Shown: positions 1 through 64,000 of the stretch, piece by piece
Layout of the letters: every line of letters begins with the position of its first letter
How positions within the stretch are numbered: the stretch's first letter is position 1
The notes under the pieces: model-generated
Database searches by the model: none
Told to the model about the DNA's origin: nothing
Seen by the model: only the letters and a program-made list of their open reading frames with translations
Assembly (NCBI RefSeq): GCF_947499565.1
Contig: NZ_CANMOV010000006.1
Strand: one strand, 5' to 3'
DNA length: 64,000 bases
Origin: an uncultured Croceitalea sp.
GTDB taxonomy: Bacteria; Bacteroidota; Bacteroidia; Flavobacteriales; Flavobacteriaceae
Program-made: the position numbers and the translations under genes

Positions 1-588
1 TTCTTTATGCATACAGAAGTAGATATCTTTTTAAAGTACAGCATTTTTAAAACTCAAGAGAATCCATGCTATGCCATGGAAACAGAAGCTATAGCATCTG
101 GCAAAACCTATTTAAACTTAATATCAAAAGAGCTATCAAATAGGGCTCGTTTTGGTTTTGAAGATTCTATTCGGTTTTTATTAAAATGTTTTCTTATTAA
201 TCTTGAAAGAGTGCATCAAAAAAGAGATACAAAGACTGCTAATCGAAACGATTCATACACCCTACAGCTATACCAATTTAAAGAGATGGTAGAGGCAAAC
301 TATAAAAATGGATTAACTATAAACGAATATGCAGACTTAATGCACATCTCTTCAAAAACCTTAAATACCATTACAAAAACAGTTGTAAACAAATCTCCTT
401 CGCTATTAATTGCAGAACGGATTATTTTAGAAGCAAAACGATTATTAAAATTCACTTCACTCCAAATAGGTGAGATTGCATACAAGCTCGGTTTTGAAGA
501 CCCTTCTTATTTTATCAAGTACTTTAAAAGACATGTAAAAGTAGCTCCACTTGTATTTCGTAATAAAAGTGGTTTGGGCAATAGCTAA
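1..588 (+). CDS. AraC-family transcriptional regulator, probably 5'-truncated by the window edge
   Basis: C-terminal AraC HTH signature (EAKRLL...IGEIAYKLGFEDPSYFIKYFKR); frame is open back to base 1. Confidence 0.85.
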   Translation, partial: FFMHTEVDIFLKYSIFKTQENPCYAMETEAIASGKTYLNLISKELSNRARFGFEDSIRFLLKCFLINLERVHQKRDTKTANRNDSYTLQLYQFKEMVEANYKNGLTINEYADLMHISSKTLNTITKTVVNKSPSLLIAERIILEAKRLLKFTSLQIGEIAYKLGFEDPSYFIKYFKRHVKVAPLVFRNKSGLGNS

Positions 589-640
589 CTTTATTCTTCG
601 GTTTTTATTTTACTTTAAAAAACCCTAGCTTAGAATCCCA

Positions 641-2071
641 ATGGAGCTAAGTAAAAAACTAGGTCTGCTACTAGGCCCAATCGTATTTTTAATTCTTGTT
701 AACCTACCTGTACAATTAGTTTCTGAACAGGGTGATGCTGTAATCGCCGTTGCATCTTGGATGCTTATCTGGTGGATTACAGAAGCTGTTTCTATTTCGG
801 TTACCGCATTACTCCCACTTTTACTTTTTCCCCTGCTAAAAATAATACCCATTGCCGAAGTTGGTGCAAATTATGGCAGCCCAATTATATTTTTGTTTTT
901 TGGTGGCTTTGTTATGGCTTTAGCATTAGAAAAAGTAAACCTTCATAAACGTATTGCGCTTAATATTATAAAACTTACAGGCACTACGCCTAACAAAGTG
1001 GTCTTAGGTTTTATGATTGCAACTGCTTCATTAAGTATGTGGATAAGTAACACCGCCAGTACCGTAGTAATGTTACCTATAGCTTTATCGGTTATTAATT
1101 TATTGGTTAATGATGAAGATGGATTTACTAAGAGCGATCAAAACTTCGCGCTAAGTGTAATGTTAGGGATAGCTTTTTCAGCAAATGCAGGAGGAATTGC
1201 AACGGTAATTGGTACTCCACCAAACTCCGTATTAATTGGACTACTAGAAAATGAATATAACATTCAAATCTCATTTTTAAAATGGATGACTATTGGACTG
1301 CCTTTCGCTATAGTAATGATTACTATTACCTACTTTGTATTGGTAAAATGGATGTTCCCTAACAAGGATTTAAAGTTTAATGCTTCAAAAGAGGTAATAC
1401 ACACAGAATTAAAAAAATTAGGCTCAACCTCTGGTAAAGAAAAAATGGTTCTTGTAATTTTTGCCGTAACAGTTTTTCTATGGATTTTTAGAACACTTAT
1501 TAATACCATATTTCCTACACTGGGTCTCTCCGACACTATGATTAGCATTTTTGCTGCTATCGCATTATTCTCAATTCCATACAATATTAAAAAAGGAGAT
1601 TTTATTATTCAATGGAAAGATACTTCTAAACTAGCATGGGGTATTTTAATCTTATTTGGCGGTGGGTTAGCATTAGCAAAAGGAATGTCCACAAGTGGAA
1701 TTGTTGACTTAGTTTCTAGCGCGATAGCTAGTAGTGAGATTAGTATTTTATTTACAGCAGCTCTTTTGATTATATTAATGTTGTTCATGACAGAATTAAT
1801 GAGCAATGTTGCCTTAGTAGCAGTTTTAGCTCCAGTAGTTGCAGGTATTGCTATTGGGTTAGAAATTCCATTATTATATCTATTAATTCCGGTTACTATG
1901 GCTAGCAGCTGTGCCTTTATGTTACCAATGGCTACACCTCCCAACGCTATAGTATTTGCAAGCGGCTATGTAAAAGTTCCGCAAATGGCACGTGTGGGTA
2001 TTGTTTTAAACTTAATTGCTGTAGCATTACTAATCTTAGTATTTCAGTTTGTAATCCCATTACTATTCTAA
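641..2071 (+). CDS. SLC13/DASS family Na+:dicarboxylate/sulfate symporter
   Basis: 476-aa polytopic membrane protein with motifs LSMWISNTAST, GTPPN and AFMLPMATPPNAIVF. Confidence 0.92.
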   Translation: MELSKKLGLLLGPIVFLILVNLPVQLVSEQGDAVIAVASWMLIWWITEAVSISVTALLPLLLFPLLKIIPIAEVGANYGSPIIFLFFGGFVMALALEKVNLHKRIALNIIKLTGTTPNKVVLGFMIATASLSMWISNTASTVVMLPIALSVINLLVNDEDGFTKSDQNFALSVMLGIAFSANAGGIATVIGTPPNSVLIGLLENEYNIQISFLKWMTIGLPFAIVMITITYFVLVKWMFPNKDLKFNASKEVIHTELKKLGSTSGKEKMVLVIFAVTVFLWIFRTLINTIFPTLGLSDTMISIFAAIALFSIPYNIKKGDFIIQWKDTSKLAWGILILFGGGLALAKGMSTSGIVDLVSSAIASSEISILFTAALLIILMLFMTELMSNVALVAVLAPVVAGIAIGLEIPLLYLLIPVTMASSCAFMLPMATPPNAIVFASGYVKVPQMARVGIVLNLIAVALLILVFQFVIPLLF

Positions 2072-2076
2072 AAAGA

Positions 2077-2100
2077 AAAAGGCTCCAATTGGAGCCTTTT
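2077..2100. terminator. Bidirectional intrinsic terminator
   Basis: AAAAGGCTCC-aatt-GGAGCCTTTT perfect hairpin between convergent genes. Confidence 0.8.
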
Positions 2101-2120
2101 CTTTAAAAATTTTTTATGAT

Positions 2121-2867
2121 TTAGTCCTGGTAGTCTTCAAACTCTAATTTAGATAAACCTTCTTGAGTTTTTGTAAAGTCTATAGGTAATACATTACCAT
2201 TTTTTAATTTAAAGTCTGTCAATACCAACTGTTGTTTAGATAATGCTCTTAAACCATTCATATCCGAAAACTTGTTATTGGATAAGTAAAGCTTTTTAAG
2301 CTTCTTTAAGTTTTCCATTCCTGCTGGCATAGAACCATTTAAATCGTTATTAGCAAGAGCTAAAGTATTTAACTTACCAAGCTCATTAATAGTCTGCGGT
2401 AATGTTCCTTCCAACTTATTGTTACTTAAGTTTAACTCCTCTAAATTTTGAAGCTTGTTAATAGAACTAGGAATAGTACCAACCAATTTATTATCCTCAA
2501 AATTTACTGCTTTTAAGTTTTTAAATTTTCTAAAAAGACCTGGGATTTTTCCGGTAATATTATTTTGAGATAAATCTAGCGTTTCTAAATTTTTAAGGTT
2601 ACCAATAGTAATTGGGATTTTACCTTGAAGATTATTGTTAGAAAGGTCTAGTCCAACTACTTTACCGTCTTTTATTGTTACTCCATACCAATCAGAAATT
2701 GGAGTATCGGTATCCCATTGGTTTGTCCATTGCTCTCCTTTAGTCTTAGCTCTTAATTCCAGAAGTGCAATAGCTTCACGTTCACTAATTCCAAGTTGTG
2801 CAGTTAGCAGATTAAAACATAATAAGAATAATCCTAAGAAGGAACAGGTAATTTTAGAAATTCTCAT
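2121..2867 (-). CDS. Secreted leucine-rich-repeat protein with plant-type LRRs
   Basis: Signal peptide; N-cap (W..WYGVT...GKVVGLDL); 24-aa repeats LxLxxNxLxGxIP. Confidence 0.85.
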   Translation of the reverse strand: MRISKITCSFLGLFLLCFNLLTAQLGISEREAIALLELRAKTKGEQWTNQWDTDTPISDWYGVTIKDGKVVGLDLSNNNLQGKIPITIGNLKNLETLDLSQNNITGKIPGLFRKFKNLKAVNFEDNKLVGTIPSSINKLQNLEELNLSNNKLEGTLPQTINELGKLNTLALANNDLNGSMPAGMENLKKLKKLYLSNNKFSDMNGLRALSKQQLVLTDFKLKNGNVLPIDFTKTQEGLSKLEFEDYQD

Positions 2868-2998
2868 AGTTAAATAGATTTGGTGTTAGTTATAAAACTC
2901 ACATAAGTAGGTACTTACCTATGTGCAACGAGCAAAATAGGTAAAAAATGTATTTAACATCTATGAATTCCCCATTTATTCGATGAAATGCAAAACAA

Positions 2999-3030
2999 AG
3001 CCCAATTCTCAAAAGATTGAGAGTTGGGCT
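2999..3030 (-). terminator. Intrinsic terminator after the 99-aa repeat protein gene
   Basis: AGCCCAATTCTCAA-aaga-TTGAGAGTTGGGCT hairpin, with an A-run on the left that reads as a U-tract on the minus strand. Confidence 0.65.
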
Positions 3031-3057
3031 CCGTGATAATAACTAAAATTTGTGGAA

Positions 3058-3357
3058 CTATCTTTCATAGGCATTAAAGTCTTCTGGTAAAAATTCAGAA
3101 GTATCAAAGCCTAAGTCAGTATTTTCTTCTTCCATAAAATTAATTCCACTAACTGGAACCTCTTCTTTATAAGGATTAAAGCCTTCTGGAAGATAATCAT
3201 TGGTATCAAAACCTAATTCTATTTGCTGCTCTTCTTCAATAAATTTTATTGTACTCACATCAAAGCCTTCTACATTGGAGGAGGTTGATTTTGCGCTTAA
3301 AAGCGGTAATAAAAGAACTGCTAAAAAGGCTGTAGATATATATTTTTTGTATTTCAT
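3058..3357 (-). CDS. Secreted acidic repeat protein (2 copies of I.F.EEE..LGFDT..YLPE.FN.Y)
   Basis: Signal-peptide-like N-terminus; repeat shared with the neighbouring 241-aa ORF. Confidence 0.75.
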   Translation of the reverse strand: MKYKKYISTAFLAVLLLPLLSAKSTSSNVEGFDVSTIKFIEEEQQIELGFDTNDYLPEGFNPYKEEVPVSGINFMEEENTDLGFDTSEFLPEDFNAYER

Positions 3358-3621
3358 GTCGTTGTTTTAATAATTTGAGACAAAGGTAAAACTGTAAAAA
3401 ATGGGTATTCGTATGTTTTAAGTTTTGTTAACAATGCGTTATAAATAGTGTAAGAAAAGTATTTGCATTATTCTATTTCAAATACTCTTAATGTGGTAAT
3501 TCTTATTTGTAAAAATTATGAAAATGATAATTTTGATTTACTTTTTTTAACAAATACACTTGGTCGATTTTTATGTTATCTTTTTGTTAAGTGTATTTCA
3601 TCGAAGTTTTTGGGATTGAAA

Positions 3622-3645
3622 AATCCCGGTGTGGACCGGGACTTT
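3622..3645 (-). terminator. Intrinsic terminator after the 241-aa repeat protein gene
   Basis: AAATCCCGGT-gtgg-ACCGGGACTT hairpin 45 nt past the stop codon. Confidence 0.6.
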
Positions 3646-3689
3646 CAACTAACTAATTCAAAAAATTTGATAAAATAAAAACATCCTAT

Positions 3690-4415
3690 CTAGTTTGATC
3701 TTACATAAGGATCAAAGTTTTCTGGGAGATACTTAGCAGTATTAAAACCCAATTCAAATTCTTCATCTTCCATAAAGTTAACCGTATTCATGGCTACTTC
3801 ATTTGTAAAGGCATTGAAACCAACTGGAAGGTATTTTGAAGTATCAAAACCTAAGTCGTACTCTAATTCTTCTCCAAACTTTATACTTCTAATATCAAAG
3901 TAAACTTCGTAAGGGTCAAAACCTTCAGGAAGGTAATCTGCGGTATTAAAGCCTAGATCAATAGTATCTTCTTCTTCCATAAAATTGATAGAATTTATAG
4001 CTACAATACTGTTGTAAGGGTTAAATCCTTCTGGCAAATACTCAGAAGTATCAAAATCTAAGTCTGTTGTCTCCTCTAAGTCTACAAACTCCACAGAAGC
4101 AATCTCAAAATTCGCTTCGTAAGGATTAAAGCCTTCTGGTAAATATTCGGCAGTATCAAAACCAAGTTCTAGTTCATCTTCTACTTCTAAGAACTCAATA
4201 TCTTTAATATCGAAAGCTGTTACTGCTTCACTAAAAGCTAAAGTTTTGTTTGTTTCTTCAGCACTAATATCCAATGCTGTTAAGTTGTGTTCTAATGTAC
4301 GCGTAGTTTCTGTTTTGTCGTTTGCTTGGGTAACAGTTACCGTACTTTCTTGTTGATCTACTATGGGCGAACCACTAAAGAGTGCGTATCCATAAATTAA
4401 TAATAATTTGTTCAT
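3690..4415 (-). CDS. Secreted acidic repeat protein (5 copies of a ~35-aa unit)
   Basis: Five tandem units ending LGFDTxxYLPEGF(N/D)PY; hydrophobic N-terminus. Confidence 0.8.
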   Translation of the reverse strand: MNKLLLIYGYALFSGSPIVDQQESTVTVTQANDKTETTRTLEHNLTALDISAEETNKTLAFSEAVTAFDIKDIEFLEVEDELELGFDTAEYLPEGFNPYEANFEIASVEFVDLEETTDLDFDTSEYLPEGFNPYNSIVAINSINFMEEEDTIDLGFNTADYLPEGFDPYEVYFDIRSIKFGEELEYDLGFDTSKYLPVGFNAFTNEVAMNTVNFMEDEEFELGFNTAKYLPENFDPYVRSN

Positions 4416-4682
4416 TTTTTGATTGATTTGATGATTGATGTTGTATGCTTATAAGACTAGCCAAAAAGATAAATGTTACAGTCTTTTCTCTTTTTTAACA
4501 AATTTTACTCGGCACTTCATCCTAGTTATAATGGGCGTTTCAACGGGAACCATCAGTAAAACGCAATATTCCCAGAGGTTGAGCTTTCTTGGAAAAAAAT
4601 TAAGAGTTAATATATATTTAACAGAAGATTTTGGTTATTTTTTGGTTCTTTGGAAGATTACGACAATTCAAACTGACATTAA

Positions 4683-7184
4683 ATGATGAAAAAATTACTT
4701 CCAAAGTTGCTTTTGGTATTATTTACCCTTGCAAGTTTTCAAACTACCGAAGCACAACTCTTCAAAAAGAAAAAGAAAAACTCCGAACAGAAAGCTCCTT
4801 CAAAACCAAAAAAAGGAGACATTCAACCTTATGATAAGGTAATTACCAAGGATGCAGAAACAGATGAGGGTCTTTTTCATGTTCACACTGTAGAAGACAA
4901 ACATTTTTATGAAATCCCGGATTCACTTTTTAACCGCGAGATGTTAATGGTGAGTAGAATCTCTAAAACCGCAACAGGAATTGGTTTTGGTGGTGGAAAA
5001 ATAAATACACAAGTACTGCGCTGGGAGAAAAAACCTAAAAAAGTATTACTACGTGTAGTTTCTTATGGAAATGTTGCGGCCGATTCACTTCCTATTCATG
5101 AAGCTGTGGTAAATTCTAATTTTGAACCTGTTCTTTATGCTTTTGATATAAAAGCTATAAATAAAAAAGATTCGCTTAACCCAGCAACAGTTATTGAGGT
5201 TGACCCATTATTTACAAAAGACGTAAATGCTTTAGGTATGCCAGATTTCTATAGAACCAGATACAAGGTTAGTCGTTTAGACGGCGATAGAAGTTATATT
5301 GAAAGTATTAAAAGTTATCCTTTAAATGTAGAAGCTAGACATGTAAAAACGTATTCCGCTAAGTCTGCACCTAGTAATCAGAGTTTAGGTTCTATTTCTA
5401 TTGAGATTAATAACTCCATGATTTTGTTACCTGCTGAACAAATGAAGAGACGTTATTTTGACAAGCGTGTGGGTTGGTTTGCTCGTGGTCAGGTAGATTA
5501 TGGCCTAGATGCACAAGAGAGTAAAAGAGTTACCTATTTAGATAGATGGCGTTTAGAAGTTAAGGACGAGGACATGGCTAAATTTAAAGCTGGAGAATTG
5601 GTAGAACCTAAAAAACAGATTGTATACTATATAGATAGAGCTACACCAAAAGTGTGGGTGCCCTTTATTAAACAAGGTATAGAAGATTGGCAAGTTGCTT
5701 TTGAAGCCGCTGGTTTTAAAAATGCAATTATAGCTAAAGACCCTCCATCAGTTGAGGAAGATCCAGAATGGTCTCCAGAAGATGTACGTTATTCCGTAGT
5801 ACGTTATTTAGCTTCACCTATACCTAATGCAAACGGCCCTCACGTAAGTGACCCAAGAAGTGGAGAGATTTTAGAGTCTGATATTAATTGGTACCATAAT
5901 GTAATGACCTTATTGCGCAATTGGTTCTTTGTACAAACGGCTGCTATTAACCCAGAAGCTAGAGGGGTCGAATTTAAAGATGAAATTATGGGACGTTTAA
6001 TCCGTTTTGTATCTGCCCATGAAGTTGGTCACACTTTGGGCTTACCGCACAATATGGGAAGCAGCGTAGCTTACCCTGTAGATTCTTTACGTTCCAAGGA
6101 ATTCACCAAGAAATATGGTACAGCACCATCTATTATGGATTATGCCCGTTTTAACTACGTAGCACAACCCGGTGATGAGGGAGTAGCGCTAATGCCAGAT
6201 ATTGGGGTTTATGACAAGCATGCTATCAACTGGGGATACCGTCCAATTTTGGATAAATCTGCAAAAGAAGAAAAAGCAACTTTAGATAGTTGGATTCTTA
6301 AGCATGCGGATGACCCAATGTACCGTTTTGGCCACCAACAAGTAGGTGATATCCACGATCCAAGCTCACAAACAGAAGATTTAGGTGATGATGCTGTAAA
6401 AGCTAGCTTATATGGTATCGCAAATCTTAAGCGTATTGTACCAAACTTAAATGAATGGATAGCGGAAGATGGCAAAAATTACGATGACTTAGGCACCTTG
6501 TACGGACAAGTGGTAAGCCAATTTAACAGGTATATGGGACACGTAGCTAATAATATTGGTGGCGTTTATGAGTACAATAAAACCTTTGACCAAGAAGGAG
6601 CTGTTTATACGCATGTAGACAAAGCGCACCAGAAAAAATGTATGAATTTTATTCAGGAGCAATTGTTTAAAACTCCAGAATGGATGCTAGACCAAGAAAT
6701 CTTTAATAAGATTCAATATTCAGGTTCTGTAGAGCGTGTTCGTTCAGTACAAACAAGAACTTTAAATACCATGTTAAGTTTGGGCAAATTGGCAAGAGCT
6801 ATCGAAAATGAAACTATTAATGGAAACGATGCCTACAAAATAACTGACATTATGGGAGATCTTAGAAAAGGCATCTGGTCAGAGACTAGAAGTGGTAAAA
6901 CTATAGATACCTATCGTAGAAACTTACAAAAAGCACATATTGATAGATTGGGGTATTTAATGACAGCCAAAAACCAACGCAAGCAACCAAGCTTTGGAGG
7001 ATATCAAAAATCAACTGTTGTTAATACAAGCCAGTCAGATATTCGCTCAGTTGCGCGTGCAGAATTAAATAACTTAAAAAGAGACATTAGAAACGGGTTA
7101 GCAAGAACTTCTAACAGCATGAGCAGATATCATTTGCAAGATGCTTTAGAGCGTATAGATGCTATTTTAAATCCAAATGGATAA
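4683..7184 (+). CDS. Secreted zinc metalloprotease, Met-zincin (DUF5118/DUF5117/DUF4953, EcxA-like)
   Basis: Signal peptide; HEVGHTLGLPHN zinc motif followed by the SIMDY Met-turn. Confidence 0.92.
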   Translation: MMKKLLPKLLLVLFTLASFQTTEAQLFKKKKKNSEQKAPSKPKKGDIQPYDKVITKDAETDEGLFHVHTVEDKHFYEIPDSLFNREMLMVSRISKTATGIGFGGGKINTQVLRWEKKPKKVLLRVVSYGNVAADSLPIHEAVVNSNFEPVLYAFDIKAINKKDSLNPATVIEVDPLFTKDVNALGMPDFYRTRYKVSRLDGDRSYIESIKSYPLNVEARHVKTYSAKSAPSNQSLGSISIEINNSMILLPAEQMKRRYFDKRVGWFARGQVDYGLDAQESKRVTYLDRWRLEVKDEDMAKFKAGELVEPKKQIVYYIDRATPKVWVPFIKQGIEDWQVAFEAAGFKNAIIAKDPPSVEEDPEWSPEDVRYSVVRYLASPIPNANGPHVSDPRSGEILESDINWYHNVMTLLRNWFFVQTAAINPEARGVEFKDEIMGRLIRFVSAHEVGHTLGLPHNMGSSVAYPVDSLRSKEFTKKYGTAPSIMDYARFNYVAQPGDEGVALMPDIGVYDKHAINWGYRPILDKSAKEEKATLDSWILKHADDPMYRFGHQQVGDIHDPSSQTEDLGDDAVKASLYGIANLKRIVPNLNEWIAEDGKNYDDLGTLYGQVVSQFNRYMGHVANNIGGVYEYNKTFDQEGAVYTHVDKAHQKKCMNFIQEQLFKTPEWMLDQEIFNKIQYSGSVERVRSVQTRTLNTMLSLGKLARAIENETINGNDAYKITDIMGDLRKGIWSETRSGKTIDTYRRNLQKAHIDRLGYLMTAKNQRKQPSFGGYQKSTVVNTSQSDIRSVARAELNNLKRDIRNGLARTSNSMSRYHLQDALERIDAILNPNG

Positions 7185-7208
7185 TAAATAAAAACAGTTT
7201 TATCGATG

Positions 7209-7235
7209 AAAGGGGCAATTTGATTGCCCCTTTTT
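7209..7235 (+). terminator. Intrinsic terminator
   Basis: AAAGGGGCAAT-ttg-ATTGCCCCTTTTT after the protease stop codon. Confidence 0.8.
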
Positions 7236-7325
7236 ATTTTGACCTACATAAATCGCTGTTTCACAACATATCTAAATTTGGTTTGCTATAAATTCCTACA
7301 TTTAGAAACCCAAATCTCAAATCTT

Positions 7326-7511
7326 ATGAAGTCCTACAAAATCAAAAGCTTTATTTACTTTTTACTATTCGCTATAGCAGCATTCTTCTACAATAACATA
7401 GAGCAAGAACAAAAATTCCAAGATCAGATTACGTCAAGTGAGGTTGTTGATATCGACACGGAGCAACTTGAAGACGCAGATTCTGATGAGCTCGAAACCC
7501 CAGTAAAATAA
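7326..7511 (+). CDS. Small membrane-anchored hypothetical protein (61 aa)
   Basis: ATG at 7326 (MKSYKIKSFIYFLLFAIAAFFY...): N-terminal TM helix plus acidic tail; shorter than the ORF-track call. Confidence 0.6.
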   Translation: MKSYKIKSFIYFLLFAIAAFFYNNIEQEQKFQDQITSSEVVDIDTEQLEDADSDELETPVK

Positions 7512-7606
7512 TATCCTTACCTGTTAAAAGCTTCATAAACTTTTAAACTGATTAAACCTATTTGTTCCAATAAGGTCAAATAGACAAATCATTTAAAATC
7601 TATAAC

Positions 7607-8053
7607 ATGAAGAATTTAGTTTTAACAATGGCTATGCTATTGAGTCTTACCGCTATAGCACAGCAAGGAAATCGTGAGCGTCATCACAAAAAAGCAATGG
7701 CAGAAATGACTGCTGAACAAGTAGCAACGCTTCACACAAAGAAAATGGCTTTGGCTTTGGATTTAACGTCCAAGCAACAAGATGAAGTTTTAAAAATTAA
7801 TCTAGAAGAAGCAGAATTTCGTAAAGCAAAAATGGCAGAACGAAAGGCGAGAAAAGAAAGTGATGAAGCTAAGAGGCCCACAAGCGATGAAAGGTTTAAA
7901 ATGCAAAACGAACTATTGGACCGCAAACTGGCACAACAAGAAAAATTAAAAGAAATACTTACCGATGAGCAATTTCAGCTTTGGAAAAAAGCACGCAATC
8001 GAAAAGGTATGCACAGCAAAAAGAAAATGCAGAGAGAAGGCAGAAGGGGATAA
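7607..8053 (+). CDS. Periplasmic helical protein, Spy/CpxP-like (LTXXQ/DUF4890-like)
   Basis: Signal peptide; motifs LDLTSKQQ and ILTDEQFQLW; highly charged helices. Confidence 0.7.
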   Translation: MKNLVLTMAMLLSLTAIAQQGNRERHHKKAMAEMTAEQVATLHTKKMALALDLTSKQQDEVLKINLEEAEFRKAKMAERKARKESDEAKRPTSDERFKMQNELLDRKLAQQEKLKEILTDEQFQLWKKARNRKGMHSKKKMQREGRRG

Positions 8054-8072
8054 CTATTTTTTGTTGATTTTG

Positions 8073-8104
8073 AAAGGCCTCTAACGTTCGTTAGGGGCTT
8101 TTTT
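8073..8104 (+). terminator. Intrinsic terminator
   Basis: AAGGCCTCTAAC-gttc-GTTAGGGGCTTTT hairpin plus T-tract. Confidence 0.65.
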
Positions 8105-8129
8105 CTTTTGAACTTATTGTATGTAACAG

Positions 8130-8205
8130 TATCGGTTATTTTATCGATATCTTAAATTATCGGTTATTTTACCGATATTTTGTATTATCGGCAATTTTAC
8201 CGATA
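8130..8205. promoter_or_regulatory. Three tandem 20-bp palindromes TATCGG-N8-(C/T)CGATA at exact 28-bp period; putative operator array
   Basis: Copies at 8130-8149, 8158-8177 and 8186-8205, ending 9 nt before the SatD-family start codon. Confidence 0.75.
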
Positions 8206-8214
8206 TTTGCATTC

Positions 8215-8823
8215 ATGAAACTAGTAACAGCTATATTAACGGGTGATATTATCAACTCCCAAATGGTTGCTCCCGAAAATTGGCTCCCCCATTTAAAGGA
8301 GGTTCTTAGCGTCTATGGTACCGAACCAAAGTCATGGGAAATCTATCGAGGAGATAGCTTTCAACTAGAGGTTCCCTCAAAGGTCGCTCTTAAAGCGGCC
8401 ATTCATCTTAAAGCAGCTATAAAACAAGAAAAAGCATTAGATGTACGTATTGCTGTAGGCCTTGGGGAAAAGAAATATAGTTCAGAAAAAATAACAGAAG
8501 CTAACGGTTCTGCATTTGTAAATTCTGGACAATGTTTTGAAAATCTTAAAAAAACAACCCTCGCCATAAAATCTGATTCAGAAGACCTTGATGCTACCAT
8601 CAACATAATGCTACAATTGGCATCGCTCAGCATGGATAATTGGCTACCTGCTACTTCAAGAATTGTAAAAGCTGCCATAGAACACCCTAACGCAAATCAA
8701 AAGCAACTAGCAGCTTTATTGGAAAAATCACAAAGCAGTATCAGTGAAGCACTAATACGGGCAGGTTTTGATGAAATCCAAAAAATGATGCAATTTTATA
8801 CCACTCAACTCCATCAACTATGA
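8215..8823 (+). CDS. SatD-family protein (nucleotide-cyclase-like N-domain plus C-terminal HTH)
   Basis: Motifs LTGDIINS, YRGDSFQ and VRIAVGLG; C-terminal NQKQLAALLEKSQSSISEAL helix-turn-helix. Confidence 0.8.
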   Translation: MKLVTAILTGDIINSQMVAPENWLPHLKEVLSVYGTEPKSWEIYRGDSFQLEVPSKVALKAAIHLKAAIKQEKALDVRIAVGLGEKKYSSEKITEANGSAFVNSGQCFENLKKTTLAIKSDSEDLDATINIMLQLASLSMDNWLPATSRIVKAAIEHPNANQKQLAALLEKSQSSISEALIRAGFDEIQKMMQFYTTQLHQL

Positions 8824-9584
8824 TCCTACTAGCCCTAAAACTTGTTCTGGCACACTTCCTTGGCGATTTTGTTTTTCAACCTGCAAAATGGGTAGCGCAC
8901 AAACTAAAGAAAAAAGGAAAATCCAAATACCTGTACTACCACATTGGGGTACATCTATTAGCTCTTATCGTTTTATTACAATTTAAATGGGGTATTATCG
9001 CCATAATCATAGTATCACACTACCTTATCGATTTAGGCAAATTAACCTTCACCAACAAAAAGAACCATCGTTGGCTTTTTACTTTGGACCAAATGCTACA
9101 TCTAGGGGTAATTGCAGCAGTAGTCTACTTTTATGAGCCCTTTTCCATAGACTCTAGTTCATTATTAACGCCTAAACTGCTTCTATTCTTTAGTATGCTT
9201 GCTTTTGTAACTTATGTCTCTGCCATTCTAATTAAAATGATGCTAGTTCCCTATATTAAGGAACTAGAAGACGACCAAGAAAAAGAAGCTAAACGTAAAA
9301 AGAAGCTTGGCGAATATGATGAGAACGAAGGCACTTCCCTTAAAAATGCCGGGCGTTATATTGGTATGTTGGAGCGTATTTTTGTCTTTGCCTTTATTCT
9401 TTTACACCAATGGGCAGCCATTGGATTGTTAATTACAGCAAAATCTGTATTCCGGTTTGGCGACCTCAATAAAGGAAAAAACAGAAAACTGACCGAGTAT
9501 GTGCTTATTGGCACTTTACTCAGTTTTGGCCTCGCTATTTTGGCAGGGCTTGCCTATAATTACCTTAGCACACATCTATCATGA
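8820..9584 (+). CDS. DUF3307 membrane protein
   Basis: His/Asp motifs AHFLGDF, HIGVH, SHYLID and DQMLH in TM helices; C-terminal AGRYIGMLER...AKSVFRF; ATGA overlap with the upstream gene. Confidence 0.82.
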   Translation: MILLALKLVLAHFLGDFVFQPAKWVAHKLKKKGKSKYLYYHIGVHLLALIVLLQFKWGIIAIIIVSHYLIDLGKLTFTNKKNHRWLFTLDQMLHLGVIAAVVYFYEPFSIDSSSLLTPKLLLFFSMLAFVTYVSAILIKMMLVPYIKELEDDQEKEAKRKKKLGEYDENEGTSLKNAGRYIGMLERIFVFAFILLHQWAAIGLLITAKSVFRFGDLNKGKNRKLTEYVLIGTLLSFGLAILAGLAYNYLSTHLS

Positions 9585-9997
9585 AAGACATTTTCAATAC
9601 CTATACCCCAGAAGGATTTGGTACCGTAAACACCTACTTATTTACAGAGGACCCGCAACATTTAATAGACTTCCTTAAAAAAGCATTTTACGCAGAAGAA
9701 ATTAACCGTTCCATACATCCAGAAAATGGTGACATAGGTAATTGTATCCTAAAAATTGGGGACAGCTGTTTTATGATTAGTCAGGCTAGAGGAATGTTTA
9801 TGGGTATGCGTACCGCCATGTATCTTTATGTAAACGATGTGGACACTTTGCAAGCGAATGCATTGGCACATGGTGCCGAAGAAGTATTTGCACCAGCAGA
9901 TATGGATTATGGTGACCGCCAAGGTGGGGTAAAAGACCCAGCAGGCAACTATTGGTGGATTTCTAAACGCTTGGAAGAAAAAGGGTATCATGAGTAG
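9581..9997 (+). CDS. VOC/glyoxalase (PhnB-like) protein
   Basis: Motifs LKIGDSCFMIS and YGDRQGGVKDPAGNYWWI. Confidence 0.85.
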   Translation: MKDIFNTYTPEGFGTVNTYLFTEDPQHLIDFLKKAFYAEEINRSIHPENGDIGNCILKIGDSCFMISQARGMFMGMRTAMYLYVNDVDTLQANALAHGAEEVFAPADMDYGDRQGGVKDPAGNYWWISKRLEEKGYHE

Positions 9998-11033
9998 ACG
10001 TAATCTGCGCATTCTTAGGTTTTATATTGTTGGATGGACTCTCGCCATGTTATTTTTAGCTATTGTTCGCGGTGTAGGTACGGAGGAATTGGGAGAACTC
10101 CAATTCGATTTTAAATCTAGTATACTTATTAGTATAACTCTGGGACCAATCTTCGGGGTGATTTCAGGTTTCGCATCTATTTGGGTAGAGAAAAACCTCT
10201 ATCGAAAATTGACTATTGGCAGACTGCTAATCTACAGAACGCTATATGCCATTGGCTTTATCCTCTTTATGATTATCATAGCTTATTCGGTATATCAAGT
10301 GTATTTTGGGACAGAAATTAGCATTATCACCTTTGCGATTGACGATGGCAGTGGTGCTATTTACCTCTACATTTTGGCTACAGATTTTTTTATGACCATA
10401 CTAAGACAAGTAAGTCTTATGCTAGGTGAAGGGAATCTTACTAAAATGATTCGTGGAAAGTTTTATACACCCCGTGAAGAAAGTCGCATTTTCATGTTCA
10501 TAGATCTGCAGGCTTCTACTGCGCTAGCTGAACGTTTAGGACACGTAAAATACAGCATGCTTATACAGGATTGTTTTAATGATTTAGGGATTGCCGTAGA
10601 ACAAAATAATGCGGAAATCTATCAGTATGTTGGGGACGAAGCCGTATTAACATGGTCGCTCAAAGAAGGATTAATTAAACAAAATTCCCTAAAAGCTTAT
10701 TTTAATTTTTCAGAATTACTAAAAAAGAAAAGCGCGTATTATCAAAAAAAATATGATTGTCAGCCCTTTTTTAAAGCAGGATTGCATTCTGGAATAGTAA
10801 CAGTGACCGAAGTAGGCAAATACAAAAAGGAGATTGCTTACCATGGCGATACTATAAATACAGCGGCTCGTATCCAGGGACAATGCAATGCGCTTAATGC
10901 GCAATTATTAATTTCAGAAGCGCTCAAAAACCAATTACCTACAACTGATTTTGTTTTTATGGAAAAAGGAGAGGTCCCGTTAAAAGGCAAAAAGAAAGAT
11001 ATTATCATTTATGCTGTTTCCAGAAAACAATAA
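9990..11033 (+). CDS. Membrane-anchored class III nucleotidyl cyclase
   Basis: Four N-terminal TM helices; FMFIDLQAST, YQYVGDE, FKAGLHSG and GDTINTAARIQ motifs. Confidence 0.9.
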   Translation: MSRRNLRILRFYIVGWTLAMLFLAIVRGVGTEELGELQFDFKSSILISITLGPIFGVISGFASIWVEKNLYRKLTIGRLLIYRTLYAIGFILFMIIIAYSVYQVYFGTEISIITFAIDDGSGAIYLYILATDFFMTILRQVSLMLGEGNLTKMIRGKFYTPREESRIFMFIDLQASTALAERLGHVKYSMLIQDCFNDLGIAVEQNNAEIYQYVGDEAVLTWSLKEGLIKQNSLKAYFNFSELLKKKSAYYQKKYDCQPFFKAGLHSGIVTVTEVGKYKKEIAYHGDTINTAARIQGQCNALNAQLLISEALKNQLPTTDFVFMEKGEVPLKGKKKDIIIYAVSRKQ

Positions 11034-11059
11034 AAGGCAAGCATTACTGCCTGCCTTTT
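11032..11059. terminator. Bidirectional terminator
   Basis: AAAAGGCAAGCA-ttac-TGCCTGCCTTTT between convergent genes. Confidence 0.7.
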
Positions 11060-11078
11060 CTAACCAGCGCATTTAAAT

Positions 11079-11915
11079 TTACGCTTCTACTGGCTGGTTC
11101 CAAACTCCGGTTGCGGCGGTTTCTACTACATAATCTGAAAAATCTTTAGCCTTACGTCCTAAAACCTTTTCAATATCATGACTAATAATTTGGTTGTTTT
11201 CATTATCCAATACCTCAACAAACAAATAATTAATCAACCAGATATAATCTTCAGGAACACCATGCATTGTTAGCATTTCGGTATATTCTGGAAGTGTAAT
11301 TGCCGTAAACGCAAGCTCACTTCCAGTGGCATTGGCAATCTCAGCAGTTACTTCTCTAAAAGTTAATAGACGCGAACCTGTAAGCTCATAGATTTGTCCA
11401 TTATGCTTAGTATCCAACAAAGCTTCAACAGCAACATCTGCAATATCCTCAGCATCAACATAAGGTACTTTTGTATCTGCTTGTGGTAAAGCTACATGAC
11501 CGTGCAAGATAGGTTCCAAAAAAAAGCTTTCACTAAAATTTTGGCTAAACCAACTTGCACGTACAATGGTATAATCCAAACCGGAATTGATGACCAATTG
11601 TTCACAAGCTTCCGCTTCTACTTCCCCTTTCCCAGATAACAACACCAGCTTTTGTACTCCTTGGTCCTTTGCTACTCTAGTTAATGCTTCAATCGCCTCT
11701 TTTGCCCCAGGTACAGCTAAGTCTGGTTGGTACGTAATGTAAATACTGTCCATTCCTTCTAAAACAGCTGGCCAATCCGCTGGTTTGTCCCAATCAAATG
11801 CTGGGTTCTCACTTCGGGAGCCTACACGAACCTTATGTCCTAATTCATTCAAGCGTGCTACAATTCGCCTTCCCGTTTTTCCTTTTCCTCCTAATACTAA
11901 AATGTTTTTTTTCAT
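11079..11915 (-). CDS. NmrA-like NAD(P)H-binding SDR protein
   Basis: ILVLGGKGKTGRRI Rossmann motif; ATG at 11915 preferred over the TTG at 11924. Confidence 0.88.
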   Translation of the reverse strand: MKKNILVLGGKGKTGRRIVARLNELGHKVRVGSRSENPAFDWDKPADWPAVLEGMDSIYITYQPDLAVPGAKEAIEALTRVAKDQGVQKLVLLSGKGEVEAEACEQLVINSGLDYTIVRASWFSQNFSESFFLEPILHGHVALPQADTKVPYVDAEDIADVAVEALLDTKHNGQIYELTGSRLLTFREVTAEIANATGSELAFTAITLPEYTEMLTMHGVPEDYIWLINYLFVEVLDNENNQIISHDIEKVLGRKAKDFSDYVVETAATGVWNQPVEA

Positions 11916-11930
11916 GATTTTCAATTTTTG

Positions 11931-11952
11931 GTGCTTCGACTACGCTCAGCAC
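11931..11952. repeat. Stand-alone family C palindromic repeat (reverse orientation)
   Basis: GTGCTTCGACTACGCTCAGCAC; the core CTTCGACTACGCTCAG is the exact reverse complement of CTGAGCGTAGTCGAAG at 25287-25302. Confidence 0.7.
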
Positions 11953-12058
11953 TTGTGTTTATACTTGTTTATTATTTACTTATTTGCTTCAAATCGTCTA
12001 TTCTCTATACCCTTCGATTAAAAATCAAAGCACTCAAATTGACAGGTTTTATACAGTT

Positions 12059-12550
12059 TTATTTACCAATACCTGCAATTAGTAGTAAAGCGAACGATAT
12101 CATGGACGTGATAATCCGAATGATGTGAAATCGATTCCACGGATTTTCAAATCGTTTCCTAAGTACTCGTAGCTCTTCTAAAGAACTATTTGCTAAATCG
12201 GTCTTATCTAAAATTTGATTCAAGGGTACGTTTCCAAAAATGGTTACGAGCACTACTCCCAAAAAGTAAAGGCTTATGGCTAGTAAAACCAACCTAAAAT
12301 GCTCTGTCGACATCCCTTTACTGGTAAAAATGGTGGCAATTCCAACCAAAAATGACCCAAAGAATACCGCAAAAAATAGCGGATTTTCAATACTGCGATT
12401 CATTTTCTGAAAAGCCTGTAGGTAGTCCAGGTCGTTTAATTGTCCTATTCCTGGAGTTACTGCATTCCCCCAGGTAAAACATAATCCTGCAGTAAGTCCA
12501 ATTAATAGTGTTGCTGCGAACAGGCTTAGATTGCTTATTGATAGTTCCAT
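12059..12550 (-). CDS. DUF1772 (anthrone oxygenase-like) membrane protein
   Basis: YLQAFQKMNRSI, GNVPLNQIL and WNRFHIIR motifs; start moved to ATG 12550 to remove the overlap with the upstream gene. Confidence 0.82.
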   Translation of the reverse strand: MELSISNLSLFAATLLIGLTAGLCFTWGNAVTPGIGQLNDLDYLQAFQKMNRSIENPLFFAVFFGSFLVGIATIFTSKGMSTEHFRLVLLAISLYFLGVVLVTIFGNVPLNQILDKTDLANSSLEELRVLRKRFENPWNRFHIIRIITSMISFALLLIAGIGK

Positions 12551-12569
12551 GATTCTAGATTCTGATTGA

Positions 12570-12968
12570 TTAAACTGTTCTTTGAGTCTTGCGTACTCCC
12601 TTAAAATGCCCATACAATATGGCGGTGGTGATAAAAACACCACCTATAAGCCAAAAGTCCGGGTCGCTAAAAAAAACATAGTGGCTACCCCCTTGAGGCA
12701 CAAATAGCAAAGGCACGGTAATCAAGGCATCTAAAATGGAGGCAACACCAAAAAATGTGATTCCAATCCACATACCATGCGTTTTATCATCCTTTTTGTA
12801 GTACACCTTTGAACCAAACCAAACTAATGGTATTGCAGCTATAAGCAGCACCAAGTTGGCTTGCTGTTCTAAATTTTTTAGAACTGGGATAAAAAAGGAA
12901 AGTGAAAAAGCGCTTACCCCAAGTATCCAAATTATTACTCCTATACTAATTGCTCTAAAAGTGTTCAT
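12570..12968 (-). CDS. DUF5367-like 4-TM membrane protein
   Basis: Four hydrophobic helices; LDALITVPL...FFSDPDFW motif. Confidence 0.7.
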   Translation of the reverse strand: MNTFRAISIGVIIWILGVSAFSLSFFIPVLKNLEQQANLVLLIAAIPLVWFGSKVYYKKDDKTHGMWIGITFFGVASILDALITVPLLFVPQGGSHYVFFSDPDFWLIGGVFITTAILYGHFKGVRKTQRTV

Positions 12969-13064
12969 GACTGTTTGTTTTTTAATTACAAGACAAAACT
13001 AGAGCAGCCCCAATCGCGGCATTTGTTTAAAAAGGAGAATGATCTGTTCGAAAAGGAGTATTTA

Positions 13065-13925
13065 CTATGAAACCTTTATTTCACTGGGTCGAAATCCAAA
13101 TTTTTTAGTGAAAGCATTGGAAAAAGAGCTCAGACTATCATAACCTACATGCCACGCTGCTTCTTGTACCGTCGCGCTTTTACTGCGAATAAGGTCATGG
13201 GCAGTGGTCATGCGTTCATTTTGCAAGTATTTAAACACGGGCACCCCAAATAACTCTTTAAAATCTTTTTTGAGTTTAAAGGTATTAAGGCCAATCTGGC
13301 GAGAAAGCTCTGTTAAGGAAGGCGGTGTGTCTAAGTTTTTCGAGAGGATTTCTTTTGCCTGATATAGTTTTTCCCGCTCTTTAGATTTTATTTCACTGGT
13401 GGACAAGGTTGCTAATTGCCAAAAGAAATGAGATAATAAAGCCGTAATTTGGCTTCGGAAAAACATCATCTTCGCTTTTCCTTCGTACTGGTTGTTAAAA
13501 ATATTATCCACAATATGTTCCATCTCTGGTGTCATAAAAAAACGTGGGCCTTCCACGTAGGAATCCGACGGATTCACCAATTCTTTTAATAAGTCTATAA
13601 ATAGCTCTCCTTCTCCATTGGGTAAGTTCTCCAGATTCTTAGGTGCGGTGGCAATTAAGATGCATTGCAAGGCTTTATCGGGTGAAACTGTGTGTACACA
13701 ATCAACGGTCTCATCCGCATAAAAAGAAACGGCCAAGCCCTTGGTGTTCTCATAAGGTACTTTCTTATCTCCATGGTCCATAGACAAATGCACATTACCA
13801 GATCCGTAAAACGCAACGGCAATTAAAGGTTCATCAAACTTACAAGTGTCAATAATGACCTTATCAGAATTAGCCTCTTCAATTAAAATGATAAAATCAT
13901 TGATATTGATTACATCCCTTGTCAT
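13065..13925 (-). CDS. AraC-family regulator
   Basis: PPSLTELSRQIGLNTFKLKKDFKELFG...VGYDSLSSFSNAFTKKFG; sits upstream of the DUF5367-DUF1772-NmrA operon. Confidence 0.92.
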   Translation of the reverse strand: MTRDVININDFIILIEEANSDKVIIDTCKFDEPLIAVAFYGSGNVHLSMDHGDKKVPYENTKGLAVSFYADETVDCVHTVSPDKALQCILIATAPKNLENLPNGEGELFIDLLKELVNPSDSYVEGPRFFMTPEMEHIVDNIFNNQYEGKAKMMFFRSQITALLSHFFWQLATLSTSEIKSKEREKLYQAKEILSKNLDTPPSLTELSRQIGLNTFKLKKDFKELFGVPVFKYLQNERMTTAHDLIRSKSATVQEAAWHVGYDSLSSFSNAFTKKFGFRPSEIKVS

Positions 13926-14031
13926 AGTGCTACTAAAATTAGCTAATATTCAAATTATGAACAACACTAATAAATTCTCAACTTTTAAAAAGTAACTTTA
14001 TAGCAATCAAAAAACGAAAATCCAATCTTAA

Positions 14032-15408
14032 ATGAAATCTCAAATACGCTTTTCAGCATTCTTATTACTATGTTTCTTAACTAGCAATGCCCAAAACATA
14101 TACAGAACTGCATGCCAAGGGAATATTTCTCGCTTGGACAGTCTACTACAAAAAACAACAGTGAATACGCCAGATAACCGTGGTCGTTCGCTATTACATT
14201 GGGCAGTTGCCTGTAATCAAAAAGAAGTATTTGGACATTTGTTACAAAAAGGAATCACACCTAATTTAGAAGATGAAGAGGGAGTAACTCCCCTATTTAT
14301 GGCGGTTCGGTTTAAACGCATGGAGTTCTTCAATCAGCTAGTAAGGCTTGAGACGGACACAAGCTGGAAACAGAAATATGGAGGACAATTGTTCGCAAAA
14401 GCTATTTTAAACAAAGACACTGTTTTTGTTCAAAAGCTTACCGAAATTGGGGTATCCGTTAACAGCAAAAATAAAAGAGGTAATACACCATTAGAAATTG
14501 CGCTAAAAACCAATGCCACCAAAATAGCTGACTTTCTAAAGGCGAACGGTGCAGATGAAACTTTGGTTCGTAACCTCATAGTAAAAGGAGCTTATATGGG
14601 TCAAAAATCACCAGGAACGGTTTCCAAAATTTTTGCTCCTAATGTAATTTCTACGGAAGAATATGAATTTGGTTCGGTATTTAATAAAGCTGGTACCGAG
14701 TTTTACTATGGTGTCGATGTCAATGGAAAGACCGAAATCCGTTATTCGGAACTGCAAGGAGACACATGGACAAGCCCAAAAATTATACTGTCGCATAAAC
14801 AATATGGGTATAATGACCCCTTTTTATCACCAGATGAAAATCGATTGTACTTTATCTCGAACAGCGCCATGGATGGCAAAGGAGAGCAAAAAGATATTGA
14901 TATTTGGTATGTAAATCGAGCAGGTAGTGGTTGGTCAGAACCTGTAAATGCAGGACCAAACATCAATACTAGTAATGAGGAATACTACATATCGTTCACT
15001 AGAGACGGTACTATGTATTTTTCTACAGATGCTTACAGTGATAAGAACAACCGCAATCATGATATTTACTATTCAAAATTTGTGAATGGCGAATTTCAAA
15101 AAGCAGTTCGATTGGGCGATGCTATAAATACCAATGCTTATGAAGCTGATGTTTTTGTAGCTCCAGATGAAAGCTATATAATTTTTTGCGCCATGCGCTC
15201 AGAAGGTATGGGCAGGGGCGACCTTTATATTAGTTTTAAAAAAGAAGATGGGTCTTGGTCGCAATCCGTTAACATGGGTGATGCTATAAACACAGAAGGT
15301 CACGAGTTATGCCCTTTTGTAACCCATGATGGTAAATATCTTTTCTATACGAGTAAACAAGATATTTATTGGGTAAGTACAGCGGTTTTTAAGTCGTTAA
15401 AGAAATAA
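14032..15408 (+). CDS. Secreted ankyrin-repeat plus PD40 (TolB-like beta-propeller) protein
   Basis: Ankyrin motifs GRSLLHWAV, GVTPLFMAV and GNTPLEIAL; PD40 repeats (DPFLSPDENRLYF, CPFVTHDGKYLFY). Confidence 0.85.
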   Translation: MKSQIRFSAFLLLCFLTSNAQNIYRTACQGNISRLDSLLQKTTVNTPDNRGRSLLHWAVACNQKEVFGHLLQKGITPNLEDEEGVTPLFMAVRFKRMEFFNQLVRLETDTSWKQKYGGQLFAKAILNKDTVFVQKLTEIGVSVNSKNKRGNTPLEIALKTNATKIADFLKANGADETLVRNLIVKGAYMGQKSPGTVSKIFAPNVISTEEYEFGSVFNKAGTEFYYGVDVNGKTEIRYSELQGDTWTSPKIILSHKQYGYNDPFLSPDENRLYFISNSAMDGKGEQKDIDIWYVNRAGSGWSEPVNAGPNINTSNEEYYISFTRDGTMYFSTDAYSDKNNRNHDIYYSKFVNGEFQKAVRLGDAINTNAYEADVFVAPDESYIIFCAMRSEGMGRGDLYISFKKEDGSWSQSVNMGDAINTEGHELCPFVTHDGKYLFYTSKQDIYWVSTAVFKSLKK

Positions 15409-15424
15409 TTGCCTGACCAAATTA

Positions 15425-15825
15425 GTCACTTAGAGTGTTTTCAAACCAACGATAGTGCGAATGAAAGTGTATAGAGAAGCTGGTGTTCCAAAAAGTTCTC
15501 GATACAATTTGCTAGAAGCAAATCACTCGAACTGACATTTTATACTAAATTACAAACCAAATCTAGTGTCACTTCGAGTGGATTTTGCGACCTTTTTCAG
15601 AAGCAAAATTTGTATCGAGAAGCCAACACGTTCCAAAAGGTTCTCGATACAATTTGCTTGCAGCAAATCACTCGAACTGACATTTTATTTAAATTACAAA
15701 CAAATCCTAGCGTCACTTCGAGTGGATTTTGCAACTTTTTTCGGGAGCAAAATTTGTACAGAGAAGCCAACACGTTCCAAAAGGTTCTCGATACAATTTG
15801 CTTGCAGCAAATCACTCGAACTGAC
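15425..15825. repeat. Tandem array of three family B REP doublets (~113-bp unit, 143-144-bp period)
   Basis: Units at 15425-15536, 15568-15681 and 15712-15825, each GTCACTTCGAGTG...TATCGAGAA-spacer-TTCTCGATAC...CACTCGAACTGAC. Confidence 0.9.
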
Positions 15826-15985
15826 ATCTTCGTTTAGGATTCATATTACTGTTAAGGATTTTATAAATGCCGTAATTCACCTAAAATATCATACTTTTCA
15901 TCGATGGTGAAGGCCAGAAGTATTGCTTTCAGGGTAAGTATTAAAGAGACCGCTATTGGTCTATGTTCATTTAAATTTTAATACT

Positions 15986-16789
15986 ATGAAAGCAAAACAG
16001 ATGTTATCCATCCTTACCATACTAGCCATCTGTTTCTTTGCAAACGCTCAAGAAAAGTCGCACTGCATTTACGATGATTGTGGTTTTGAACCTGGGCAAA
16101 CCGTTTACCTTTTTGGGGACCAAGTGCAATTGCGCGAGGCACCTACTACCGAGAGCAAAGTGCTCAAAACTTTATCTATTGGCATGCCTATGAAAGTACA
16201 AGAAAAGCACAAAAATTCTTGGCGCTATAAAGGCGTGGACCATCATTTTTACAAGGTGAATTACAATGGTTTAGAAGGTTATGTCCTAGGTGGATTATTG
16301 GCCTTAGAAAAGAAGACCATTAACAATGTGGTGCATCTCTTTGGGAGGGCAAAAACAGGTAATGAAGATTACCTGCTTATTCGAACCTTAAAAGACGACG
16401 GTTCCTTTATAGAAAAGTCTACACGGTTACACAACGGGCAGTTTTATTTGACAGACATCGGCACCAAAGGTTTACCAAATATAGAAGGCGCCTTACTAGT
16501 AGATTATGTTGCCAAAGCTTTTGGCACGGAAGGAGGTGGTATTTACCTATTTCAGGAAGAAGGGGAACTGCATCAGGTAGCGCGGCTATCGCAGGTGTCC
16601 GATGCAGGAGCCTATTATCTGTGGGAAGAATTTATATTTCCTGAAGATAAAAACGGTGTAGCGGGCAGAATACGCTACAAAAAAGAAGTTGGTGAAAGTT
16701 ATAATAGCAATGCCCAATGGAAAAAGAAAAGTATAGAGACCAAAGAACTGGTCTGGGTAAATGCAAGCTTAGAGCTGGCACAGCAATAG
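15986..16789 (+). CDS. Secreted SH3b-domain protein
   Basis: Signal peptide MKAKQMLSILTILAICFFANA; SH3b-like VQLREAPTTESKVLKTL...YKVNYNGLEGYV; ATG 15986 preferred. Confidence 0.75.
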   Translation: MKAKQMLSILTILAICFFANAQEKSHCIYDDCGFEPGQTVYLFGDQVQLREAPTTESKVLKTLSIGMPMKVQEKHKNSWRYKGVDHHFYKVNYNGLEGYVLGGLLALEKKTINNVVHLFGRAKTGNEDYLLIRTLKDDGSFIEKSTRLHNGQFYLTDIGTKGLPNIEGALLVDYVAKAFGTEGGGIYLFQEEGELHQVARLSQVSDAGAYYLWEEFIFPEDKNGVAGRIRYKKEVGESYNSNAQWKKKSIETKELVWVNASLELAQQ

Positions 16790-16808
16790 TCACTATTAGA
16801 TAGTTTAT

Positions 16809-16835
16809 AACCGAGGGACACCCCTCGGTTTTTTT
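16809..16835 (+). terminator. Intrinsic terminator
   Basis: AACCGAGGG-aca-CCCTCGGTT hairpin followed by a T-run. Confidence 0.8.
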
Positions 16836-16881
16836 AGCAATTGGATATAATCTTAGTACATTAGAAGGACAAACAAACGCC

Positions 16882-17961
16882 ATGCTAGCTCCCAAAACGA
16901 AAAGATATATCCTTAAAATACTCCCTTTTGGTATCATCACCGGAGTTTTTTATTTGGTCTACGCACTAGTAGAACATGGAATTTTAGGAGATCACCCCAT
17001 ATATCCCTCCACCAAAAATCCCTATAATTTCTCCATATGGGTGCCCACAATTATATCCTTCATTATAGGACTGCTTATAGGTCTTTTTGAAGTACGGTTT
17101 TTAAGTCAAACCTTTTTAAAAAGCAGTTTTACCAAGAAAATCATTTTTAAGACACTCATTTACCTATTGGTGATTATGGTAGCAACGGTCACCATTGCTG
17201 TGGTAAATAATACTATTGAATTCGGGGTAAGTCCACTGTCTTCGCGCGTTTGGAATGGCGTCTATCGGTTTTTCTCCAACTTTGCGTTTTGGAGCATCAT
17301 CTCCTACTATACCGTAGGTCTAACTACCTGCCTTTTTTATACAGAGATTAGTGATAATGTAGGTCAGAATGTATTGCTTAATTTCTTTACGGGGAAGTAT
17401 CACCATCCGGTAGAAGAGGAACGGGTGTTTCTATTTTTAGATATGAAATCTTCTACTACCATTGCGGAGCAATTGGGGCATATCACCTATTTTAAATTGT
17501 TACGCGATTATTATTCCGATTTATCGGAAGCCATCATCACCTTTGGGGGAGAAATCTACCAATATGTAGGTGATGAAATTGTAGTCACCTGGCAGTTAAA
17601 ACCAAACCAAAAACATACGGAGAGTGTCGCTTGTTTTTTTGCTATGAAAGCTGCGCTAAATGCAAAGTCTGATAGCTATATAGCTAAGTATGGACTGGCT
17701 CCAACCTTTAAAGCGGGTATCCATTTGGGTAAGGTAACCACTGGTGAAATTGGAAAAATCAAAAAAGACATTGTCTTTACGGGCGATGTATTAAATACCA
17801 CTGCGCGCATTCAAGGGCTTTGTAATGAGTACAATGTAGCATTGCTACTCTCAAAAAAGTTAGTAGATACCTTGGATTTAAAAGCTTCTTATGAAGTTTA
17901 TGAACTTGGCGAAACTGAACTCCGTGGACGAGATGAAAAAATTACGCTGTACTCCATTTGA
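16882..17961 (+). CDS. Membrane-anchored class III nucleotidyl cyclase (paralogue of 9990..11033)
   Basis: Four TM helices; FLFLDMKSST, YQYVGDE, FKAGIHLG and GDVLNTTARIQ motifs. Confidence 0.9.
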   Translation: MLAPKTKRYILKILPFGIITGVFYLVYALVEHGILGDHPIYPSTKNPYNFSIWVPTIISFIIGLLIGLFEVRFLSQTFLKSSFTKKIIFKTLIYLLVIMVATVTIAVVNNTIEFGVSPLSSRVWNGVYRFFSNFAFWSIISYYTVGLTTCLFYTEISDNVGQNVLLNFFTGKYHHPVEEERVFLFLDMKSSTTIAEQLGHITYFKLLRDYYSDLSEAIITFGGEIYQYVGDEIVVTWQLKPNQKHTESVACFFAMKAALNAKSDSYIAKYGLAPTFKAGIHLGKVTTGEIGKIKKDIVFTGDVLNTTARIQGLCNEYNVALLLSKKLVDTLDLKASYEVYELGETELRGRDEKITLYSI

Positions 17962-18004
17962 GAACTCTTAGTTGAAATTAAACATAAACTAAATAAGACC
18001 TAAT

Positions 18005-18066
18005 GTCAGTTCGAGTGATTTGCTTAAAAAAGCTTGTCCTGAGCTCTGCCGAAGGGTATCGAGAAC
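18005..18066 (+). repeat. Family B REP carrying a nested family C element
   Basis: GTCAGTTCGAGTGATTTGC...[CTTGTCCTGAGCTCTGCCGAAGG]GTATCGAGAAC. Confidence 0.8.
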
Positions 18067-18096
18067 ATCGTTTGGAAAAGTAACCCTTGTTTGTGA

Positions 18097-18208
18097 GGGA
18101 TTTCTCAATCGTCGCCGAGCCTGTCCTTAGCAAAGTCGAAGGGCTCCTCATGTCGAAATGACTAAAAAAGAACACGATTTTCATTTCTAAGTGAATATGA
18201 GAAATCCC
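18097..18208. repeat. Orphan family A REP doublet (same unit as those flanking the GIY-YIG gene at 25.4 kb)
   Basis: Perfect 11-bp terminal inverted repeat GGGATTTCTCA...TGAGAAATCCC; the left half nearly matches 25259-25325. Confidence 0.88.
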
Positions 18209-18252
18209 ATAATAGTTTTCTTAAGTATCTTTAAACCAACAACTCCTTGTTT

Positions 18253-18687
18253 ATGAAAAAGAGCCGCAACATAGCTATAGTTTTTCTAGCCATTTCGCTA
18301 GTGCTTGGTGTGGTCTTTTTCTTGAATACTACATACCCAAAAGGGCTAAACAACTATTTTAAAGCGGAATACTACAACCAATTTGGGCCTTTGGCCATAT
18401 GTGTAGAATTGTTGGTTGCTGGCTACTACTTATTTGTAAAAAATACTAAAGCCAATTTTGCATTGGCTGTTTTTGCCTTTACCGCTCTTTTAGACCCTAT
18501 TTTTAATGTCACCGGACTTTTTAGCAGTTTGGTACCCCTTTATGCTACCATACTTTTTGTGATTTGCGCCTTGGTAGCACTCTGGCTTTCTTTTACCGAC
18601 ACTTTTGGGCTTGGTAAGATTTCTATGTGGGCTGCTTTTGGTAGTTTTTTGCTGGGTACTGCTGTAGAGTTGTTTTTTAATCTGTAG
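18253..18687 (+). CDS. Hypothetical 4-5 TM membrane protein
   Basis: Hydrophobic ORF between repeat clusters; ATG at 18253. Confidence 0.7.
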   Translation: MKKSRNIAIVFLAISLVLGVVFFLNTTYPKGLNNYFKAEYYNQFGPLAICVELLVAGYYLFVKNTKANFALAVFAFTALLDPIFNVTGLFSSLVPLYATILFVICALVALWLSFTDTFGLGKISMWAAFGSFLLGTAVELFFNL

Positions 18688-18700
18688 CAACCCTCCGCTT

Positions 18701-18890
18701 GTCAGTCCGAGTGTTTTGTTTAAAAGCTTGTCCTGAGCTCTGCCGAAGGGTATCGAGAACATCGTTAGTTCCAGTGTCTTCTTTGAAAATGCCTGTCCTG
18801 AGCTCTGCCGAAGGGTATCGAGAACCTCTTTAGTTCGCGTGTCTTCTTTAAAAACACCTGTCCTAAGCTCTACCAAAGGGCATCCAGAAC
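18701..18890 (+). repeat. Tandem array of three B+C composite repeats (63-65-bp period), progressively degenerate
   Basis: Units at 18701-18760, 18764-18825 and 18829-18890, each ending C(C/T)TGTCCTGAGCTCTGCCGAAGG-GTATCGAGAAC or a decayed version. Confidence 0.85.
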
Positions 18891-19067
18891 AACACCAATT
18901 CCTTTAATTTTCTATGGAAAATTGTGTCAAAAACCACAGTAAAACCATAAAAATTTAGGGTTTTCACCTATTGTAAAATAGAGACATTCCTTATATATTG
19001 AAAATTGATTTCACCTCCCCCAATTTAAATCAAAAAAGTATGCTTTACCTACTAATATTGGCAGCTA

Positions 19068-19104
19068 TAGTTACTAGTACGTATACACAATTGTTATGCA
19101 CAAT
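19068..19104 (+). mobile_element. Right-half attC-like site (R'-like GTTATGCAC) opening cassette 1
   Basis: ...GTATACACAATT-GTTATGCACAAT, 13 nt before the ATG; nearly complementary (8/9) to GTGTATAAC at 19873. Confidence 0.5.
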
Positions 19105-19113
19105 TAAGCGAAT

Positions 19114-19870
19114 ATGGAGAAAAAAGAGATTTGGAATTACATCCGTATTGGAACTGACTTAAGATATCTTCAAGATGTTACTACTGAGTTTCCGATAATA
19201 TTTGAAGATGGTCCTCGAGACAATTTGAGAAGGCTTTTAGAAGCTTTTGACGAACTAAGGTTTAGACGTAACGTTAAGGGCTTCATCAGGTCTTATTTCG
19301 TTCCTTAAAAAACTTGACGAAATTCAAGAAGAGCGTAAATTATCTACCGAAGAAGTTAAAGAACTTAAAGAGGAATTGAAATACTCAAGATGGACAATGT
19401 CTGCAGAATGTAGAGGTATCTTTGCCTACATCACCTCCGAAAAAAGATATGATGTCTCAAAACTATCTGATTCTATTGAACGTCTTTTTTCACCTGACAC
19501 ATACAATAACCTTCCTGATATGGCACAATACGACTTTAGTGAAGCTGGTAAATGCATCGTATTTGAACGCTCAACTGCTGCAGCTTTTCATATATTGAGA
19601 GGTACTGAAGTATTGGTAAGAATGTATTATAAGAAGTATTTACGTAAAAAACCAGATGGAAAAACTTGGGGACAACTTTTGAACGAATTAAAAAATAAAT
19701 CCTCAGGAAAAAAGCCCAATCCAATAACGGTAAACCACTTAATCAACATTAAAGACTCTTTCAGAAACCCTACTCAGCACCCAGATAAAGTGTATGATAT
19801 TCAAGAAGTTCAAGACCTTTTAAGTGTCTGTATTGACGTAGTAAATAAGATGGTTGAAGAAATAAAATAA
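19114..19870 (+). pseudogene. HEPN-motif (DUF4145-like) putative RNase split by a single frameshift near 19257
   Basis: Frame 1 reads to ...FDEL; the second frame is open from 19259 (GLDVTLRASS...) to 19870. Removing one A from CTAAGGTTTA joins them into a ~250-aa protein with EAGKC...TAAAFHILRGTE and RNPTQH (RxxxxH). Confidence 0.7.
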
Positions 19871-19872
19871 AA

Positions 19873-19938
19873 GTGTATAACAACACCTATACGCAATGCC
19901 CTTCGGGACACTGCGCATAGCCAAACCGTGTATGTAAT
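19873..19938 (+). mobile_element. Complete attC-like site between cassettes 1 and 2
   Basis: GTGTATAAC begins 2 nt after the stop; hairpin CTATACGCAATG-CCC/ttc/GGGACACTGCGCATAG with one extrahelical base and two mismatches that become G.T on the bottom strand; decayed right end GTGTATGTAAT. Confidence 0.6.
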
Positions 19939-19962
19939 ATAACTGATTAAAAAAAATAAAAA

Positions 19963-20544
19963 ATGAGTGAATGGCTACAGTACCTTATGATACCATTAAT
20001 AGTAACTATTTTAGGTGGTGTCATAATTTTGATTCTAAAAACCATGAGACTTAGAAGAGCTATGGTTTCTGGAATGGTAAATGAAATTAATGCAATTATC
20101 ACGCAAGCTAGACAAATACAAGAATATTTATCTAAAGAAAATCATGAATGGTACATGGAGGGAAAAATTCTCGACGAACCACCAATATTTACACCAGAGA
20201 AAAATTTAATTTACGAAACCTTTATCGAGTATCTTTATTTGTTGAAAAAAAATGAAATAAATAAAATCACTCTGTTTTATGGTAAAGCACTTTCTTGTAC
20301 TAATAGGGTAGTAATACTTTTTCACAGAATTCAACAACAAAGTGACTCAAAAAAAGCACTTACAAAAAAACAAATATCAATGAATAAACTTAGAGCTAAA
20401 AAAGTATATCATAGTTTGGAAGCTCTTTGCAACATCTCTAATCATAGTATTAAAAAATTATCAGACTTACCTGAAATATATAATGAAATTGATACTACTG
20501 AAATAGACAGAAAGATGAATGATGTTAAAAAAACTGCTAATTAA
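19963..20544 (+). CDS. Hypothetical protein, N-terminal TM anchor plus helical domain (cassette 2)
   Basis: Very AT-rich ORF bounded by attC-like sites; no recognisable motif. Confidence 0.7.
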   Translation: MSEWLQYLMIPLIVTILGGVIILILKTMRLRRAMVSGMVNEINAIITQARQIQEYLSKENHEWYMEGKILDEPPIFTPEKNLIYETFIEYLYLLKKNEINKITLFYGKALSCTNRVVILFHRIQQQSDSKKALTKKQISMNKLRAKKVYHSLEALCNISNHSIKKLSDLPEIYNEIDTTEIDRKMNDVKKTAN

Positions 20545-20549
20545 ATACT

Positions 20550-20593
20550 GCACACAGCATTGGCTATAAGTAATTGCTTGTTCTAGACTACTT
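20550..20593 (+). mobile_element. Left-half (truncated) attC-like site closing cassette 2
   Basis: GCACACAGC-ATTGGCTATA-AGTAATTGCTTG..., same 9+10-nt spacing to CTATA as the site at 19873; no matching right arm follows. Confidence 0.45.
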
Positions 20594-20697
20594 AAAAATT
20601 ATAATACTTTATAAACATCATTACCCAAAACCCAACCCATATTGTCCCTAATATCCCAGCTCCTATTCGTATACAAGAATATGGTGCAGGTATTTTT

Positions 20698-21483
20698 ATG
20701 GAGGTTCCAACAAAATCTGCATTCAAAAAAGCTTTAAAGAAAGGCTATCTTACTGTAAATAGTGAAGTGGCTGACACAGCAACTATGCTATCTGGCGGAG
20801 AGGAACTCGTGTTGATCATTCCAGGAAAAGCAAGTCCCAAGAAAAAACTGGTCTTTCCCCTTACTGTTTTATATGAGGATGAACACTTAGCAGTCATCCT
20901 AAAACCTGCTGGTATTTTGGTAAGTGGGAATACCTTTAAAACTATTGCCGCTGCCCTGCCCCAAAACCTAAAACCAAGTACCTTGGCAGATGCGACCATA
21001 CCACAACCTGTGCATCGCTTAGATTATGCCACCACAGGTATTTTATTGGTGGGGAAAACAAGTAGCGCCATTCGTGCACTAAACAAGTTGTTTGAGGAAA
21101 AAGTCATTACAAAAACCTATTACGCAGTTACGATTGGAGACATGCTGCCAAATGGAGAAATCATTTCAACAATAGGCGGTAAACAAGCACAATCTAGCTA
21201 TGTGGTGGAGCAAACCGAGCCTTCAGAACGCTTTGGCTGCCTTAATTTGGTAAAACTAAGCCCTAAAACCGGGAGAAGGCATCAACTACGCAAACATCTT
21301 TTAAGCATTGGCAGTCCCATTCTTGGGGATGCAACTTACAATCATGAGCATCTAATTTTAAAAGGCAAAGGTTTGTATCTACATGCCTATTCCCTAGAAT
21401 TTATACATCCATTTACCAAGGAAGCAATGCATATAACAGCCAAACTTCCAGAAAAATTTAAACGTATTTTTAGTACTTTATAA
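20698..21483 (+). CDS. RluA-family pseudouridine synthase (true start probably upstream, frame open from 20605)
   Basis: VHRLDYATTG catalytic Asp motif, KPAGILV, TGRRHQLRKHL and LHAYSLEF. Confidence 0.9.
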   Translation: MEVPTKSAFKKALKKGYLTVNSEVADTATMLSGGEELVLIIPGKASPKKKLVFPLTVLYEDEHLAVILKPAGILVSGNTFKTIAAALPQNLKPSTLADATIPQPVHRLDYATTGILLVGKTSSAIRALNKLFEEKVITKTYYAVTIGDMLPNGEIISTIGGKQAQSSYVVEQTEPSERFGCLNLVKLSPKTGRRHQLRKHLLSIGSPILGDATYNHEHLILKGKGLYLHAYSLEFIHPFTKEAMHITAKLPEKFKRIFSTL

Positions 21484-21509
21484 TCCGTTTTACATTTTGG
21501 TAGAAATTC

Positions 21510-21639
21510 GTCAATTCGAGTGATTTTTTTAAACTGCGTTCAGCAGAATTCCACCTGTCTGCCTGCAGACAGGTAGAGAATCAGAATTTTTAAAAAACCG
21601 TCAGTTCGAGTTTTTTCCTAAAGAAAAAGTATCGAGAAC
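21510..21639 (+). repeat. Two family B REPs; the first contains a nested perfect palindrome (family D)
   Basis: GTCAATTCGAGTG...[ACCTGTCTGC-ct-GCAGACAGGT 21553-21574]AGAGAA; second copy GTCAGTTCGAG...GTATCGAGAAC at 21600-21639. Confidence 0.78.
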
Positions 21640-21726
21640 AAGGTTTTTTTAGCTAAATACATATTCAAAATGAACAAATACTTTATTGTTTAATTTAAAG
21701 CACTATAAAAAAGTAGCACCCATCTT

Positions 21727-22284
21727 ATGATATATATCATTAGCGGAGCATCACGGGCAGGGAAAACTTTAGTCGCACAGCAACTAGCGGCACAAAAAGG
21801 CATTTCCTATTTTTCACTGGATTGGTTGGTCATGGGTTTTACCAATGGGATTCCGGAATACGGAGTTCATGACCTCTTGTTCCCAGATGAAATAGCAGAA
21901 CGCTCTTGGAGTTTTATCAAAGCTATGCTAGAAAGTATGCTTTATAGCGATATAGATTACATAATAGAAGGGGAAGCCATTCTCCCAGAGTTATTTACCC
22001 AACTGTTGGAAAAACATCCCAATAAACTAAATATATGCTTCCTCGGTTTTACCCAAGTAGATCCAAACGAGAAAATGAGTTCCATAAAAAAGTATAGCAC
22101 AGGAGAAACCGATTGGCTAAGCGATAAAACGGATGCCTATATTCTAGACCATATAAAGAACATGATAGCGCATAGTATTAAAATAGAAAAGTCTTGCGCA
22201 GCAACTGGCCTTACTTATTTTGATACGTCTAAAGATTTTACCGCTACTATGGAACGTGCCATAAGCTATTTGCTGGATGAATAG
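21727..22284 (+). CDS. P-loop NTPase / kinase-like protein
   Basis: N-terminal Walker A IISGASRAGKT; YIIEGEAILP. Confidence 0.75.
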   Translation: MIYIISGASRAGKTLVAQQLAAQKGISYFSLDWLVMGFTNGIPEYGVHDLLFPDEIAERSWSFIKAMLESMLYSDIDYIIEGEAILPELFTQLLEKHPNKLNICFLGFTQVDPNEKMSSIKKYSTGETDWLSDKTDAYILDHIKNMIAHSIKIEKSCAATGLTYFDTSKDFTATMERAISYLLDE

Positions 22285-22339
22285 AACAGATTATCTTAGC
22301 TACTAAGAATCACTTTTAGCTAAAAAAAAGCATTCACCT

Positions 22340-22684
22340 ATGAAATCTAACAAAGAGTTATGTCTTCTATACCTAAAGAAATATGCTGAAAAGGACCTAA
22401 CAGGTGTAGCGGAACTTTTTGCAGATGATATTAGTTTATGAGATTGGAAGATTCACGTAGTTGGAAAAGAAAATGCACTTAGCGAGACACGCAAAAATTT
22501 TGAAGCAGCGGATTCCATTGCGATAGAAGTGCTTTCTACCTATGAAAATAAAAATACCGTCGCGGCGGAGTTAAAAATAACCGTTAATTCAACCGAAGAA
22601 CTCTATGTAGTAGATGTGATTACGTTTAATTCCAATGCGCAAATAGTATCTATACGCGCGTATTTAGGAAGGGGAGATTCATAA
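22340..22684 (+). pseudogene. SnoaL/NTF2-like protein with one in-frame TGA at codon 34 (missed by the ORF track)
   Basis: MKSNKELCLLYLKKYAEKDLTGVAELFADDISL*DWKIHVVGKE...VVDVITFNSNAQIVSIRAYLG; stop at 22439-22441; frame otherwise intact for 114 codons. Confidence 0.8.
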
Positions 22685-22704
22685 ATAAAAGGCTTACAAT
22701 AGCT

Positions 22705-23037
22705 ATGAAGGGCACAGTTTTATATAGAAAAGGATCGCATATTACGGATATAAGCATTCAGTCTAAAGGTCGCATCTGTATTATGAGTGGTGGTGTTGGC
22801 GGTGAATTCGTACTCTATATTCCTACTGCCTCAGAACCTGCTTTATTTAATGCCTTATGCAGTACTAGTGAGCGTGTGCGAAACAGGCTTCTTGGTAAAA
22901 AAGGAAGCAAACAAGAAATTTTTGACCGTATGGTGGCCAAGTTTTCCTCAAAAGAGCGCGACCCAGAAGATGCTATCCGTGCCTTTTTAGCGAAGCATAA
23001 GATACCTTATACCAGCGAATATTGGCCAAATAGATAA
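22705..23037 (+). CDS. Hypothetical protein
   Basis: 110-aa ORF that fits between its neighbours; no motif recognised. Confidence 0.55.
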   Translation: MKGTVLYRKGSHITDISIQSKGRICIMSGGVGGEFVLYIPTASEPALFNALCSTSERVRNRLLGKKGSKQEIFDRMVAKFSSKERDPEDAIRAFLAKHKIPYTSEYWPNR

Positions 23038-23064
23038 CCCAGCATACCCCACAATTATTCTAAA

Positions 23065-24054
23065 ATGATTTCTTTACGCCCGGCTACACTAAAAGACCTT
23101 GAGCTCCTAGAATATTGGGATACCCAAGCCCATGTGATTGCGGGCGACCCAGATGATGATTGGGATTGGAAAAAGGAATTGGCAGTAGATCCTCCATGGC
23201 GCGAACAATTGATAGCAGAATTAGATGGGCAAGCCATAGGGTGTATACAAATTATAGACCCTGCAGAAGAGGAAACCCATTACTGGGGTAAGGTTCCTAA
23301 AAACCTGCGTGCTTTAGATATTTGGATTGGAGAAGCACACCACCTCAGCAAAGGTTACGGCACCCAAATGATGAAGCAGGCCATAGCGCGATGTTTTAGT
23401 CACCCCGCAGTTGAAAAAATCTTAATAGATCCTTTAAAGAATAATGTAAAAGCCCATCGGTTTTATGAGCGTTTGGGGTTTAAGTTCGCAGAAGAAAGAA
23501 GTTTTAATGGCACCGCCTGTTTTGTGTATGAGTTAGAAAGAGTAGCAACATTCCTTCTAAGCACAGAACGTTTAGTGGTAACCGAGGTTTCCCTAAAAGA
23601 CGATACGTTTATCCTAGAACTGGTAAACAGTCCCAATTGGATAGCATTTATTGGAGACAGAGGTATTCGCACTTTAGAAGATGCTCAGAAATACATTCAA
23701 GAGAGTTTACGAAACTCCTACCAAAAACATGGTTTTGGCTTGTACAAAATGTCTTTAAAGTCTAACAATGCACCCATTGGTATTTGCGGTTTTTTAAAAA
23801 GAGATTATTTAGATTTCCCAGATATTGGTTTTGCCACTTTACCTGCCTATGAAGGGAAAGGATATACCTATGAGGTTGCCAAAGCAACCATTATTTATGG
23901 GACAAATAATTTAAATCTAGAGACTATTTTAGCCATAACCACAGAAGCCAATACAAAGTCTAAAAACCTTTTAACTAAATTAGGTCTGGTCCTAAAGGAT
24001 AACATTGTAGATGATGCAAAAAAAGAGTTACTCCTATATACAAATAGCCCTTAA
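23065..24054 (+). CDS. Tandem double GNAT acetyltransferase
   Basis: Domain 1: LDIWIGEAHHLSKGYGT...AHRFYERLGF. Domain 2 (RimJ/RimL-like): DIGFATLPAYEGKGYTYE...NTKSKNLLTKLG. Confidence 0.85.
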   Translation: MISLRPATLKDLELLEYWDTQAHVIAGDPDDDWDWKKELAVDPPWREQLIAELDGQAIGCIQIIDPAEEETHYWGKVPKNLRALDIWIGEAHHLSKGYGTQMMKQAIARCFSHPAVEKILIDPLKNNVKAHRFYERLGFKFAEERSFNGTACFVYELERVATFLLSTERLVVTEVSLKDDTFILELVNSPNWIAFIGDRGIRTLEDAQKYIQESLRNSYQKHGFGLYKMSLKSNNAPIGICGFLKRDYLDFPDIGFATLPAYEGKGYTYEVAKATIIYGTNNLNLETILAITTEANTKSKNLLTKLGLVLKDNIVDDAKKELLLYTNSP

Positions 24055-24096
24055 AATAGTTCTTAGCTTTAAACAGAAATCATGAGTACTCATTAA

Positions 24097-24615
24097 ATGA
24101 CAGAAATAAAACTCTATAAATCTAAAAAAAGAGCCATCCTAGTAATGGCGATGTGTGCTCCCTTTGTGGTACTTGGTGTTTTAATACTCGGCAAGAATCC
24201 CTGGATAGGATGGCTAAGTATAGGTTTCTTTGGTCTTGCCTTTCCCTTAGGAATTTTTAATTTGCTGGATAAAAGACCTGCGATAGTACTTAATGAACTT
24301 GGCATTTTTGACCGCAGCATCAACAAAGATTTCATTAATTGGGAGCTTATAAAAGATGCTTACCCCATTAGCATAAACAAGCAAAAATTTATCTGTTTGC
24401 TGATAGATGAAAAATTTAAGCCTTCTAAAAAGAAAGGACAGTTTTACAAAAGCGTCGCAAAATTAAATGAAGCTATTGGGGCACAGGAATTAAACATCAA
24501 TTTAGGGCAGATTCAAAAAATTGATGAAGTAGCACTAACGCAATTTATCCTAAAAATGTCCAAAGCCACCAAAACAGATAAGGCTACACTACTAAAAGAA
24601 TTGGAAATCGCTTAA
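24097..24615 (+). CDS. STM3941-like membrane protein
   Basis: Two N-terminal TM helices followed by PAIVLNELGIFD...INWELI. Confidence 0.6.
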   Translation: MTEIKLYKSKKRAILVMAMCAPFVVLGVLILGKNPWIGWLSIGFFGLAFPLGIFNLLDKRPAIVLNELGIFDRSINKDFINWELIKDAYPISINKQKFICLLIDEKFKPSKKKGQFYKSVAKLNEAIGAQELNINLGQIQKIDEVALTQFILKMSKATKTDKATLLKELEIA

Positions 24616-24649
24616 AGCCTTATTTTTATCATATCAAAAGAAAAACATC

Positions 24650-25102
24650 ATGAAAAAACTACTATTAATAGCCCTAATCCTTTCTTGTTTTACAAGCTAT
24701 GCGCAAAGCGAGGCGTACCAAAAACAAAAAGCAGAAAAAATAGCCAAAGGCTCCGTTTTTACTAAGATTATTAATAGAGAGCTTCCGGCAACTATAGTTT
24801 ATGAAGATGATGAAATTATTGCTTTTGTTCCCTTACGACCACAAGCGCCAGTACATTACTTAATAGTTCCTAAGAAGGAGATTCATACCATAAATGATGC
24901 GGTGGAAGAAGATGCTTTGGTTTTGGGCAAGCTATTTTTAGTAGCTAAAAAACTGGCAAAAGAAAACGGTATTGCGGAAACGGGGTATCGCTTGGCCATG
25001 AACATTAATGAAGACGCTGGACAATCTGTGTTTCACTTACACATGCATTTTTTAGGGGGAGAAAAATTAGCTCCAATGCTTCCTAGAAAGGAAAAGGAGT
25101 AA
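24650..25102 (+). CDS. HIT (histidine triad) nucleotide hydrolase with an N-terminal signal peptide
   Basis: GQSVFHLHMHFLGG triad; PQAPVHYLIVPK; leader MKKLLLIALILSCFTSYA-Q. Confidence 0.9.
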   Translation: MKKLLLIALILSCFTSYAQSEAYQKQKAEKIAKGSVFTKIINRELPATIVYEDDEIIAFVPLRPQAPVHYLIVPKKEIHTINDAVEEDALVLGKLFLVAKKLAKENGIAETGYRLAMNINEDAGQSVFHLHMHFLGGEKLAPMLPRKEKE

Positions 25103-25108
25103 CATATA

Positions 25109-25376
25109 GGATTTCTCAATCGTTGCCGAGCCTGTCCTGAGCGCAGTTGAAGGGCAACTCATGTCGAAATGACTAAAACAGAACTCACAGTCATTTCGAA
25201 CCGAATACAATGAGTGTGAGAAATCTAAAAACTTAACCTAAACACTCTTATTGGTCTTGGATTTCTCAATCGTCGCCGAGCCTGTCCTGAGCGTAGTCGA
25301 AGGGCTCCTCATGTCGAAATGACTAAAATAGAACCCAATGTCATTTCGAACCGAATGTAATGAGCGTGAGAAATCT
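25109..25376. repeat. Two family A REP doublets (118 bp each, 150-bp period) downstream of GIY-YIG-1
   Basis: 25109-25226 and 25259-25376: GGATTTCTCA...TCGAAATGAC-16 nt-GTCATTTCGA...TGAGAAATCT. Confidence 0.92.
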
Positions 25377-25674
25377 AAATGACGTCGTTATTTAAAAATT
25401 CCCACTCTGGATTAAAAGAAGAAATCAAGTTATCCTTTTTCTCTCTTCTCCATTTTTTCAATTCCTTTTCTCTAAGAATTGCTGACTCTATGGATTCAAA
25501 ACCTTCATAGTAGACAAGATGATAACAGTTGTATTTGCCGGCAAATGATTTTCTAGCATTTTGACTATCAAAATAATGTTGGGAAAGTCTTCGCTGGATA
25601 TCGTTTGTTACGCCAATATAAAGTGTGGTTTTGTTTTCATTAGTTACTATGTAGACAAAGTAGTTAGATAACAT
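25375..25674 (-). CDS. Small stand-alone GIY-YIG nuclease (GIY-YIG_unchar_3-like), copy 1
   Basis: FVY...LYIGVTND..RRL.QH, REKELKKWRREKK, FNPEW; catalytic Y/R/E/N appear intact; the TAG stop overlaps the repeat end. Confidence 0.92.
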   Translation of the reverse strand: MLSNYFVYIVTNENKTTLYIGVTNDIQRRLSQHYFDSQNARKSFAGKYNCYHLVYYEGFESIESAILREKELKKWRREKKDNLISSFNPEWEFLNNDVI

Positions 25675-25694
25675 CTTTTAAAAATAGTTTATTT

Positions 25695-25813
25695 AGATTT
25701 CTCAATCGTTGCCGAGCCTGTCCTGGGACGCAGTTGAAGAGCAACTCATGTCGAAATGACTAAAATGGAACCCGCAGTCATTTCGAACCGAATACTAGGA
25801 GCGTGAGAAATCT
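25695..25813. repeat. Family A REP doublet upstream of GIY-YIG-1
   Basis: AGATTTCTCA...TCGAAATGAC...GTCATTTCGA...TGAGAAATCT, 119 bp. Confidence 0.92.
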
Positions 25814-25857
25814 AAAAAATTAAACTAATCACTATCTTAGTCCAAAGCATTAAAATC

Positions 25858-26340
25858 ATGAAAAGAATAGTTCTCCTAGTATTCCTAGCCCTTTTTATAT
25901 CAACAACGAGCCAAGCTCAAGAACAAGAAATTGAAATGAAGGTCAATTTTTGGGGTTATAAATTTATGAAAGATGGTGAACGTCTTAATTGGAAAGCGTT
26001 ACAAGAAGCTACTACAGCAGTGGAAAATGCCAACTTACTTATTAAAAAGGCAAGAGGGCAACATACTACAAGTATAATTTTGGCGGTTGTTGGCGGAGGT
26101 TTAATTGGCTGGAATCTTGGACAAGCCAGTAATGAAGATGACCCAAATTATACCTTGTCCTATGTAGGGGCAGGTATTGCAGCAGTTGGTATGGGATTTT
26201 CTATAAGTTCTTTTAATAGAGTAAATAAAGGGGTAGATATGTATAACCTTGCTGTTAATAAAACAGCACACTATCAGTTTCAACCCGAATTGCTCGTAGT
26301 TTCAAATAGTAATGGTATTGGATTATCCATGCGGTTTTAA
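25858..26340 (+). CDS. Hypothetical exported/membrane protein
   Basis: Signal peptide plus two Gly/Ala-rich TM helices and a C-terminal Phe. Confidence 0.7.
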   Translation: MKRIVLLVFLALFISTTSQAQEQEIEMKVNFWGYKFMKDGERLNWKALQEATTAVENANLLIKKARGQHTTSIILAVVGGGLIGWNLGQASNEDDPNYTLSYVGAGIAAVGMGFSISSFNRVNKGVDMYNLAVNKTAHYQFQPELLVVSNSNGIGLSMRF

Positions 26341-26403
26341 TCTTTTCTTTATTCGATAAAACTTATAATTAATTATCTTTAATTCAGCTATTTATATGCT
26401 ATA

Positions 26404-27213
26404 ATGAAACGGATTGAGCTATTCGAATTTGAAGATTTTAGCTGGTTGCCTAGCGCTGTTAGAAGCGGAGCCACCAACCTCATTATCATCTTTCACAAAA
26501 TTATGGGCACTACAGAAGTGCTTGTTCAATTACTGCTCAGCATCAAAGAAAAACATAACTTTAATCAAATTGTGGACATGGGCTCTGGTTCTGGGGGTCC
26601 AATGCCAGCGGTTGTTACAGAATTGAACAAAACAATTTCCGAAGAACCTGTCTCACTTATCCTTTCGGATTTGCACCCAAACCCCCAAATAGTAGCAGCA
26701 ATAAATAACAAGAATCTAGATACCATAAGCTACCATAAAGAATCTGTAAATGCTGCAGAAATTGCTAATGCACCCGAGGGGTTAAAAACGATGATCGCAA
26801 GTTTTCATCATATGAATCCTTCCATTGCTAAGAAGATTTTACAATCCGCCGAAGAAAATAAGGAGCCCATCTTAATTTACGAATTGGCAAAAAACAATAT
26901 ACCGCTACTTATTTGGTGTTTACTTCTGCCCATTTCGCTTACCATACTTATTATTATGAGTTTGGTAATGACGCTTTTTGTTCGTCCGTTATCCCTAAGT
27001 CAAATTGTATTTACGTATCTAATACCTTTAATCCCTATTGTTTATGCATGGGACGGTCAAGCATCATTAATGCGTACTTACACCTTTAAAGATATTCAAC
27101 AGCTACTGGGCGAAAACAAAAACCCAAATTACAAATGGACCATTGCCGAGGCTACCAAAGCAAATGGAAAGAAGCTTGGGTATTACATCAGTGGCATTCC
27201 AATAGGTGACTAG
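26404..27213 (+). CDS. Class I SAM-methyltransferase-like protein
   Basis: IVDMGSGSGG motif I; ASFHH; IVYAWDGQAS. Confidence 0.65.
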   Translation: MKRIELFEFEDFSWLPSAVRSGATNLIIIFHKIMGTTEVLVQLLLSIKEKHNFNQIVDMGSGSGGPMPAVVTELNKTISEEPVSLILSDLHPNPQIVAAINNKNLDTISYHKESVNAAEIANAPEGLKTMIASFHHMNPSIAKKILQSAEENKEPILIYELAKNNIPLLIWCLLLPISLTILIIMSLVMTLFVRPLSLSQIVFTYLIPLIPIVYAWDGQASLMRTYTFKDIQQLLGENKNPNYKWTIAEATKANGKKLGYYISGIPIGD

Positions 27214-27214
27214 C

Positions 27215-29638
27215 TTATAATTCTATTTGAACAATTTGCTTGATATCTCTAGATGATGCAGCAGCTTTAATAGCATAAATGCCTTTTTCCATAGCCCAAG
27301 CTTTGTTTTCCTCATTCCAATACCGTAGCTCCTTTACTGGGATTTGGATGGCTATACTGTCTATTGCCCCAGGAAGCAAGCTTTCTGTTTTTGCAAAAGC
27401 TTTAAGTTCTTGCACTGGTCTATCAATAGTAGTATTCAACTTTTCCGAATATACCTGTATGACTTCTTTTCCTGTTGCAGTACCAATATTTTTAATAGTT
27501 AATGCCAGATTTATGGTGTCATTTTCAACAACCACATCCATAGCCCCATATTCAAAATTAGTATAGGATAGCCCATAGCCAAAAGGATAGGAAACGTCCA
27601 TGCTCTTTTTATCAAAATGACGATATCCTATATAAACGCCTTCATCATAATGGGTATAATCCCGATTACGCACTTTTTTAGCTTCTGGTCGTTCGTCTGG
27701 TGGAAACATAAGTCCTGTTAACATTTGCGGTAATGACCAAGTATCGCCACCTTCTGGGAAATTAGCGTGGGATGCGTGATCTGCCAAATTCACTGGAAAT
27801 GTCACTGGAAGTTTACCACTAGGATTCACTTTTCCGCTCAAAATATCAGCTACAGAATTTCCACCTTCTTGCCCGCCCTGCCATGCCAAAACAATAGCAT
27901 CTGGTTTTGCTTTCCAAGAAGCAGTTTCTACGACACCTCCAATATTTAATACTACAATCAATTTTTTACCTGTATTCTGAAAAGCAGCACTTGCAGCTTC
28001 AATTAGAACTTGTTCTTCGTTAGACATTAAAAAGTCGTTAACCTCAACACGGTCGCCACCTTCACCAGCATTTCTTCCAAGAGTTAAAATTCCAATATCT
28101 GATGTAGCAACAATCTCGTCCAATTGCGCCGAAGTATAATTCATCTCAGGTGGCGTAAAGGGATTAAAAATAGCATCCATGCCCTCAGGTTTTTTAAAAG
28201 CTTCGAGGTTAGCAGCTTTATGAGCCATATAGGCATCACTTGCTTTTTGATTTACTTTATACCCAGCATTGGAAAGACCTTCTTCCAAAGAAATGGTATA
28301 TGCTTCGTTTACATCACCAGAACCCGTTCCACCTGCTATAAAATTATATGATGTAGTTCCTAAGAGTGCTATATTTAGACCTGGACTAAGCGGTAGCGCA
28401 TTTTCATTTTTAAGTAATACCATACCTTCTGCAGCAGACTGACGCGTAACCTCAGCATGTGCTTTTAAGTCCGGATTGTTACCAAACCTATAATTCTCCA
28501 TTTTTTTGGTATTAAATATCAAGGTAAGGATACGACGAGCTGCTCTATCTATAGCTGCCTCTGGTAATTCTCCATTTTCAGCAGCTTCGGTTATAGCTTT
28601 CCATTGTCTATTGGTGCCAGGTTCTAATAAATCGTTTCCTGCGCTAATCATGGCAACCGGGTCCCTGCCACCAAACCAATCGGACATTACCAAACCTTTA
28701 AAATTCCAATCGTTTCTTAATACATCCGTCAATAAATATTCGCTCTCCGCAACATAAGTTCCATTCACCTTATTGTAAGAAGACATAATAGTCCATGGCT
28801 GCGCTTTTTCCACAATAATCTCAAAACCCTTTAAGTAAATTTCGCGCATAGCACGTTCAGACACTTTAACATCATTAAAAGTCCTTTCCGTTTCTTGGTT
28901 GTTAGCTACGTAGTGTTTTACGGCTGTCCCTATACCGTTAGATTCTATACCATTTACAATAGCAGCTCCCATATATCCACTTAGCAAAGGGTCCTCCGAA
29001 TAATACTCAAAATTACGCCCGCATAAGGGATGGCGGTGCATGTTAGCACCTGGACCCAAAATAACATCAATCCCATACGCTAAAGCTTCTTTACCCATGG
29101 CATTACCCACTTCACCCACCAAATCTTGATTCCATGAAGAAGCCAAAAGTGTCGCAATGGGGAAAGCGGTACAATAGTAGGTATTCTCATCCCCTTCTCG
29201 AGTAGGTTGAATACGAAGTCCTGCAGGTCCATCTGATAAATAAACGGTAGGAATGCCCAGTCTTGGTGTAGGTACAATAGTCCCAACAGCGCCAGCGATG
29301 CCTTCACCCGGTTCTGTCCGGCCCATTGCAGAAGCCAAGCCCGAGCCTTTTAGCAAATGGAGCTTCTCTTCCATTGTCATTTTAGATAATACATCGTTCA
29401 CGCGCTCCTGAATAGTTTTTCTGTTATCTTCATATACATCCAGTTCTCCATTAGCATTTCTATCTAAAAAGGTATAACCAGCTACGGTTAGTTCCTTAAA
29501 ATCTTTTTTCTCAGCATAATCATCTTCAAAACTTAAAAAGGTTTTGCTAAAATGGCGTGCCATAAAAAATCCTGCGATTACTAACAAGAGCACTAAAACC
29601 CCTAAAATCTTTAAAGCGAGAACTATTTTTTTCTTCAT
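27215..29638 (-). CDS. GH3 beta-glucosidase with N-terminal anchor and C-terminal Fn3-like domain
   Basis: DGPAGLR, GRNFEYYSEDP, KHYVANNQE, VMSDW nucleophile, PFGYGLSYT; ATG 29638 (MKKKIV) preferred. Confidence 0.93.
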   Translation of the reverse strand: MKKKIVLALKILGVLVLLLVIAGFFMARHFSKTFLSFEDDYAEKKDFKELTVAGYTFLDRNANGELDVYEDNRKTIQERVNDVLSKMTMEEKLHLLKGSGLASAMGRTEPGEGIAGAVGTIVPTPRLGIPTVYLSDGPAGLRIQPTREGDENTYYCTAFPIATLLASSWNQDLVGEVGNAMGKEALAYGIDVILGPGANMHRHPLCGRNFEYYSEDPLLSGYMGAAIVNGIESNGIGTAVKHYVANNQETERTFNDVKVSERAMREIYLKGFEIIVEKAQPWTIMSSYNKVNGTYVAESEYLLTDVLRNDWNFKGLVMSDWFGGRDPVAMISAGNDLLEPGTNRQWKAITEAAENGELPEAAIDRAARRILTLIFNTKKMENYRFGNNPDLKAHAEVTRQSAAEGMVLLKNENALPLSPGLNIALLGTTSYNFIAGGTGSGDVNEAYTISLEEGLSNAGYKVNQKASDAYMAHKAANLEAFKKPEGMDAIFNPFTPPEMNYTSAQLDEIVATSDIGILTLGRNAGEGGDRVEVNDFLMSNEEQVLIEAASAAFQNTGKKLIVVLNIGGVVETASWKAKPDAIVLAWQGGQEGGNSVADILSGKVNPSGKLPVTFPVNLADHASHANFPEGGDTWSLPQMLTGLMFPPDERPEAKKVRNRDYTHYDEGVYIGYRHFDKKSMDVSYPFGYGLSYTNFEYGAMDVVVENDTINLALTIKNIGTATGKEVIQVYSEKLNTTIDRPVQELKAFAKTESLLPGAIDSIAIQIPVKELRYWNEENKAWAMEKGIYAIKAAASSRDIKQIVQIEL

Positions 29639-29648
29639 GATATTATAA

Positions 29649-29698
29649 TTGTGACAATTGGACACAAATATAATATTTTTTGTGACGAAACGCCACAA
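29649..29698. promoter_or_regulatory. Two TTGTG-N9-CACAA palindromes (31-bp period); putative NrtR-family operators
   Basis: 29649-29667 and 29680-29698 in the 77-nt gap between the divergent GH3 and Nudix-regulator genes. Confidence 0.65.
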
Positions 29699-29715
29699 AA
29701 CAGTATTTTTGCATT

Positions 29716-30426
29716 ATGGAGATTAAAAAAATTCTAGAAAATGGTGCCGATTATTTCCTATCCAACCTATCTATAGACCTTGTAATCATTGGGTATAAAG
29801 ACAATAAGTTAAAATGTCTTTTGCTACAACTAGGTGAAAAATGGGTGCTCCCTGGTGGATATATTAAACTAGATGAATCTGTAGATAATGCTGTTACTAG
29901 AATTTTAAAGGAGCGTACCCTTTTAAACGAGCCCCATTTTAAGTTTTTATCTGTTTTTGGAAATAAAGACCGAAAGTTCACGGACGAGTTTAAACAGTAT
30001 TTTGATAGGAATGGGCTAGAATGGAGTAATGATTATTGGATTAATAATCGTTTTGTGACGCTTGCTTACTATTCCTTAGTGGACATAGAAAACACCCATC
30101 CTATTCCCGGAGAGTTTGATGATGCTGTTGCTTGGTTTGATTTTGATGATTTACCCGAAATGTGGTTAGACCATAAAACCATAGCTACTACTGCTAGAAA
30201 TCGACTTAAAGAAGATGTTCAAAAAGAGCATTTAACGTATAATTTACTCCCAGATGAGTTTACCATGCCGGAACTACATCGACTGCACCAAACCGTATTA
30301 AACGAAAAATTAGACCGTAGTCGATTTCAAAAAAAGATATTGTCCACAGGAATTTTTGAACGGCTTCCAAAGCTTAAAAAAGAGACCCCCGGAAGTAACC
30401 CTTATCAATATCGATTAAAAGAATAA
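29716..30426 (+). CDS. NrtR-family (Nudix plus winged-helix) regulator
   Basis: WVLPGGYIKLDESVDNAVTRILKE Nudix-like box; C-terminal FTMPELHRLHQTVL..LDRSRFQKKI wHTH. Confidence 0.88.
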   Translation: MEIKKILENGADYFLSNLSIDLVIIGYKDNKLKCLLLQLGEKWVLPGGYIKLDESVDNAVTRILKERTLLNEPHFKFLSVFGNKDRKFTDEFKQYFDRNGLEWSNDYWINNRFVTLAYYSLVDIENTHPIPGEFDDAVAWFDFDDLPEMWLDHKTIATTARNRLKEDVQKEHLTYNLLPDEFTMPELHRLHQTVLNEKLDRSRFQKKILSTGIFERLPKLKKETPGSNPYQYRLKE

Positions 30427-30487
30427 GGCATGATATAGAACTTTTAGGCACGAAGTTTTATTTAAGAGATTGTCTTATTTTTAAGGA

Positions 30488-30868
30488 ATGAACCTCAACC
30501 AAATTACCGTTCCTTCTAAAGATATTCCGAAATCCATTCTTTTCTATAAAGCTTTAGGCCTAGAGCTTATTGTTGAAGCTTTACCCCATTACGCTCGTTT
30601 TGTATGCCCAATTGGCAATGCCACATTCTCCGTGCATTTAGTTGAAGAACTTCCAAAAGGAGATGGTATTTATGTTTATTTTGAGTGTGAGGATTTGGAT
30701 GCCCTTGTTGGAAAACTAGCCTCAAAAGGTATTCCGTTTGATGAATTGCCTAACGATAAATCTTGGTTATGGCGTGAAGCTCGACTAAAAGATCCCGACG
30801 GAAATAACATAATCCTATACTTTGCTGGCGAAAATCGTTTGAATCCTCCTTGGCGAATTAAATCCTAA
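30488..30868 (+). CDS. VOC/glyoxalase protein
   Basis: SILFYKALGLE; WLWREARLKDPDGNNIIL. Confidence 0.88.
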   Translation: MNLNQITVPSKDIPKSILFYKALGLELIVEALPHYARFVCPIGNATFSVHLVEELPKGDGIYVYFECEDLDALVGKLASKGIPFDELPNDKSWLWREARLKDPDGNNIILYFAGENRLNPPWRIKS

Positions 30869-30902
30869 ATTTTCAATAACAATAATCCAGTTATTCCCCA
30901 CC

Positions 30903-32069
30903 ATGAAAGTTCCAAAACACATTCTACCCATTATAGTTGTTGCGCAATTTTTTTGTACTTCGCTCTGGTTTGCTGGTAACGGCGTTTTGATTTCCTTAAT
31001 TGGTCATTTTAACTTAGGAGAAAATAGTTTTGGTAATATTACTGCTGCCGTGCAGCTTGGTTTTATTATTGGTACATTACTTTTTGCCATGCTAACCCTA
31101 ACGGACCGTTATTCCCCTTCAAAAGTATTTTTGTGGTGCGCTGTTCTTGGCGCAATTTTTAATCTGGGAATAGTTTGGGAAGGTAATGGTTGGACAAGCA
31201 TATTGCTATTCCGCTTTTTTACAGGCTTTTTTCTGGCAGGTATTTACCCGGTAGGGATGAAGATAGCTGCGGATTATTTTGATAAAGGTTTGGGCAAATC
31301 CCTAGGTTACCTTGTAGGGGCTTTGGTTCTGGGAACAGCACTTCCACATCTTTTAAAATGGCTCTCAGCTGTATTCCCTTGGCAGTATGTAATTTATGCA
31401 ACATCTGCACTAGCAATCTTGGGCGGGTTACTCATGGTCTTTTTAGTCCCCAATGGACCTTATAGAAAACAGAGTCAACAACTAAATTTTACGGCTTGCT
31501 TTTCGGTGTTTAAAAAGAAAGATTTTAGGGCTGCTGCCTTTGGCTATTTTGGACATATGTGGGAACTCTATACTTTTTGGGCGTTTGTTCCTTTTTTACT
31601 TGGCCTACATGCCGAGTTGCAGGGCAACTACGCTTTCCCAGTTTCATTCTGGTCCTTTTGGGTAATTGCAGTTGGCGGAATGGCATGTGTACTTGGAGGC
31701 TATATATCTGAACGCAGCGGTATCAAACGTACCGCAGCAACAGCATTATTTCTCTCTGGCATATGCTGCTTGGTATCCCCGTTACTTTTGCTTTATGCCC
31801 CTACTCCGGTTTTTATAGTGTTCTTGTTGTTTTGGGGAATGGTCGTGATTGCAGATTCTCCATTATTTTCTACACTAGTAGCACAAAACGCTCCAATAGA
31901 AATAAAAGGAACGGCACTAACTATTGTTAATAGTATAGGTTTTGCTATTACTATTGTGAGTTTACAGGTAATTCCCTTACTACAAAAACTAATCACAAAT
32001 GAATACCTATTTATGTTTCTAGCCTTAGGGCCTCTTTTTGGTTTAATAGCATTAAGAAAAAAGCACTAA
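30903..32069 (+). CDS. MFS transporter (YbfB-like)
   Basis: 12-TM pattern; AGIYPVGMK, GYFGHMWELY and ADSPLFS motifs. Confidence 0.88.
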   Translation: MKVPKHILPIIVVAQFFCTSLWFAGNGVLISLIGHFNLGENSFGNITAAVQLGFIIGTLLFAMLTLTDRYSPSKVFLWCAVLGAIFNLGIVWEGNGWTSILLFRFFTGFFLAGIYPVGMKIAADYFDKGLGKSLGYLVGALVLGTALPHLLKWLSAVFPWQYVIYATSALAILGGLLMVFLVPNGPYRKQSQQLNFTACFSVFKKKDFRAAAFGYFGHMWELYTFWAFVPFLLGLHAELQGNYAFPVSFWSFWVIAVGGMACVLGGYISERSGIKRTAATALFLSGICCLVSPLLLLYAPTPVFIVFLLFWGMVVIADSPLFSTLVAQNAPIEIKGTALTIVNSIGFAITIVSLQVIPLLQKLITNEYLFMFLALGPLFGLIALRKKH

Positions 32070-32203
32070 GCATTATTTTTCTAATCAGAAAATCATTAAA
32101 AACATACCATTCACACAAAAGTGGGTTTAAGCCCAAAACAGTTTAACTATCTTGTTATCAGTCTTTTCCATTAAGACCTTTCAATTTAAACAACGCATAC
32201 AAA

Positions 32204-32935
32204 ATGGAAAAATACAAGAGCCTGCACCTATGGATGATTATTCCTATGGTGTTTATGCAATTCGGAATTTTTAGGGATTATTGGGGTGATTTCACAGATA
32301 ATGGGTGGTCTGTGCACATTCATTATTGGACTGGAACCATTTGGTATTTATATCTTATTATTCAACCATACTATGCTACACATGGCCAATTGGTAAAACA
32401 TCGCACTAATGGTATAATAGGAATGTTTCTAGCTGGTGGTGTCTGCATTACTGCCTTAAGCATGATGTTTAGAGATATTACAAACGCTAATGATGCTGCT
32501 CAGTTTGCTGATAGATTTGGACCTTTTGAACCTTGGTTCTTTATTGGTGTCGCCGCTGTAGAAATTCCAATGATACTAGCTTTTGGCTACGCTGTAATTA
32601 TGGGGATTGTCCATAGAAAAAATCTAGAAAGCCATGCCTGGTGGCTTATTAGTACTGTTTTTTTAATTATGATGCCCGCCCTAGGCAGAGGTATTCAAAA
32701 TATTTATGTTTTTAAAAATCTTGAAGATTGGCCTAATATTAATATAATGGGGCCAACCTATTTTACTCAGTTTTTGATTATCTCAATGATTCTAATAGCA
32801 GCATGGAAGCTTAAAAAACTTAAGCATCCTGCCACTTATCTTGCTGTGGCTATTAATATTTACACTTGCTTTTTGGAACCCTTAGGTAAATCAGAAATGG
32901 TAGAGCTATTTTTACGAACCGTAATCAGGGATTAA
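32204..32935 (+). CDS. Hypothetical polytopic membrane protein
   Basis: Several TM helices with His residues (VHIHYW, KHRTNG, HAWW). Confidence 0.7.
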   Translation: MEKYKSLHLWMIIPMVFMQFGIFRDYWGDFTDNGWSVHIHYWTGTIWYLYLIIQPYYATHGQLVKHRTNGIIGMFLAGGVCITALSMMFRDITNANDAAQFADRFGPFEPWFFIGVAAVEIPMILAFGYAVIMGIVHRKNLESHAWWLISTVFLIMMPALGRGIQNIYVFKNLEDWPNINIMGPTYFTQFLIISMILIAAWKLKKLKHPATYLAVAINIYTCFLEPLGKSEMVELFLRTVIRD

Positions 32936-32940
32936 AATAT

Positions 32941-32981
32941 AAAGACGGGCAACTAGTTTTAAAAAACAATTACCCGTCTTT
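32941..32981. terminator. Probable bidirectional terminator
   Basis: AAAGACGGG...CCCGTCTTT inverted repeat between convergent genes. Confidence 0.55.
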
Positions 32982-33001
32982 ATATTGAAAAAAAATGACT
33001 A

Positions 33002-33778
33002 TTACTGCTCAAAAATAGTATTGGCAAAACTATCCTTTCTTTCTCCATTATAATCACTTACCATTTCTACAAGAGCCTCTAAAAAAGGTAGGTCACAGTT
33101 GGCTGAAAACGATGCTTGCCTCTGAAACTGTACTCTAAATTCATAATCCCCATCCTGAAATTTTTGTAGGATCTCTGTATTATCTCCAAACAAATTTTTA
33201 AGATTGGCATTTCTGATATTTCTTGGGTTCTTGCTTTTATCTTTTTGATATAAAATTTCAAAATTACTAGTCATAAAATCTATATGCTCTGGGCCACCTG
33301 CTAGCCTAGAATCCATAACAGGTTTATAAATAAAACCATTCTGGGTCCTGTAATACTTTCTATAAATAGTAATATCTCCATCCGCAACTACCTCTAGCAG
33401 GTAACGCTTTGGCAACATATCCGAATTCTTGCTTGAAAGCATATTGGCATATTTTATCTGACGGAATTCCCTACCACTCTCAAGTACAAAACCTCTTATA
33501 TGCTTGGTTTTATATTTTTCAATAGCCTTCTTTTTTATCTTTTTCCCCTTTTTATATTTCTTATAAGACTTTTCGTTGATTGTTCTTAAACTTTGCTGAA
33601 ATAGGTGAGGATTACAATAGTCTACATAAATGTATGCTTCTAATGTCTTACCATTCTTTAGGGTAATTGTGCCTTTTTCATAGTTGGCACAGCGCTTGGT
33701 CTCCACATCAGAGGCGAATCCATTTGATAAGATGGTAATACTTAACAATAAAGTAAGTAAGTAGTTTTTTAATTTCAT
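33002..33778 (-). CDS. Hypothetical secreted protein
   Basis: Signal peptide; GTITLKNGKTLE N-terminal beta motif typical of Bacteroidetes exported proteins. Confidence 0.7.
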   Translation of the reverse strand: MKLKNYLLTLLLSITILSNGFASDVETKRCANYEKGTITLKNGKTLEAYIYVDYCNPHLFQQSLRTINEKSYKKYKKGKKIKKKAIEKYKTKHIRGFVLESGREFRQIKYANMLSSKNSDMLPKRYLLEVVADGDITIYRKYYRTQNGFIYKPVMDSRLAGGPEHIDFMTSNFEILYQKDKSKNPRNIRNANLKNLFGDNTEILQKFQDGDYEFRVQFQRQASFSANCDLPFLEALVEMVSDYNGERKDSFANTIFEQ

Positions 33779-33961
33779 GATTAACTTGATTTAAGGTTTA
33801 ATAAAAACGTAAATCATTGCCTTTTAGTGTGTTGAGTCTTATTTTGACAAATAAAACAGTGCCAAGATTATTCCAGTAAGATTTTAACCCTATCTTAAAT
33901 CATCAATTTTAAATTCTATCCTTTTTCTTTGTTTTTTGAATAAGGCTAACCAATCTCTTAT

Positions 33962-34534
33962 ATGAAACGCACGCTAAAAAACTTATTACTAATTGGCATA
34001 CTTGCCGAAATTGTAATTTTTATCCTTTGTTACCTCACTCAACCTTCTATTGAAGAAACTTTTAGATACGCTGCTAGATATTCTGGACGCTTATCATTTG
34101 GTGTATTTTTAATTACTTTTTACCGCTTTGCTTCTGCACATCCAAAACCGCTAAAAGAAAACACCCCACTGCGTAATTGGTTGTTGCTTTTTGCAGTAGT
34201 GCATATAATACATTTTGGATTTTTAGCTACCAATGTTATTTTAAACAATATCCCTATTGTTCCAATAAAACTTACTGGTGGTGCCTTGGCATATCTTATG
34301 ATTGTTTTAGCACCATTACTACTTCATAAAATTAAACTAGGGCTACAGCTCGTCTATTTTTACTATGTGAGCATCGTGATGATAATTACCTATGTCGCGC
34401 GTGTAAAAGGTGATTTTGAAGGTGCAGCGCCTTTTTGGTTTCACTATTTGGCTTTAGGAGTTTTGGTTTTTTCTTGTCTGTTTTTTGGATGGAAAATATG
34501 GAGGTCTAAAACACCTTACCAACCGCCTCAATAG
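33962..34534 (+). CDS. Membrane protein resembling a ferric-reductase/MsrQ-type TM domain
   Basis: ARYSGRLS and FAVVHIIHF motifs in TM helices; 3' end overlaps hemL by 29 nt. Confidence 0.55.
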
Positions 34535-35783
34535 TATTATCCAAATCTGCATAGCTTATTGCATCATTTAAGAAGTAACTTTCAAATGCTGAAGGTGGTA
34601 AATAAATGCCTTGATCTAACATGCCATGAAAGTATTTTTTAAAAGTATCATTATTACCTTTTGCAGAAGATGAAAAATCAACAACTGGCTCCTCGCAAAA
34701 GTGTACCGAAATCATACTTCCAAATCGGTTGATTTGGTGTGTAACGCCTTTCTCAGTTAAAACCTCAGCAATACCTTTATGTAAGTATTCGGTTTTAGCA
34801 GCTAAGCTTGTAAAGGTCTCTGGCTTGTTATTAAGTTCTGTAAGCATTGCTAAACCAGCACTCATCGCCAATGGATTTCCGCTTAAAGTTCCTGCTTGGT
34901 ATACTGGTCCTTCCGGAGCTAAATGACTCATAATTTCTGCTCGCGCTGCAAAAGCGCCAACAGGTAAACCTCCGCCAATTACTTTTCCGAACATTACAAT
35001 ATCCGCATCTATTCCCAAAGCTTCTTGCGCACCACCTTTACCCATTCTAAACCCGGTCATCACCTCATCAAAAAGCAATAAAATCCCTTCTTGGGTGCAA
35101 AGTTCCCTAAGCCCTTTAATAAACGCATCCGAAGGAATAATACAACCCATATTACCCGCTACGGGCTCTATAATAATGGCGGCAATCTCTCCTTTATTTG
35201 CTGCAGCTAAGGTTTTCACCCCTTCCAAGTCGTTATAATCAGCTAACAAAGTATCTTTCGCCGTACCTGCTGTAACTCCAGGACTGTTAGGACTACCAAA
35301 AGTTACTGCTCCACTCCCAGCTTGAATTAAAAATGAATCTGAATGTCCGTGATAACAACCAGAGAACTTAATGATTTTATCTTTTCCTGTATACCCTCGC
35401 GCTAAACGCACTGCACTCATACAGGCTTCCGTCCCAGAATTTACGAAACGGATTTTATCAATATTGGGAACCATGCTTACTGCAAGTTTGGCAAGCTCAG
35501 TTTCTATTTCCGTAGGAATACCAAAAGAAGTTCCTTTTTTAGCTTTATCAATTACCGCGTTTAAAACGGGTTCATGGGCGTGTCCTAAAATTAGCGGACC
35601 CCAAGAAGCAATATAGTCGATATATTTATTATCGTCTTCATCATAGAGGTAAGCCCCCTTAGCTTCCTTGATAAAAATAGGCTCACCACCTACGGCTTTA
35701 AATGCTCTTACTGGAGAATTTACTCCACCCGGAATATATTTTTTTGCTTCTGCAAATAAGGCACTGCTTCTTTGGTATCGCAT
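34506..35783 (-). CDS. hemL: Glutamate-1-semialdehyde 2,1-aminomutase
   Basis: [40 protein letters not shown] and AGTLSGNP motifs. Confidence 0.97.
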
Positions 35784-35804
35784 GTACTAGTGTATCTACT
35801 ATTC

Positions 35805-35861
35805 GTCAGTTAGAGTGAAATTCTAAAAGAATTTTGTATCCAGAACTACACTCAAATTGAC
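35805..35861. repeat. Compact family B repeat between hemL and the glucosaminidase gene
   Basis: GTCAGTTAGAGTG...TGTATCCAGAACTA-CACTCAAATTGAC. Confidence 0.65.
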
Positions 35862-35873
35862 AAGTTTCTATAT

Positions 35874-36728
35874 TTATTTATTTTTCGCTTTTCTTAGGTT
35901 AATGACTTGGCCTATAGCGAGATTCGTACTATCCAAGTTATTTAGTTGCATAATCTCATCAACCGAAATGGTGTATTTTTTTGACAGTCCATAAAGCGTA
36001 TCACCTTTTTCGATTACATGAGTAAATACATCGTACTCTTTTGGTTCACGGACCGTATCTAAACCATTACGAACCACTTCCTCGTCATAAGCATCTAAAT
36101 CATATCTCTCAATTAAAGCAATTAACTTTTGAGGATATTTTTTATCGGTTGCATACCCCGCCTGTCGCAGTCCATAAGCCCATTTTTTATAGTCGTCCCT
36201 ACGATAATTAAATAAAAAACGATACCGTGAGCGTGAAGCTAGAAAGATGCTATGGTCCCGAAAAGAAAACATGGGGTGATTGTACTTTCTAAAACACTCC
36301 CCTTTGGCATCATCATCATGGAAGTCGTACTCCCCTTGCCAACCTGTATGGCATTTTATTCCAAAATGATTGTTGGTTTTTAAGGTTAATTGTCCTTTTC
36401 CAGAACCACTTTCTAATATCCCTTGAGCAAGTGTAATACTAGCAGGAATTCCAAAAGCACGCATTTCATATTGCGCTATTTCAGCGAATTCCTCTATATA
36501 TTCTGCAGTAGAGTTGATAGGGAACATTACAAATCTTCCTGGGTCAGCAGGCAAAGGATATAATTCAGATTTATTAAATTTTGTTCCAGCTATACCATCA
36601 TTTGGCTTATAGACACCCTTCTTTCTCTCAACGGTAGTAACTTTAGTGTTAGATGTAGCTCGTTTTTTAGCCTTACAGCCTACTAAAAGCATTAACACCA
36701 AGATTATATAACCAAAACGTTTTATCAT
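35874..36728 (-). CDS. GH73 glucosaminidase plus LysM lipoprotein
   Basis: Lipobox LLVGC; IPASITLAQGILES, NNHFGIKC, GYATD; C-terminal LysM (HVIEKGDTLYGLSKKY). Confidence 0.92.
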   Translation of the reverse strand: MIKRFGYIILVLMLLVGCKAKKRATSNTKVTTVERKKGVYKPNDGIAGTKFNKSELYPLPADPGRFVMFPINSTAEYIEEFAEIAQYEMRAFGIPASITLAQGILESGSGKGQLTLKTNNHFGIKCHTGWQGEYDFHDDDAKGECFRKYNHPMFSFRDHSIFLASRSRYRFLFNYRRDDYKKWAYGLRQAGYATDKKYPQKLIALIERYDLDAYDEEVVRNGLDTVREPKEYDVFTHVIEKGDTLYGLSKKYTISVDEIMQLNNLDSTNLAIGQVINLRKAKNK

Positions 36729-37627
36729 TTCAATTGGGGTAAATTTTTCTCTTTTAATACTATATTCATGCCAGAAATGCCTTGTAAACCGCCACTATGT
36801 ATTGCAAGTATTTTTGTTCCTTTTTTAAAGTAATCTTTAGAAATTAAATCTAGTAAGCCATAAAATAGCTTCCCAGTATAAATAGGTTCTAATGGAATTT
36901 CTGTTTGTACTTTAAAGTCACTAACAAAATTTACTAATTCAGCAGTAAACTTGGCATAACCTCCAAAATGATAATCAGAAATCAGTTCCCAATTTTCATT
37001 TTGGGCAAATTTACGAATATCGTTCTTTAGAAAATCACCCTTTAACGCAGGAAAACCTAAAACTGTTTGATTAGGTCTTGCAGCGTTAATTAAACCAGCT
37101 AAAGTGCCACCAGTTCCAACACAGCTGCAGATTATATCAAAATTGACATCTTTAGCGTTTAGTATTTCTTTACAACCCTTAACAGCAAGTTCATTTGTGC
37201 CACCCTCGGGTATTAGATAAAAGTCTCCGAATTTTTTCTTGAGCGCCTTTAAAAATTCAGGGGCTTCTTTTTTTCTATAATTTTCTCTAGAAACAAAATG
37301 AAAACGCATTCCATGTTCCTTCGCTAATTTAAGAGTAGGATTAGCCCTCCATTTGCCTACTAATTCTTCGCCTCTAATAACCCCAATGGTTTTAAGCTCC
37401 TGTTCTTTTCCTGCACATGCAGTTGCCGCTATATGATTGGAGTATGCGCCACCAAAAGTAAGAAGGGTTGACACGCTCTTCTTTTTAGCTTCTTGGATAT
37501 TGTATTTAAGCTTTCGGTATTTGTTCCCTGATATAAGAGGGTGAATAGTATCTTCTCGTTTTACAAAAAGGCTTATCCCCTTTTCATCCAATAACGGTAA
37601 ATCAATTTTCTGATTTGCTACATTCAA
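36725..37627 (-). CDS. ACC deaminase/D-cysteine desulfhydrase family PLP enzyme
   Basis: SGNKYRKL, TFGGAYSNH, IPEGG, GTGGTLAG and LEPIYTGK motifs. Confidence 0.9.
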   Translation of the reverse strand: MNVANQKIDLPLLDEKGISLFVKREDTIHPLISGNKYRKLKYNIQEAKKKSVSTLLTFGGAYSNHIAATACAGKEQELKTIGVIRGEELVGKWRANPTLKLAKEHGMRFHFVSRENYRKKEAPEFLKALKKKFGDFYLIPEGGTNELAVKGCKEILNAKDVNFDIICSCVGTGGTLAGLINAARPNQTVLGFPALKGDFLKNDIRKFAQNENWELISDYHFGGYAKFTAELVNFVSDFKVQTEIPLEPIYTGKLFYGLLDLISKDYFKKGTKILAIHSGGLQGISGMNIVLKEKNLPQLK

Positions 37628-37630
37628 AAG

Positions 37631-37963
37631 TTAAGGACGAAAAATATAGTTTAAAAAGCTGTAGGGTTTTCTTCGTTGCGTGTAACTCAAATCCTTTTCA
37701 TTTGCATAAGCTTCTCGCTCAAATGAAATATTCTGATACGCACGGTACGTATCTAAATACAGTACGGTTCTATACAACCACTCGCCAACATACCAGAGGT
37801 AAAAAGGTAGTATAAAAAGCTCCAATTGTTGTTTTAAGTGAATCTTTTCGTGATTTATTAATACCACATCTTCTTTGAGACCATCTTCTTTAACAAAGAT
37901 AAAAGGCCAAAGTGTAAGACCTACATAGTTTCTGCGAAAAAAATGTTTAAATACTAAAACCAT
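37631..37963 (-). CDS. Small membrane protein with HExxH motif (possible metallopeptidase)
   Basis: NHEKIHLKQQ...ISFEREAY. Confidence 0.65.
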   Translation of the reverse strand: MVLVFKHFFRRNYVGLTLWPFIFVKEDGLKEDVVLINHEKIHLKQQLELFILPFYLWYVGEWLYRTVLYLDTYRAYQNISFEREAYANEKDLSYTQRRKPYSFLNYIFRP

Positions 37964-38125
37964 TTGCTATTCTTGAAACGAGGGATACTCAAATATATTA
38001 GTTCAATTCGTTTAATGGTAAGAATACTCGATGTTATTACTAACAAAATCGGTGGATAACCTAATCGCAGCTATTAGAATCCTATCATTTATTTTCAAAA
38101 CATGTACCTTTAAGGACATAATTAG

Positions 38126-38293
<168 letters not shown>

Positions 38294-38367
38294 TAAAATG
38301 TCAATTTTCGGCATAGTCTTTGTGGTTTAAATAGTGTGGATTTTGGTTTAACTGAAAAAAAATTGAT

Positions 38368-38952
38368 ATGAAAAACATTAAATTTCTTGCCTTGCCTTTA
38401 CTTGCGGTCTTATTTTTAAGTTCCTGCGTCTCTGTACGTGTAGTTTCTGATTATGATCGCGAAACTGACTTTAAAGAATATAAGACCTATGCGTTTTACA
38501 AAACTGGAATTGATAAAGCTCAAATTTCTGACCTTGACAAAAAACGAATTCTAAAAGCTATAGATTTAGAAATGTCTTCTCGTGGTTTTACCAAGTCACA
38601 AAACCCCGATATACTGGTGAGCATATTTACTAAAGAACGTGAACAAGTAGATGTTTACAACAACAACTTTGGCTGGGGCGGCTGGGGTTGGGGCTGGGGA
38701 GGTTTCTACAGTCCATGGGCCTGGGGTCCTGGTTTTGGTTGGGGCGGTGGCTTTGGTCCTAACGTATCTACGAGAACAGAAGGCTCCTTATATATAGACC
38801 TTATTGATACCAAAAGCAAGGAACTAGTTTGGCAAGGTCGTGGTGCAGGTACCTTAAATAATACTAAAAACATTGAAAAGAAAGAAGAGCGTATTAAAGA
38901 ATTTGTTTCTCAAATTCTTGAAGCATATCCCCCTGCAATAGCAGCTAATTAA
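38368..38952 (+). CDS. DUF4136 lipoprotein
   Basis: Lipobox FLSSC; DFKEYKTYAF; Gly/Trp-rich loop; EGSLYIDLID...LVWQG. Confidence 0.88.
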   Translation: MKNIKFLALPLLAVLFLSSCVSVRVVSDYDRETDFKEYKTYAFYKTGIDKAQISDLDKKRILKAIDLEMSSRGFTKSQNPDILVSIFTKEREQVDVYNNNFGWGGWGWGWGGFYSPWAWGPGFGWGGGFGPNVSTRTEGSLYIDLIDTKSKELVWQGRGAGTLNNTKNIEKKEERIKEFVSQILEAYPPAIAAN

Positions 38953-38971
38953 TACGCATACTTCAGAAGTG

Positions 38972-39035
38972 AGCGAAGTAGTTGCATAACTAAGTTTGAG
39001 TGTTTATGTGGCAAAAGTGAAACAACTACTTCGCT
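38972..39035. repeat. 13-bp perfect inverted repeat with a 38-nt spacer
   Basis: AGCGAAGTAGTTG (38972-38984) / CAACTACTTCGCT (39023-39035). Confidence 0.6.
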
Positions 39036-39122
39036 TTATTTTATAAAAAGGATTAGGCATTAACCTAGACTTTTTTCATCTCGATGTATTCCTCTTAAAG
39101 TATGCTATCGCAGTACTTATAG

Positions 39123-41189
39123 CTAATACTCCAAAAGCGCTATAAGTTTATTTTTTATCTTCTCTGTAGAAGGAATCATTGTAGTTTCCAAGGTTGAATT
39201 TAATGGTATTGCCGGTAAGTTCTCACTACCAATAGTCATTACTGGAGCATCTAAATAGGTAAAACATTCTTCTTGTATTTTGCCTGCCAATGCTCTAGCA
39301 AAACTATTGTTGGAAGGTTCTTCCGTAACTACTAAACATTTCCCTGTTTTTTTAACCGATGTCATTACAGTAGCCTCATCCAATGGTGCTAAAGTTCTTA
39401 AATCGATTACCTCAACTTTACTGCGCAACCCTTTTGAAGCATTCATAGCCCAATGCACACCCATCCCATAACTTACAATGGTTACGGTTTCTTCATTCTC
39501 TTGTTTCCATATTTCCTGTAAGACATTAGCTTTCCCAAAAGGCAAAACGTAATCTTCTGATGGTTCTATTGAAGTTGCACCTTTTGTTCCTGGTACTTTA
39601 CTCCAGTACAAGCCTTTATGCTCTAAAATAACTACCGGATTGGGATCATAATATGCTGCTTTAAGCAAGCCCTTAAGGTCAGCTCCATTGCTTGGGTAAG
39701 CAATTTTAATGCCTCTTATATTGGTAATCACACTTTCTACGGACGAAGAGTGGTAAGGCCCTCCACTGCCATAAGCGCCAATTGGGACTCTTAAAATCAT
39801 ACTAACTGGCCATTTTCCATTGGACAGATAGCAGCTTCTACTTACTTCTGTAAAGAGCTGATTCAGCCCTGGCCAGATATAGTCTGCAAACTGCACTTCT
39901 ACAATGGGTTTGAGTCCTACAGCACTCATCCCAACTGTTGAACCTACAATAAAAGCTTCTTGGATTGGTGTATTAAATACCCTATCATCCCCAAACTTTT
40001 GTGCTAAGGTTGCTGCTTCTCTAAAAACACCGCCTAACCTGCCACCAACATCTTGACCATATAAAAGACATTCCTTGTGTTTTTTCATCAGCTCTTCCAC
40101 GGCAAATAAAGCACAGTCTACCATTACAACTTTTTCTCCATCCACACGCGCTGGGGAGCGCTCTCCAAGTTCTTCCACTATAGGGGTAGGCGCCAAATCA
40201 TGGGTAAACAAATCTTCAGGCCCTGGATCTTGGGCCTGCAAAGCTTTTTCAAAATCGGTTTTTACCTTCTGTTCTGCCTCTGACTCGATATTTTTGATTT
40301 CATCCTCGGTAAAACCATTATCTAAAAGTTGCTGCTTTAATACTGGATATGGATCTCTAGAACGTGCTTCTTCCAAATCGTCTCGATACCATTCCATCCG
40401 AACTCCTGAAGTATGGTGATTTAACAACGGAACTTTAGCATGCACCAAAAATGGTCGTCGTTCTTTTCGGATTGTCTTAATTACTTTTTCCAGGGCTTCA
40501 TAACTTTCTATAAAATTGGCACCATCTATAGAAATAGCTTCCAATCCTTTAAAGCCCTGAGCATATTCATACGCGTTTTGAGCTCTAGTTTCTGCTTCAT
40601 TTGCAGAAATGTCCCAACCATTATCTTGTACTAAATATAGAATAGGCATTTGCTTTAGCGCTGCCATTTGAAAAGCTTCCGCTATTTCACCCTCAGTAAC
40701 CGATGCATCTCCTAAGGAGCATATGGTAATAGGGTTTTCTTTGGAACTACTACTTTTAGTGATAGGATTTTCTAAACCTTGCTTTTCTAGATACTGCATT
40801 CCCATAGCAACACCGGTAGCTGGAATAGTCTGCATTCCAGTTGCTGAAGATTGGTGTGGGATTTTCGGTTTATCATCATCTTTTAAGCTAGGATGCGAAT
40901 AATAAGTTCTTCCTCCAGAGAAGGGGTCTTCTTTTTTGGCTAATAGCTGCAGCATTAAATCATAAGGTTGCATCCCTATTGCAAGCAACATCGCATCATC
41001 CCTATAATACGGAAAGGCATAATCTTGCGGCAGCAATTGCATCCCTAAAGCAATCTGTATGGCTTCATGTCCTCTAGACGTAGCATGCACATATTTGGAG
41101 ACTGTTTTAAAATTCTCCTCGTACAATAGTGTCATCGCCTTGGCAGTGCAAAGTTTGTTAAAACCTATTTTTAATGCTTGTTTCTTCAT
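39123..41189 (-). CDS. 2-oxoacid dehydrogenase E1, fused alpha+beta (branched-chain/aromatic type)
   Basis: TPP motif GDASVTEGE...DN; YGQDVG, FNTPIQE, EVQFADY and HSSS motifs. Confidence 0.93.
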   Translation of the reverse strand: MKKQALKIGFNKLCTAKAMTLLYEENFKTVSKYVHATSRGHEAIQIALGMQLLPQDYAFPYYRDDAMLLAIGMQPYDLMLQLLAKKEDPFSGGRTYYSHPSLKDDDKPKIPHQSSATGMQTIPATGVAMGMQYLEKQGLENPITKSSSSKENPITICSLGDASVTEGEIAEAFQMAALKQMPILYLVQDNGWDISANEAETRAQNAYEYAQGFKGLEAISIDGANFIESYEALEKVIKTIRKERRPFLVHAKVPLLNHHTSGVRMEWYRDDLEEARSRDPYPVLKQQLLDNGFTEDEIKNIESEAEQKVKTDFEKALQAQDPGPEDLFTHDLAPTPIVEELGERSPARVDGEKVVMVDCALFAVEELMKKHKECLLYGQDVGGRLGGVFREAATLAQKFGDDRVFNTPIQEAFIVGSTVGMSAVGLKPIVEVQFADYIWPGLNQLFTEVSRSCYLSNGKWPVSMILRVPIGAYGSGGPYHSSSVESVITNIRGIKIAYPSNGADLKGLLKAAYYDPNPVVILEHKGLYWSKVPGTKGATSIEPSEDYVLPFGKANVLQEIWKQENEETVTIVSYGMGVHWAMNASKGLRSKVEVIDLRTLAPLDEATVMTSVKKTGKCLVVTEEPSNNSFARALAGKIQEECFTYLDAPVMTIGSENLPAIPLNSTLETTMIPSTEKIKNKLIALLEY

Positions 41190-41218
41190 ATTAATTTCCC
41201 AAGAAGTAGGAATCTTTT

Positions 41219-42283
41219 TTAAGCTGTTTCTTTTTCTATTGCCACCATCCAGTTATGTGTATCTGAATATTCCCCTGAACGAATTCCATTTATTTTATCT
41301 AGTACTAACTGTCCTACTTTATTCCCTTTAGTCAGAGTAATAGTCTGGTTTTTATAACCTATTTCATTAATCATGGCGATACCGACAGCCGTTCCTGTGC
41401 CAAAAGCTTCCTCCAAAGTACCCTCTTTTGATGCTCTTAAAAGTTCGTTTATGGTAATTGGATTTTCGTTTACTTGATATCCTTCAGCTTTTAGCAATTC
41501 TATTACACTCTTTCTAGTAATGCCATCTAATATAGCACCGTCTAGGCTTGGGGTATAGAACGTTCCTTTTATCTTAAAAAAGATATTCATTGTTCCAACC
41601 TCTTGAATATAGTTGAAGTCTTTACCATCTAACCACAAAACCTGATTATACCCTTTTTCTTTGGCCAGTTCAGTAGGTCTAATGGCTGCTGCATAATTTC
41701 CTGCTGCTTTTGCCTCTCCTGTTCCCCCTTCAATTGCTCGTATGTATTTAGTCTCCGCATACAATCTTATAGGTTTAGAGAAGAAAGGTCCTGCAGGCGA
41801 GGCCATAATGATAAATTTGTATTTGGTAGAGGCGCGCATTCCAATAAAAGCCTCATCTGCATACATAAAAGGCCTAAGGTAAAGTGCACTTCCTTTTTGG
41901 GGTGGAATCCAGTTTTCTTCTAGCGCTACCAGTTTTTCTAAACCTTCTACAAACAAGTCTTCAGGAAATTCTGGCATCCCCATGCGCCTAGCACTAAAAT
42001 TTAAGCGCGCAGCATTTAATGTTGGTCTAAACAATAAAGGAGTCCCATTTATATGTTTAGTGGCTTTCATACCCTCAAAAATTGCCTGTCCATAATGCAA
42101 TGCCATTGCTGCTGGATGCGTAGGAATTAAAGCCAAAGGTTCTATTCTTGGATTTAACCATTCTCCATTTTCATAATCACAAATAAACATATGATCCGTA
42201 AATGTGGTCCCAAGAGGGATGTTGTTAAAATCCAACAAATCCACTTTAGATGTAGTGGTTTTAGTAATTGAAATATGCCTCAT
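41219..42283 (-). CDS. ilvE: Class IV (branched-chain/aromatic) amino-acid aminotransferase
   Basis: LHYGQAIFEGMKA, GEAKAAGNYA, EVGTMN, ILDGITR and EAFGTGTA motifs; 1-nt overlap with E2. Confidence 0.9.
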   Translation of the reverse strand: MRHISITKTTTSKVDLLDFNNIPLGTTFTDHMFICDYENGEWLNPRIEPLALIPTHPAAMALHYGQAIFEGMKATKHINGTPLLFRPTLNAARLNFSARRMGMPEFPEDLFVEGLEKLVALEENWIPPQKGSALYLRPFMYADEAFIGMRASTKYKFIIMASPAGPFFSKPIRLYAETKYIRAIEGGTGEAKAAGNYAAAIRPTELAKEKGYNQVLWLDGKDFNYIQEVGTMNIFFKIKGTFYTPSLDGAILDGITRKSVIELLKAEGYQVNENPITINELLRASKEGTLEEAFGTGTAVGIAMINEIGYKNQTITLTKGNKVGQLVLDKINGIRSGEYSDTHNWMVAIEKETA

Positions 42284-43587
42284 TAAATTGTTCTATTAGT
42301 ATCAAACTTTTCTAAATAATCTCCCACTCTTCTTAAAAATGAACCCCCCAAATAACCATCCACAACCCTATGATCAAAAGAAAGCGATAAGTACATCATG
42401 CTACGGATAGCTATTTCGTCACCTTTTTCCGTGGTTAGTACTTCTGCTCTTTTTTTGATGATGCCCAGTGCAAGTATGGCAACTTCAGGTTGATTAATAA
42501 TAGGTGTCCCCATTAAACTCCCAAAAGTGCCTACGTTAGAAATGGTAAAAGTGCTTCCCTTAATATCATCTCCACTTAATGTATTCTCCCTGGCTTTTGC
42601 TGCCAGTTTATTTACCTCTGAAGCAAGTTCTTTAAGGTTCTTTTGATTTGCATTTTTTACAACAGGAACAATTAGATTGCCACTTGGTAAAGCTGTAGCC
42701 ATACCAATGTTAATGTCTTCTTTAACAATGATGTTGTTCCCATCAACAGAAACATTAATCATGGGAAAATCCTTAACTGCCTTTGAAACAGCTTCTACAA
42801 ATAATGGTGTAAAGGTTAATCGTTCTCCATATTTTTCCTGGAACTTTTCCTTATTGTCATTTCTCCAATTTACCATATCCGTAAGGTCTGCTTCTACATA
42901 TGCTGTCACATGCGGCGATGTGTGTTTGGAATACACCATATGGTCCGCAATCATTTGGCGCATTCGGTCCATCTCAACAATCTTACCAGTGCCTTTATCT
43001 AGATTTAGTTGCGGAATTCTGTATGCCGTTGGATCAGGTTCTGCCACTGGTTGTACAAATTGGTATGGCCTGCCTTCATTAATATAGTTGAATAAATCGC
43101 TCTTCTTAAGACGGCCATCAGCTCCCGTAGCCGGGATTCTAGCCAACTCTTCATAACTAACATGTTGTTCTTTGGCAATTCCGACAATTAAAGGAGAGTA
43201 AAATGTATTATTTCGTATCGCATTGGAAGTTGCAACAGACTTTACTTTCTTAGTTTTTAATCTTTGTTTAGATGTTGTCTCTTTTGAAATCTGAGCATCG
43301 GATGTTTTCTCCTCTTTAGCAACGCTGCTGCCCTCCGCAACTTCTCCATCTAGTTCTAAAATAGCAATGACCTCTCCTACTTGTACTACATCTTTTGGAT
43401 TAAACAAGGTTTTAACCAAAACACCGGAGGCATTAGCAGGCACTTCGTTATCAACTTTATCGGTAGCAACTTCCAAAAGAATATCACCTTCTTTAAAAGA
43501 ATCACCTTCTTTAACAATCCAATCAATGATTGTTCCCTCCGTAATGCTTTCGCCCATTCTGGGCATTTTTAGTTCCAGCTTCGACAT
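42283..43587 (-). CDS. 2-oxoacid dehydrogenase E2 (dihydrolipoamide acyltransferase)
   Basis: Lipoyl motif EVATDKVDNEV; E3-binding TGADGRLKKSD; catalytic FDHRVVDG. Confidence 0.95.
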   Translation of the reverse strand: MSKLELKMPRMGESITEGTIIDWIVKEGDSFKEGDILLEVATDKVDNEVPANASGVLVKTLFNPKDVVQVGEVIAILELDGEVAEGSSVAKEEKTSDAQISKETTSKQRLKTKKVKSVATSNAIRNNTFYSPLIVGIAKEQHVSYEELARIPATGADGRLKKSDLFNYINEGRPYQFVQPVAEPDPTAYRIPQLNLDKGTGKIVEMDRMRQMIADHMVYSKHTSPHVTAYVEADLTDMVNWRNDNKEKFQEKYGERLTFTPLFVEAVSKAVKDFPMINVSVDGNNIIVKEDINIGMATALPSGNLIVPVVKNANQKNLKELASEVNKLAAKARENTLSGDDIKGSTFTISNVGTFGSLMGTPIINQPEVAILALGIIKKRAEVLTTEKGDEIAIRSMMYLSLSFDHRVVDGYLGGSFLRRVGDYLEKFDTNRTI

Positions 43588-43592
43588 TAGTT

Positions 43593-43610
43593 AACTAGCG
43601 TTTGTTAGTT
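43593..43610. promoter_or_regulatory. PaaR-like operator copy 2, upstream of E2-aminotransferase-E1
   Basis: AACTAGCGTTTGTTAGTT, 16/18 identical to the palindrome at 55685; 5 nt from the E2 start codon. Confidence 0.65.
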
Positions 43611-43647
43611 TATACATTGTATCTTCTTTTTTAAAGAATATCTCGTC

Positions 43648-44244
43648 TTACTTATTCATGAAATCCCTAAGGGTATCATACAAAGCTTCTTGCTTTTTTC
43701 TATCTTCCGGAACTTCTCTCAGAGGTTCTACTGGTTTTAGACTCTCGTGACATTCTGCCGGCAACTTCTGATACAATTGCGTTCCTTTAGTTTTCCAGGC
43801 AATCATATCATCGCTAACTTGTTTTATTACTTTAGCGGGATTCCCAACAACCAAACTACGTTTAGGTATTTTAGTTCCTGCTTTTACGAAAGCCATTGCT
43901 CCTACGATACTCTCATCGCTAATTTCTGCATCATCCATAATTACAGTATTCATCCCCACCAATACATTACGTCCAATATTGGCGCCATGAATAATAGCTC
44001 CATGACCTATATGCGCACTTTCTTTTAAGGTTATAGATTTTCCAGGAAACATATGTACCGTGCAATTTTCTTGTACATTAACGCCATCCTCTAAAACAAT
44101 CTGTCCCCAATCTCCCCTTATAGCAGCTCCTGGTCCTATATAACAGTCTTTTCCAATGATTACATTACCGGTTATAGCAGCCAAAGGATGCACAAAACTA
44201 CTTTCATGTATTACAGGTATGTATCCTTTAAAACTGTATACCAT
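43648..44244 (-). CDS. paaY: PaaY gamma-carbonic-anhydrase-like hexapeptide protein
   Basis: IRGDWG, NVQENCTVH and IGHGAIIHG motifs; paa cluster context. Confidence 0.85.
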   Translation of the reverse strand: MVYSFKGYIPVIHESSFVHPLAAITGNVIIGKDCYIGPGAAIRGDWGQIVLEDGVNVQENCTVHMFPGKSITLKESAHIGHGAIIHGANIGRNVLVGMNTVIMDDAEISDESIVGAMAFVKAGTKIPKRSLVVGNPAKVIKQVSDDMIAWKTKGTQLYQKLPAECHESLKPVEPLREVPEDRKKQEALYDTLRDFMNK

Positions 44245-44246
44245 TA

Positions 44247-44999
44247 CTAATTATATCTTTTCAAGGTTTCTTTGGTAAAATCACTTAAAACTAAGGTTCC
44301 ACTAATGACAGCACGTTCCATAAGTAAAGTATCCCAATCCTCTGTACCTTTCCAAAACATCGCTTTCATTTTAGACATTGCTTCTGGATTGTAGGTACAT
44401 AAGTTTTTAGCAAATGCCAATACCTCTTTATCTAAAGTTGCTGTATCCTCAAAAACTTTAGTAAAAAGCCCCTTATCTCTTGCCCATTCTGCTGGGTAAA
44501 ATGAGTTGGCATCAATAGCAATTTGAGACATTCCACTTAGTCCCAGTTTCCTTTCAACCGCTGGCCCTACTACAAAGGGGCCAATACCAATATTTAACTC
44601 GCTCAATTTTATAGCAGCAAATTTTGTTGCCATGCAATAATCTGTTGCAGAGGCTAATCCAACACCACCACCAACAGTTTTTCCTTGCACTCTACCGATA
44701 ATAAATTTTGGACACTTTCGCATCGCATTAATAACATTAGCAAAGCCTGAAAAAAAGGTTTTACCTGTTTCTGCATCATTAATCGCAACAAGTTCTTTAA
44801 AGCTGGCTCCTGCGCAAAAAGTCCTGTCTCCGCCGCTTTTTAAAACGATTACTTTTATAGCATCATCTTTTCCAGCATTCGTAATTGTTTGCGCTAATTC
44901 TGCCAGAATATCCCCTGGAAGTGAATTATGGGCTGGATGAAAAAATTCTATAAATCCTATCTGTTCCTCAACAGTTAATGTAACATAAGGTGCTGTCAT
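44247..44999 (-). CDS. Enoyl-CoA hydratase/isomerase (possibly the PaaF-equivalent)
   Basis: FCAGASF and GGGVGLASATD crotonase motifs; ATG at 44999. Confidence 0.85.
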   Translation of the reverse strand: MTAPYVTLTVEEQIGFIEFFHPAHNSLPGDILAELAQTITNAGKDDAIKVIVLKSGGDRTFCAGASFKELVAINDAETGKTFFSGFANVINAMRKCPKFIIGRVQGKTVGGGVGLASATDYCMATKFAAIKLSELNIGIGPFVVGPAVERKLGLSGMSQIAIDANSFYPAEWARDKGLFTKVFEDTATLDKEVLAFAKNLCTYNPEAMSKMKAMFWKGTEDWDTLLMERAVISGTLVLSDFTKETLKRYN

Positions 45000-45008
45000 C
45001 ACGCTTTT

Positions 45009-45032
45009 GTGTTCCCGAGTAATCGGGAATCT
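45009..45032 (+). repeat. Family F REP hairpin downstream of GIY-YIG-2
   Basis: GTG-TTCCCGA-gtaa-TCGGGAA-TCT. Confidence 0.8.
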
Positions 45033-45044
45033 ATTTTAAGATTA

Positions 45045-45332
45045 TTATTTCAAAATTTCATATAAATCCGTCCAATCGGGATTCGTTTTTTCTATTAATT
45101 CAATTTTCCAAGCCCTGTTCCATTTCTTCATTTGTTTCTCTTTCAATCTAGCTTCTCCTTCTGTTTTAAATTGTTCAAAGTAAACTACTTTATCCAAATT
45201 ATACCTCGCCGAGAATGTTGTTGGATGAGCTTTAGTTTTATGTTGATATATTCTTGTTTTTAATCTTTTAGTTTTTCCGATATATAGAACACCCCGCTTT
45301 TTATTTGTAATTATGTAAACATAGTGTTTCAA
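45045..45332 (-). CDS. Small stand-alone GIY-YIG nuclease (GIY-YIG_unchar_3-like), copy 2
   Basis: YVY...LYIGKT..LKTRIYQH, KEKQMKKWNRAWKIELIEKTNPDW; TTG start; inserted inside the paa cluster. Confidence 0.92.
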   Translation of the reverse strand: MKHYVYIITNKKRGVLYIGKTKRLKTRIYQHKTKAHPTTFSARYNLDKVVYFEQFKTEGEARLKEKQMKKWNRAWKIELIEKTNPDWTDLYEILK

Positions 45333-45354
45333 AATTTCAATTCTTATTTTAAAC

Positions 45355-45378
45355 GGCTCCCGATGACTCGGGAGTCAC
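45355..45378 (-). repeat. Family F REP hairpin upstream of GIY-YIG-2, inverted relative to 45009
   Basis: The minus strand reads GTGA-CTCCCGA-gtca-TCGGGAG-CC. Confidence 0.8.
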
Positions 45379-45396
45379 CTTGAACAATTCAGTTTG

Positions 45397-47895
45397 TTAT
45401 AGCAAATTGAATTGTTCAAAATGATGATTTAAATGCTTTCGCTCCAATAGCGCCCATTCATATCTATTTAAGAATCCAAAGACAGGGTTTTTTGTTCTTT
45501 CTTCTGGATTTGCATTAAAAAATTCTAAATATTGCTCTCTAGCCTCTAACATCCTTTCTTTTGCTATAGTCAAATTCTCATGCTTGGGGTTATTTATATC
45601 TGATTTTTCAGCTAGGGGAAAATCATAATCATGCGGCATCTTATCATAATTATATAAGGTAGCGTGCACTTTTTCTATAATTTTCTCTGGTGTAGAAATT
45701 TTAAAATCTTGAATTTCTCCTGAAGCAATTCGATAACTATATTCCAAGTGTTCTACCAAGCATTGCGCACTAATATTCCCCCATGTAGGTGTAGTTTTTT
45801 CATCAAGTTTAGCAAAACACTCCTTAATTTTAGTTTCGGTCATTTCTACAAAAGTTTCTTGTTTCTTTTGAACCATGGTGAGGATTGTTGCAATAGCAAC
45901 CAACTCATCTTCTGTGTCAAAAACCTCAACAAACCATTTTACGATACCGCTTGGATGTTCTGCTCCCGCAACATCTCGATCTACTTTTTGCTTACAGGTT
46001 AGTCTTACATAAATGGTATCGTTATGGTAAAGCGGTCTTAGGAAACGACACTCTTCTAAGCCATAGTTTGCAGCAACCGGTCCTTTATTTGGATAAACAA
46101 ATAATCCCGCCGCAGCTGAAATGATAAAATATCCATGCGCGGTACGCTTTTCAAATATGCTCCCATCTAAGGACGTTATATCGGTATGAGCATAAAAATG
46201 GTCCCATGTAACATTTGCAAAGTTGATGATGTCGGTATCGGTCAACGTACGTTTATGTGTTTTTAAGGACATTCCTGCTTCAATATCTTCCCAATGATAT
46301 TTGAACGGGTGTTGTGCCGCTTCTTTATATTTTGCATTGGCCTGATATATTCCGGTAATCTCCGTTAAAGTTGTTGGGGTTCCTTGGATAGCTGTACGTT
46401 GCAAATAATGTTTTATACCACGCATACCACCCATTTCTTCTCCTCCTCCTGCTCTACCTGGGCCTCCATGGACTAGATTAGGCAATGGAGAACCATGTCC
46501 TGTACTTTCCTTGGCGTTTTCTCTATTTAAAACCAAAATACGGCCATGATGACTTGCTGCATTTACTACATATTCCTTAGCAATCTTATCATCAAAAGTG
46601 GTGATTGACGACACTAAAGAACCTTTACCCATTTGTGCCAAAGTAATAGCCTCACCCAAATTCTTATAAGGCATAATGGTACTAACAGGACCAAAAGCTT
46701 CACGCTCGTGGATAATTGTATTCTGAAAAGGATGGTCCGCCCGTAATAAAATTGGGCTAATAAATGCTCCTTTTTTAGCGTCTGCTCCAATAGTTTCAAT
46801 CTTATCTAAATCACCGTAAACTATTTCTGCTTCTTTTGCTAAATCGTTTACAGAATCTCGTACCGCCTGTACCTGTTGTTGACTTACCAAAGAACCCATT
46901 CTTACTTCTTTTAATCTTGGATCTCCAATAGTTACTTTGTCCAATGCCTTTCCAAGAGCAATCTGCACATCCTCAACAAGATTTTCAGGAACTATAATTC
47001 GTCTTATAGCTGTACATTTTTGTCCGGCTTTCACCGTCATCTCCTTTCGCACTTCCTTTACGAACAAATCAAATTCGGGAGTCCCAGGAACTGCATCTTG
47101 TCCTAAAATAGAAGCATTTAAAGAATCTGCTTCCATAGTAAAAGGCACTGCTTCTTCAATCAAACGCGGATGTGCTTTTAACAAACGTCCTGTTGTTGCA
47201 GAACCAGTAAATGTTACCACATCTTGCGATGTTACCGTATCGAGTATCGTTTTAACCGTTCCATTAATAATCTGTAAAGCACCTTCTGGTAAAATGCCTG
47301 AATTTATTATTTCTCTAGCTACTGCTTCTGCTAAATACGAAGAAGACGGTGCAGGTAACACCACAGCTGGCATTCCTGCCATCCAATTGACAGCACATTT
47401 CTCTAACATACCCCAAACAGGAAAGTTAAAGGCGTTAATATGGACAGCTACTCCTTTTTTAGGTACCATAATGTGATGTGCCATAAATCTGCCTCCCCTA
47501 GATAAATCTATAGGGTCTCCTTCCACATGAAACGGTTGATTTGGAAACAGCTTACGCAAAGATGCATTGGCAAAAAGATTACCAAAACCACCTTCTATAT
47601 CAATCCAACTATCTACTCTGGTAGCTCCAGTCCTGTAACTTAAGTCATAAAATGCTTCCTTTCTTTTATTTAAGTAAAGTGCTAGTTTCTTAAGCATATT
47701 ACCTCTTTCTTGGAAAGTCATTTTGCGAAGAACAGCTCCTCCTTTATTTCTTCCATATTCTAAGGTTTCCGGAATATCTAAACCTTCAATAGCGATACTG
47801 GTAAAAGCTTCTCCTGTTACGGCATCAAGAACTGGTGTTCCTTCTTCTTTACCTTCTACCCATTGCCCTTTTATATAATGTGGTACTTTTTTCAT
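45397..47895 (-). CDS. paaZ: PaaZ (ALDH plus MaoC hydratase) with an extra C-terminal DinB/DUF1569-like domain
   Basis: [30 protein letters not shown] and RTAHGYF motifs; extension [13 protein letters not shown]...HLNHHFEQF; ATG 47895. Confidence 0.93.
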
Positions 47896-47897
47896 AA

Positions 47898-49103
47898 TCA
47901 CACTCTTTCTATAATCGCAGCATAGCCTTGTCCTACACCTATGCACATTGTAACTAAAGCGTACTTTTTTTGTTGTTCATGTAATTCCAAAGCGGCGGAA
48001 TATGCAATTCTAGCACCCGTTACACCTAAAGGATGACCTATAGCTACAGAACCGCCATTTGGATTCAATCTCGGGTCATTATCCGCCAATCCCCATGCCC
48101 GAGTACAAGCCAATGCTTGGGCAGCAAATGCTTCGTTCAATTCTATGACATCCATATCTTCCATGGTCAATCCAGCTTTTGCCAATGCCTTATTAGAGGC
48201 TTCAACAGGACCAATACCCATTATCCTTGGTTCCACACCTACCACTGCAGAACTTACTATTCTTGCCAAGGGTTTAAGATTGTATTTTTTAATGGCATCT
48301 TCAGATGCTATAATGGTTGCCGCAGCGCCATCATTTAATCCAGAAGAATTTCCTGCAGTTACACTACCTCCTTCTTTTTTAAATGCTGGACGCAGTTTTG
48401 CTAAAATCGCTTTTGTTGTTGTTGGTTTTACAAATTCATCTTTAGAAAATAGGATAGGATCTTTTTTACGCTGTGGAATTTCAACAGTGACAATCTCCTT
48501 AGCCAAACGCCCATTTTCTTGAGCTTTAGTAGCTTTCATTTGACTCCAATATGCAAATGCGTCTTGGTCTTCTCGAGAGATGTTATATTTTTCTACTAAA
48601 TTTTCGGCAGTATTTCCCATACCGTCTGTTCCGTAGAGTTTTTGCATTTTAGGGTTGATAAAACGCCATCCAAAGGTAGAATCGTACATTTTGGAATCTC
48701 CACCAAATCCCGTAGATGGTTTTGCAATAACATAAGGGCCTCTAGTCATATTCTCTACTCCACCGGCTATAAAAACATCTCCGTCACCGGCCTTAATAGC
48801 TCGGTTTGCATGAATCATAGCAGATAAGCCCGAACTGCATAATCGGTTCACAGTTTCTCCAGGAACTGTAAAGGGTAATCCAGCTAAAAGTGATGCCATA
48901 CGCCCTACATTGCGGTTATCTTCACCTGCCTGGTTTGCGCAACCCATAATTACATCATCATAAGCTTCTTTAGGAATATTTGGATTACGAGCTACTACCT
49001 CTTTAATTACCAATGCTCCCAAATCATCCGTTCTTACAGCAGACAAGGTTCCTTTATAGTTGCCTATTGGTGTTCTAATACCGTCTATTATATATGCTTC
49101 CAT
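47898..49103 (-). CDS. pcaF: 3-oxoadipyl-CoA / 3-oxo-5,6-dehydrosuberyl-CoA thiolase (PcaF/PaaJ)
   Basis: NRLCSSG, GNSSGLNDGA, ELNEAFA, AIGHPLG and CIGVGQG motifs. Confidence 0.92.
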   Translation of the reverse strand: MEAYIIDGIRTPIGNYKGTLSAVRTDDLGALVIKEVVARNPNIPKEAYDDVIMGCANQAGEDNRNVGRMASLLAGLPFTVPGETVNRLCSSGLSAMIHANRAIKAGDGDVFIAGGVENMTRGPYVIAKPSTGFGGDSKMYDSTFGWRFINPKMQKLYGTDGMGNTAENLVEKYNISREDQDAFAYWSQMKATKAQENGRLAKEIVTVEIPQRKKDPILFSKDEFVKPTTTKAILAKLRPAFKKEGGSVTAGNSSGLNDGAAATIIASEDAIKKYNLKPLARIVSSAVVGVEPRIMGIGPVEASNKALAKAGLTMEDMDVIELNEAFAAQALACTRAWGLADNDPRLNPNGGSVAIGHPLGVTGARIAYSAALELHEQQKKYALVTMCIGVGQGYAAIIERV

Positions 49104-49111
49104 TCAAAATA

Positions 49112-49184
49112 TAAAAGTTGAAATGTAAAAGTTGAAATGTAAAAGTTGATTTTAATACCTTGCATTTCTATAATTTTACATTTA
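49112..49184. repeat. Short tandem and inverted repeats downstream of the four-helix-bundle gene
   Basis: TAAAAGTTGAAATG x2.7 (49112-49149), then an imperfect inverse CATTTCTATAATTTTACATTTA (49163-49184). Confidence 0.7.
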
Positions 49185-49556
49185 TTATTTTTCGATTCTT
49201 TTATTTGTTGTTTTAATACTTGAGGTGAAAATAGCGACCAGCTCATTACATTCTTTAATGATTAATTCAAAAACCTCTTTATTCTCTACTAAATTTGATT
49301 TTTCAAGAATTTGTAAATTAACTTGTGACTCTCGCAATTCTTTTAAACATATTTTCATTTTATGAATAAAATCTCTTTTTGATTCAGCGCCTTGGGCTTC
49401 TCCATAATTTAGAGCAGATGAAGTTACAGAACGAATTAATTGTTTTATTAAGTGCTCTGTTGCAAAGCCTTTCTTCAAAATAGAAACATTGGAAATAATT
49501 AATGCCGAAAACACTACTAATCTCTCTTGCAGATTATATTTGGAATTACTTTTCAA
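49185..49556 (-). CDS. Four-helix-bundle protein (23S rRNA IVP / TIGR02436-like)
   Basis: QLIRSVTSSALNYGEAQGAESKRDFIHKMKICLKELRES signature. Confidence 0.9.
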   Translation of the reverse strand: MKSNSKYNLQERLVVFSALIISNVSILKKGFATEHLIKQLIRSVTSSALNYGEAQGAESKRDFIHKMKICLKELRESQVNLQILEKSNLVENKEVFELIIKECNELVAIFTSSIKTTNKRIEK

Positions 49557-49587
49557 TTTATTATTTTAAATTTTTCAGTTTTAACTT

Positions 49588-49995
49588 TCATTTTTCCCAA
49601 TCCTTTTGAGTTCTATAAACCACACCTTTAAAAAGTGCCACTAATTCTTCCTTACGTTTAACTTCTATAATATTGAAACCCAATTTATTATTTACTTTTT
49701 CTATTACCGATTCCGCTACCAACTCATCACCTTCATTTAATGCTTCAATATGATTGATGCTTGTTTCTATTGAAACCGCATATTTACCATGCGTATTCGC
49801 GGCAAATCCAAAAGCCGTATCTGCTAATGCATAGCTGATTCCTCCATGGGCTTTGCCCATACTATTTAGCATTTCTTTTCTTACCGTCATCCCAACTTTA
49901 CACCGCCCTATTTCACATTCCAAAATTTCAATACCCAACCAACTGCTATAAGGGTCTTGAGATAACATCTTATATGGAATAGTTTCTCCTTTCAT
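49588..49995 (-). CDS. paaI: PaaI hotdog thioesterase
   Basis: NSMGKAHGGISYALADTAFG motif; true start ATG 49995. The ORF-track extension runs through a repeat. Confidence 0.9.
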   Translation of the reverse strand: MKGETIPYKMLSQDPYSSWLGIEILECEIGRCKVGMTVRKEMLNSMGKAHGGISYALADTAFGFAANTHGKYAVSIETSINHIEALNEGDELVAESVIEKVNNKLGFNIIEVKRKEELVALFKGVVYRTQKDWEK

Positions 49996-50007
49996 AATAT
50001 ATTCATC

Positions 50008-50086
50008 GTCATTTCGAGTGATTTTTGAAAAAAAATTATATCGAGAACTCTCGTTTGTTCCCGATACGCTTTGCACTCGAACAGAC
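50008..50086. repeat. Family B REP doublet between paaH and paaI
   Basis: GTCATTTCGAGTG...TATCGAGAAC-spacer-GTTCCCGATAC...CACTCGAACAGAC. Confidence 0.82.
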
Positions 50087-50087
50087 G

Positions 50088-51245
50088 CTAGTTAAAAAAT
50101 TTCTTTTTTCCTCTATTCATCTTACGCAATAACGGACTGCAGCGATATCTATCTTCATGGTATTCATTGTATAGTTCGTCCAATTGCGAAACACACCAAT
50201 CAATTCCTTTTTCATCTGCCCATGCCAATAAGCCTTTTGGATAATTCACCCCTTTAGTCATGGCATTATCTATGTCTTCTGCTGATGCTATCTTTAAAAA
50301 TAAAGCATCCGCTGCTTCATTAATTAACATTACTAAAACACGATTAAATATTTTTTCCGCTAATGCTTTATCCTCTATGGGATTCGGTTTTGATGCACCT
50401 TCCGAATAATCGTAATAGCCTCTTCCAGATTTGCGCCCTAAATATCCTGCTTCTGAAAAACGTTTTTGCGTAAATGCTGGCTTATATCTTGCATCGAAAT
50501 AAAATGCCGTGAATACAGTTTCGGTCACCGTATAATTCACATCGTTTCCTATAAAATCCATCAATTCAAATGGTCCCATTCTAAAACCACCTAAGGTTTT
50601 TAAACTCCAATCAATCGTTGCAAAATCTGCAATACCTTCCTCATAAACACGTAAAGCTTCTCCATAAAAAGGTCTCGCTACTCGATTAACAATAAAACCA
50701 GGGGTGTCTTTAGCAACAGCCACTACTTTTTTCCAATCTGAAATCGTTTGAATTGCCTTATCTAAAACTTCTTTTGATGTTTGTATTGCAGGAATTACCT
50801 CCACCAATTTCATTAACGGTGCAGGGTTAAAAAAATGAATTCCAACACAACGTTCTGGTTTTTTAAGAGATGCAGCTATTGATGCTATGGATAAACTTGA
50901 AGTGTTTGAAGCGATGATACAATCATCAGAAACATAAGCCTCTATTTCTGAAAACAATTTCTGTTTGATATTCAAATTTTCAACAATAGCTTCAATGGTT
51001 AAATTAGAATCACCTAAGTCTTTAAGGCTATCTACATAAGAGATATTTGCTTGAATTCTATTTTTTTCATTGGCATCAATTCGTCCTTTTTCAATAAGAC
51101 GATTTAATATTTTTCCAAGATTGGTTTTAGCGTTATTTAAAGCCTCTTGACTTGTATCGTATAATTTAACCTTACAATCTGCAGTAGCTGCAACTTGCGC
51201 AATTCCACTGCCCATTGTACCAGAGCCTATAATCCCAACATTCAT
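50088..51245 (-). CDS. paaH: 3-hydroxyadipyl-CoA dehydrogenase
   Basis: GSGTMGSGIA, ASNTSSL, HFFNP, PGFIVNR and MGPFELMD motifs. Confidence 0.9.
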   Translation of the reverse strand: MNVGIIGSGTMGSGIAQVAATADCKVKLYDTSQEALNNAKTNLGKILNRLIEKGRIDANEKNRIQANISYVDSLKDLGDSNLTIEAIVENLNIKQKLFSEIEAYVSDDCIIASNTSSLSIASIAASLKKPERCVGIHFFNPAPLMKLVEVIPAIQTSKEVLDKAIQTISDWKKVVAVAKDTPGFIVNRVARPFYGEALRVYEEGIADFATIDWSLKTLGGFRMGPFELMDFIGNDVNYTVTETVFTAFYFDARYKPAFTQKRFSEAGYLGRKSGRGYYDYSEGASKPNPIEDKALAEKIFNRVLVMLINEAADALFLKIASAEDIDNAMTKGVNYPKGLLAWADEKGIDWCVSQLDELYNEYHEDRYRCSPLLRKMNRGKKKFFN

Positions 51246-52022
51246 TTATTCTCCTTTAAAATTTGGTTTGCGTTTTTCAATAAAAGCTGAGACTCCTTCA
51301 TTATAATCTTTGCTTTCAGAAGCTTCTATTTGATATTTTGATTCTAAGATTAATTGTCCTTCCAAATCATTACCTAAAGACGCGTTCAATGCTTTTTTAA
51401 TTAGACCTAAAGCTTTGGTCGGCATTTTGCCCACTTTAATTGCAAGATTTCTCACATATTCGTCAAAATCGTTAGAAGCTACTGCCTTATATATCATACC
51501 CATTTTTTCAGCTTCCTCAGCTGAAATCTTATCTCCTAACATTGCTAGTGCGCTTGCTTTTTGAAAACCTATTAGTCTAGGCAAGAAAAAAGTTCCTCCA
51601 CTATCTGGAATCAACCCTATCTTACTAAAAGCCTGAATAAAGCTAGCATTAGTATTCGCAACTACAATATCACAAGCTAAAGCAATATTTGCACCTGCAC
51701 CTGCTGCAACTCCATTAACAGCAGCTATTATAGGTTTCTCTATTTTTCTGACACGTCTAATTATAGGGTTATAGTGTTCTTCCAGAATATTTTTAAATCC
51801 CGGATTCTCTTCGGGATTGGTTACTTCTTTTAGGTCTTGCCCAGCACAGAAAGCCTTCCCATTTCCTGTTAAAACTATAGCTCTTACCTGTGAATTAGTT
51901 TCGCATTCATCTAAGGTATTTTGAAGCTTAAGTGCCATTTCTCTATTAAAACTATTGAAAACTTCGGGCCTATTTAAAGCTATGTATGCTACTCCTTCTT
52001 CAATTTGTACTGCTATCGACAT
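51246..52022 (-). CDS. paaG: Ring 1,2-epoxyphenylacetyl-CoA isomerase
   Basis: AFCAGQDL, GAGANIALACD and GLIPDSGG motifs. Confidence 0.88.
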   Translation of the reverse strand: MSIAVQIEEGVAYIALNRPEVFNSFNREMALKLQNTLDECETNSQVRAIVLTGNGKAFCAGQDLKEVTNPEENPGFKNILEEHYNPIIRRVRKIEKPIIAAVNGVAAGAGANIALACDIVVANTNASFIQAFSKIGLIPDSGGTFFLPRLIGFQKASALAMLGDKISAEEAEKMGMIYKAVASNDFDEYVRNLAIKVGKMPTKALGLIKKALNASLGNDLEGQLILESKYQIEASESKDYNEGVSAFIEKRKPNFKGE

Positions 52023-52026
52023 AGTA

Positions 52027-52527
52027 TTATTTTAAGCATTTGAAATAATCGAACGGTTCTAGGCATTCGTTACATTGAAACTGTGCTTTACATGCTGTTG
52101 AACCAAACTGACTCACCATTCTTGTATTTTTGGAACCACAGTTGGTACATTTTACCAATTGCTTACCTCCCAGTAAAACACTTTTATCTGCCTCCTCATC
52201 TAGCGGAGCTGCAATACCGTATTCTTCTAACATTCTTCTGCCTTTTGGCGTAATCCAATCCGTAGTCCACGCTGGGGCTAATATTAGCTCTACCTCCGAC
52301 TTATAATTAGCTTCGAAAAGTGCTTTTTTAATATCATCTCCAATTACATCCATAGCAGGACATCCACTATATGTTGGAGTAATCTGTATTAAAGCAATAC
52401 CTTCTTCTATTATAGCAGAACGCACCACTCCCATATCCATAATAGATAATACTGGTATCTCTGGATCTGATACTTTTTCCAATATTAGACTTAAGCGTTC
52501 ATCAATATTTTGTGCTGTAGCTACCAT
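52027..52527 (-). CDS. paaD: Phenylacetyl-CoA epoxidase subunit D
   Basis: DPEIP, TPTYSGCPA, WTTDW, CTNC...FGSTACKA and CLEPFDYFK motifs. Confidence 0.93.
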   Translation of the reverse strand: MVATAQNIDERLSLILEKVSDPEIPVLSIMDMGVVRSAIIEEGIALIQITPTYSGCPAMDVIGDDIKKALFEANYKSEVELILAPAWTTDWITPKGRRMLEEYGIAAPLDEEADKSVLLGGKQLVKCTNCGSKNTRMVSQFGSTACKAQFQCNECLEPFDYFKCLK

Positions 52528-52574
52528 AATAACTAGTCATAAACTTGAAAGACTCCAGTCCTTACAAGAATTTA

Positions 52575-53330
52575 TTACCATTCCATATTTGGATAGGTAC
52601 GTTGCATAAATTGCATATCATTTAACAAGTAACCCATATGCTCCGTATGTATGCCTTCTTTACCTCCTTTTTGAAACCACTTGGAATCCGGAATAACAAT
52701 ATTAGCCTCAGTAAGAAGTGTATTTACTATCTTATAATACTTAGATTTAAGCACTGTAACATCAACTCCAATACCTTCTTTCACCATAGCCTTATCTGCA
52801 TCTGTTAGGTGAAATAACTCATCTGTATACGTCCAAAGATTATCTACAGCTTCTTGTACTTTTAAATTGCTTTCTTTAGTACCATCACCTAGACGTTTTA
52901 CCCAATCCGATGAAAATCGTCTATGATAACTTACCTCTTTAATACTTTTCTTCGCAATTGCAACTAAAGTGATATCATGGCTCTTCTGTAATTCTTCTAA
53001 AAAGAGATTATTATAGATATCAAATAAAAATTGCCGAACAATTGTATAAGCAAAATCAGTGTTTGGTTGCTCTACCAAAAGAACGTTTACATATTCTTTC
53101 TCTTTTCTTAAAAAAGCAATGCTATCTTCTGTTACATTATCTCCTTTTAATTTTGAAGCATATTGATAATAACTTCGCACTTGACCTAATAAATCTAAAG
53201 AGATATTAGTACATGCAATATCTGTTTCCAGACTTGGTCCATGACCGCAAAGTTCCCCTAAACGCTGTCCTAGAATAAGGTTATTATCCGCTATACCAAG
53301 AATATAATTATATAGGTTTTCGTTTTTCAT
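52575..53330 (-). CDS. paaC: Phenylacetyl-CoA epoxidase subunit C
   Basis: LGQRLGELCGHGPSLETD, KEVSYH and HTEHMG motifs. Confidence 0.95.
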   Translation of the reverse strand: MKNENLYNYILGIADNNLILGQRLGELCGHGPSLETDIACTNISLDLLGQVRSYYQYASKLKGDNVTEDSIAFLRKEKEYVNVLLVEQPNTDFAYTIVRQFLFDIYNNLFLEELQKSHDITLVAIAKKSIKEVSYHRRFSSDWVKRLGDGTKESNLKVQEAVDNLWTYTDELFHLTDADKAMVKEGIGVDVTVLKSKYYKIVNTLLTEANIVIPDSKWFQKGGKEGIHTEHMGYLLNDMQFMQRTYPNMEW

Positions 53331-53614
53331 TACATATGCTTTACATCATCAGGCAAGTCATAAAAAGTAGGGTGTCTGTACACCTTATCTTGCGCTGGCT
53401 CAAACAACTCTCCATTATTCTCAGGATTGGAGGCAGTAATATGTCTAGATTCTACTACCCAGATACTTACTCCTTCATTTCTTCTTGTATATACATCACG
53501 TGCATTTTCTAGAGCCATAGCTTCATCTGCAGCATGTAAGCTTCCAAAATGACGGTGCTCTAAACCATTTTTACTCCGAACAAAAACTTCCCAAAGTGGC
53601 CAATTCTTTTTCAT
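53330..53614 (-). CDS. paaB: Phenylacetyl-CoA epoxidase subunit B
   Basis: WEVF...HFGSLHA...ARDVYTRR.EGVSIWVV...YRHPTFY. Confidence 0.96.
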   Translation of the reverse strand: MKKNWPLWEVFVRSKNGLEHRHFGSLHAADEAMALENARDVYTRRNEGVSIWVVESRHITASNPENNGELFEPAQDKVYRHPTFYDLPDDVKHM

Positions 53615-53615
53615 C

Positions 53616-54572
53616 TTAAACTACTTTTTCTATTTTTTTATTAGACTGCTTTTCCGCATATGCCATGGCGGCATCGCGAACCCAAGCACCTTTTTCCCAT
53701 GCGCCTTTTCTTGCATTTAGACGTTCTTTATTACAAGGGCCATGACCTTTTACAACTTGCCAAAACTCATCCCACTGAATTTCACCAAAATTATAATGTC
53801 CAGTTTCTTCATTCCATTTTAAATCTGTATCGGGAATTTTTAAGCCAAGAATATCTGCTTGTGGCACTGTTTGATCTATAAATTGCTGTCGTAATTCGTC
53901 ATTTGTTTTACGCTTTAGCTTCCATTTCATGGATTGCTCCGTATGCACAGATTCCGCATCTGTTGGCCCTAACATCATTAAAGATGGCCACCACCATCTA
54001 TTTAATGCATCTTGTGCCATTTCTTTTTGCTCAGGAGTGCCATTACACAACTTATACATAATCTCAAACCCTTGTCTTTGATGAAAACTTTCTTCCTTAC
54101 AAACACGAACCATAGCTCTAGCATAAGGTCCAAAAGAAGTACTACAAAGTGGCACTTGATTAATAATTGCAGCACCATCTACCAACCAACCAATAGCTCC
54201 CATATCTGCCCATGTAAGCGTAGGGTAGTTAAAAATACTAGAGTATTTAGCTTTTCCAGAGTGTAATTGTTCATACAATTCGTCTCTTGAAACTCCTAAG
54301 GTTTCACAAGCACTATATAAATACAATCCATGTCCTGCTTCATCTTGCACTTTTGCCAACAAGGCGACTTTTCTTCTTAAAGAAGGTGCTCTAGTAATCC
54401 AGTTCCCCTCAGGAAGCATCCCTACAATCTCTGAGTGGGCATGCTGAGAAATTTGCCGAATATGAGTCTTTCGGTATTTTTCTGGCATCCAATCTTTAGG
54501 TTCAATTTTTTCATCACGTGCAATACGCGCATCAAAATCTGCTTCTAAACTCTTTATCTGTTCTTCACTCAT
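53616..54572 (-). CDS. paaA: Phenylacetyl-CoA epoxidase subunit A
   Basis: [25 protein letters not shown] and KEESFH di-iron motifs. Confidence 0.97.
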
Positions 54573-54594
54573 AGCTTATGTTATTTGCGAATTG

Positions 54595-55668
54595 TTAAAC
54601 ATCAAAATCAACTTTAACCGCATTACTGGTAGGAACGGCCTGGCAACTAAGTACTAGGTTTTTTGCAACTTCATCTTCTTCTAATGCATAATTAACCTTC
54701 ATTTCTACAGAACCTTCTACTATTCTACATTTACAGGTGCTACATACTCCCCCTTTACATGCAAATGGTAAATCTGCTCCAGCAGCCAAGGCACCATCAA
54801 GAATAGTATCAAAATCATCATCCATGACAAAATGGAATTCTTTGCCCGCATCTATAATAGTAACTTCTGTTCCTTCAACTTTTTGTTCAAGAGCCGCTGC
54901 AATTTGTATTTCTGAAGCTTCAGTAGTCCCCGTAAAAAACAGTTCAAAATGAATCTTTTCTTTTGCTAAACCAGCTTCTTGTAAAGTATCCCTTATTAAA
55001 AAAACCATTTCTTGTGGACCACATAAAAAACAGTTTGAAGTATCTTCTATATCAATAAAAGTTTTTGTTAGTATGGCCAACTTTTCCTGATCAAATCTGC
55101 CGTTTAAAAAAGGGATATCCCGCTTTTCTTTAGTTAAAAAGTAAAATACCTGGAAACGTCCAAAAAACTGATTCTTAAGCCTTTCTATTTCTTCTTTAAA
55201 GATAATGGATTTAACCGTTCTATTTAGATAGAATAGTTTAAAGGTACTTTCTGGCTCTTTAGCTAGATGCGTTTTTATTATAGAAAGTATAGGAGTTATT
55301 CCACTTCCTGCTGCAAAAGCAATATGGTTTTTTGCTTTATTTTCTTCAACGTCTACATAAAACTTACCAGCAGGAGGCATTACTTCTATACTATCACCAT
55401 GCTCCAACACCTCATTCGCATAAGTAGAAAAAATTCCACCAGGAATCCGTTTAATAGCTACCTTCCATTTATTTTCCAACGGACTAGAACAAAGGGAATA
55501 TGATCTTCTAACTTCTTCTCCGCGTATTTTTTTACGTAAGGTTAAATATTGACCCTGCTTAAATGAAAATTTATCATGTAAATTCTCTGGAATTGCAAAA
55601 GAGACCACACTGCAATCTTTAGTCTCTTTATAAACCTCAGCGATTTTGACTTCGTAAAAATTAGACAT
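54595..55668 (-). CDS. paaE: Phenylacetyl-CoA epoxidase reductase subunit
   Basis: RRSYSLCS FAD motif, AAGSGITP, and 2Fe-2S motif ACKGGVCSTC...C. Confidence 0.94.
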   Translation of the reverse strand: MSNFYEVKIAEVYKETKDCSVVSFAIPENLHDKFSFKQGQYLTLRKKIRGEEVRRSYSLCSSPLENKWKVAIKRIPGGIFSTYANEVLEHGDSIEVMPPAGKFYVDVEENKAKNHIAFAAGSGITPILSIIKTHLAKEPESTFKLFYLNRTVKSIIFKEEIERLKNQFFGRFQVFYFLTKEKRDIPFLNGRFDQEKLAILTKTFIDIEDTSNCFLCGPQEMVFLIRDTLQEAGLAKEKIHFELFFTGTTEASEIQIAAALEQKVEGTEVTIIDAGKEFHFVMDDDFDTILDGALAAGADLPFACKGGVCSTCKCRIVEGSVEMKVNYALEEDEVAKNLVLSCQAVPTSNAVKVDFDV

Positions 55669-55684
55669 ATAAAACTAATTAACT

Positions 55685-55702
55685 AACTAACGATTGTTAG
55701 TT
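55685..55702. promoter_or_regulatory. PaaR-like operator copy 1, upstream of paaE
   Basis: Palindrome AACTAAC-GATT-GTTAGTT; its core CTAACGATTGTTAG has one mismatch to the CNAACGNNCGTTNG consensus recalled for Thermus PaaR. Confidence 0.75.
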
Positions 55703-55709
55703 TAATAAA

Positions 55710-55717
55710 CAAAGCTA
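55710..55717 (-). promoter_or_regulatory. Bacteroidetes sigma-A -7 element for the paa operon
   Basis: TAGCTTTG (TAnnTTTG) on the minus strand, 7 nt upstream of the operator. Confidence 0.6.
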
Positions 55718-55726
55718 CAAAAAAAA

Positions 55727-56296
55727 TTATATTGCTATCCCGTTTATTAACACTTTACTGAGTTCTTTAGCGAGTTTTTCCGGATTAAGATCTTCCTTTT
55801 TAGGAATCCATAAATACAGTGACCTTAAAGTAGAAAGTACAGAAAATAGAATAACATCCACGCTTACAGCTGTAATCTCCTTTTTAAAAACCCCGTCCTT
55901 TATAATAAACCGTATATCGTCTTCATAATCTAATCGTAGCTTTAAATAGTATTCTAACTTCTCTTCCAAATGCATCCAATCATTGTTTAAGGAAGCCATA
56001 CCATCCGTATTGGAGCTCGTAATTTTTATATGTAAGGCTACTATTGCCTCCATTTTCTCTAAACTAGTTGCTTGCGAATTTTTAATCTTGGTTAAACCAT
56101 TTGTAAATGCCTCAGCTAGCTTAATAATGATATCTTTTAATATATCCTGTTTAGAACTTATATGATTGTATAAACTTGCCGCTTTCATATCCATGTCCGT
56201 AGCAATATCTCTCATGGTAACCGCACTATACCCCTTTTCTTTAAATAAAGCCGCAGCCACTTTTATTATTTCTTCTTTTCGAGTCTCTTTTTTCAT
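55727..56296 (-). CDS. TetR-family regulator (PaaR-like)
   Basis: AAALFKEKGYSAVTMRDIA...AASLYNHISSK HTH; lies directly upstream of the paa operon. Confidence 0.9.
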   Translation of the reverse strand: MKKETRKEEIIKVAAALFKEKGYSAVTMRDIATDMDMKAASLYNHISSKQDILKDIIIKLAEAFTNGLTKIKNSQATSLEKMEAIVALHIKITSSNTDGMASLNNDWMHLEEKLEYYLKLRLDYEDDIRFIIKDGVFKKEITAVSVDVILFSVLSTLRSLYLWIPKKEDLNPEKLAKELSKVLINGIAI

Positions 56297-56300
56297 AAAA

Positions 56301-56927
56301 TCATTCTATCAAAACACGCATAGGTTTAATTAAGCTTTCCAAATTATCTACTTTTTGCTCTTTGTACACTAGCTTCCAACCCATAGCATCGGTGAGTACT
56401 AAAAATTTTCCAAGCTCGCTTATCAATCGATTTTGCGCATTGGATTTTAGTGATGAGTTTTCTATTTTTTTTAATAAGGAAGCATTTACATTGCGCTTAA
56501 TGGTATTGTAATCTTCCGCTCCAAACTGATTTAGGTAATCTGCACTTACATCATAGTACTCAAAATCTGGACTTATCTTAATTTCTGGGTCTGGAATATT
56601 TTTTAGATAAAGTGTCTTTTGATCTTCGGCAATATCAAACGTAATTTTACTTAAATCGTAAGCAATCGTAACATCAGCATTAACAACCACCAATGCTTTT
56701 TTATCTGCTGTAATAAGTGGGCCAAAAAGTTCCTTAGAATCCGCATAGGTATATACCTCAGCAAAATGCCCTTCTGTTACAACTAGCTTAGAAACATTCT
56801 TAATCTGTTGCTCTAGGAGCATCGAATTTTCTTTAAGTACTTTCTTATTGGAGTTAGCATCCGTACATGATTTATAAATCAAGACCGATGCAAGGGCAAT
56901 GACAGCTCCAACTAGTACTTTTTTCAT
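56301..56927 (-). CDS. DUF4230 domain protein
   Basis: N-terminal TM; KLVVTEGHF and VNADVTIAYDLSKI motifs. Confidence 0.82.
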   Translation of the reverse strand: MKKVLVGAVIALASVLIYKSCTDANSNKKVLKENSMLLEQQIKNVSKLVVTEGHFAEVYTYADSKELFGPLITADKKALVVVNADVTIAYDLSKITFDIAEDQKTLYLKNIPDPEIKISPDFEYYDVSADYLNQFGAEDYNTIKRNVNASLLKKIENSSLKSNAQNRLISELGKFLVLTDAMGWKLVYKEQKVDNLESLIKPMRVLIE

Positions 56928-56928
56928 A

Positions 56929-59544
56929 TCATTTTAAATATTCCTTTACCTTTTCCAATGCTTCTGGGATACCTGATGGATTTTTTCCGCCAGCAGTGGC
57001 AAAGAAAGGTTGTCCGCCTCCGCCTCCTTGAATGTATTTACCTAACTCACGAACAATAGTTCCCGCATTAAGGTTACGTTCAAAAGTCAATTCTTTAGAG
57101 ATATAACAGGAAAGAATTGCTTTTCCATCTTTTTCTGAAGCCAGTAATAAAAATAGGTTGTCCTTGTTCTGCCCCATTTCAAACGAAAGGTCTTTAATTC
57201 CTCCAGCGTCCAAATCCACTTTTTTAGCTAAAAATTTTACCTCGTTAATGGTAGTAAGCTCTCCTAGCAATTCTGTTTTTAAACCTTTAGCTTTATCCTT
57301 AAGCAAGCTTTCTACCTGCTTCTTTAACTGTATGTTTTCTTCTTGTAACGCTGTAACCGCTTTAACTGGATCTTGCGCATTGTTAAGTAAATCTTTTACC
57401 TCAAAAAGCAACCTGTTATTCTTAAAATAGAAATCTTTAACAGCATCAGACGTAATAGCTTCAATTCTTCGTATCCCCGCAGCTACCGCACCTTCTGAAG
57501 TGATTTTAAAATGCCAAATATCACCAGTGTTCTTTACATGAGTTCCCCCGCATAATTCTATAGATTGCCCAAAACGCACTGTGCGCACTGTATCACCATA
57601 TTTTTCACCAAATAGCGCCATTGCACCTTGTTCCATAGCATCCTTAATAGGGATGTTCCTATGCTCCTCAAAAGGTAATTGCCCTTCTATACGTGCATTT
57701 ACAAAATTCTCAACAGCCCTAAGTTCCTTTGTACTCAACTTTGAAAAGTGAGAAAAGTCGAATCGGAGGTATTTAGAATGCACCGCAGAGCCTTTTTGCT
57801 CTACATGCTCTCCTAATATTTCTCGCAATGCCTGATGCAGCAAGTGTGTAGCTGTATGATTGCTCTCCGTCCTACGACGCTGCTTTTCATCAACTGCTGC
57901 CTTAAAAGAACCTGAAACGTTTTTAGGAAGCGTTTCTGAAAAATGCACAATCTCATTATTCTCTCTTTTAGTATCTACGATATAAGTAACATCTCCATTT
58001 GGAGCTTCCAGATAACCTTTGTCGCCTACTTGCCCTCCACCTTCTGCATAAAATGGGGTAAGGTTAAATACCAAATGATACTGATCTCCATCTTTTTTAC
58101 TAGATACCTTTCTATACTTAACCAATTTAACTTCGGATTGTAAGCTATCATAACCTATAAACTCTTGTTCAGCATCTTCTAAAAGAATAGTCCAATCTTC
58201 TTTTGAAGTTTCTGATGCTGCTCGGGAACGGTCTTTTTGGGCTTGCAAAGCTTTTTCAAAACCTTCAACATCCAATCCGTAACCTTTCTCTTCTAGAATT
58301 AAGGCGGTTAAATCTATTGGAAAACCAAAAGTATCATATAACTCAAAAGCTTTTTGACCATCAATTGTTTTGCTTTTAGCAGATTTAATTACGGAATCCA
58401 ACAATACAAGACCTTGTTCTAAGGTACTTAAGAAAGAATTCTCTTCTTCTTTAACTACATTTTCTATTAACTGGTATTGTTCTTTTAATTCTGGGAAAGC
58501 TTTCCCCATAGATTCTCCAAGGACTTTTACCAATCTATAAATGAATGGTTTTTTAGTGTCCAAAAAAGTAAATCCATAGCGAACTGCTCTTCTTAAGATT
58601 CTTCTAATTACATAACCTGCTCCAGTATTGCTGGGCAATTGTCCATCCGCAATCGAAAAAGCTACTGCGCGTATATGGTCTGCAATAACTCTAATTGCAA
58701 TATCCGTTTGTTCGTCTTTTCCATATTTATGATTTGTTATGGCCTCTATTTCTCTAATAAGTGGTGTAAAGACATCAGTTTCATAATTAGATTGCACTCC
58801 TTGTAACACCATGCATAAACGCTCAAAGCCCATGCCTGTATCTACATGTTTCTCTGGTAAACTTTCCAATTCACCATTTGCTTTGCGATTGTATTGCATA
58901 AAAACCAAATTCCAAATCTCTACTACCAATGGATGGTCCTGATTTACCAGAGAGGCACCTGATACTTTAGCTTTTTCCTCGACAGAACGAATATCTACAT
59001 GTATTTCTGAACAAGGACCGCAAGGACCTTGGTCTCCCATTTCCCAAAAATTGTCCTTTTTATTGCCCATAATAATTCGGTCCTTAGGAACAATAGCACT
59101 CCAAAGATCAAAGGCTTCTTGGTCCATTTCTAGCTTATCCGAATCATTACTTCCCTCAAAAACAGAGACATATAGGCTATCTTTATCAATCCCATAGACT
59201 TCTGTTAAGAGTTCCCATGCCCAATGAATAGCTTCTTTCTTAAAATAATCACCAAAGCTCCAATTGCCTAACATTTCGAACATGGTATGGTGGTAGGTGT
59301 CCTTACCAACTTCTTCTAGGTCATTATGTTTTCCGCTTACTCGAAGACATTTTTGCGTGTCTGTGATTCGTTTTGATTTTGAAACAGTATTCCCCAAGAA
59401 GAATTCTTTAAACTGGTTCATCCCCGCATTGGTGAATAATAAAGTGGGGTCATTTTTCATGACCATAGGAGCCGAAGGAACAATTTTATGTTCTTTCGAT
59501 TTAAAAAAGTTTAAAAACTGTTCTCTAACCTTTTGCGATGTCAT
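56929..59544 (-). CDS. alaS: Alanine--tRNA ligase
   Basis: [56 protein letters not shown] and GGGGG motifs. Confidence 0.99.
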
Positions 59545-59649
59545 CTTGTGAGTTAAGCTTTAAATAATTTTAACAGATTCAACAAAACAATTTTTATATT
59601 TGTTTGTTATCAAAAAAATGAATGACCAAAAATAGGATAAAATCCACTC

Positions 59650-60627
59650 ATGTCTAAGGTAAAATACTATTACGATCCAGATACACTTTCATACCGAAAG
59701 ATTGAACCGAAAAAATCTAAACGGTATCGTAATCTATTCTTCTTTCTTTTAGGCTCTGCACTTTTTGGATTACTTGGTTTAGTAATTCTTTTAAATACTG
59801 ACATTTTAAATACACCGCGAGAACTTTCTTTGGCGAGAGAAGTAGAAAACTATGAGCTTCAGTTTGATATTTTAGGAAAGAAAATGGAGCAAATGGAGCA
59901 GGTACTTGCAAATATTGAAGATCGCGACAATAACATTTACAGATTGTATTTTGAAGCCAACCCTATCCCTGAAGAACAAAGAAGGGCTGGTTTTGGGGGT
60001 ATAAATAGGTACAAATCTTTGGAAGGTTTTAATAATTCTAAGATTATCACGGATGCCACCCAACGATTAGATATTATCCAAAAGCAAATGGTAATCCAGT
60101 CTAAATCTTTAGATGAGATTGCTATTTTGGCCGAAGAAAAGGAAAAATTCTTAGAAGCTATTCCTGCCATTCAACCTGTTCGTAATAAGGATTTAAAGCG
60201 AATGGCTTCTGGCTATGGATGGCGTACGGATCCATTTACAAAAGCAAGAAAAATGCATCGTGGGATGGATTTTACCGCACCAAGAGGCACTCCTGTTTTT
60301 GCTACGGGAAACGGTAAAATAACTCGTGCAGATAACAATTCCTCCGGATTTGGAAAACATATACGTATAGACCATGGTCATGGTTATTTAACCATATATG
60401 CGCATTTAAGTAAATACAATGTAACCAAGGGTCAAAAAGTTAAACGTGGTGATTTAATAGGTTTTGTTGGAAACACTGGGCGTTCAGAAGCTCCTCACCT
60501 TCATTATGAAGTTTGGAAAGATAAAGAGCGTATTAATCCTATCAACTTTTACTACGGGAGTTTATCTCCAAAAGAGTTTGAGAATATGCTTAAATATGCA
60601 ACTCAAGAGAACCAATCCCTGGATTAA
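59650..60627 (+). CDS. M23-family metallopeptidase
   Basis: HRGMDF, YAHL and PHLHYEV motifs; TATATTTG -7-like element at 59595-59602. Confidence 0.93.
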   Translation: MSKVKYYYDPDTLSYRKIEPKKSKRYRNLFFFLLGSALFGLLGLVILLNTDILNTPRELSLAREVENYELQFDILGKKMEQMEQVLANIEDRDNNIYRLYFEANPIPEEQRRAGFGGINRYKSLEGFNNSKIITDATQRLDIIQKQMVIQSKSLDEIAILAEEKEKFLEAIPAIQPVRNKDLKRMASGYGWRTDPFTKARKMHRGMDFTAPRGTPVFATGNGKITRADNNSSGFGKHIRIDHGHGYLTIYAHLSKYNVTKGQKVKRGDLIGFVGNTGRSEAPHLHYEVWKDKERINPINFYYGSLSPKEFENMLKYATQENQSLD

Positions 60628-60956
60628 TGCACATAGAACTTCCTGAAAAAAGATATTACGGTATTGGCGAAGTGGCCAAAGCTTTTGGGGTAAATACATC
60701 TCTCATCCGGTTTTGGGAAAAAGAATTCGATGCTATTAAACCAAAGAAAAATGCAAAGGGGAACAGAAAATTCACTCCACAAGACATTAAAAATCTCCAG
60801 CTTATATACCATTTGGTAAAAGAACGAGGCTTTACTTTAGAAGGTGCTAAAATTCATTTAAAAGAAGAAAAACATAAGACGTTATCTAATTTTGAAGTGA
60901 TAGAAAAACTACAAAAGATACGTGCCGAACTTCTAAAGATTAAAGAACAACTGTAA
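60627..60956 (+). CDS. MerR-family HTH protein
   Basis: YYGIGEVAKAFGVNTSLIRFWEKEF...GNRKFT. Confidence 0.92.
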   Translation: MHIELPEKRYYGIGEVAKAFGVNTSLIRFWEKEFDAIKPKKNAKGNRKFTPQDIKNLQLIYHLVKERGFTLEGAKIHLKEEKHKTLSNFEVIEKLQKIRAELLKIKEQL

Positions 60957-60979
60957 ATAAACACTAAACACTTATTAAA

Positions 60980-61600
60980 ATGAAAAAAAAATTTCTTGGC
61001 TTAGGCTGTCTAGGTATTGGGATTATCGCCATAATTGTTATTGCCGTTGGCGGCATTGTGTTCTATGTTAACACCAACAACACCTTAGTAGATATGAAAG
61101 GGCAAGCCACAAAGCAATGGGCAAATGTTGAAAGTTCTTATCAACGAAGAAGTGATCTAATTGGCAATTTGGTTAAAACGGTACAAGGTGCTGCTGATTT
61201 TGAAAGAGGCACATTAAAAGATGTAATTGAAGCACGCTCTAAAGCTACATCGACAACAATAGACGCTAATAATCTAACCCCAGAAAAGCTTGCTGCTTTT
61301 CAACAAGCGCAATCTGGTTTATCATCTGCATTATCAAGACTTTTGGTTACTGTAGAACGTTATCCAGATTTAAAGTCCAATCAAAACTTCTTGGAATTAC
61401 AGTCCCAATTGGAAGGCACTGAAAACAGAATTAATGTTGAGCGTAATCGATTTAATGATTTGGCTGGTGAGTATAATATTAAGATTGAAAAAATACCAAC
61501 TAATTTCATTGCTAATATTGCGGGCTTCGAGGGCATGGCTTTATTTAGTTCAAAACCTGGTGCAGAAGATGCTCCAGATGTAGATTTTAATTTTGATTAA
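60980..61600 (+). CDS. lemA: LemA family protein
   Basis: YQRRSDLI, ERYPDLKSNQNF and EGTENRI motifs. Confidence 0.92.
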   Translation: MKKKFLGLGCLGIGIIAIIVIAVGGIVFYVNTNNTLVDMKGQATKQWANVESSYQRRSDLIGNLVKTVQGAADFERGTLKDVIEARSKATSTTIDANNLTPEKLAAFQQAQSGLSSALSRLLVTVERYPDLKSNQNFLELQSQLEGTENRINVERNRFNDLAGEYNIKIEKIPTNFIANIAGFEGMALFSSKPGAEDAPDVDFNFD

Positions 61601-61602
61601 GT

Positions 61603-62040
61603 ATGTCTAAAGTTGAAGCTTTTTTATCCTTTGAGGAAGAACAAGAAATTGTAAATGCTATCCTAGAGGCTGAAAAAAATACCTCTGGTGAGATTCGAGT
61701 ACATATTGAAGCTTCTGCCAAAATAGATCACTTTAGCAGAGCACAACAGGTATTTCATTTTTTAAAAATGGATAATACCAAAGACGAGAACGGTGTTCTA
61801 ATCTATGTTGCTGTAGAAGATAAAAAATTTGTAATCTACGGTGATAAGGGTATAGATAAAGCAGTACCTAGAGGTTTTTGGGATAATACCAAAGAAGTAA
61901 TTTCCAAACGATTTAAGGAAGGAGACTTTAAACAGGGCATAATAGAAGGTGTTCTAAAGGCTGGCAAGGAATTAGAAGCCCATTTTCCATGGAATCATAA
62001 TGATACTAATGAGTTGAGCGATGCAATTTCAAAAGGTTAG
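61603..62040 (+). CDS. TPM-domain protein
   Basis: AEKNTSGEIRVHIE and NGVLIYVA motifs. Confidence 0.88.
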   Translation: MSKVEAFLSFEEEQEIVNAILEAEKNTSGEIRVHIEASAKIDHFSRAQQVFHFLKMDNTKDENGVLIYVAVEDKKFVIYGDKGIDKAVPRGFWDNTKEVISKRFKEGDFKQGIIEGVLKAGKELEAHFPWNHNDTNELSDAISKG

Positions 62041-62809
62041 TATTTTACTGGCTTTATTTTTATCCTCACTTACTTGGGGGCAGTTTGCTATACCTGAAAA
62101 ACCTGCAAAACAGACTAGTGTTTACGATTACATCAATTTACTTTCTAGCGCTCAAAAATCTAATCTAGAACAAAAACTTATTCGCTACGCGGATAGTACA
62201 TCTTCGCAAATTGTGGTTGCTATAATTAGTTCTACTGAAGGTGAAAATATTAACTTTCTTGGTGCGCAATGGGGAGAAAAATGGGGTATTGGGCAAGCCA
62301 ATAAAGACAATGGTGTTTTGGTTTTATTGGCAAAAGATGACCGCAGAATCGCTATTAATACAGGTTATGGCGTTGAAGGTCTTTTGACCGATGCTATGAG
62401 CAAACGCATTATAGAATCCATCATTATTCCTGAGTTTAAAGCAGGGAGTTATTATACTGGCTTAGATAAAGGAGCAGATGCCATTTTTAAAGTGCTTACC
62501 GGTGCTTTTAAAGAAGAACGTAGTTTTAACAATAACCAAGGTTTTTCTTTTGAGTCCCTTTTACCATTCATTATATTTTTAGTGGTTTTCTTTATTATAA
62601 TTAATAGAAGAGGGCGCGGTGGAAAGGGAAATAATCGTGGTGGACGCGGAGGAATAGGAGGCGACTTACTAGATATTATTATTCTTAGTAATATGGGACG
62701 TGGAGGCTATCGCTCTGGTTCTTCAGGTGGTGGTTTTGGTAGCGGCGGATTTGGTGGTGGCTTTGGAGGCGGAGGCTTTGGAGGCGGAGGTGCTTCCGGC
62801 GGATGGTAA
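62021..62809 (+). CDS. TPM-domain (YgcG-like) protein with a Gly-rich tail
   Basis: VYDYINLL, WGIGQANKDNG and GYGVEG motifs; ends FGGGGASGGW. Confidence 0.9.
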   Translation: MQFQKVSILLALFLSSLTWGQFAIPEKPAKQTSVYDYINLLSSAQKSNLEQKLIRYADSTSSQIVVAIISSTEGENINFLGAQWGEKWGIGQANKDNGVLVLLAKDDRRIAINTGYGVEGLLTDAMSKRIIESIIIPEFKAGSYYTGLDKGADAIFKVLTGAFKEERSFNNNQGFSFESLLPFIIFLVVFFIIINRRGRGGKGNNRGGRGGIGGDLLDIIILSNMGRGGYRSGSSGGGFGSGGFGGGFGGGGFGGGGASGGW

Positions 62810-64000
62810 GGCTTCTATTTGAGACATAGCAAGACAATTTTTAATCACAGTATAAAGCTCTTTAGGGTCAAAAGGCTTAACCACCAGCCCATCCATTCCA
62901 GCTCTACTTAACTCTCCATTAGTTTTATCACCCGTTGAAGCTGTTAAAGCAATAATTGGGGTTTCGTAATTTGGATTTGTACTAGACTCCCGTATAGCTA
63001 AAGTTGCTTGAAATCCATTCATAACTGGCATCTCTATATCCATAAATATTAAGTCGTATTGTTTTTTTACAGACATCTCAAAACCAATTAACCCATTTTC
63101 AGCTATTTCATAGTTTATCCCCCATTTATCTAAAAATTTCTTAATGATGATTACATTAATTTTGTTGTCTTCTACAACCAAAATAGTTCCATCAAGTGAA
63201 TTCTCATATTCAGCATTCATCTGCTGAGATAGATTAACTGATTCCAGTGAATTCCCTTTGCCAAATGGGACTACAAATGAAAAGCTAGTACCTACGTTTT
63301 TCCCGCTTCTACATTTTAACTCGCTACCCATTATCTCAACTAAATTCTTACAGATAGCAAGACCTAATCCTGTACCTCCAAATAGCCTAGTAGTATTGGA
63401 ATTTGCCTGCGCAAATGGCTCGAATATTTTACCTTGGTTTTCCTTTGCTATGCCAATACCTGTGTCGGAAACCTTAAACTCTACAAAATACAAATCGTTC
63501 TTTTTCTTTTTTAAGGAAACTTCTAGCTCTACAAAACCTTCTTCCGTAAACTTTATGGCATTCCCGAGTAAATTTGTTAGTATTTGGCTTAGTCTATGTG
63601 TGTCACCTATAACTGTTTTTGGAATGTCCTTATCTAGGTTCACTTTAAAATCTAGCCCTTTTGAAGTCGCTTTTTGAGAAAACATTTGATGCTGCGCTTT
63701 CAAAGACTCCTTAAGACTAAAATCATCTTGCTCCATCACCAATGACCCAGAAACTATTTTATTATAATCCAAAATATCATTGACCAAGGTCAACAAATGT
63801 TTAGATGAATAGGTTAACACATTTAGGTTATCTATTTGATCTGGTTTTGGCTCTTCCATAAGCAACAAATTACTAACCCCAATAACGGCATTTAAAGGGG
63901 TACGTATTTCGTGGGACATTATGGATAAAAACTCATCTTTCGCTTTGTTGGCATCTATAAGTTTTTGTTCTGCAATTTTAAGTTCGGTTATGTCTGAAAT
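62723..64000 (-). CDS. Hybrid histidine kinase / response regulator, 5'-truncated by the window edge (PAS/PAC upstream)
   Basis: MSHEIRTPLN H-box, NLLGNAIKFT, DTGIGI, GGTGLGL and receiver FMDIEMP; frame open to 64000 (DITELKIAEQKL). Confidence 0.93.
   Translation of the reverse strand: MSDITELKIAEQKLIDANKAKDEFLSIMSHEIRTPLNAVIGVSNLLLMEEPKPDQIDNLNVLTYSSKHLLTLVNDILDYNKIVSGSLVMEQDDFSLKESLKAQHQMFSQKATSKGLDFKVNLDKDIPKTVIGDTHRLSQILTNLLGNAIKFTEEGFVELEVSLKKKKNDLYFVEFKVSDTGIGIAKENQGKIFEPFAQANSNTTRLFGGTGLGLAICKNLVEIMGSELKCRSGKNVGTSFSFVVPFGKGNSLESVNLSQQMNAEYENSLDGTILVVEDNKINVIIIKKFLDKWGINYEIAENGLIGFEMSVKKQYDLIFMDIEMPVMNGFQATLAIRESSTNPNYETPIIALTASTGDKTNGELSRAGMDGLVVKPFDPKELYTVIKNCLAMSQIEALPSAGSTSASKASASKATTKSAATKTTT

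Follow-up and report, generated by a model that had tools for sequence, protein, structure and literature searches.

In a phenylacetate-degradation (paa) operon of the window (the whole stretch of DNA analysed, 64,000 nucleotides from an uncultured Croceitalea sp.), the interval between a paaZ-like gene and the enoyl-CoA hydratase/isomerase gene that follows it very probably holds an Ssn-family cassette, in which a small gene with predicted nuclease activity is inserted, between two hairpins, after the paaZ stop codon and ahead of the hydratase start codon. From the comparison of related genomes we propose, with good confidence, that the cassette is a selfish-looking module tied to the paaZ-hydratase junction, which appears to decay there into gene-less hairpin doublets. 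The family is a known one, published in 2025 (PMC11893778), and the window cassette belongs to it with a variant hairpin prefix. A 17-bp stem formed between the paaZ 3′ end and the left end of the cassette is apparently previously unreported. The components of the locus are listed below.

44247-45002, minus strand: enoyl-CoA hydratase/isomerase gene, the downstream flank (Pfam ECH_1, 1.2e-33)
45009-45032, plus strand: downstream hairpin, SRM-like, GTG-TTCCCGA-gtaa-TCGGGAA-TCT, read antisense to the genes
45045-45332, minus strand: ssn-like gene for a predicted 95-aa single-domain GIY-YIG nuclease, TTG start
45355-45378, minus strand: upstream hairpin, SRM-like, GTGA-CTCCCGA-gtca-TCGGGAG-CC, read on the ssn sense strand
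45375-45424, no strand: long palindrome made of the last ~25 nt of paaZ and an inverted copy on the cassette side
45397-47946, minus strand: paaZ-like gene for an aldehyde dehydrogenase joined to a MaoC hydratase, the upstream flank (Pfam Aldedh, 4.8e-52; MaoC, 1.7e-19)

Both flanking hairpins have a 7-bp stem and a 4-nt loop, with the cores TTCCCGA-gtaa-TCGGGAA (45012-45029, plus strand) and CTCCCGA-gtca-TCGGGAG (45374-45357, minus strand). They are inverted copies of each other (94% over 16 nt according to the repeat finder), and the 3′ tails of both, in motif orientation, are directed at the ssn gene, as the first-pass annotation had described. The downstream hairpin lies 12 nt past the ssn stop, 6 nt ahead of a GTG and 9 nt ahead of an ATG of the hydratase gene, while 22 nt separate the end of the upstream hairpin from the ssn start codon. 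The sequence TCCCGA-N4-TCGGGA has exactly two copies in the 3,886,555-bp genome, both flanking the ssn ORF and 345 bp apart; because the core occurs only at these two places genome-wide, chance is excluded for the hairpin pair. The DNA fold of the downstream hairpin has an energy of -8.2 kcal/mol (z -4.1), and the ssDNA fold of the stem-plus-hairpin region at 45375-45424 one of -21.8 kcal/mol (z -7.1). Compared with the empty site, the insert measures 394 nt from stop to start, or ~420 nt including the replaced paaZ tail. The cassette extends beyond 45009-45378, with the palindrome that contains the paaZ stop codon (45375-45424) as part of the unit. A compact mobile unit of ~370 bp had been suggested previously; an inserted unit is indeed absent from a same-genus relative (see below), its size is ~420 bp with the left palindrome included, and its movement is what we infer from the distribution. 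No target-site duplication and no second copy of the cassette were found.

The ssn product matches Pfam GIY-YIG (PF01541, E 1.7e-16, residues 2-77), and the only Pfam matches of the 95-aa protein are GIY-YIG and the related T5orf172; the same search revealed no HUH/Y1 tyrosine transposase domain in it. The protein is 40% identical to the product of the window's second small GIY-YIG gene (25375-25674), so that its earlier description as a divergent 95-aa GIY-YIG paralogue between the hydratase gene and paaZ is borne out by sequence and Pfam alike. The AlphaFold2 model (pLDDT 95.8) is a single compact, bare GIY-YIG fold, and the protein stops at residue 95, with only a short helix following the catalytic domain and no C-terminal DNA-binding domain. 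By fold, the nearest solved structures are UPF0213 (1ZG2), Slx1 (6SEH), and UvrC-N, with a sequence identity of 22-26% to UPF0213/YhbQ and Slx1. The fold search of the PDB returned only generic GIY-YIG domains and no solved Ssn, the PDB sequence search gave no match at E≤0.01, and the NCBIfam search gave only sub-threshold UvrC or intron-endonuclease matches. Across 52 homologues, Y6, Y17, and E65 are conserved at 98-100% together with R27 and H31; the wider set of Y6, Y17, G19, T21, R27, H31, and E65 is conserved at 94-100% in 40-52 homologues, and N84 is also conserved. The orthologues have their start codon (ATG, TTG, or GTG) at the same position as the window ORF. The dN/dS among ssn orthologues is ~0.1, with dS near saturation, and the gene is thus under purifying selection.

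The Ssn family consists of ~94-aa GIY-YIG-only proteins (CDD cd10448) (PMC11893778). For SsnA of Neisseria meningitidis to bind, its hairpin must be folded ssDNA, and the cut falls a few nt upstream; mutation of Y6, Y17, or E64 abolishes cutting, and the characterised members leave dsDNA uncut (PMC11893778). Ssn hairpins (NTS/SRM) flank their own genes, on both sides in 42% of the homologues, and four homologues each cut ssDNA beside their own hairpin, a cognate specificity established by biochemistry (PMC11893778). The NTS, CGTCATTCCCGCGMAVGCGGGAATCYRG, contains the Neisseria dRS3 core (PMC11893778), and this published connection accounts for the resemblance to dRS3-type repeats remarked on in the first-pass annotation. 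In Neisseria, SsnA lowers transformation by NTS-bearing DNA (PMC11893778). The authors of the family description noted that the hairpin-gene-hairpin arrangement resembles an insertion sequence, without evidence of movement (Chenal et al., Nat Commun 2025, PMC11893778).

We assigned the window locus to this family by proxies, namely its fit to the published description, its catalytic residues, and an NTS-flanked Sphingorhabdus homologue. Tyr6, Tyr17, and Glu65 align with Y6, Y17, and E64 of SsnA. One Sphingorhabdus MAG encodes a homologue 51% identical to the window protein (E 9e-33) and a second ssn gene, 42-44% identical to it, flanked by the exact published NTS; the forward NTS lies upstream of this gene and the reversed NTS downstream, which is the polarity of the window locus. 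The NTS scan placed the exact NTS in many phyla. Searches via the NTS-bearing loci yielded a 91-aa YhbQ-like GIY-YIG gene without NTS flanks, plus UvrC, in Neisseria lactamica and no homologue match in Neisseria mucosa. The published SRM string (HGTCWY...) misses both window hairpins, which have GTG in place of the required GTC, and finds 1 site in the genome against 0-5 expected.

An orthologue search in 300 genera of the same bacterial family identified 12 genomes from 12 genera (the window's included) with a cassette orthologue at 62-100% identity. The ssn gene directly follows paaZ in all 12 and lies between paaZ and the hydratase gene in 11; in the twelfth, G019, an extra gene stands between the cassette and the hydratase gene. 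We compared the paaZ 3′ junction in 104 genera, paaZ itself being patchy (105/301 genera). The junction is tight in 43 genera, with a gap of ≤35 nt and often an overlapping ATGA (one has a solo hairpin). It holds a clade A cassette as in the window in 12 genera, gene-less remnants with the same palindrome and/or hairpins in 5, and cassettes of another Ssn clade (39-44% identical), whose hairpins are of the GTCA-CTGCGCA type, in 7. Other inserts occupy it in 32 genera; many of these are inverted doublets of SRM-like units, and one (L094) retains a decayed ssn C-terminus. No hydratase gene follows paaZ within the fetched stretch in 5 genera. The closest paaZ relative belongs to the same genus, and there paaZ and the hydratase gene overlap (ATGA) and the cassette is absent. 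Aligning this junction across relatives, as had been recommended, thus uncovered genomes lacking the unit, the same-genus sister among them.

The filled and empty junctions are interleaved on the paaZ tree. The window paaZ is sister to the empty same-genus locus with an SH-aLRT of 100, and the 12 cassette loci are so scattered that 12 changes are needed, at least 10 of which are forced by well-supported branches. The AU test rejects a single clade of cassette-bearing paaZ genes (p 8.7e-5; 5e-36 including the remnants). These observations support gain and/or loss of the cassette many times within the bacterial family. Distances between ssn genes correlate with those between paaZ genes (Mantel r 0.50, p 0.008). 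Most nearest neighbours do not coincide, and because the correlation is only moderate, repeated gain and old residence with repeated loss are not separable. Saturated synonymous sites and the partial co-divergence of ssn and paaZ are compatible with long vertical residence and repeated loss. The cassette is accordingly to be seen as an old element that is bound to its locus and does not hop freely, since the same junction is occupied in 12 genera and the divergence partly tracks paaZ.

One pair of genera with very similar paaZ genes, G019 (filled) and G289 (empty), allowed us to look at the left boundary. In windows of 45 nt, the identity between their paaZ genes stays at 0.91-1.0 as far as the palindrome foot; it drops to 0.44 in the last 9 nt of paaZ, and the last 9 nt of the G019 gene resemble other filled loci (0.89). 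The switch in similarity is confined to the last ~25 nt, and no long co-conversion tract was seen in paaZ upstream of the cassette. Furthermore, the paaZ tail ..GLI* occurs in 0 of 17 cassette loci versus 29 of 75 empty and other-insert loci, and the last codons of the window paaZ, ..FEQFNLL*, are of the cassette-associated type. These cassette-specific tails and the terminal similarity switch show that the unit carries a paaZ tail of its own. The hydratase 5′ ends are too variable among loci for placing the right boundary. Gain in G019 is favoured because the empty allele of G289 is also found in the non-sister relative G106. G019 carries a second cassette beyond the hexapeptide gene, and we considered a composite element there, with two cassettes around a cargo; this was rejected, as the extra gene, of the beta-lactamase family, simply follows the cassette.

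All 12 orthologous loci share a common plan. The last codons of paaZ are followed by their inverted copy, forming a stem that includes the stop codon, then by the abutting upstream hairpin, ~25 nt, ssn, ~20 nt, the inverted downstream hairpin, 5-12 nt, and the hydratase ATG. The downstream hairpin is found at every orthologous locus (consensus AGATTCCCGC-tttc-GCGGGAA); conservation of the gene at this position without hairpins, which the first-pass annotation had named as counting against its reading, was not seen. In the window, the end of paaZ with its TAA stop (45397-45399) pairs with the inverted copy, and the stem abuts the upstream hairpin. An alignment of 13 cassette or remnant loci contains the 17-bp stem in 13 of 13, with double compensatory changes at 10 pairs and 97.7% of the cells paired, and the stem is missing from empty junctions. 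The upstream hairpin likewise keeps its 8-bp helix throughout the 13 loci, and 6 of the 8 pairs show double compensatory changes; jointly, stem and hairpin have such changes at 16 of 25 pairs, with 97.2% of the cells paired. None of 500 shuffles attains the observed values on four of five measures (percent paired, pairs with a double change, cells with a double change, and covariation score), the fifth, further pair types, not being elevated (497/500 shuffles). Sliding the pairing partners abolishes the signal. Wobble pairs are rare in the covarying stems, which is only a hint that the constraint may act at the DNA rather than the RNA level. Several roles are conceivable for the paaZ-tail stem: it may set the choice of site, form a cruciform in which the hairpin is exposed, act as an RNA element, or be a leftover of template switching.

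Comparison of hairpin type with protein clade across 52 homologues revealed that the hairpin type tracks the nuclease clade. Clade A has YTCCCGN/YTCCCAC stems with a GNNA-like 4-nt loop, clade B has ATTCCTGC-gaag-GCAGGAAT, and clade C has CTGCGCA or CTGAA stems with a 5-nt cttgt loop. Together with the four cognate enzymes of PMC11893778, this pattern agrees, as far as sequence comparison goes, with the nuclease-repeat specificity put forward in the first-pass annotation. Its statement that each window nuclease has a distinct repeat also holds, as the gene at 25375-25674 is flanked by a different ~120-nt repeat with three or four full copies in the genome. Paralogous cassettes of clade B (50-58% identical) occupy the hydratase-hexapeptide junction and the position after the hexapeptide gene in other genera, and one genome has three ssn genes in a single paa operon. 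Within the window, no hairpin was found at the hexapeptide-E2 junction. In G021, a clade B cassette is flanked by a ~99% identical direct duplication of 190 nt, which comprises the downstream hairpin and the first 156 nt of the next gene and whose joint coincides exactly with the upstream hairpin's 5′ edge. This duplication is a recent rearrangement, located where an Ssn cut is expected.

Beyond the two flanks, the source genome has very few related hairpins. The loose clade A pattern finds 5 sites versus 1 for the control, namely the 2 flanking hairpins, 2 perfect hairpins that stand alone (upstream of rpsP in one case, downstream of a 5S rRNA gene in the other), and 1 site without a clean stem; its counts reach 27-43 in some cassette-bearing relatives. 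No abundant family emerged from a census of perfect GC-rich hairpins in the genome, and the Rfam search of the 64-kb window gave 0 matches at the gathering score. The genome-wide search for hairpin copies that had been suggested thus recovered the core at both flanks and nothing dispersed, and a dispersed repeat family in the source genome was rejected, given only 2 flanking copies and 2 loose solo look-alikes. With so few cognate hairpins and look-alikes, the genome offers the enzyme no population of repeats for action in trans.

By homology with the characterised members, the nuclease would bind each hairpin only in folded single-stranded DNA, recognise the stem along with the TC(T) tail on its 3′ side, and introduce a nick ~8 nt 5′ of the hairpin stem. 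The inward orientation of the two hairpins places the two predicted nicks on different strands, each at one of the cassette's outer borders. The sense-strand nick would be located at the palindrome foot, near 45380-45385, and the antisense-strand nick near 45000-45005, a few nt from the hydratase start codon. The nuclease may also drive the gain of the cassette. GIY-YIG enzymes only hydrolyse DNA. Since such a hydrolytic enzyme cannot rejoin DNA, copying or integration would need host replication or recombination. A further, tentative and rather doubtful proposal is that the Ssn cassette is a transposase-free mobile element whose site is chosen by DNA-DNA pairing, the gene-bearing cassettes of the bacterial family being the autonomous and the gene-less hairpin doublets the non-autonomous forms of a GIY-YIG-driven analogue of RAYT/REPIN. 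According to this proposal, the left end of the cassette would carry a 15-19-nt inverted copy of the 3′ end of the target gene, and this left-end stem, stacking on the nuclease hairpin, would account for the repeated return to the paaZ-hydratase junction.

Another possible, on balance unlikely, explanation is that the cassette has become immobile and has been kept by the host as a resident gene with a local function, such as restricting or shaping the recombination of incoming ssDNA at the accessory paa operon, in the way SsnA acts in Neisseria at genes with NTS flanks, or insulating the two operon genes from each other by a DNA or RNA structure. It shares its enzymology with the Ssn-cassette explanation and differs from it only on current or recent mobility. 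The published role of SsnA in lowering transformation by NTS-bearing DNA (PMC11893778) fits such a function, as do the strong purifying selection on ssn, the same junction filled in 12 genera with partial co-divergence with paaZ, the palindrome and hairpins maintained by compensatory change, the paralogous cassettes in the paa operon (up to three per operon), and the patchiness of paaZ itself. However, 43 of the 104 paaZ-bearing genera have no element at the junction, the nearest relative included, and the decayed remnants and gene-less doublets show frequent loss. The near-identical 190-nt duplication of G021, ending exactly at a hairpin edge, shows recent rearrangement, and the genome offers almost no further cognate sites for a genome-wide role.

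The remaining two explanations are far less probable than a resident function. A classical free-standing GIY-YIG homing endonuclease of the T4 Seg or I-TevI type, which cuts the dsDNA of the empty junction and is copied by double-strand-break repair, would explain the repeated occupation of one precise junction and the non-monophyly on the paaZ tree, and the cassette's own last paaZ codons resemble a short co-conversion tract. We nevertheless give it very little credence: the 95-aa protein is a catalytic domain only, the characterised Ssn members spare dsDNA and recognise a hairpin that the empty site lacks, no foreign tract is seen upstream of the palindrome in G019/G289, and different, unrelated hairpin elements sit at the same junction. 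It is equally hard to credit that the hairpins are ordinary terminators or mRNA-stabilising stem-loops beside a housekeeping UPF0213/YhbQ-like gene. Although the left hairpin followed by CTATTTT scores as terminator-like on the plus strand, this call is antisense to all genes here, and neither hairpin has a sense-strand T tract. A UPF0213 protein is the nearest solved structure; the YhbQ-like gene of Neisseria lactamica has no such hairpins beside it. In the source genome, the core of the hairpins is confined to this locus, as the first-pass annotation had allowed for terminators. Nevertheless, the two hairpins are an inverted pair of one motif, many unrelated sites, other phyla included, have a gene with inverted hairpins whose type tracks the protein clade, and terminators between overlapping genes of one operon would be counter-productive.

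We consider the Ssn-cassette explanation the best account of the locus, and the paaZ junction, which is precisely defined, provides a natural series of states for it: empty, filled, filled by another clade with its hairpins, gene-less doublets, and decayed remnants. Among these are a filled and an empty locus from a single genus, as well as the G019/G289 pair of genera. Such natural close pairs make the mobility of the Ssn cassette, and the part of the nuclease in it, directly testable. A literature search for follow-up work on Ssn mobility found none among the papers covered. Beyond PMC11893778, the present analysis appears to add the series of junction states, the grouping of several cassettes within paa operons, and the covarying paaZ-tail stem, which may bear on site choice. 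In addition, the matched nuclease/hairpin pairs are useful for the ssDNA-cutting tools proposed for the Ssn family.

Among known systems, the window cassette is closest to Ssn/NTS. Like SsnA, the nuclease has ~94-95 aa, a GIY-YIG domain only, and the same catalytic residues, and its gene lies between 20-30-nt hairpins in inverted orientation. The window core TTCCCGN-loop-NCGGGAA-TC is close to the NTS ATTCCCGCG-MAV-GCGGGAATC, and the downstream hairpins of the window orthologues are TTCCCGCGAAAGCGGGAATCT. The window 5′ prefix differs, being GTG(A) rather than CGTCA. The source genome has no dispersed repeats, in contrast to the hundreds in Neisseria, and the window cassette is fixed at one operon junction across genera and possesses the extra long stem with the 3′ end of the target gene.

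The layout also recalls REP/REPIN-RAYT systems, with a single nuclease gene between inverted short palindromic repeats, recognition of ssDNA hairpins (predicted here), gene-less inverted repeat doublets elsewhere, and long persistence with largely vertical inheritance. The likeness ends with the layout, as the enzyme here is a hydrolytic GIY-YIG protein, not an HUH/Y1 transposase, and therefore cannot rejoin DNA; moreover, the repeat copies here number units to tens, not hundreds. With IS200/IS605 (TnpA), the cassette shares subterminal hairpins as element ends, recognised as ssDNA (again predicted here), the lack of a target-site duplication, and the idea of DNA-DNA pairing beside the hairpin to specify the site. 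In contrast, the ends of IS200/IS605 are cut on the same strand, whereas the window hairpins are on opposite strands, and the target pairing of these elements involves 4-5 nt as opposed to 17 bp with the target gene tail here; the catalytic family is also another one.

GIY-YIG homing endonucleases (T4 SegA-G, I-TevI) have the same catalytic fold and are likewise small selfish genes between conserved genes, patchy at one site. They differ in having C-terminal DNA-binding modules and cutting the dsDNA of the empty allele, whereas the window protein has no such module and its presumed recognition element is inside the cassette. Finally, UPF0213/YhbQ and Slx1 share the same minimal GIY-YIG fold, Slx1 being a structure-selective nuclease for branched DNA; unlike the window gene, the YhbQ-like gene examined in Neisseria lactamica has no flanking hairpins.

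Several ssn genes, the small GIY-YIG nuclease genes bracketed by two inverted hairpins, can share one paa operon. At loci L048 (genome G146) and L059 (genome G158), the genes belong to different Ssn clades, each with its own hairpin type. Three are found in G146, in the order paaZ-ssn(C)-hydratase-ssn(B)-hexapeptide-ssn(B), and two within the stretch fetched from G158, in the order paaZ-ssn(C)-hydratase-ssn(B)-hexapeptide. In genome G019, a gene of the beta-lactamase family with TPR (L274, 1291-2814) lies between the hydratase gene and a directly adjoining clade-A cassette, the downstream hairpin of which is degenerate. A clade-B cassette of genome G021 (L024, 1-745) is flanked on both sides by a direct duplication of ~190 nt, ~99% identical, which comprises the downstream hairpin and the initial 156 nt of the adjoining hexapeptide-repeat gene. 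The copy on the upstream side is truncated, its end coinciding precisely with the 5' edge of the hairpin there, and the duplication has the appearance of a recent rearrangement at the predicted Ssn cut site.

Gene-less, solo or decayed forms were identified at the paaZ-hydratase junction in other genera:

L112, L141, L119, L120, L123, L147, L094, L095: junctions with gene-less, solo or decayed forms

Among them are inverted hairpin doublets of 73-150 nt without a gene, a lone hairpin of the downstream type (L095) and a remnant that retains a decayed ssn C-terminus (L094). These forms resemble REPIN-like non-autonomous elements, or else products of cassette deletion.

In the window's own genome, two solo hairpins of the cassette's general type were found outside the window, TTCCCAC-ttcc-GTGGGAA (C2:287618) and TTCCCGC-cttc-GCGGGAA (C19:148), both with a TCTC tail; their places are closely upstream of rpsP and closely downstream of a 5S rRNA gene. 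Within ssn itself, the codons for NPDW, a conserved motif close to the C-terminus (window 45066-45084, - strand, AATCCCGATTGG), are similar to the stem TCCCGA and were reported by the repeat finder as a 68% copy of the cassette hairpin, a likeness that may be coincidence.

The other small GIY-YIG gene of the window is accompanied by a different repeat:

25375-25674, - strand: GIY-YIG gene
25110-25230, 25260-25380, 25696-25816, also 18099-18196: ~120-nt structured repeat, direct orientation around the gene

One copy lies upstream of the gene and two downstream, all in the same direction. Genome-wide, only three full copies, one near-full copy and four partial 40-nt matches were found, and the repeat had no match in Rfam.

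The exact-NTS scan located the Neisseria-type NTS in genomes of many phyla (L154, L155, L160, L161, L211, L223 and others), frequently as convergent doublets spaced by 45-60 nt. An Ssn homologue was detected neither in the searched N. lactamica assembly nor in N. mucosa. The sole small GIY-YIG gene found in the former (L267, 1489-1764) encodes a 91-aa YhbQ-like protein; it overlaps with the gene before it and is not flanked by NTS.

A two-unit element, distinct from the hairpin doublets, recurs at the paaZ-hydratase junction in several genera:

L096, L105, L116, L121, L132, L088, L062: junctions with the two-unit element

It reads GTCATTC.GAGCG..GAAGAATCTC then GAGATTGCCACG..CGCAATGAC, each unit being opened by GTCAT and closed by AATCTC. 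The units are like the SRM, the general family motif of hairpins next to which Ssn enzymes cut, but with a large loop.

Follow-up and report, generated by a model that had tools for sequence, protein, structure and literature searches.

The Ssn family of nucleases (about 94 aa, single-domain GIY-YIG, CDD cd10448) was defined by Chenal et al. (Nat Commun 2025; PMC11893778). Its proteins bind single-stranded DNA only, on the forward strand only and with no cutting of double-stranded DNA, and they cleave a few nucleotides 5' of a hairpin motif, about 7 nt 5' of the stem in the case of Neisseria meningitidis SsnA (PMC11893778). The repeat recognized in Neisseria, NTS (CGTCATTCCCGCGMAVGCGGGAATCYRG), is a subset of dRS3, and its generalised form was named the Ssn-related motif, or SRM (PMC11893778). 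Specificity between nuclease and hairpin was demonstrated biochemically within the family, the C that follows GGGAAT is critical for binding in N. meningitidis, and 42% of the Ssn homologs have an SRM on both sides (PMC11893778). In Neisseria, SsnA modulates transformation, with a proposed genome-wide role in restricting transforming DNA that bears NTS, and the authors compared the NTS-ssnA-NTS arrangement to an insertion sequence and to REP/RAYT (PMC11893778). Two questions are left unanswered there: which function the family has in organisms other than Neisseria, and whether units of hairpin, gene, and hairpin are mobile elements; Bacteroidota go unmentioned (PMC11893778). A literature search for GIY-YIG enzymes associated with REP or REPIN found nothing, a search combining dRS3 and GIY-YIG led to the Ssn paper, and no Ssn paper later than the 2025 description was found.

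Here, we analyzed a locus of this kind in a 64,000-nt stretch of Flavobacteriaceae DNA, hereafter the window (contig C6:32817-96816 in a 3.89-Mb genome of 35% G+C). Very probably, an Ssn nuclease, its two cognate SRMs, and a 20-nt arm complementary to paaZ form a single cassette of about 400 bp that lies between paaZ and a hydratase gene and is tied to the 3' end of paaZ. Like the system of N. meningitidis SsnA (NMV_0044), the locus combines a single-domain GIY-YIG protein of about 94 to 95 aa with conserved Tyr and Glu catalytic residues and inverted hairpins of the ATTCCC...GGGAAT class, which have a 5' tag with GT and, following the stem, a C, and in both cases different enzyme clades are paired with different hairpins. 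Unlike that system, its hairpins fall outside the published SRM string and number two rather than the hundreds found in Neisseria, its lineage keeps to a single operon junction in many genera, and its left hairpin abuts a palindrome of 40 to 50 nt derived from the 3' end of the host gene. REP/REPIN-RAYT systems offer another parallel, being mostly vertically inherited and having a single-copy nuclease gene between inverted copies of a hairpin recognized as single-stranded DNA (by analogy in the present case); they differ in their HUH/Y1 fold, as opposed to GIY-YIG, and no REPIN population exists in this genome. Like the genes of the SegA-G homing endonucleases of phage T4, the cassette is small, promoter-less, and co-oriented with the conserved genes on either side, and its fixed site is filled in some genomes and empty in others; folded hairpins mark its borders, as attC sites do in integron cassettes. 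Unlike these two systems, the locus has neither a DNA-binding domain nor an integrase, and the Ssn family cuts single-stranded DNA only.

A GIY-YIG gene between two inverted hairpins in the paa operon

The initial annotation of this DNA had described a 95-aa GIY-YIG paralogue between the hydratase gene and paaZ, flanked by two inverted hairpins, and both the gene and the exact hairpin sequences were recovered (Table 1). All genes of the neighbourhood are on the minus strand, in the order thiolase, paaZ, ssn-like open reading frame, enoyl-CoA hydratase (ECH), and hexapeptide transferase. The ssn-like gene, encoding P0001, runs from a TTG start codon at 45330-45332 to a stop at 45045-47. The Pfam GIY-YIG domain spans residues 2-77 of the protein, and the Pfam search found no other domain or DNA-binding extension. 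Residues Y6, Y17, R27, and E65 are present in P0001 and invariant across the clade alignment; Y6, Y17, and E65 are the counterparts of the Y6, Y17, and E64 that were mutated in N. meningitidis SsnA.

Table 1. Coordinates of the cassette, its hairpins and palindromes, and the neighbouring genes in the window.
Feature	Position	Strand	Description
Hexapeptide transferase	43648-44244	-	Neighbour gene
Enoyl-CoA hydratase/isomerase (ECH) gene	44247..44999	-	Pfam ECH_1 1.2e-33; ATG 44997-44999; downstream neighbour
Mini-palindrome	45000..45011	+	CACGcttttGTG; between hydratase start codon and right SRM
Right (downstream) SRM-like hairpin	45009..45032	+	Stem-loop 45012-45029 = TTCCCGAgtaaTCGGGAA; GTG before, TCT after
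ssn-like gene P0001	45045..45332	-	95-aa single-domain GIY-YIG; Pfam E 1.7e-16
Left (upstream) SRM-like hairpin	45357..45379	-	Stem-loop 45357-45374 = CTCCCGAtgacTCGGGAG on + strand
Near-perfect palindrome, 40 nt	45380..45419	-	Centred on boundary of last sense codon and stop of paaZ
paaZ (Aldedh + MaoC hydratase fusion)	45397..47946	-	Pfam Aldedh 4.8e-52, MaoC 1.7e-19; upstream anchor of cassette
Thiolase	47898-49103	-	Neighbour gene

Both hairpins have a 7-bp stem and a 4-nt loop. The right one reads GTG-TTCCCGA-gtaa-TCGGGAA-TCT on the plus strand, forward on the strand opposite to the gene, and the left one reads GGTGA-CTCCCGA-gtca-TCGGGAG-CC on the minus strand, forward on the sense strand of the gene. 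The two are mutually inverted, forward upstream and reverse downstream of the gene, and this SRM>-ssn-<SRM arrangement recurs in all orthologous loci, where the left hairpin is kept through compensatory changes in its stem. The mini-palindrome between the right hairpin and the hydratase gene is present in some cassettes only and reads CACGCaaGCGTG in several relatives.

In the window, the pattern YTCCCGA-N4-TCGGGAR occurs twice against 0.02 expected, and both occurrences are the flanking hairpins. The genome-wide search for further copies that the initial annotation had proposed, run with strict and relaxed patterns over the whole 3.89-Mb assembly, returned none outside this locus. A generic search for the same hairpin class retrieved two to three loosely similar, solitary hairpins elsewhere in the genome, and four of five other cassette-bearing genomes have 5-21 scattered hairpins of this class. 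The possibility that the hairpins are simple terminators unique to this locus had also been raised. They are indeed unique here, but intrinsic termination was rejected for the operon (minus) strand, where no T-run follows either hairpin; the one weak terminator-like match lies on the antisense strand. A search for an Rfam identity for the locus gave only rteR, below threshold at 22.5 versus 72 bits.

The paralogue P0002 (99-aa GIY-YIG, 25375-25674) shares 39% identity with P0001, and three other weak GIY-YIG matches were found genome-wide, one of them at the locus of P0002 (locus 1, 25110-25830 and 18099-18197). The two matches outside the window, at C1:668167-668415 (inside a longer open frame of 286 aa) and C2:662012-662206, are 32-42% identical to P0001/P0002. 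P0002 is 43% identical to gonococcal ssnA and is bracketed by direct copies of a composite "family A" unit of about 125 nt, which has a terminal inverted repeat of its own (AGATTTCTCA...TGAGAAATCT). This unit, present in about four full copies genome-wide, all on the contig of the window, does not fit the published SRM string.

Membership in the Ssn family

P0001 shares 47% identity (E 2e-27) with the ssnA ortholog of Neisseria gonorrhoeae, a gene surrounded by seven NTS copies in a chromosome-sized record of the plasmid collection, and is nearer to this ortholog than to its own paralogue P0002. It is also 48-58% identical to the proteins of three loci (L068, L127, and L131) that carry exact or near-exact copies of the N. 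meningitidis NTS, forward upstream and reverse downstream of the gene. Homologs with 45-59% identity from Alphaproteobacteria, Patescibacteria, Ignavibacteria, Planctomycetota, and other groups have ATTCCCGCgaaaGCGGGAAT on the upstream side and, downstream, an identical stem closed by a tttc loop. In related genomes, the homologs nearly always lie between paired short inverted hairpins, the sequence of which varies with the protein clade. The initial annotation had argued for nuclease-repeat specificity from the two paralogues; that different clades carry different hairpins agrees with this view, as does the biochemistry published for the family (PMC11893778).

The likeness of the hairpins to the Neisseria dRS3 class, also proposed at the outset, is upheld by this family homology and by alignment to NTS. 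The right hairpin, GT(G)-TTCCCGA-GTAA-TCGGGAA-TCT, aligns with CGTCA-TTCCCGC-GMAV-GCGGGAA-TCY and carries the C after GGGAAT; the left hairpin also aligns with CGTCA-TTCCCGC-GMAV-GCGGGAA-TC. We then applied the published degenerate SRM search string, HGTCWYN(0-2)YYVSBRHN(0-5)WNVSBRGN(0-2)RNCYNB. Neither hairpin fits it, the right one needing three substitutions and the left one four; none of 30 clade loci fits it, and the whole genome holds a single exact match, which is at or below chance. As the string is a search tool and not a definition, the mismatch marks a divergent motif and still allows membership. Judged by homology and architecture, P0001 belongs to the Ssn family, and its flanking hairpins are to be read as divergent SRMs.

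It follows that the pairing of nuclease and hairpin and the insertion sequence-like layout are already published (PMC11893778), whereas the site fidelity after paaZ, the turnover of the unit as a discrete cassette, the flank-derived palindrome, and the divergent motif look new. With so divergent an SRM, this Ssn member would have been scored "no SRM" in the published survey. Since the published motif misses whole clades, the diversity of Ssn hairpins is underestimated, which bears on the proposed use of the family as a toolbox of single-stranded DNA cutters. Searches with P0001 gave no match in the PDB sequences, no match over the cut-off in NCBIfam, and no homolog in the phage collection.

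The gonococcal ortholog was found in two 2.17-Mb N. gonorrhoeae records (NZ_CP119142.1 and NZ_CP119140.1) that are filed as plasmids though chromosome-sized. In these records, the first common in-frame start (TTG) yields just 71 aa, and the frame stays open upstream of this TTG across the entire homologous region.

Insertion at the end of paaZ

We compared the paaZ-hydratase junctions of 30 Flavobacteriaceae genera, the two further same-genus genomes that have paaZ, and named species, a comparison that the initial annotation had suggested for finding strains that lack the unit. Such strains were found. In the same-genus genome G004, the site is empty, with the TGA of paaZ overlapping the ATG of the hydratase gene, and its alignment with the window leaves a clean 400-bp indel; the inserted segment of about 400 bp (45000-45399) takes in the 20-nt arm (45380-45399) that is complementary to the 3' end of paaZ. 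Empty sites are tight in about 12 genera, with the hydratase gene starting 0-21 nt past the paaZ stop. These alignments show the cassette to be an insertion exactly between the stop of paaZ and the start of the hydratase gene.

Site fidelity is strict. All 19 homologs with at least 61% identity in a sample of 401 Flavobacteriaceae genomes lie directly after paaZ and are co-oriented with it, as do all 12 such homologs among named GTDB species representatives (from Winogradskyella, Psychroserpens, Gelidibacter, Aquaticitalea, Aquimarina, Kordia, and Flavobacterium). Pooled, 28 distinct genomes or species have the cassette after paaZ, in one orientation and always with hairpins; a gene conserved at this position in relatives without hairpins, which would have spoken against the initial annotation, was not seen. 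The cassette is missing from most paaZ-bearing Flavobacteriaceae. In one genome (G019), the gene downstream of the cassette is not the hydratase, indicating that the tie is to the end of paaZ.

More distant homologs, with 52-57% identity, occupy adjacent junctions of the same operon. At the paaZ|ECH junction itself, three genera have an Ssn gene of an unrelated type (about 40% identity), whose hairpin differs (ATGCGCAacaggTGCGCAT), and five genera have gene-less inserts of 73-127 bp, four of which are visibly palindromic. The paa operon appears to be a hotspot with junction-specific Ssn lineages.

A palindrome derived from the 3' end of paaZ

The palindrome next to the left SRM is built from the host gene. 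Its 5' arm (45400-45419) is the final 20 coding nucleotides of paaZ, and its 3' arm (45380-45399), which abuts the SRM, is the reverse complement of the 5' arm with 18 of 20 positions paired. Folded as single-stranded DNA, it reaches -21.8 kcal/mol (z -7.1) and forms a hairpin stacked directly on the SRM hairpin. The reverse complement of the last 16-25 nt of paaZ, placed right after the last sense codon, was found in 26 of 27 distinct clade loci. The median arm length is 21 nt and the palindromes measure 40-50 nt; 12 are perfect, and 9 of the 27 are loop-less. In 13 loci, the centre coincides with the end of the last sense codon; in the others it is at most 2.5 nt away. Several loci have a stop codon that is simply complementary to the last Leu codon (CTA|TAG, TTA|TAA). 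On its other side, the non-coding arm extends as far as the stem of the left SRM or 1-2 nt into it. Arms are species-specific (24 distinct sequences among 26), with the non-coding arm matching its own coding arm at 96.9% of positions versus 75.3% for arms from other species. The palindrome was absent from empty sites and from every other Ssn locus in the comparison, whether at another junction of the paa operon or in another phylum.

Two loci bear on how the non-coding arm arises. In L138, it fits a paaZ end of the "FNLL" type, whereas the resident paaZ ends in "FGLL" (four transition mismatches), and in L137 one position follows the donor type. We therefore rejected the idea that a palindrome forms de novo with every insertion through fold-back on recipient DNA; the donor-type arms indicate that the arm is carried by the cassette. 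The C-terminal ends of PaaZ also differ, being mostly F(N/D)LL in filled alleles and FG(L/I)(I/L) in empty ones, which implies that the last paaZ codons usually travel with the cassette.

Selection at the RNA level found no support, given that wobble-type mismatches favoured neither strand (8 versus 6) and that some palindromes are loop-less, and this points to an origin or maintenance at the DNA level. A group I intron with an IGS-like palindrome was rejected by reasoning: the unit is too small and lies after the stop codon, and arms of 16-25 nt far exceed a P1 helix. The palindrome may be a relic of the founding insertion, kept perfect through intramolecular template switching, or it may be a duplex that shields the cut site.

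Gain, loss, and exchange of the cassette

On a tree of PaaZ and ECH from 49 loci, the state of the cassette requires at least 13 changes, at least six of which are forced by well-supported branches, and the window locus is sister (98) to the empty site of G004. Nuclease identity and flank identity are correlated (Mantel r = 0.45, p about 5e-4), which indicates that inheritance is largely vertical. Replacement is nonetheless evident within one genus, where L143 and L040 have unrelated cassettes in flanks that are 88-100% identical. L053 and L055 also depart from vertical inheritance when compared with L136, as the flanks are 92-93% identical but the nucleases only 75-77%. Clear recent lateral transfer is indicated by one genome pair (L055/L137), whose cassettes are 96% identical in flanks of 83% identity; the edges are sharp, and the high-identity tract extends from the palindrome centre to about 20 nt inside the hydratase gene. 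The window cassette and its nearest relatives have an identity of 0.77-0.79 as against 0.70-0.72 for their flanks, so that the cassette is only slightly more similar, and on this comparison it is an old one.

The empty site in the same genus, the unrelated cassettes at the same site, and the 96% versus 83% pair together indicate that the unit has been gained, lost, and exchanged as a discrete cassette. To this extent, the compact mobile unit of about 370 bp put forward in the initial annotation stands: it is an insertion with turnover, but one of about 400 bp, locked to its site and without evidence of transposition. Neither a second copy of the unit nor a dispersed hairpin family was found in this genome, which shows no sign of transposition. 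The multiple copies or varied sites expected of an insertion sequence were likewise not found, the unit being single-copy here and all 28 of 28 clade members lying after paaZ. An identical position in 28 species, always with hairpins, argues for a site-locked cassette and not a roaming 370-bp transposon.

Proposed activity and alternative explanations

By analogy with the Neisseria and Wolbachia enzymes, P0001 would be a sequence-specific endonuclease of single-stranded DNA, binding each hairpin in single-stranded DNA only and in forward orientation only, and nicking at a distance of about 7 nt on the 5' side of the stem. On the left, the nick is predicted at about 45380-45385 on the minus strand, inside the non-coding arm of the palindrome, and on the right at about 45002-45006 on the plus strand, about 5 nt from the hydratase start codon. 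There would thus be one nick per strand, just within each outer edge of the cassette. The cassette is co-oriented with the operon and would probably be expressed by read-through, and the nuclease may take part in moving or maintaining it. The lineage is mostly inherited vertically, but now and then the cassette has disappeared, given way to other Ssn cassettes, or been passed on laterally as a discrete unit. With two hairpins only in this genome, a restriction of NTS-bearing DNA of the Neisseria type would have almost no substrate here.

The palindrome sits where the enzyme is expected to cut; insertion chemistry may have left it as a footprint, or it may serve as a guide or protect the cut site. 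In the guide reading, which we regard as unlikely, the arm would be a built-in DNA guide: as single-stranded DNA, it would pair with the conserved end of the recipient paaZ (the HHFEQF codons), build a stem stacked on the Ssn-bound hairpin, and direct nicking and joining after the last paaZ codon. If true, such a DNA-guided, site-specific insertion of a cassette driven by a hairpin nuclease would be a mobility mechanism not yet described, and it would answer whether SRM-ssn-SRM units are mobile elements.

Three other explanations were weighed against the site-locked Ssn cassette. The unit could be an autonomous transposon resembling an insertion sequence, moved by a GIY-YIG transposase via single-stranded intermediates as in IS200/IS605 and REP/RAYT. 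Terminal inverted hairpins around one small nuclease gene do have the layout of an insertion sequence (see also PMC11893778), and the dispersed hairpins of four of the five other cassette-bearing genomes, the sharp-edged segment exchanged in L055/L137, and the different Ssn cassettes at the same and neighbouring junctions all fit this explanation. We nevertheless consider it improbable, because the unit is single-copy and has no other hairpin copies in the genome, the whole clade occupies one site in one orientation, the hairpins lie on opposite strands as opposed to the same-strand ends of IS200/IS605, and target-site duplications are lacking. To our knowledge, no strand-transfer activity has been described for GIY-YIG enzymes. 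The strict site specificity of the clade across genera, its patchy distribution on the host tree, the co-oriented position between two conserved genes, and the one transfer between diverged hosts would also be expected of a free-standing homing endonuclease like Seg of phage T4, which would cut the double-stranded empty paaZ|hydratase junction and have its gene copied in by repair from a filled allele. This is very unlikely, as the 95 aa amount to a catalytic domain alone with no DNA-binding domain, the characterised family members show no cutting of double-stranded DNA (PMC11893778), and empty junctions offer no hairpin to recognize; in addition, the single clear transfer involved little or no co-conversion of the flanks, and unrelated Ssn types share the junction.

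A domesticated host function, in which the nuclease would help the cell, for example, to control incoming DNA, to carry out repair, or to regulate the operon, and the hairpins would be regulatory or RNA-stability elements of the paa operon, would account for an intact gene with its catalytic residues at one operon position in at least 27 species and for a conservation of the cassette DNA equal to that of the flanking enzyme genes; it also has a precedent in the Neisseria homolog that modulates transformation (PMC11893778). The absence of the cassette from a same-genus relative and most paaZ-bearing Flavobacteriaceae, its replacement by unrelated cassettes, the presence of only two target hairpins in the genome, the palindrome mismatches without an RNA-strand signal, and the lack of a terminator on the operon strand all make this explanation a doubtful one, with a low probability. 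For the two questions left by the Ssn paper, the Flavobacteriaceae lineage provides a simple natural test case, with a single cassette, a pair of hairpins, and an invariant insertion point. The filled, empty, and swapped alleles of related species, together with at least one sharp-bordered transfer, suit tests of SRM-ssn-SRM movement.

Other inserts in the paa operon

Several loci of the comparison differ from the standard cassette. In G146 (L154/L155), three Ssn genes occupy three consecutive junctions: paaZ|ECH, ECH|hexapeptide gene, and the position after the hexapeptide gene. One of the gene-less inserts, an 87-nt remnant at the paaZ|ECH junction of G090 (L050), keeps the paaZ-derived palindrome and both hairpins but no longer the nuclease gene, and is either MITE-like or derived by deletion. 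At the paaZ|ECH junctions of L031 and L038, further hairpin doublets without a gene were seen (gtcattgcgag.. / gtcattcagagcgaagcgaagaatc..), and the same junction in G110 (L032) holds a 491-bp insert with no GIY-YIG match. In G021 (L027:120-760), the ECH|hexapeptide gene junction holds an Ssn cassette, and ahead of this cassette lies a directly duplicated segment made up of the reverse SRM and the first ~52 codons of the hexapeptide gene, giving the layout SRM_R-hexa5'-SRM_L-ssn-SRM_R-hexa(full), which looks like an SRM-associated duplication or rearrangement. Finally, in three Kordia loci (L061, L062, and L064) and in L148, the left SRM and a spacer of about 45-50 nt are tandemly repeated two to four times between the palindrome and the gene, a local array expansion of the hairpin unit.
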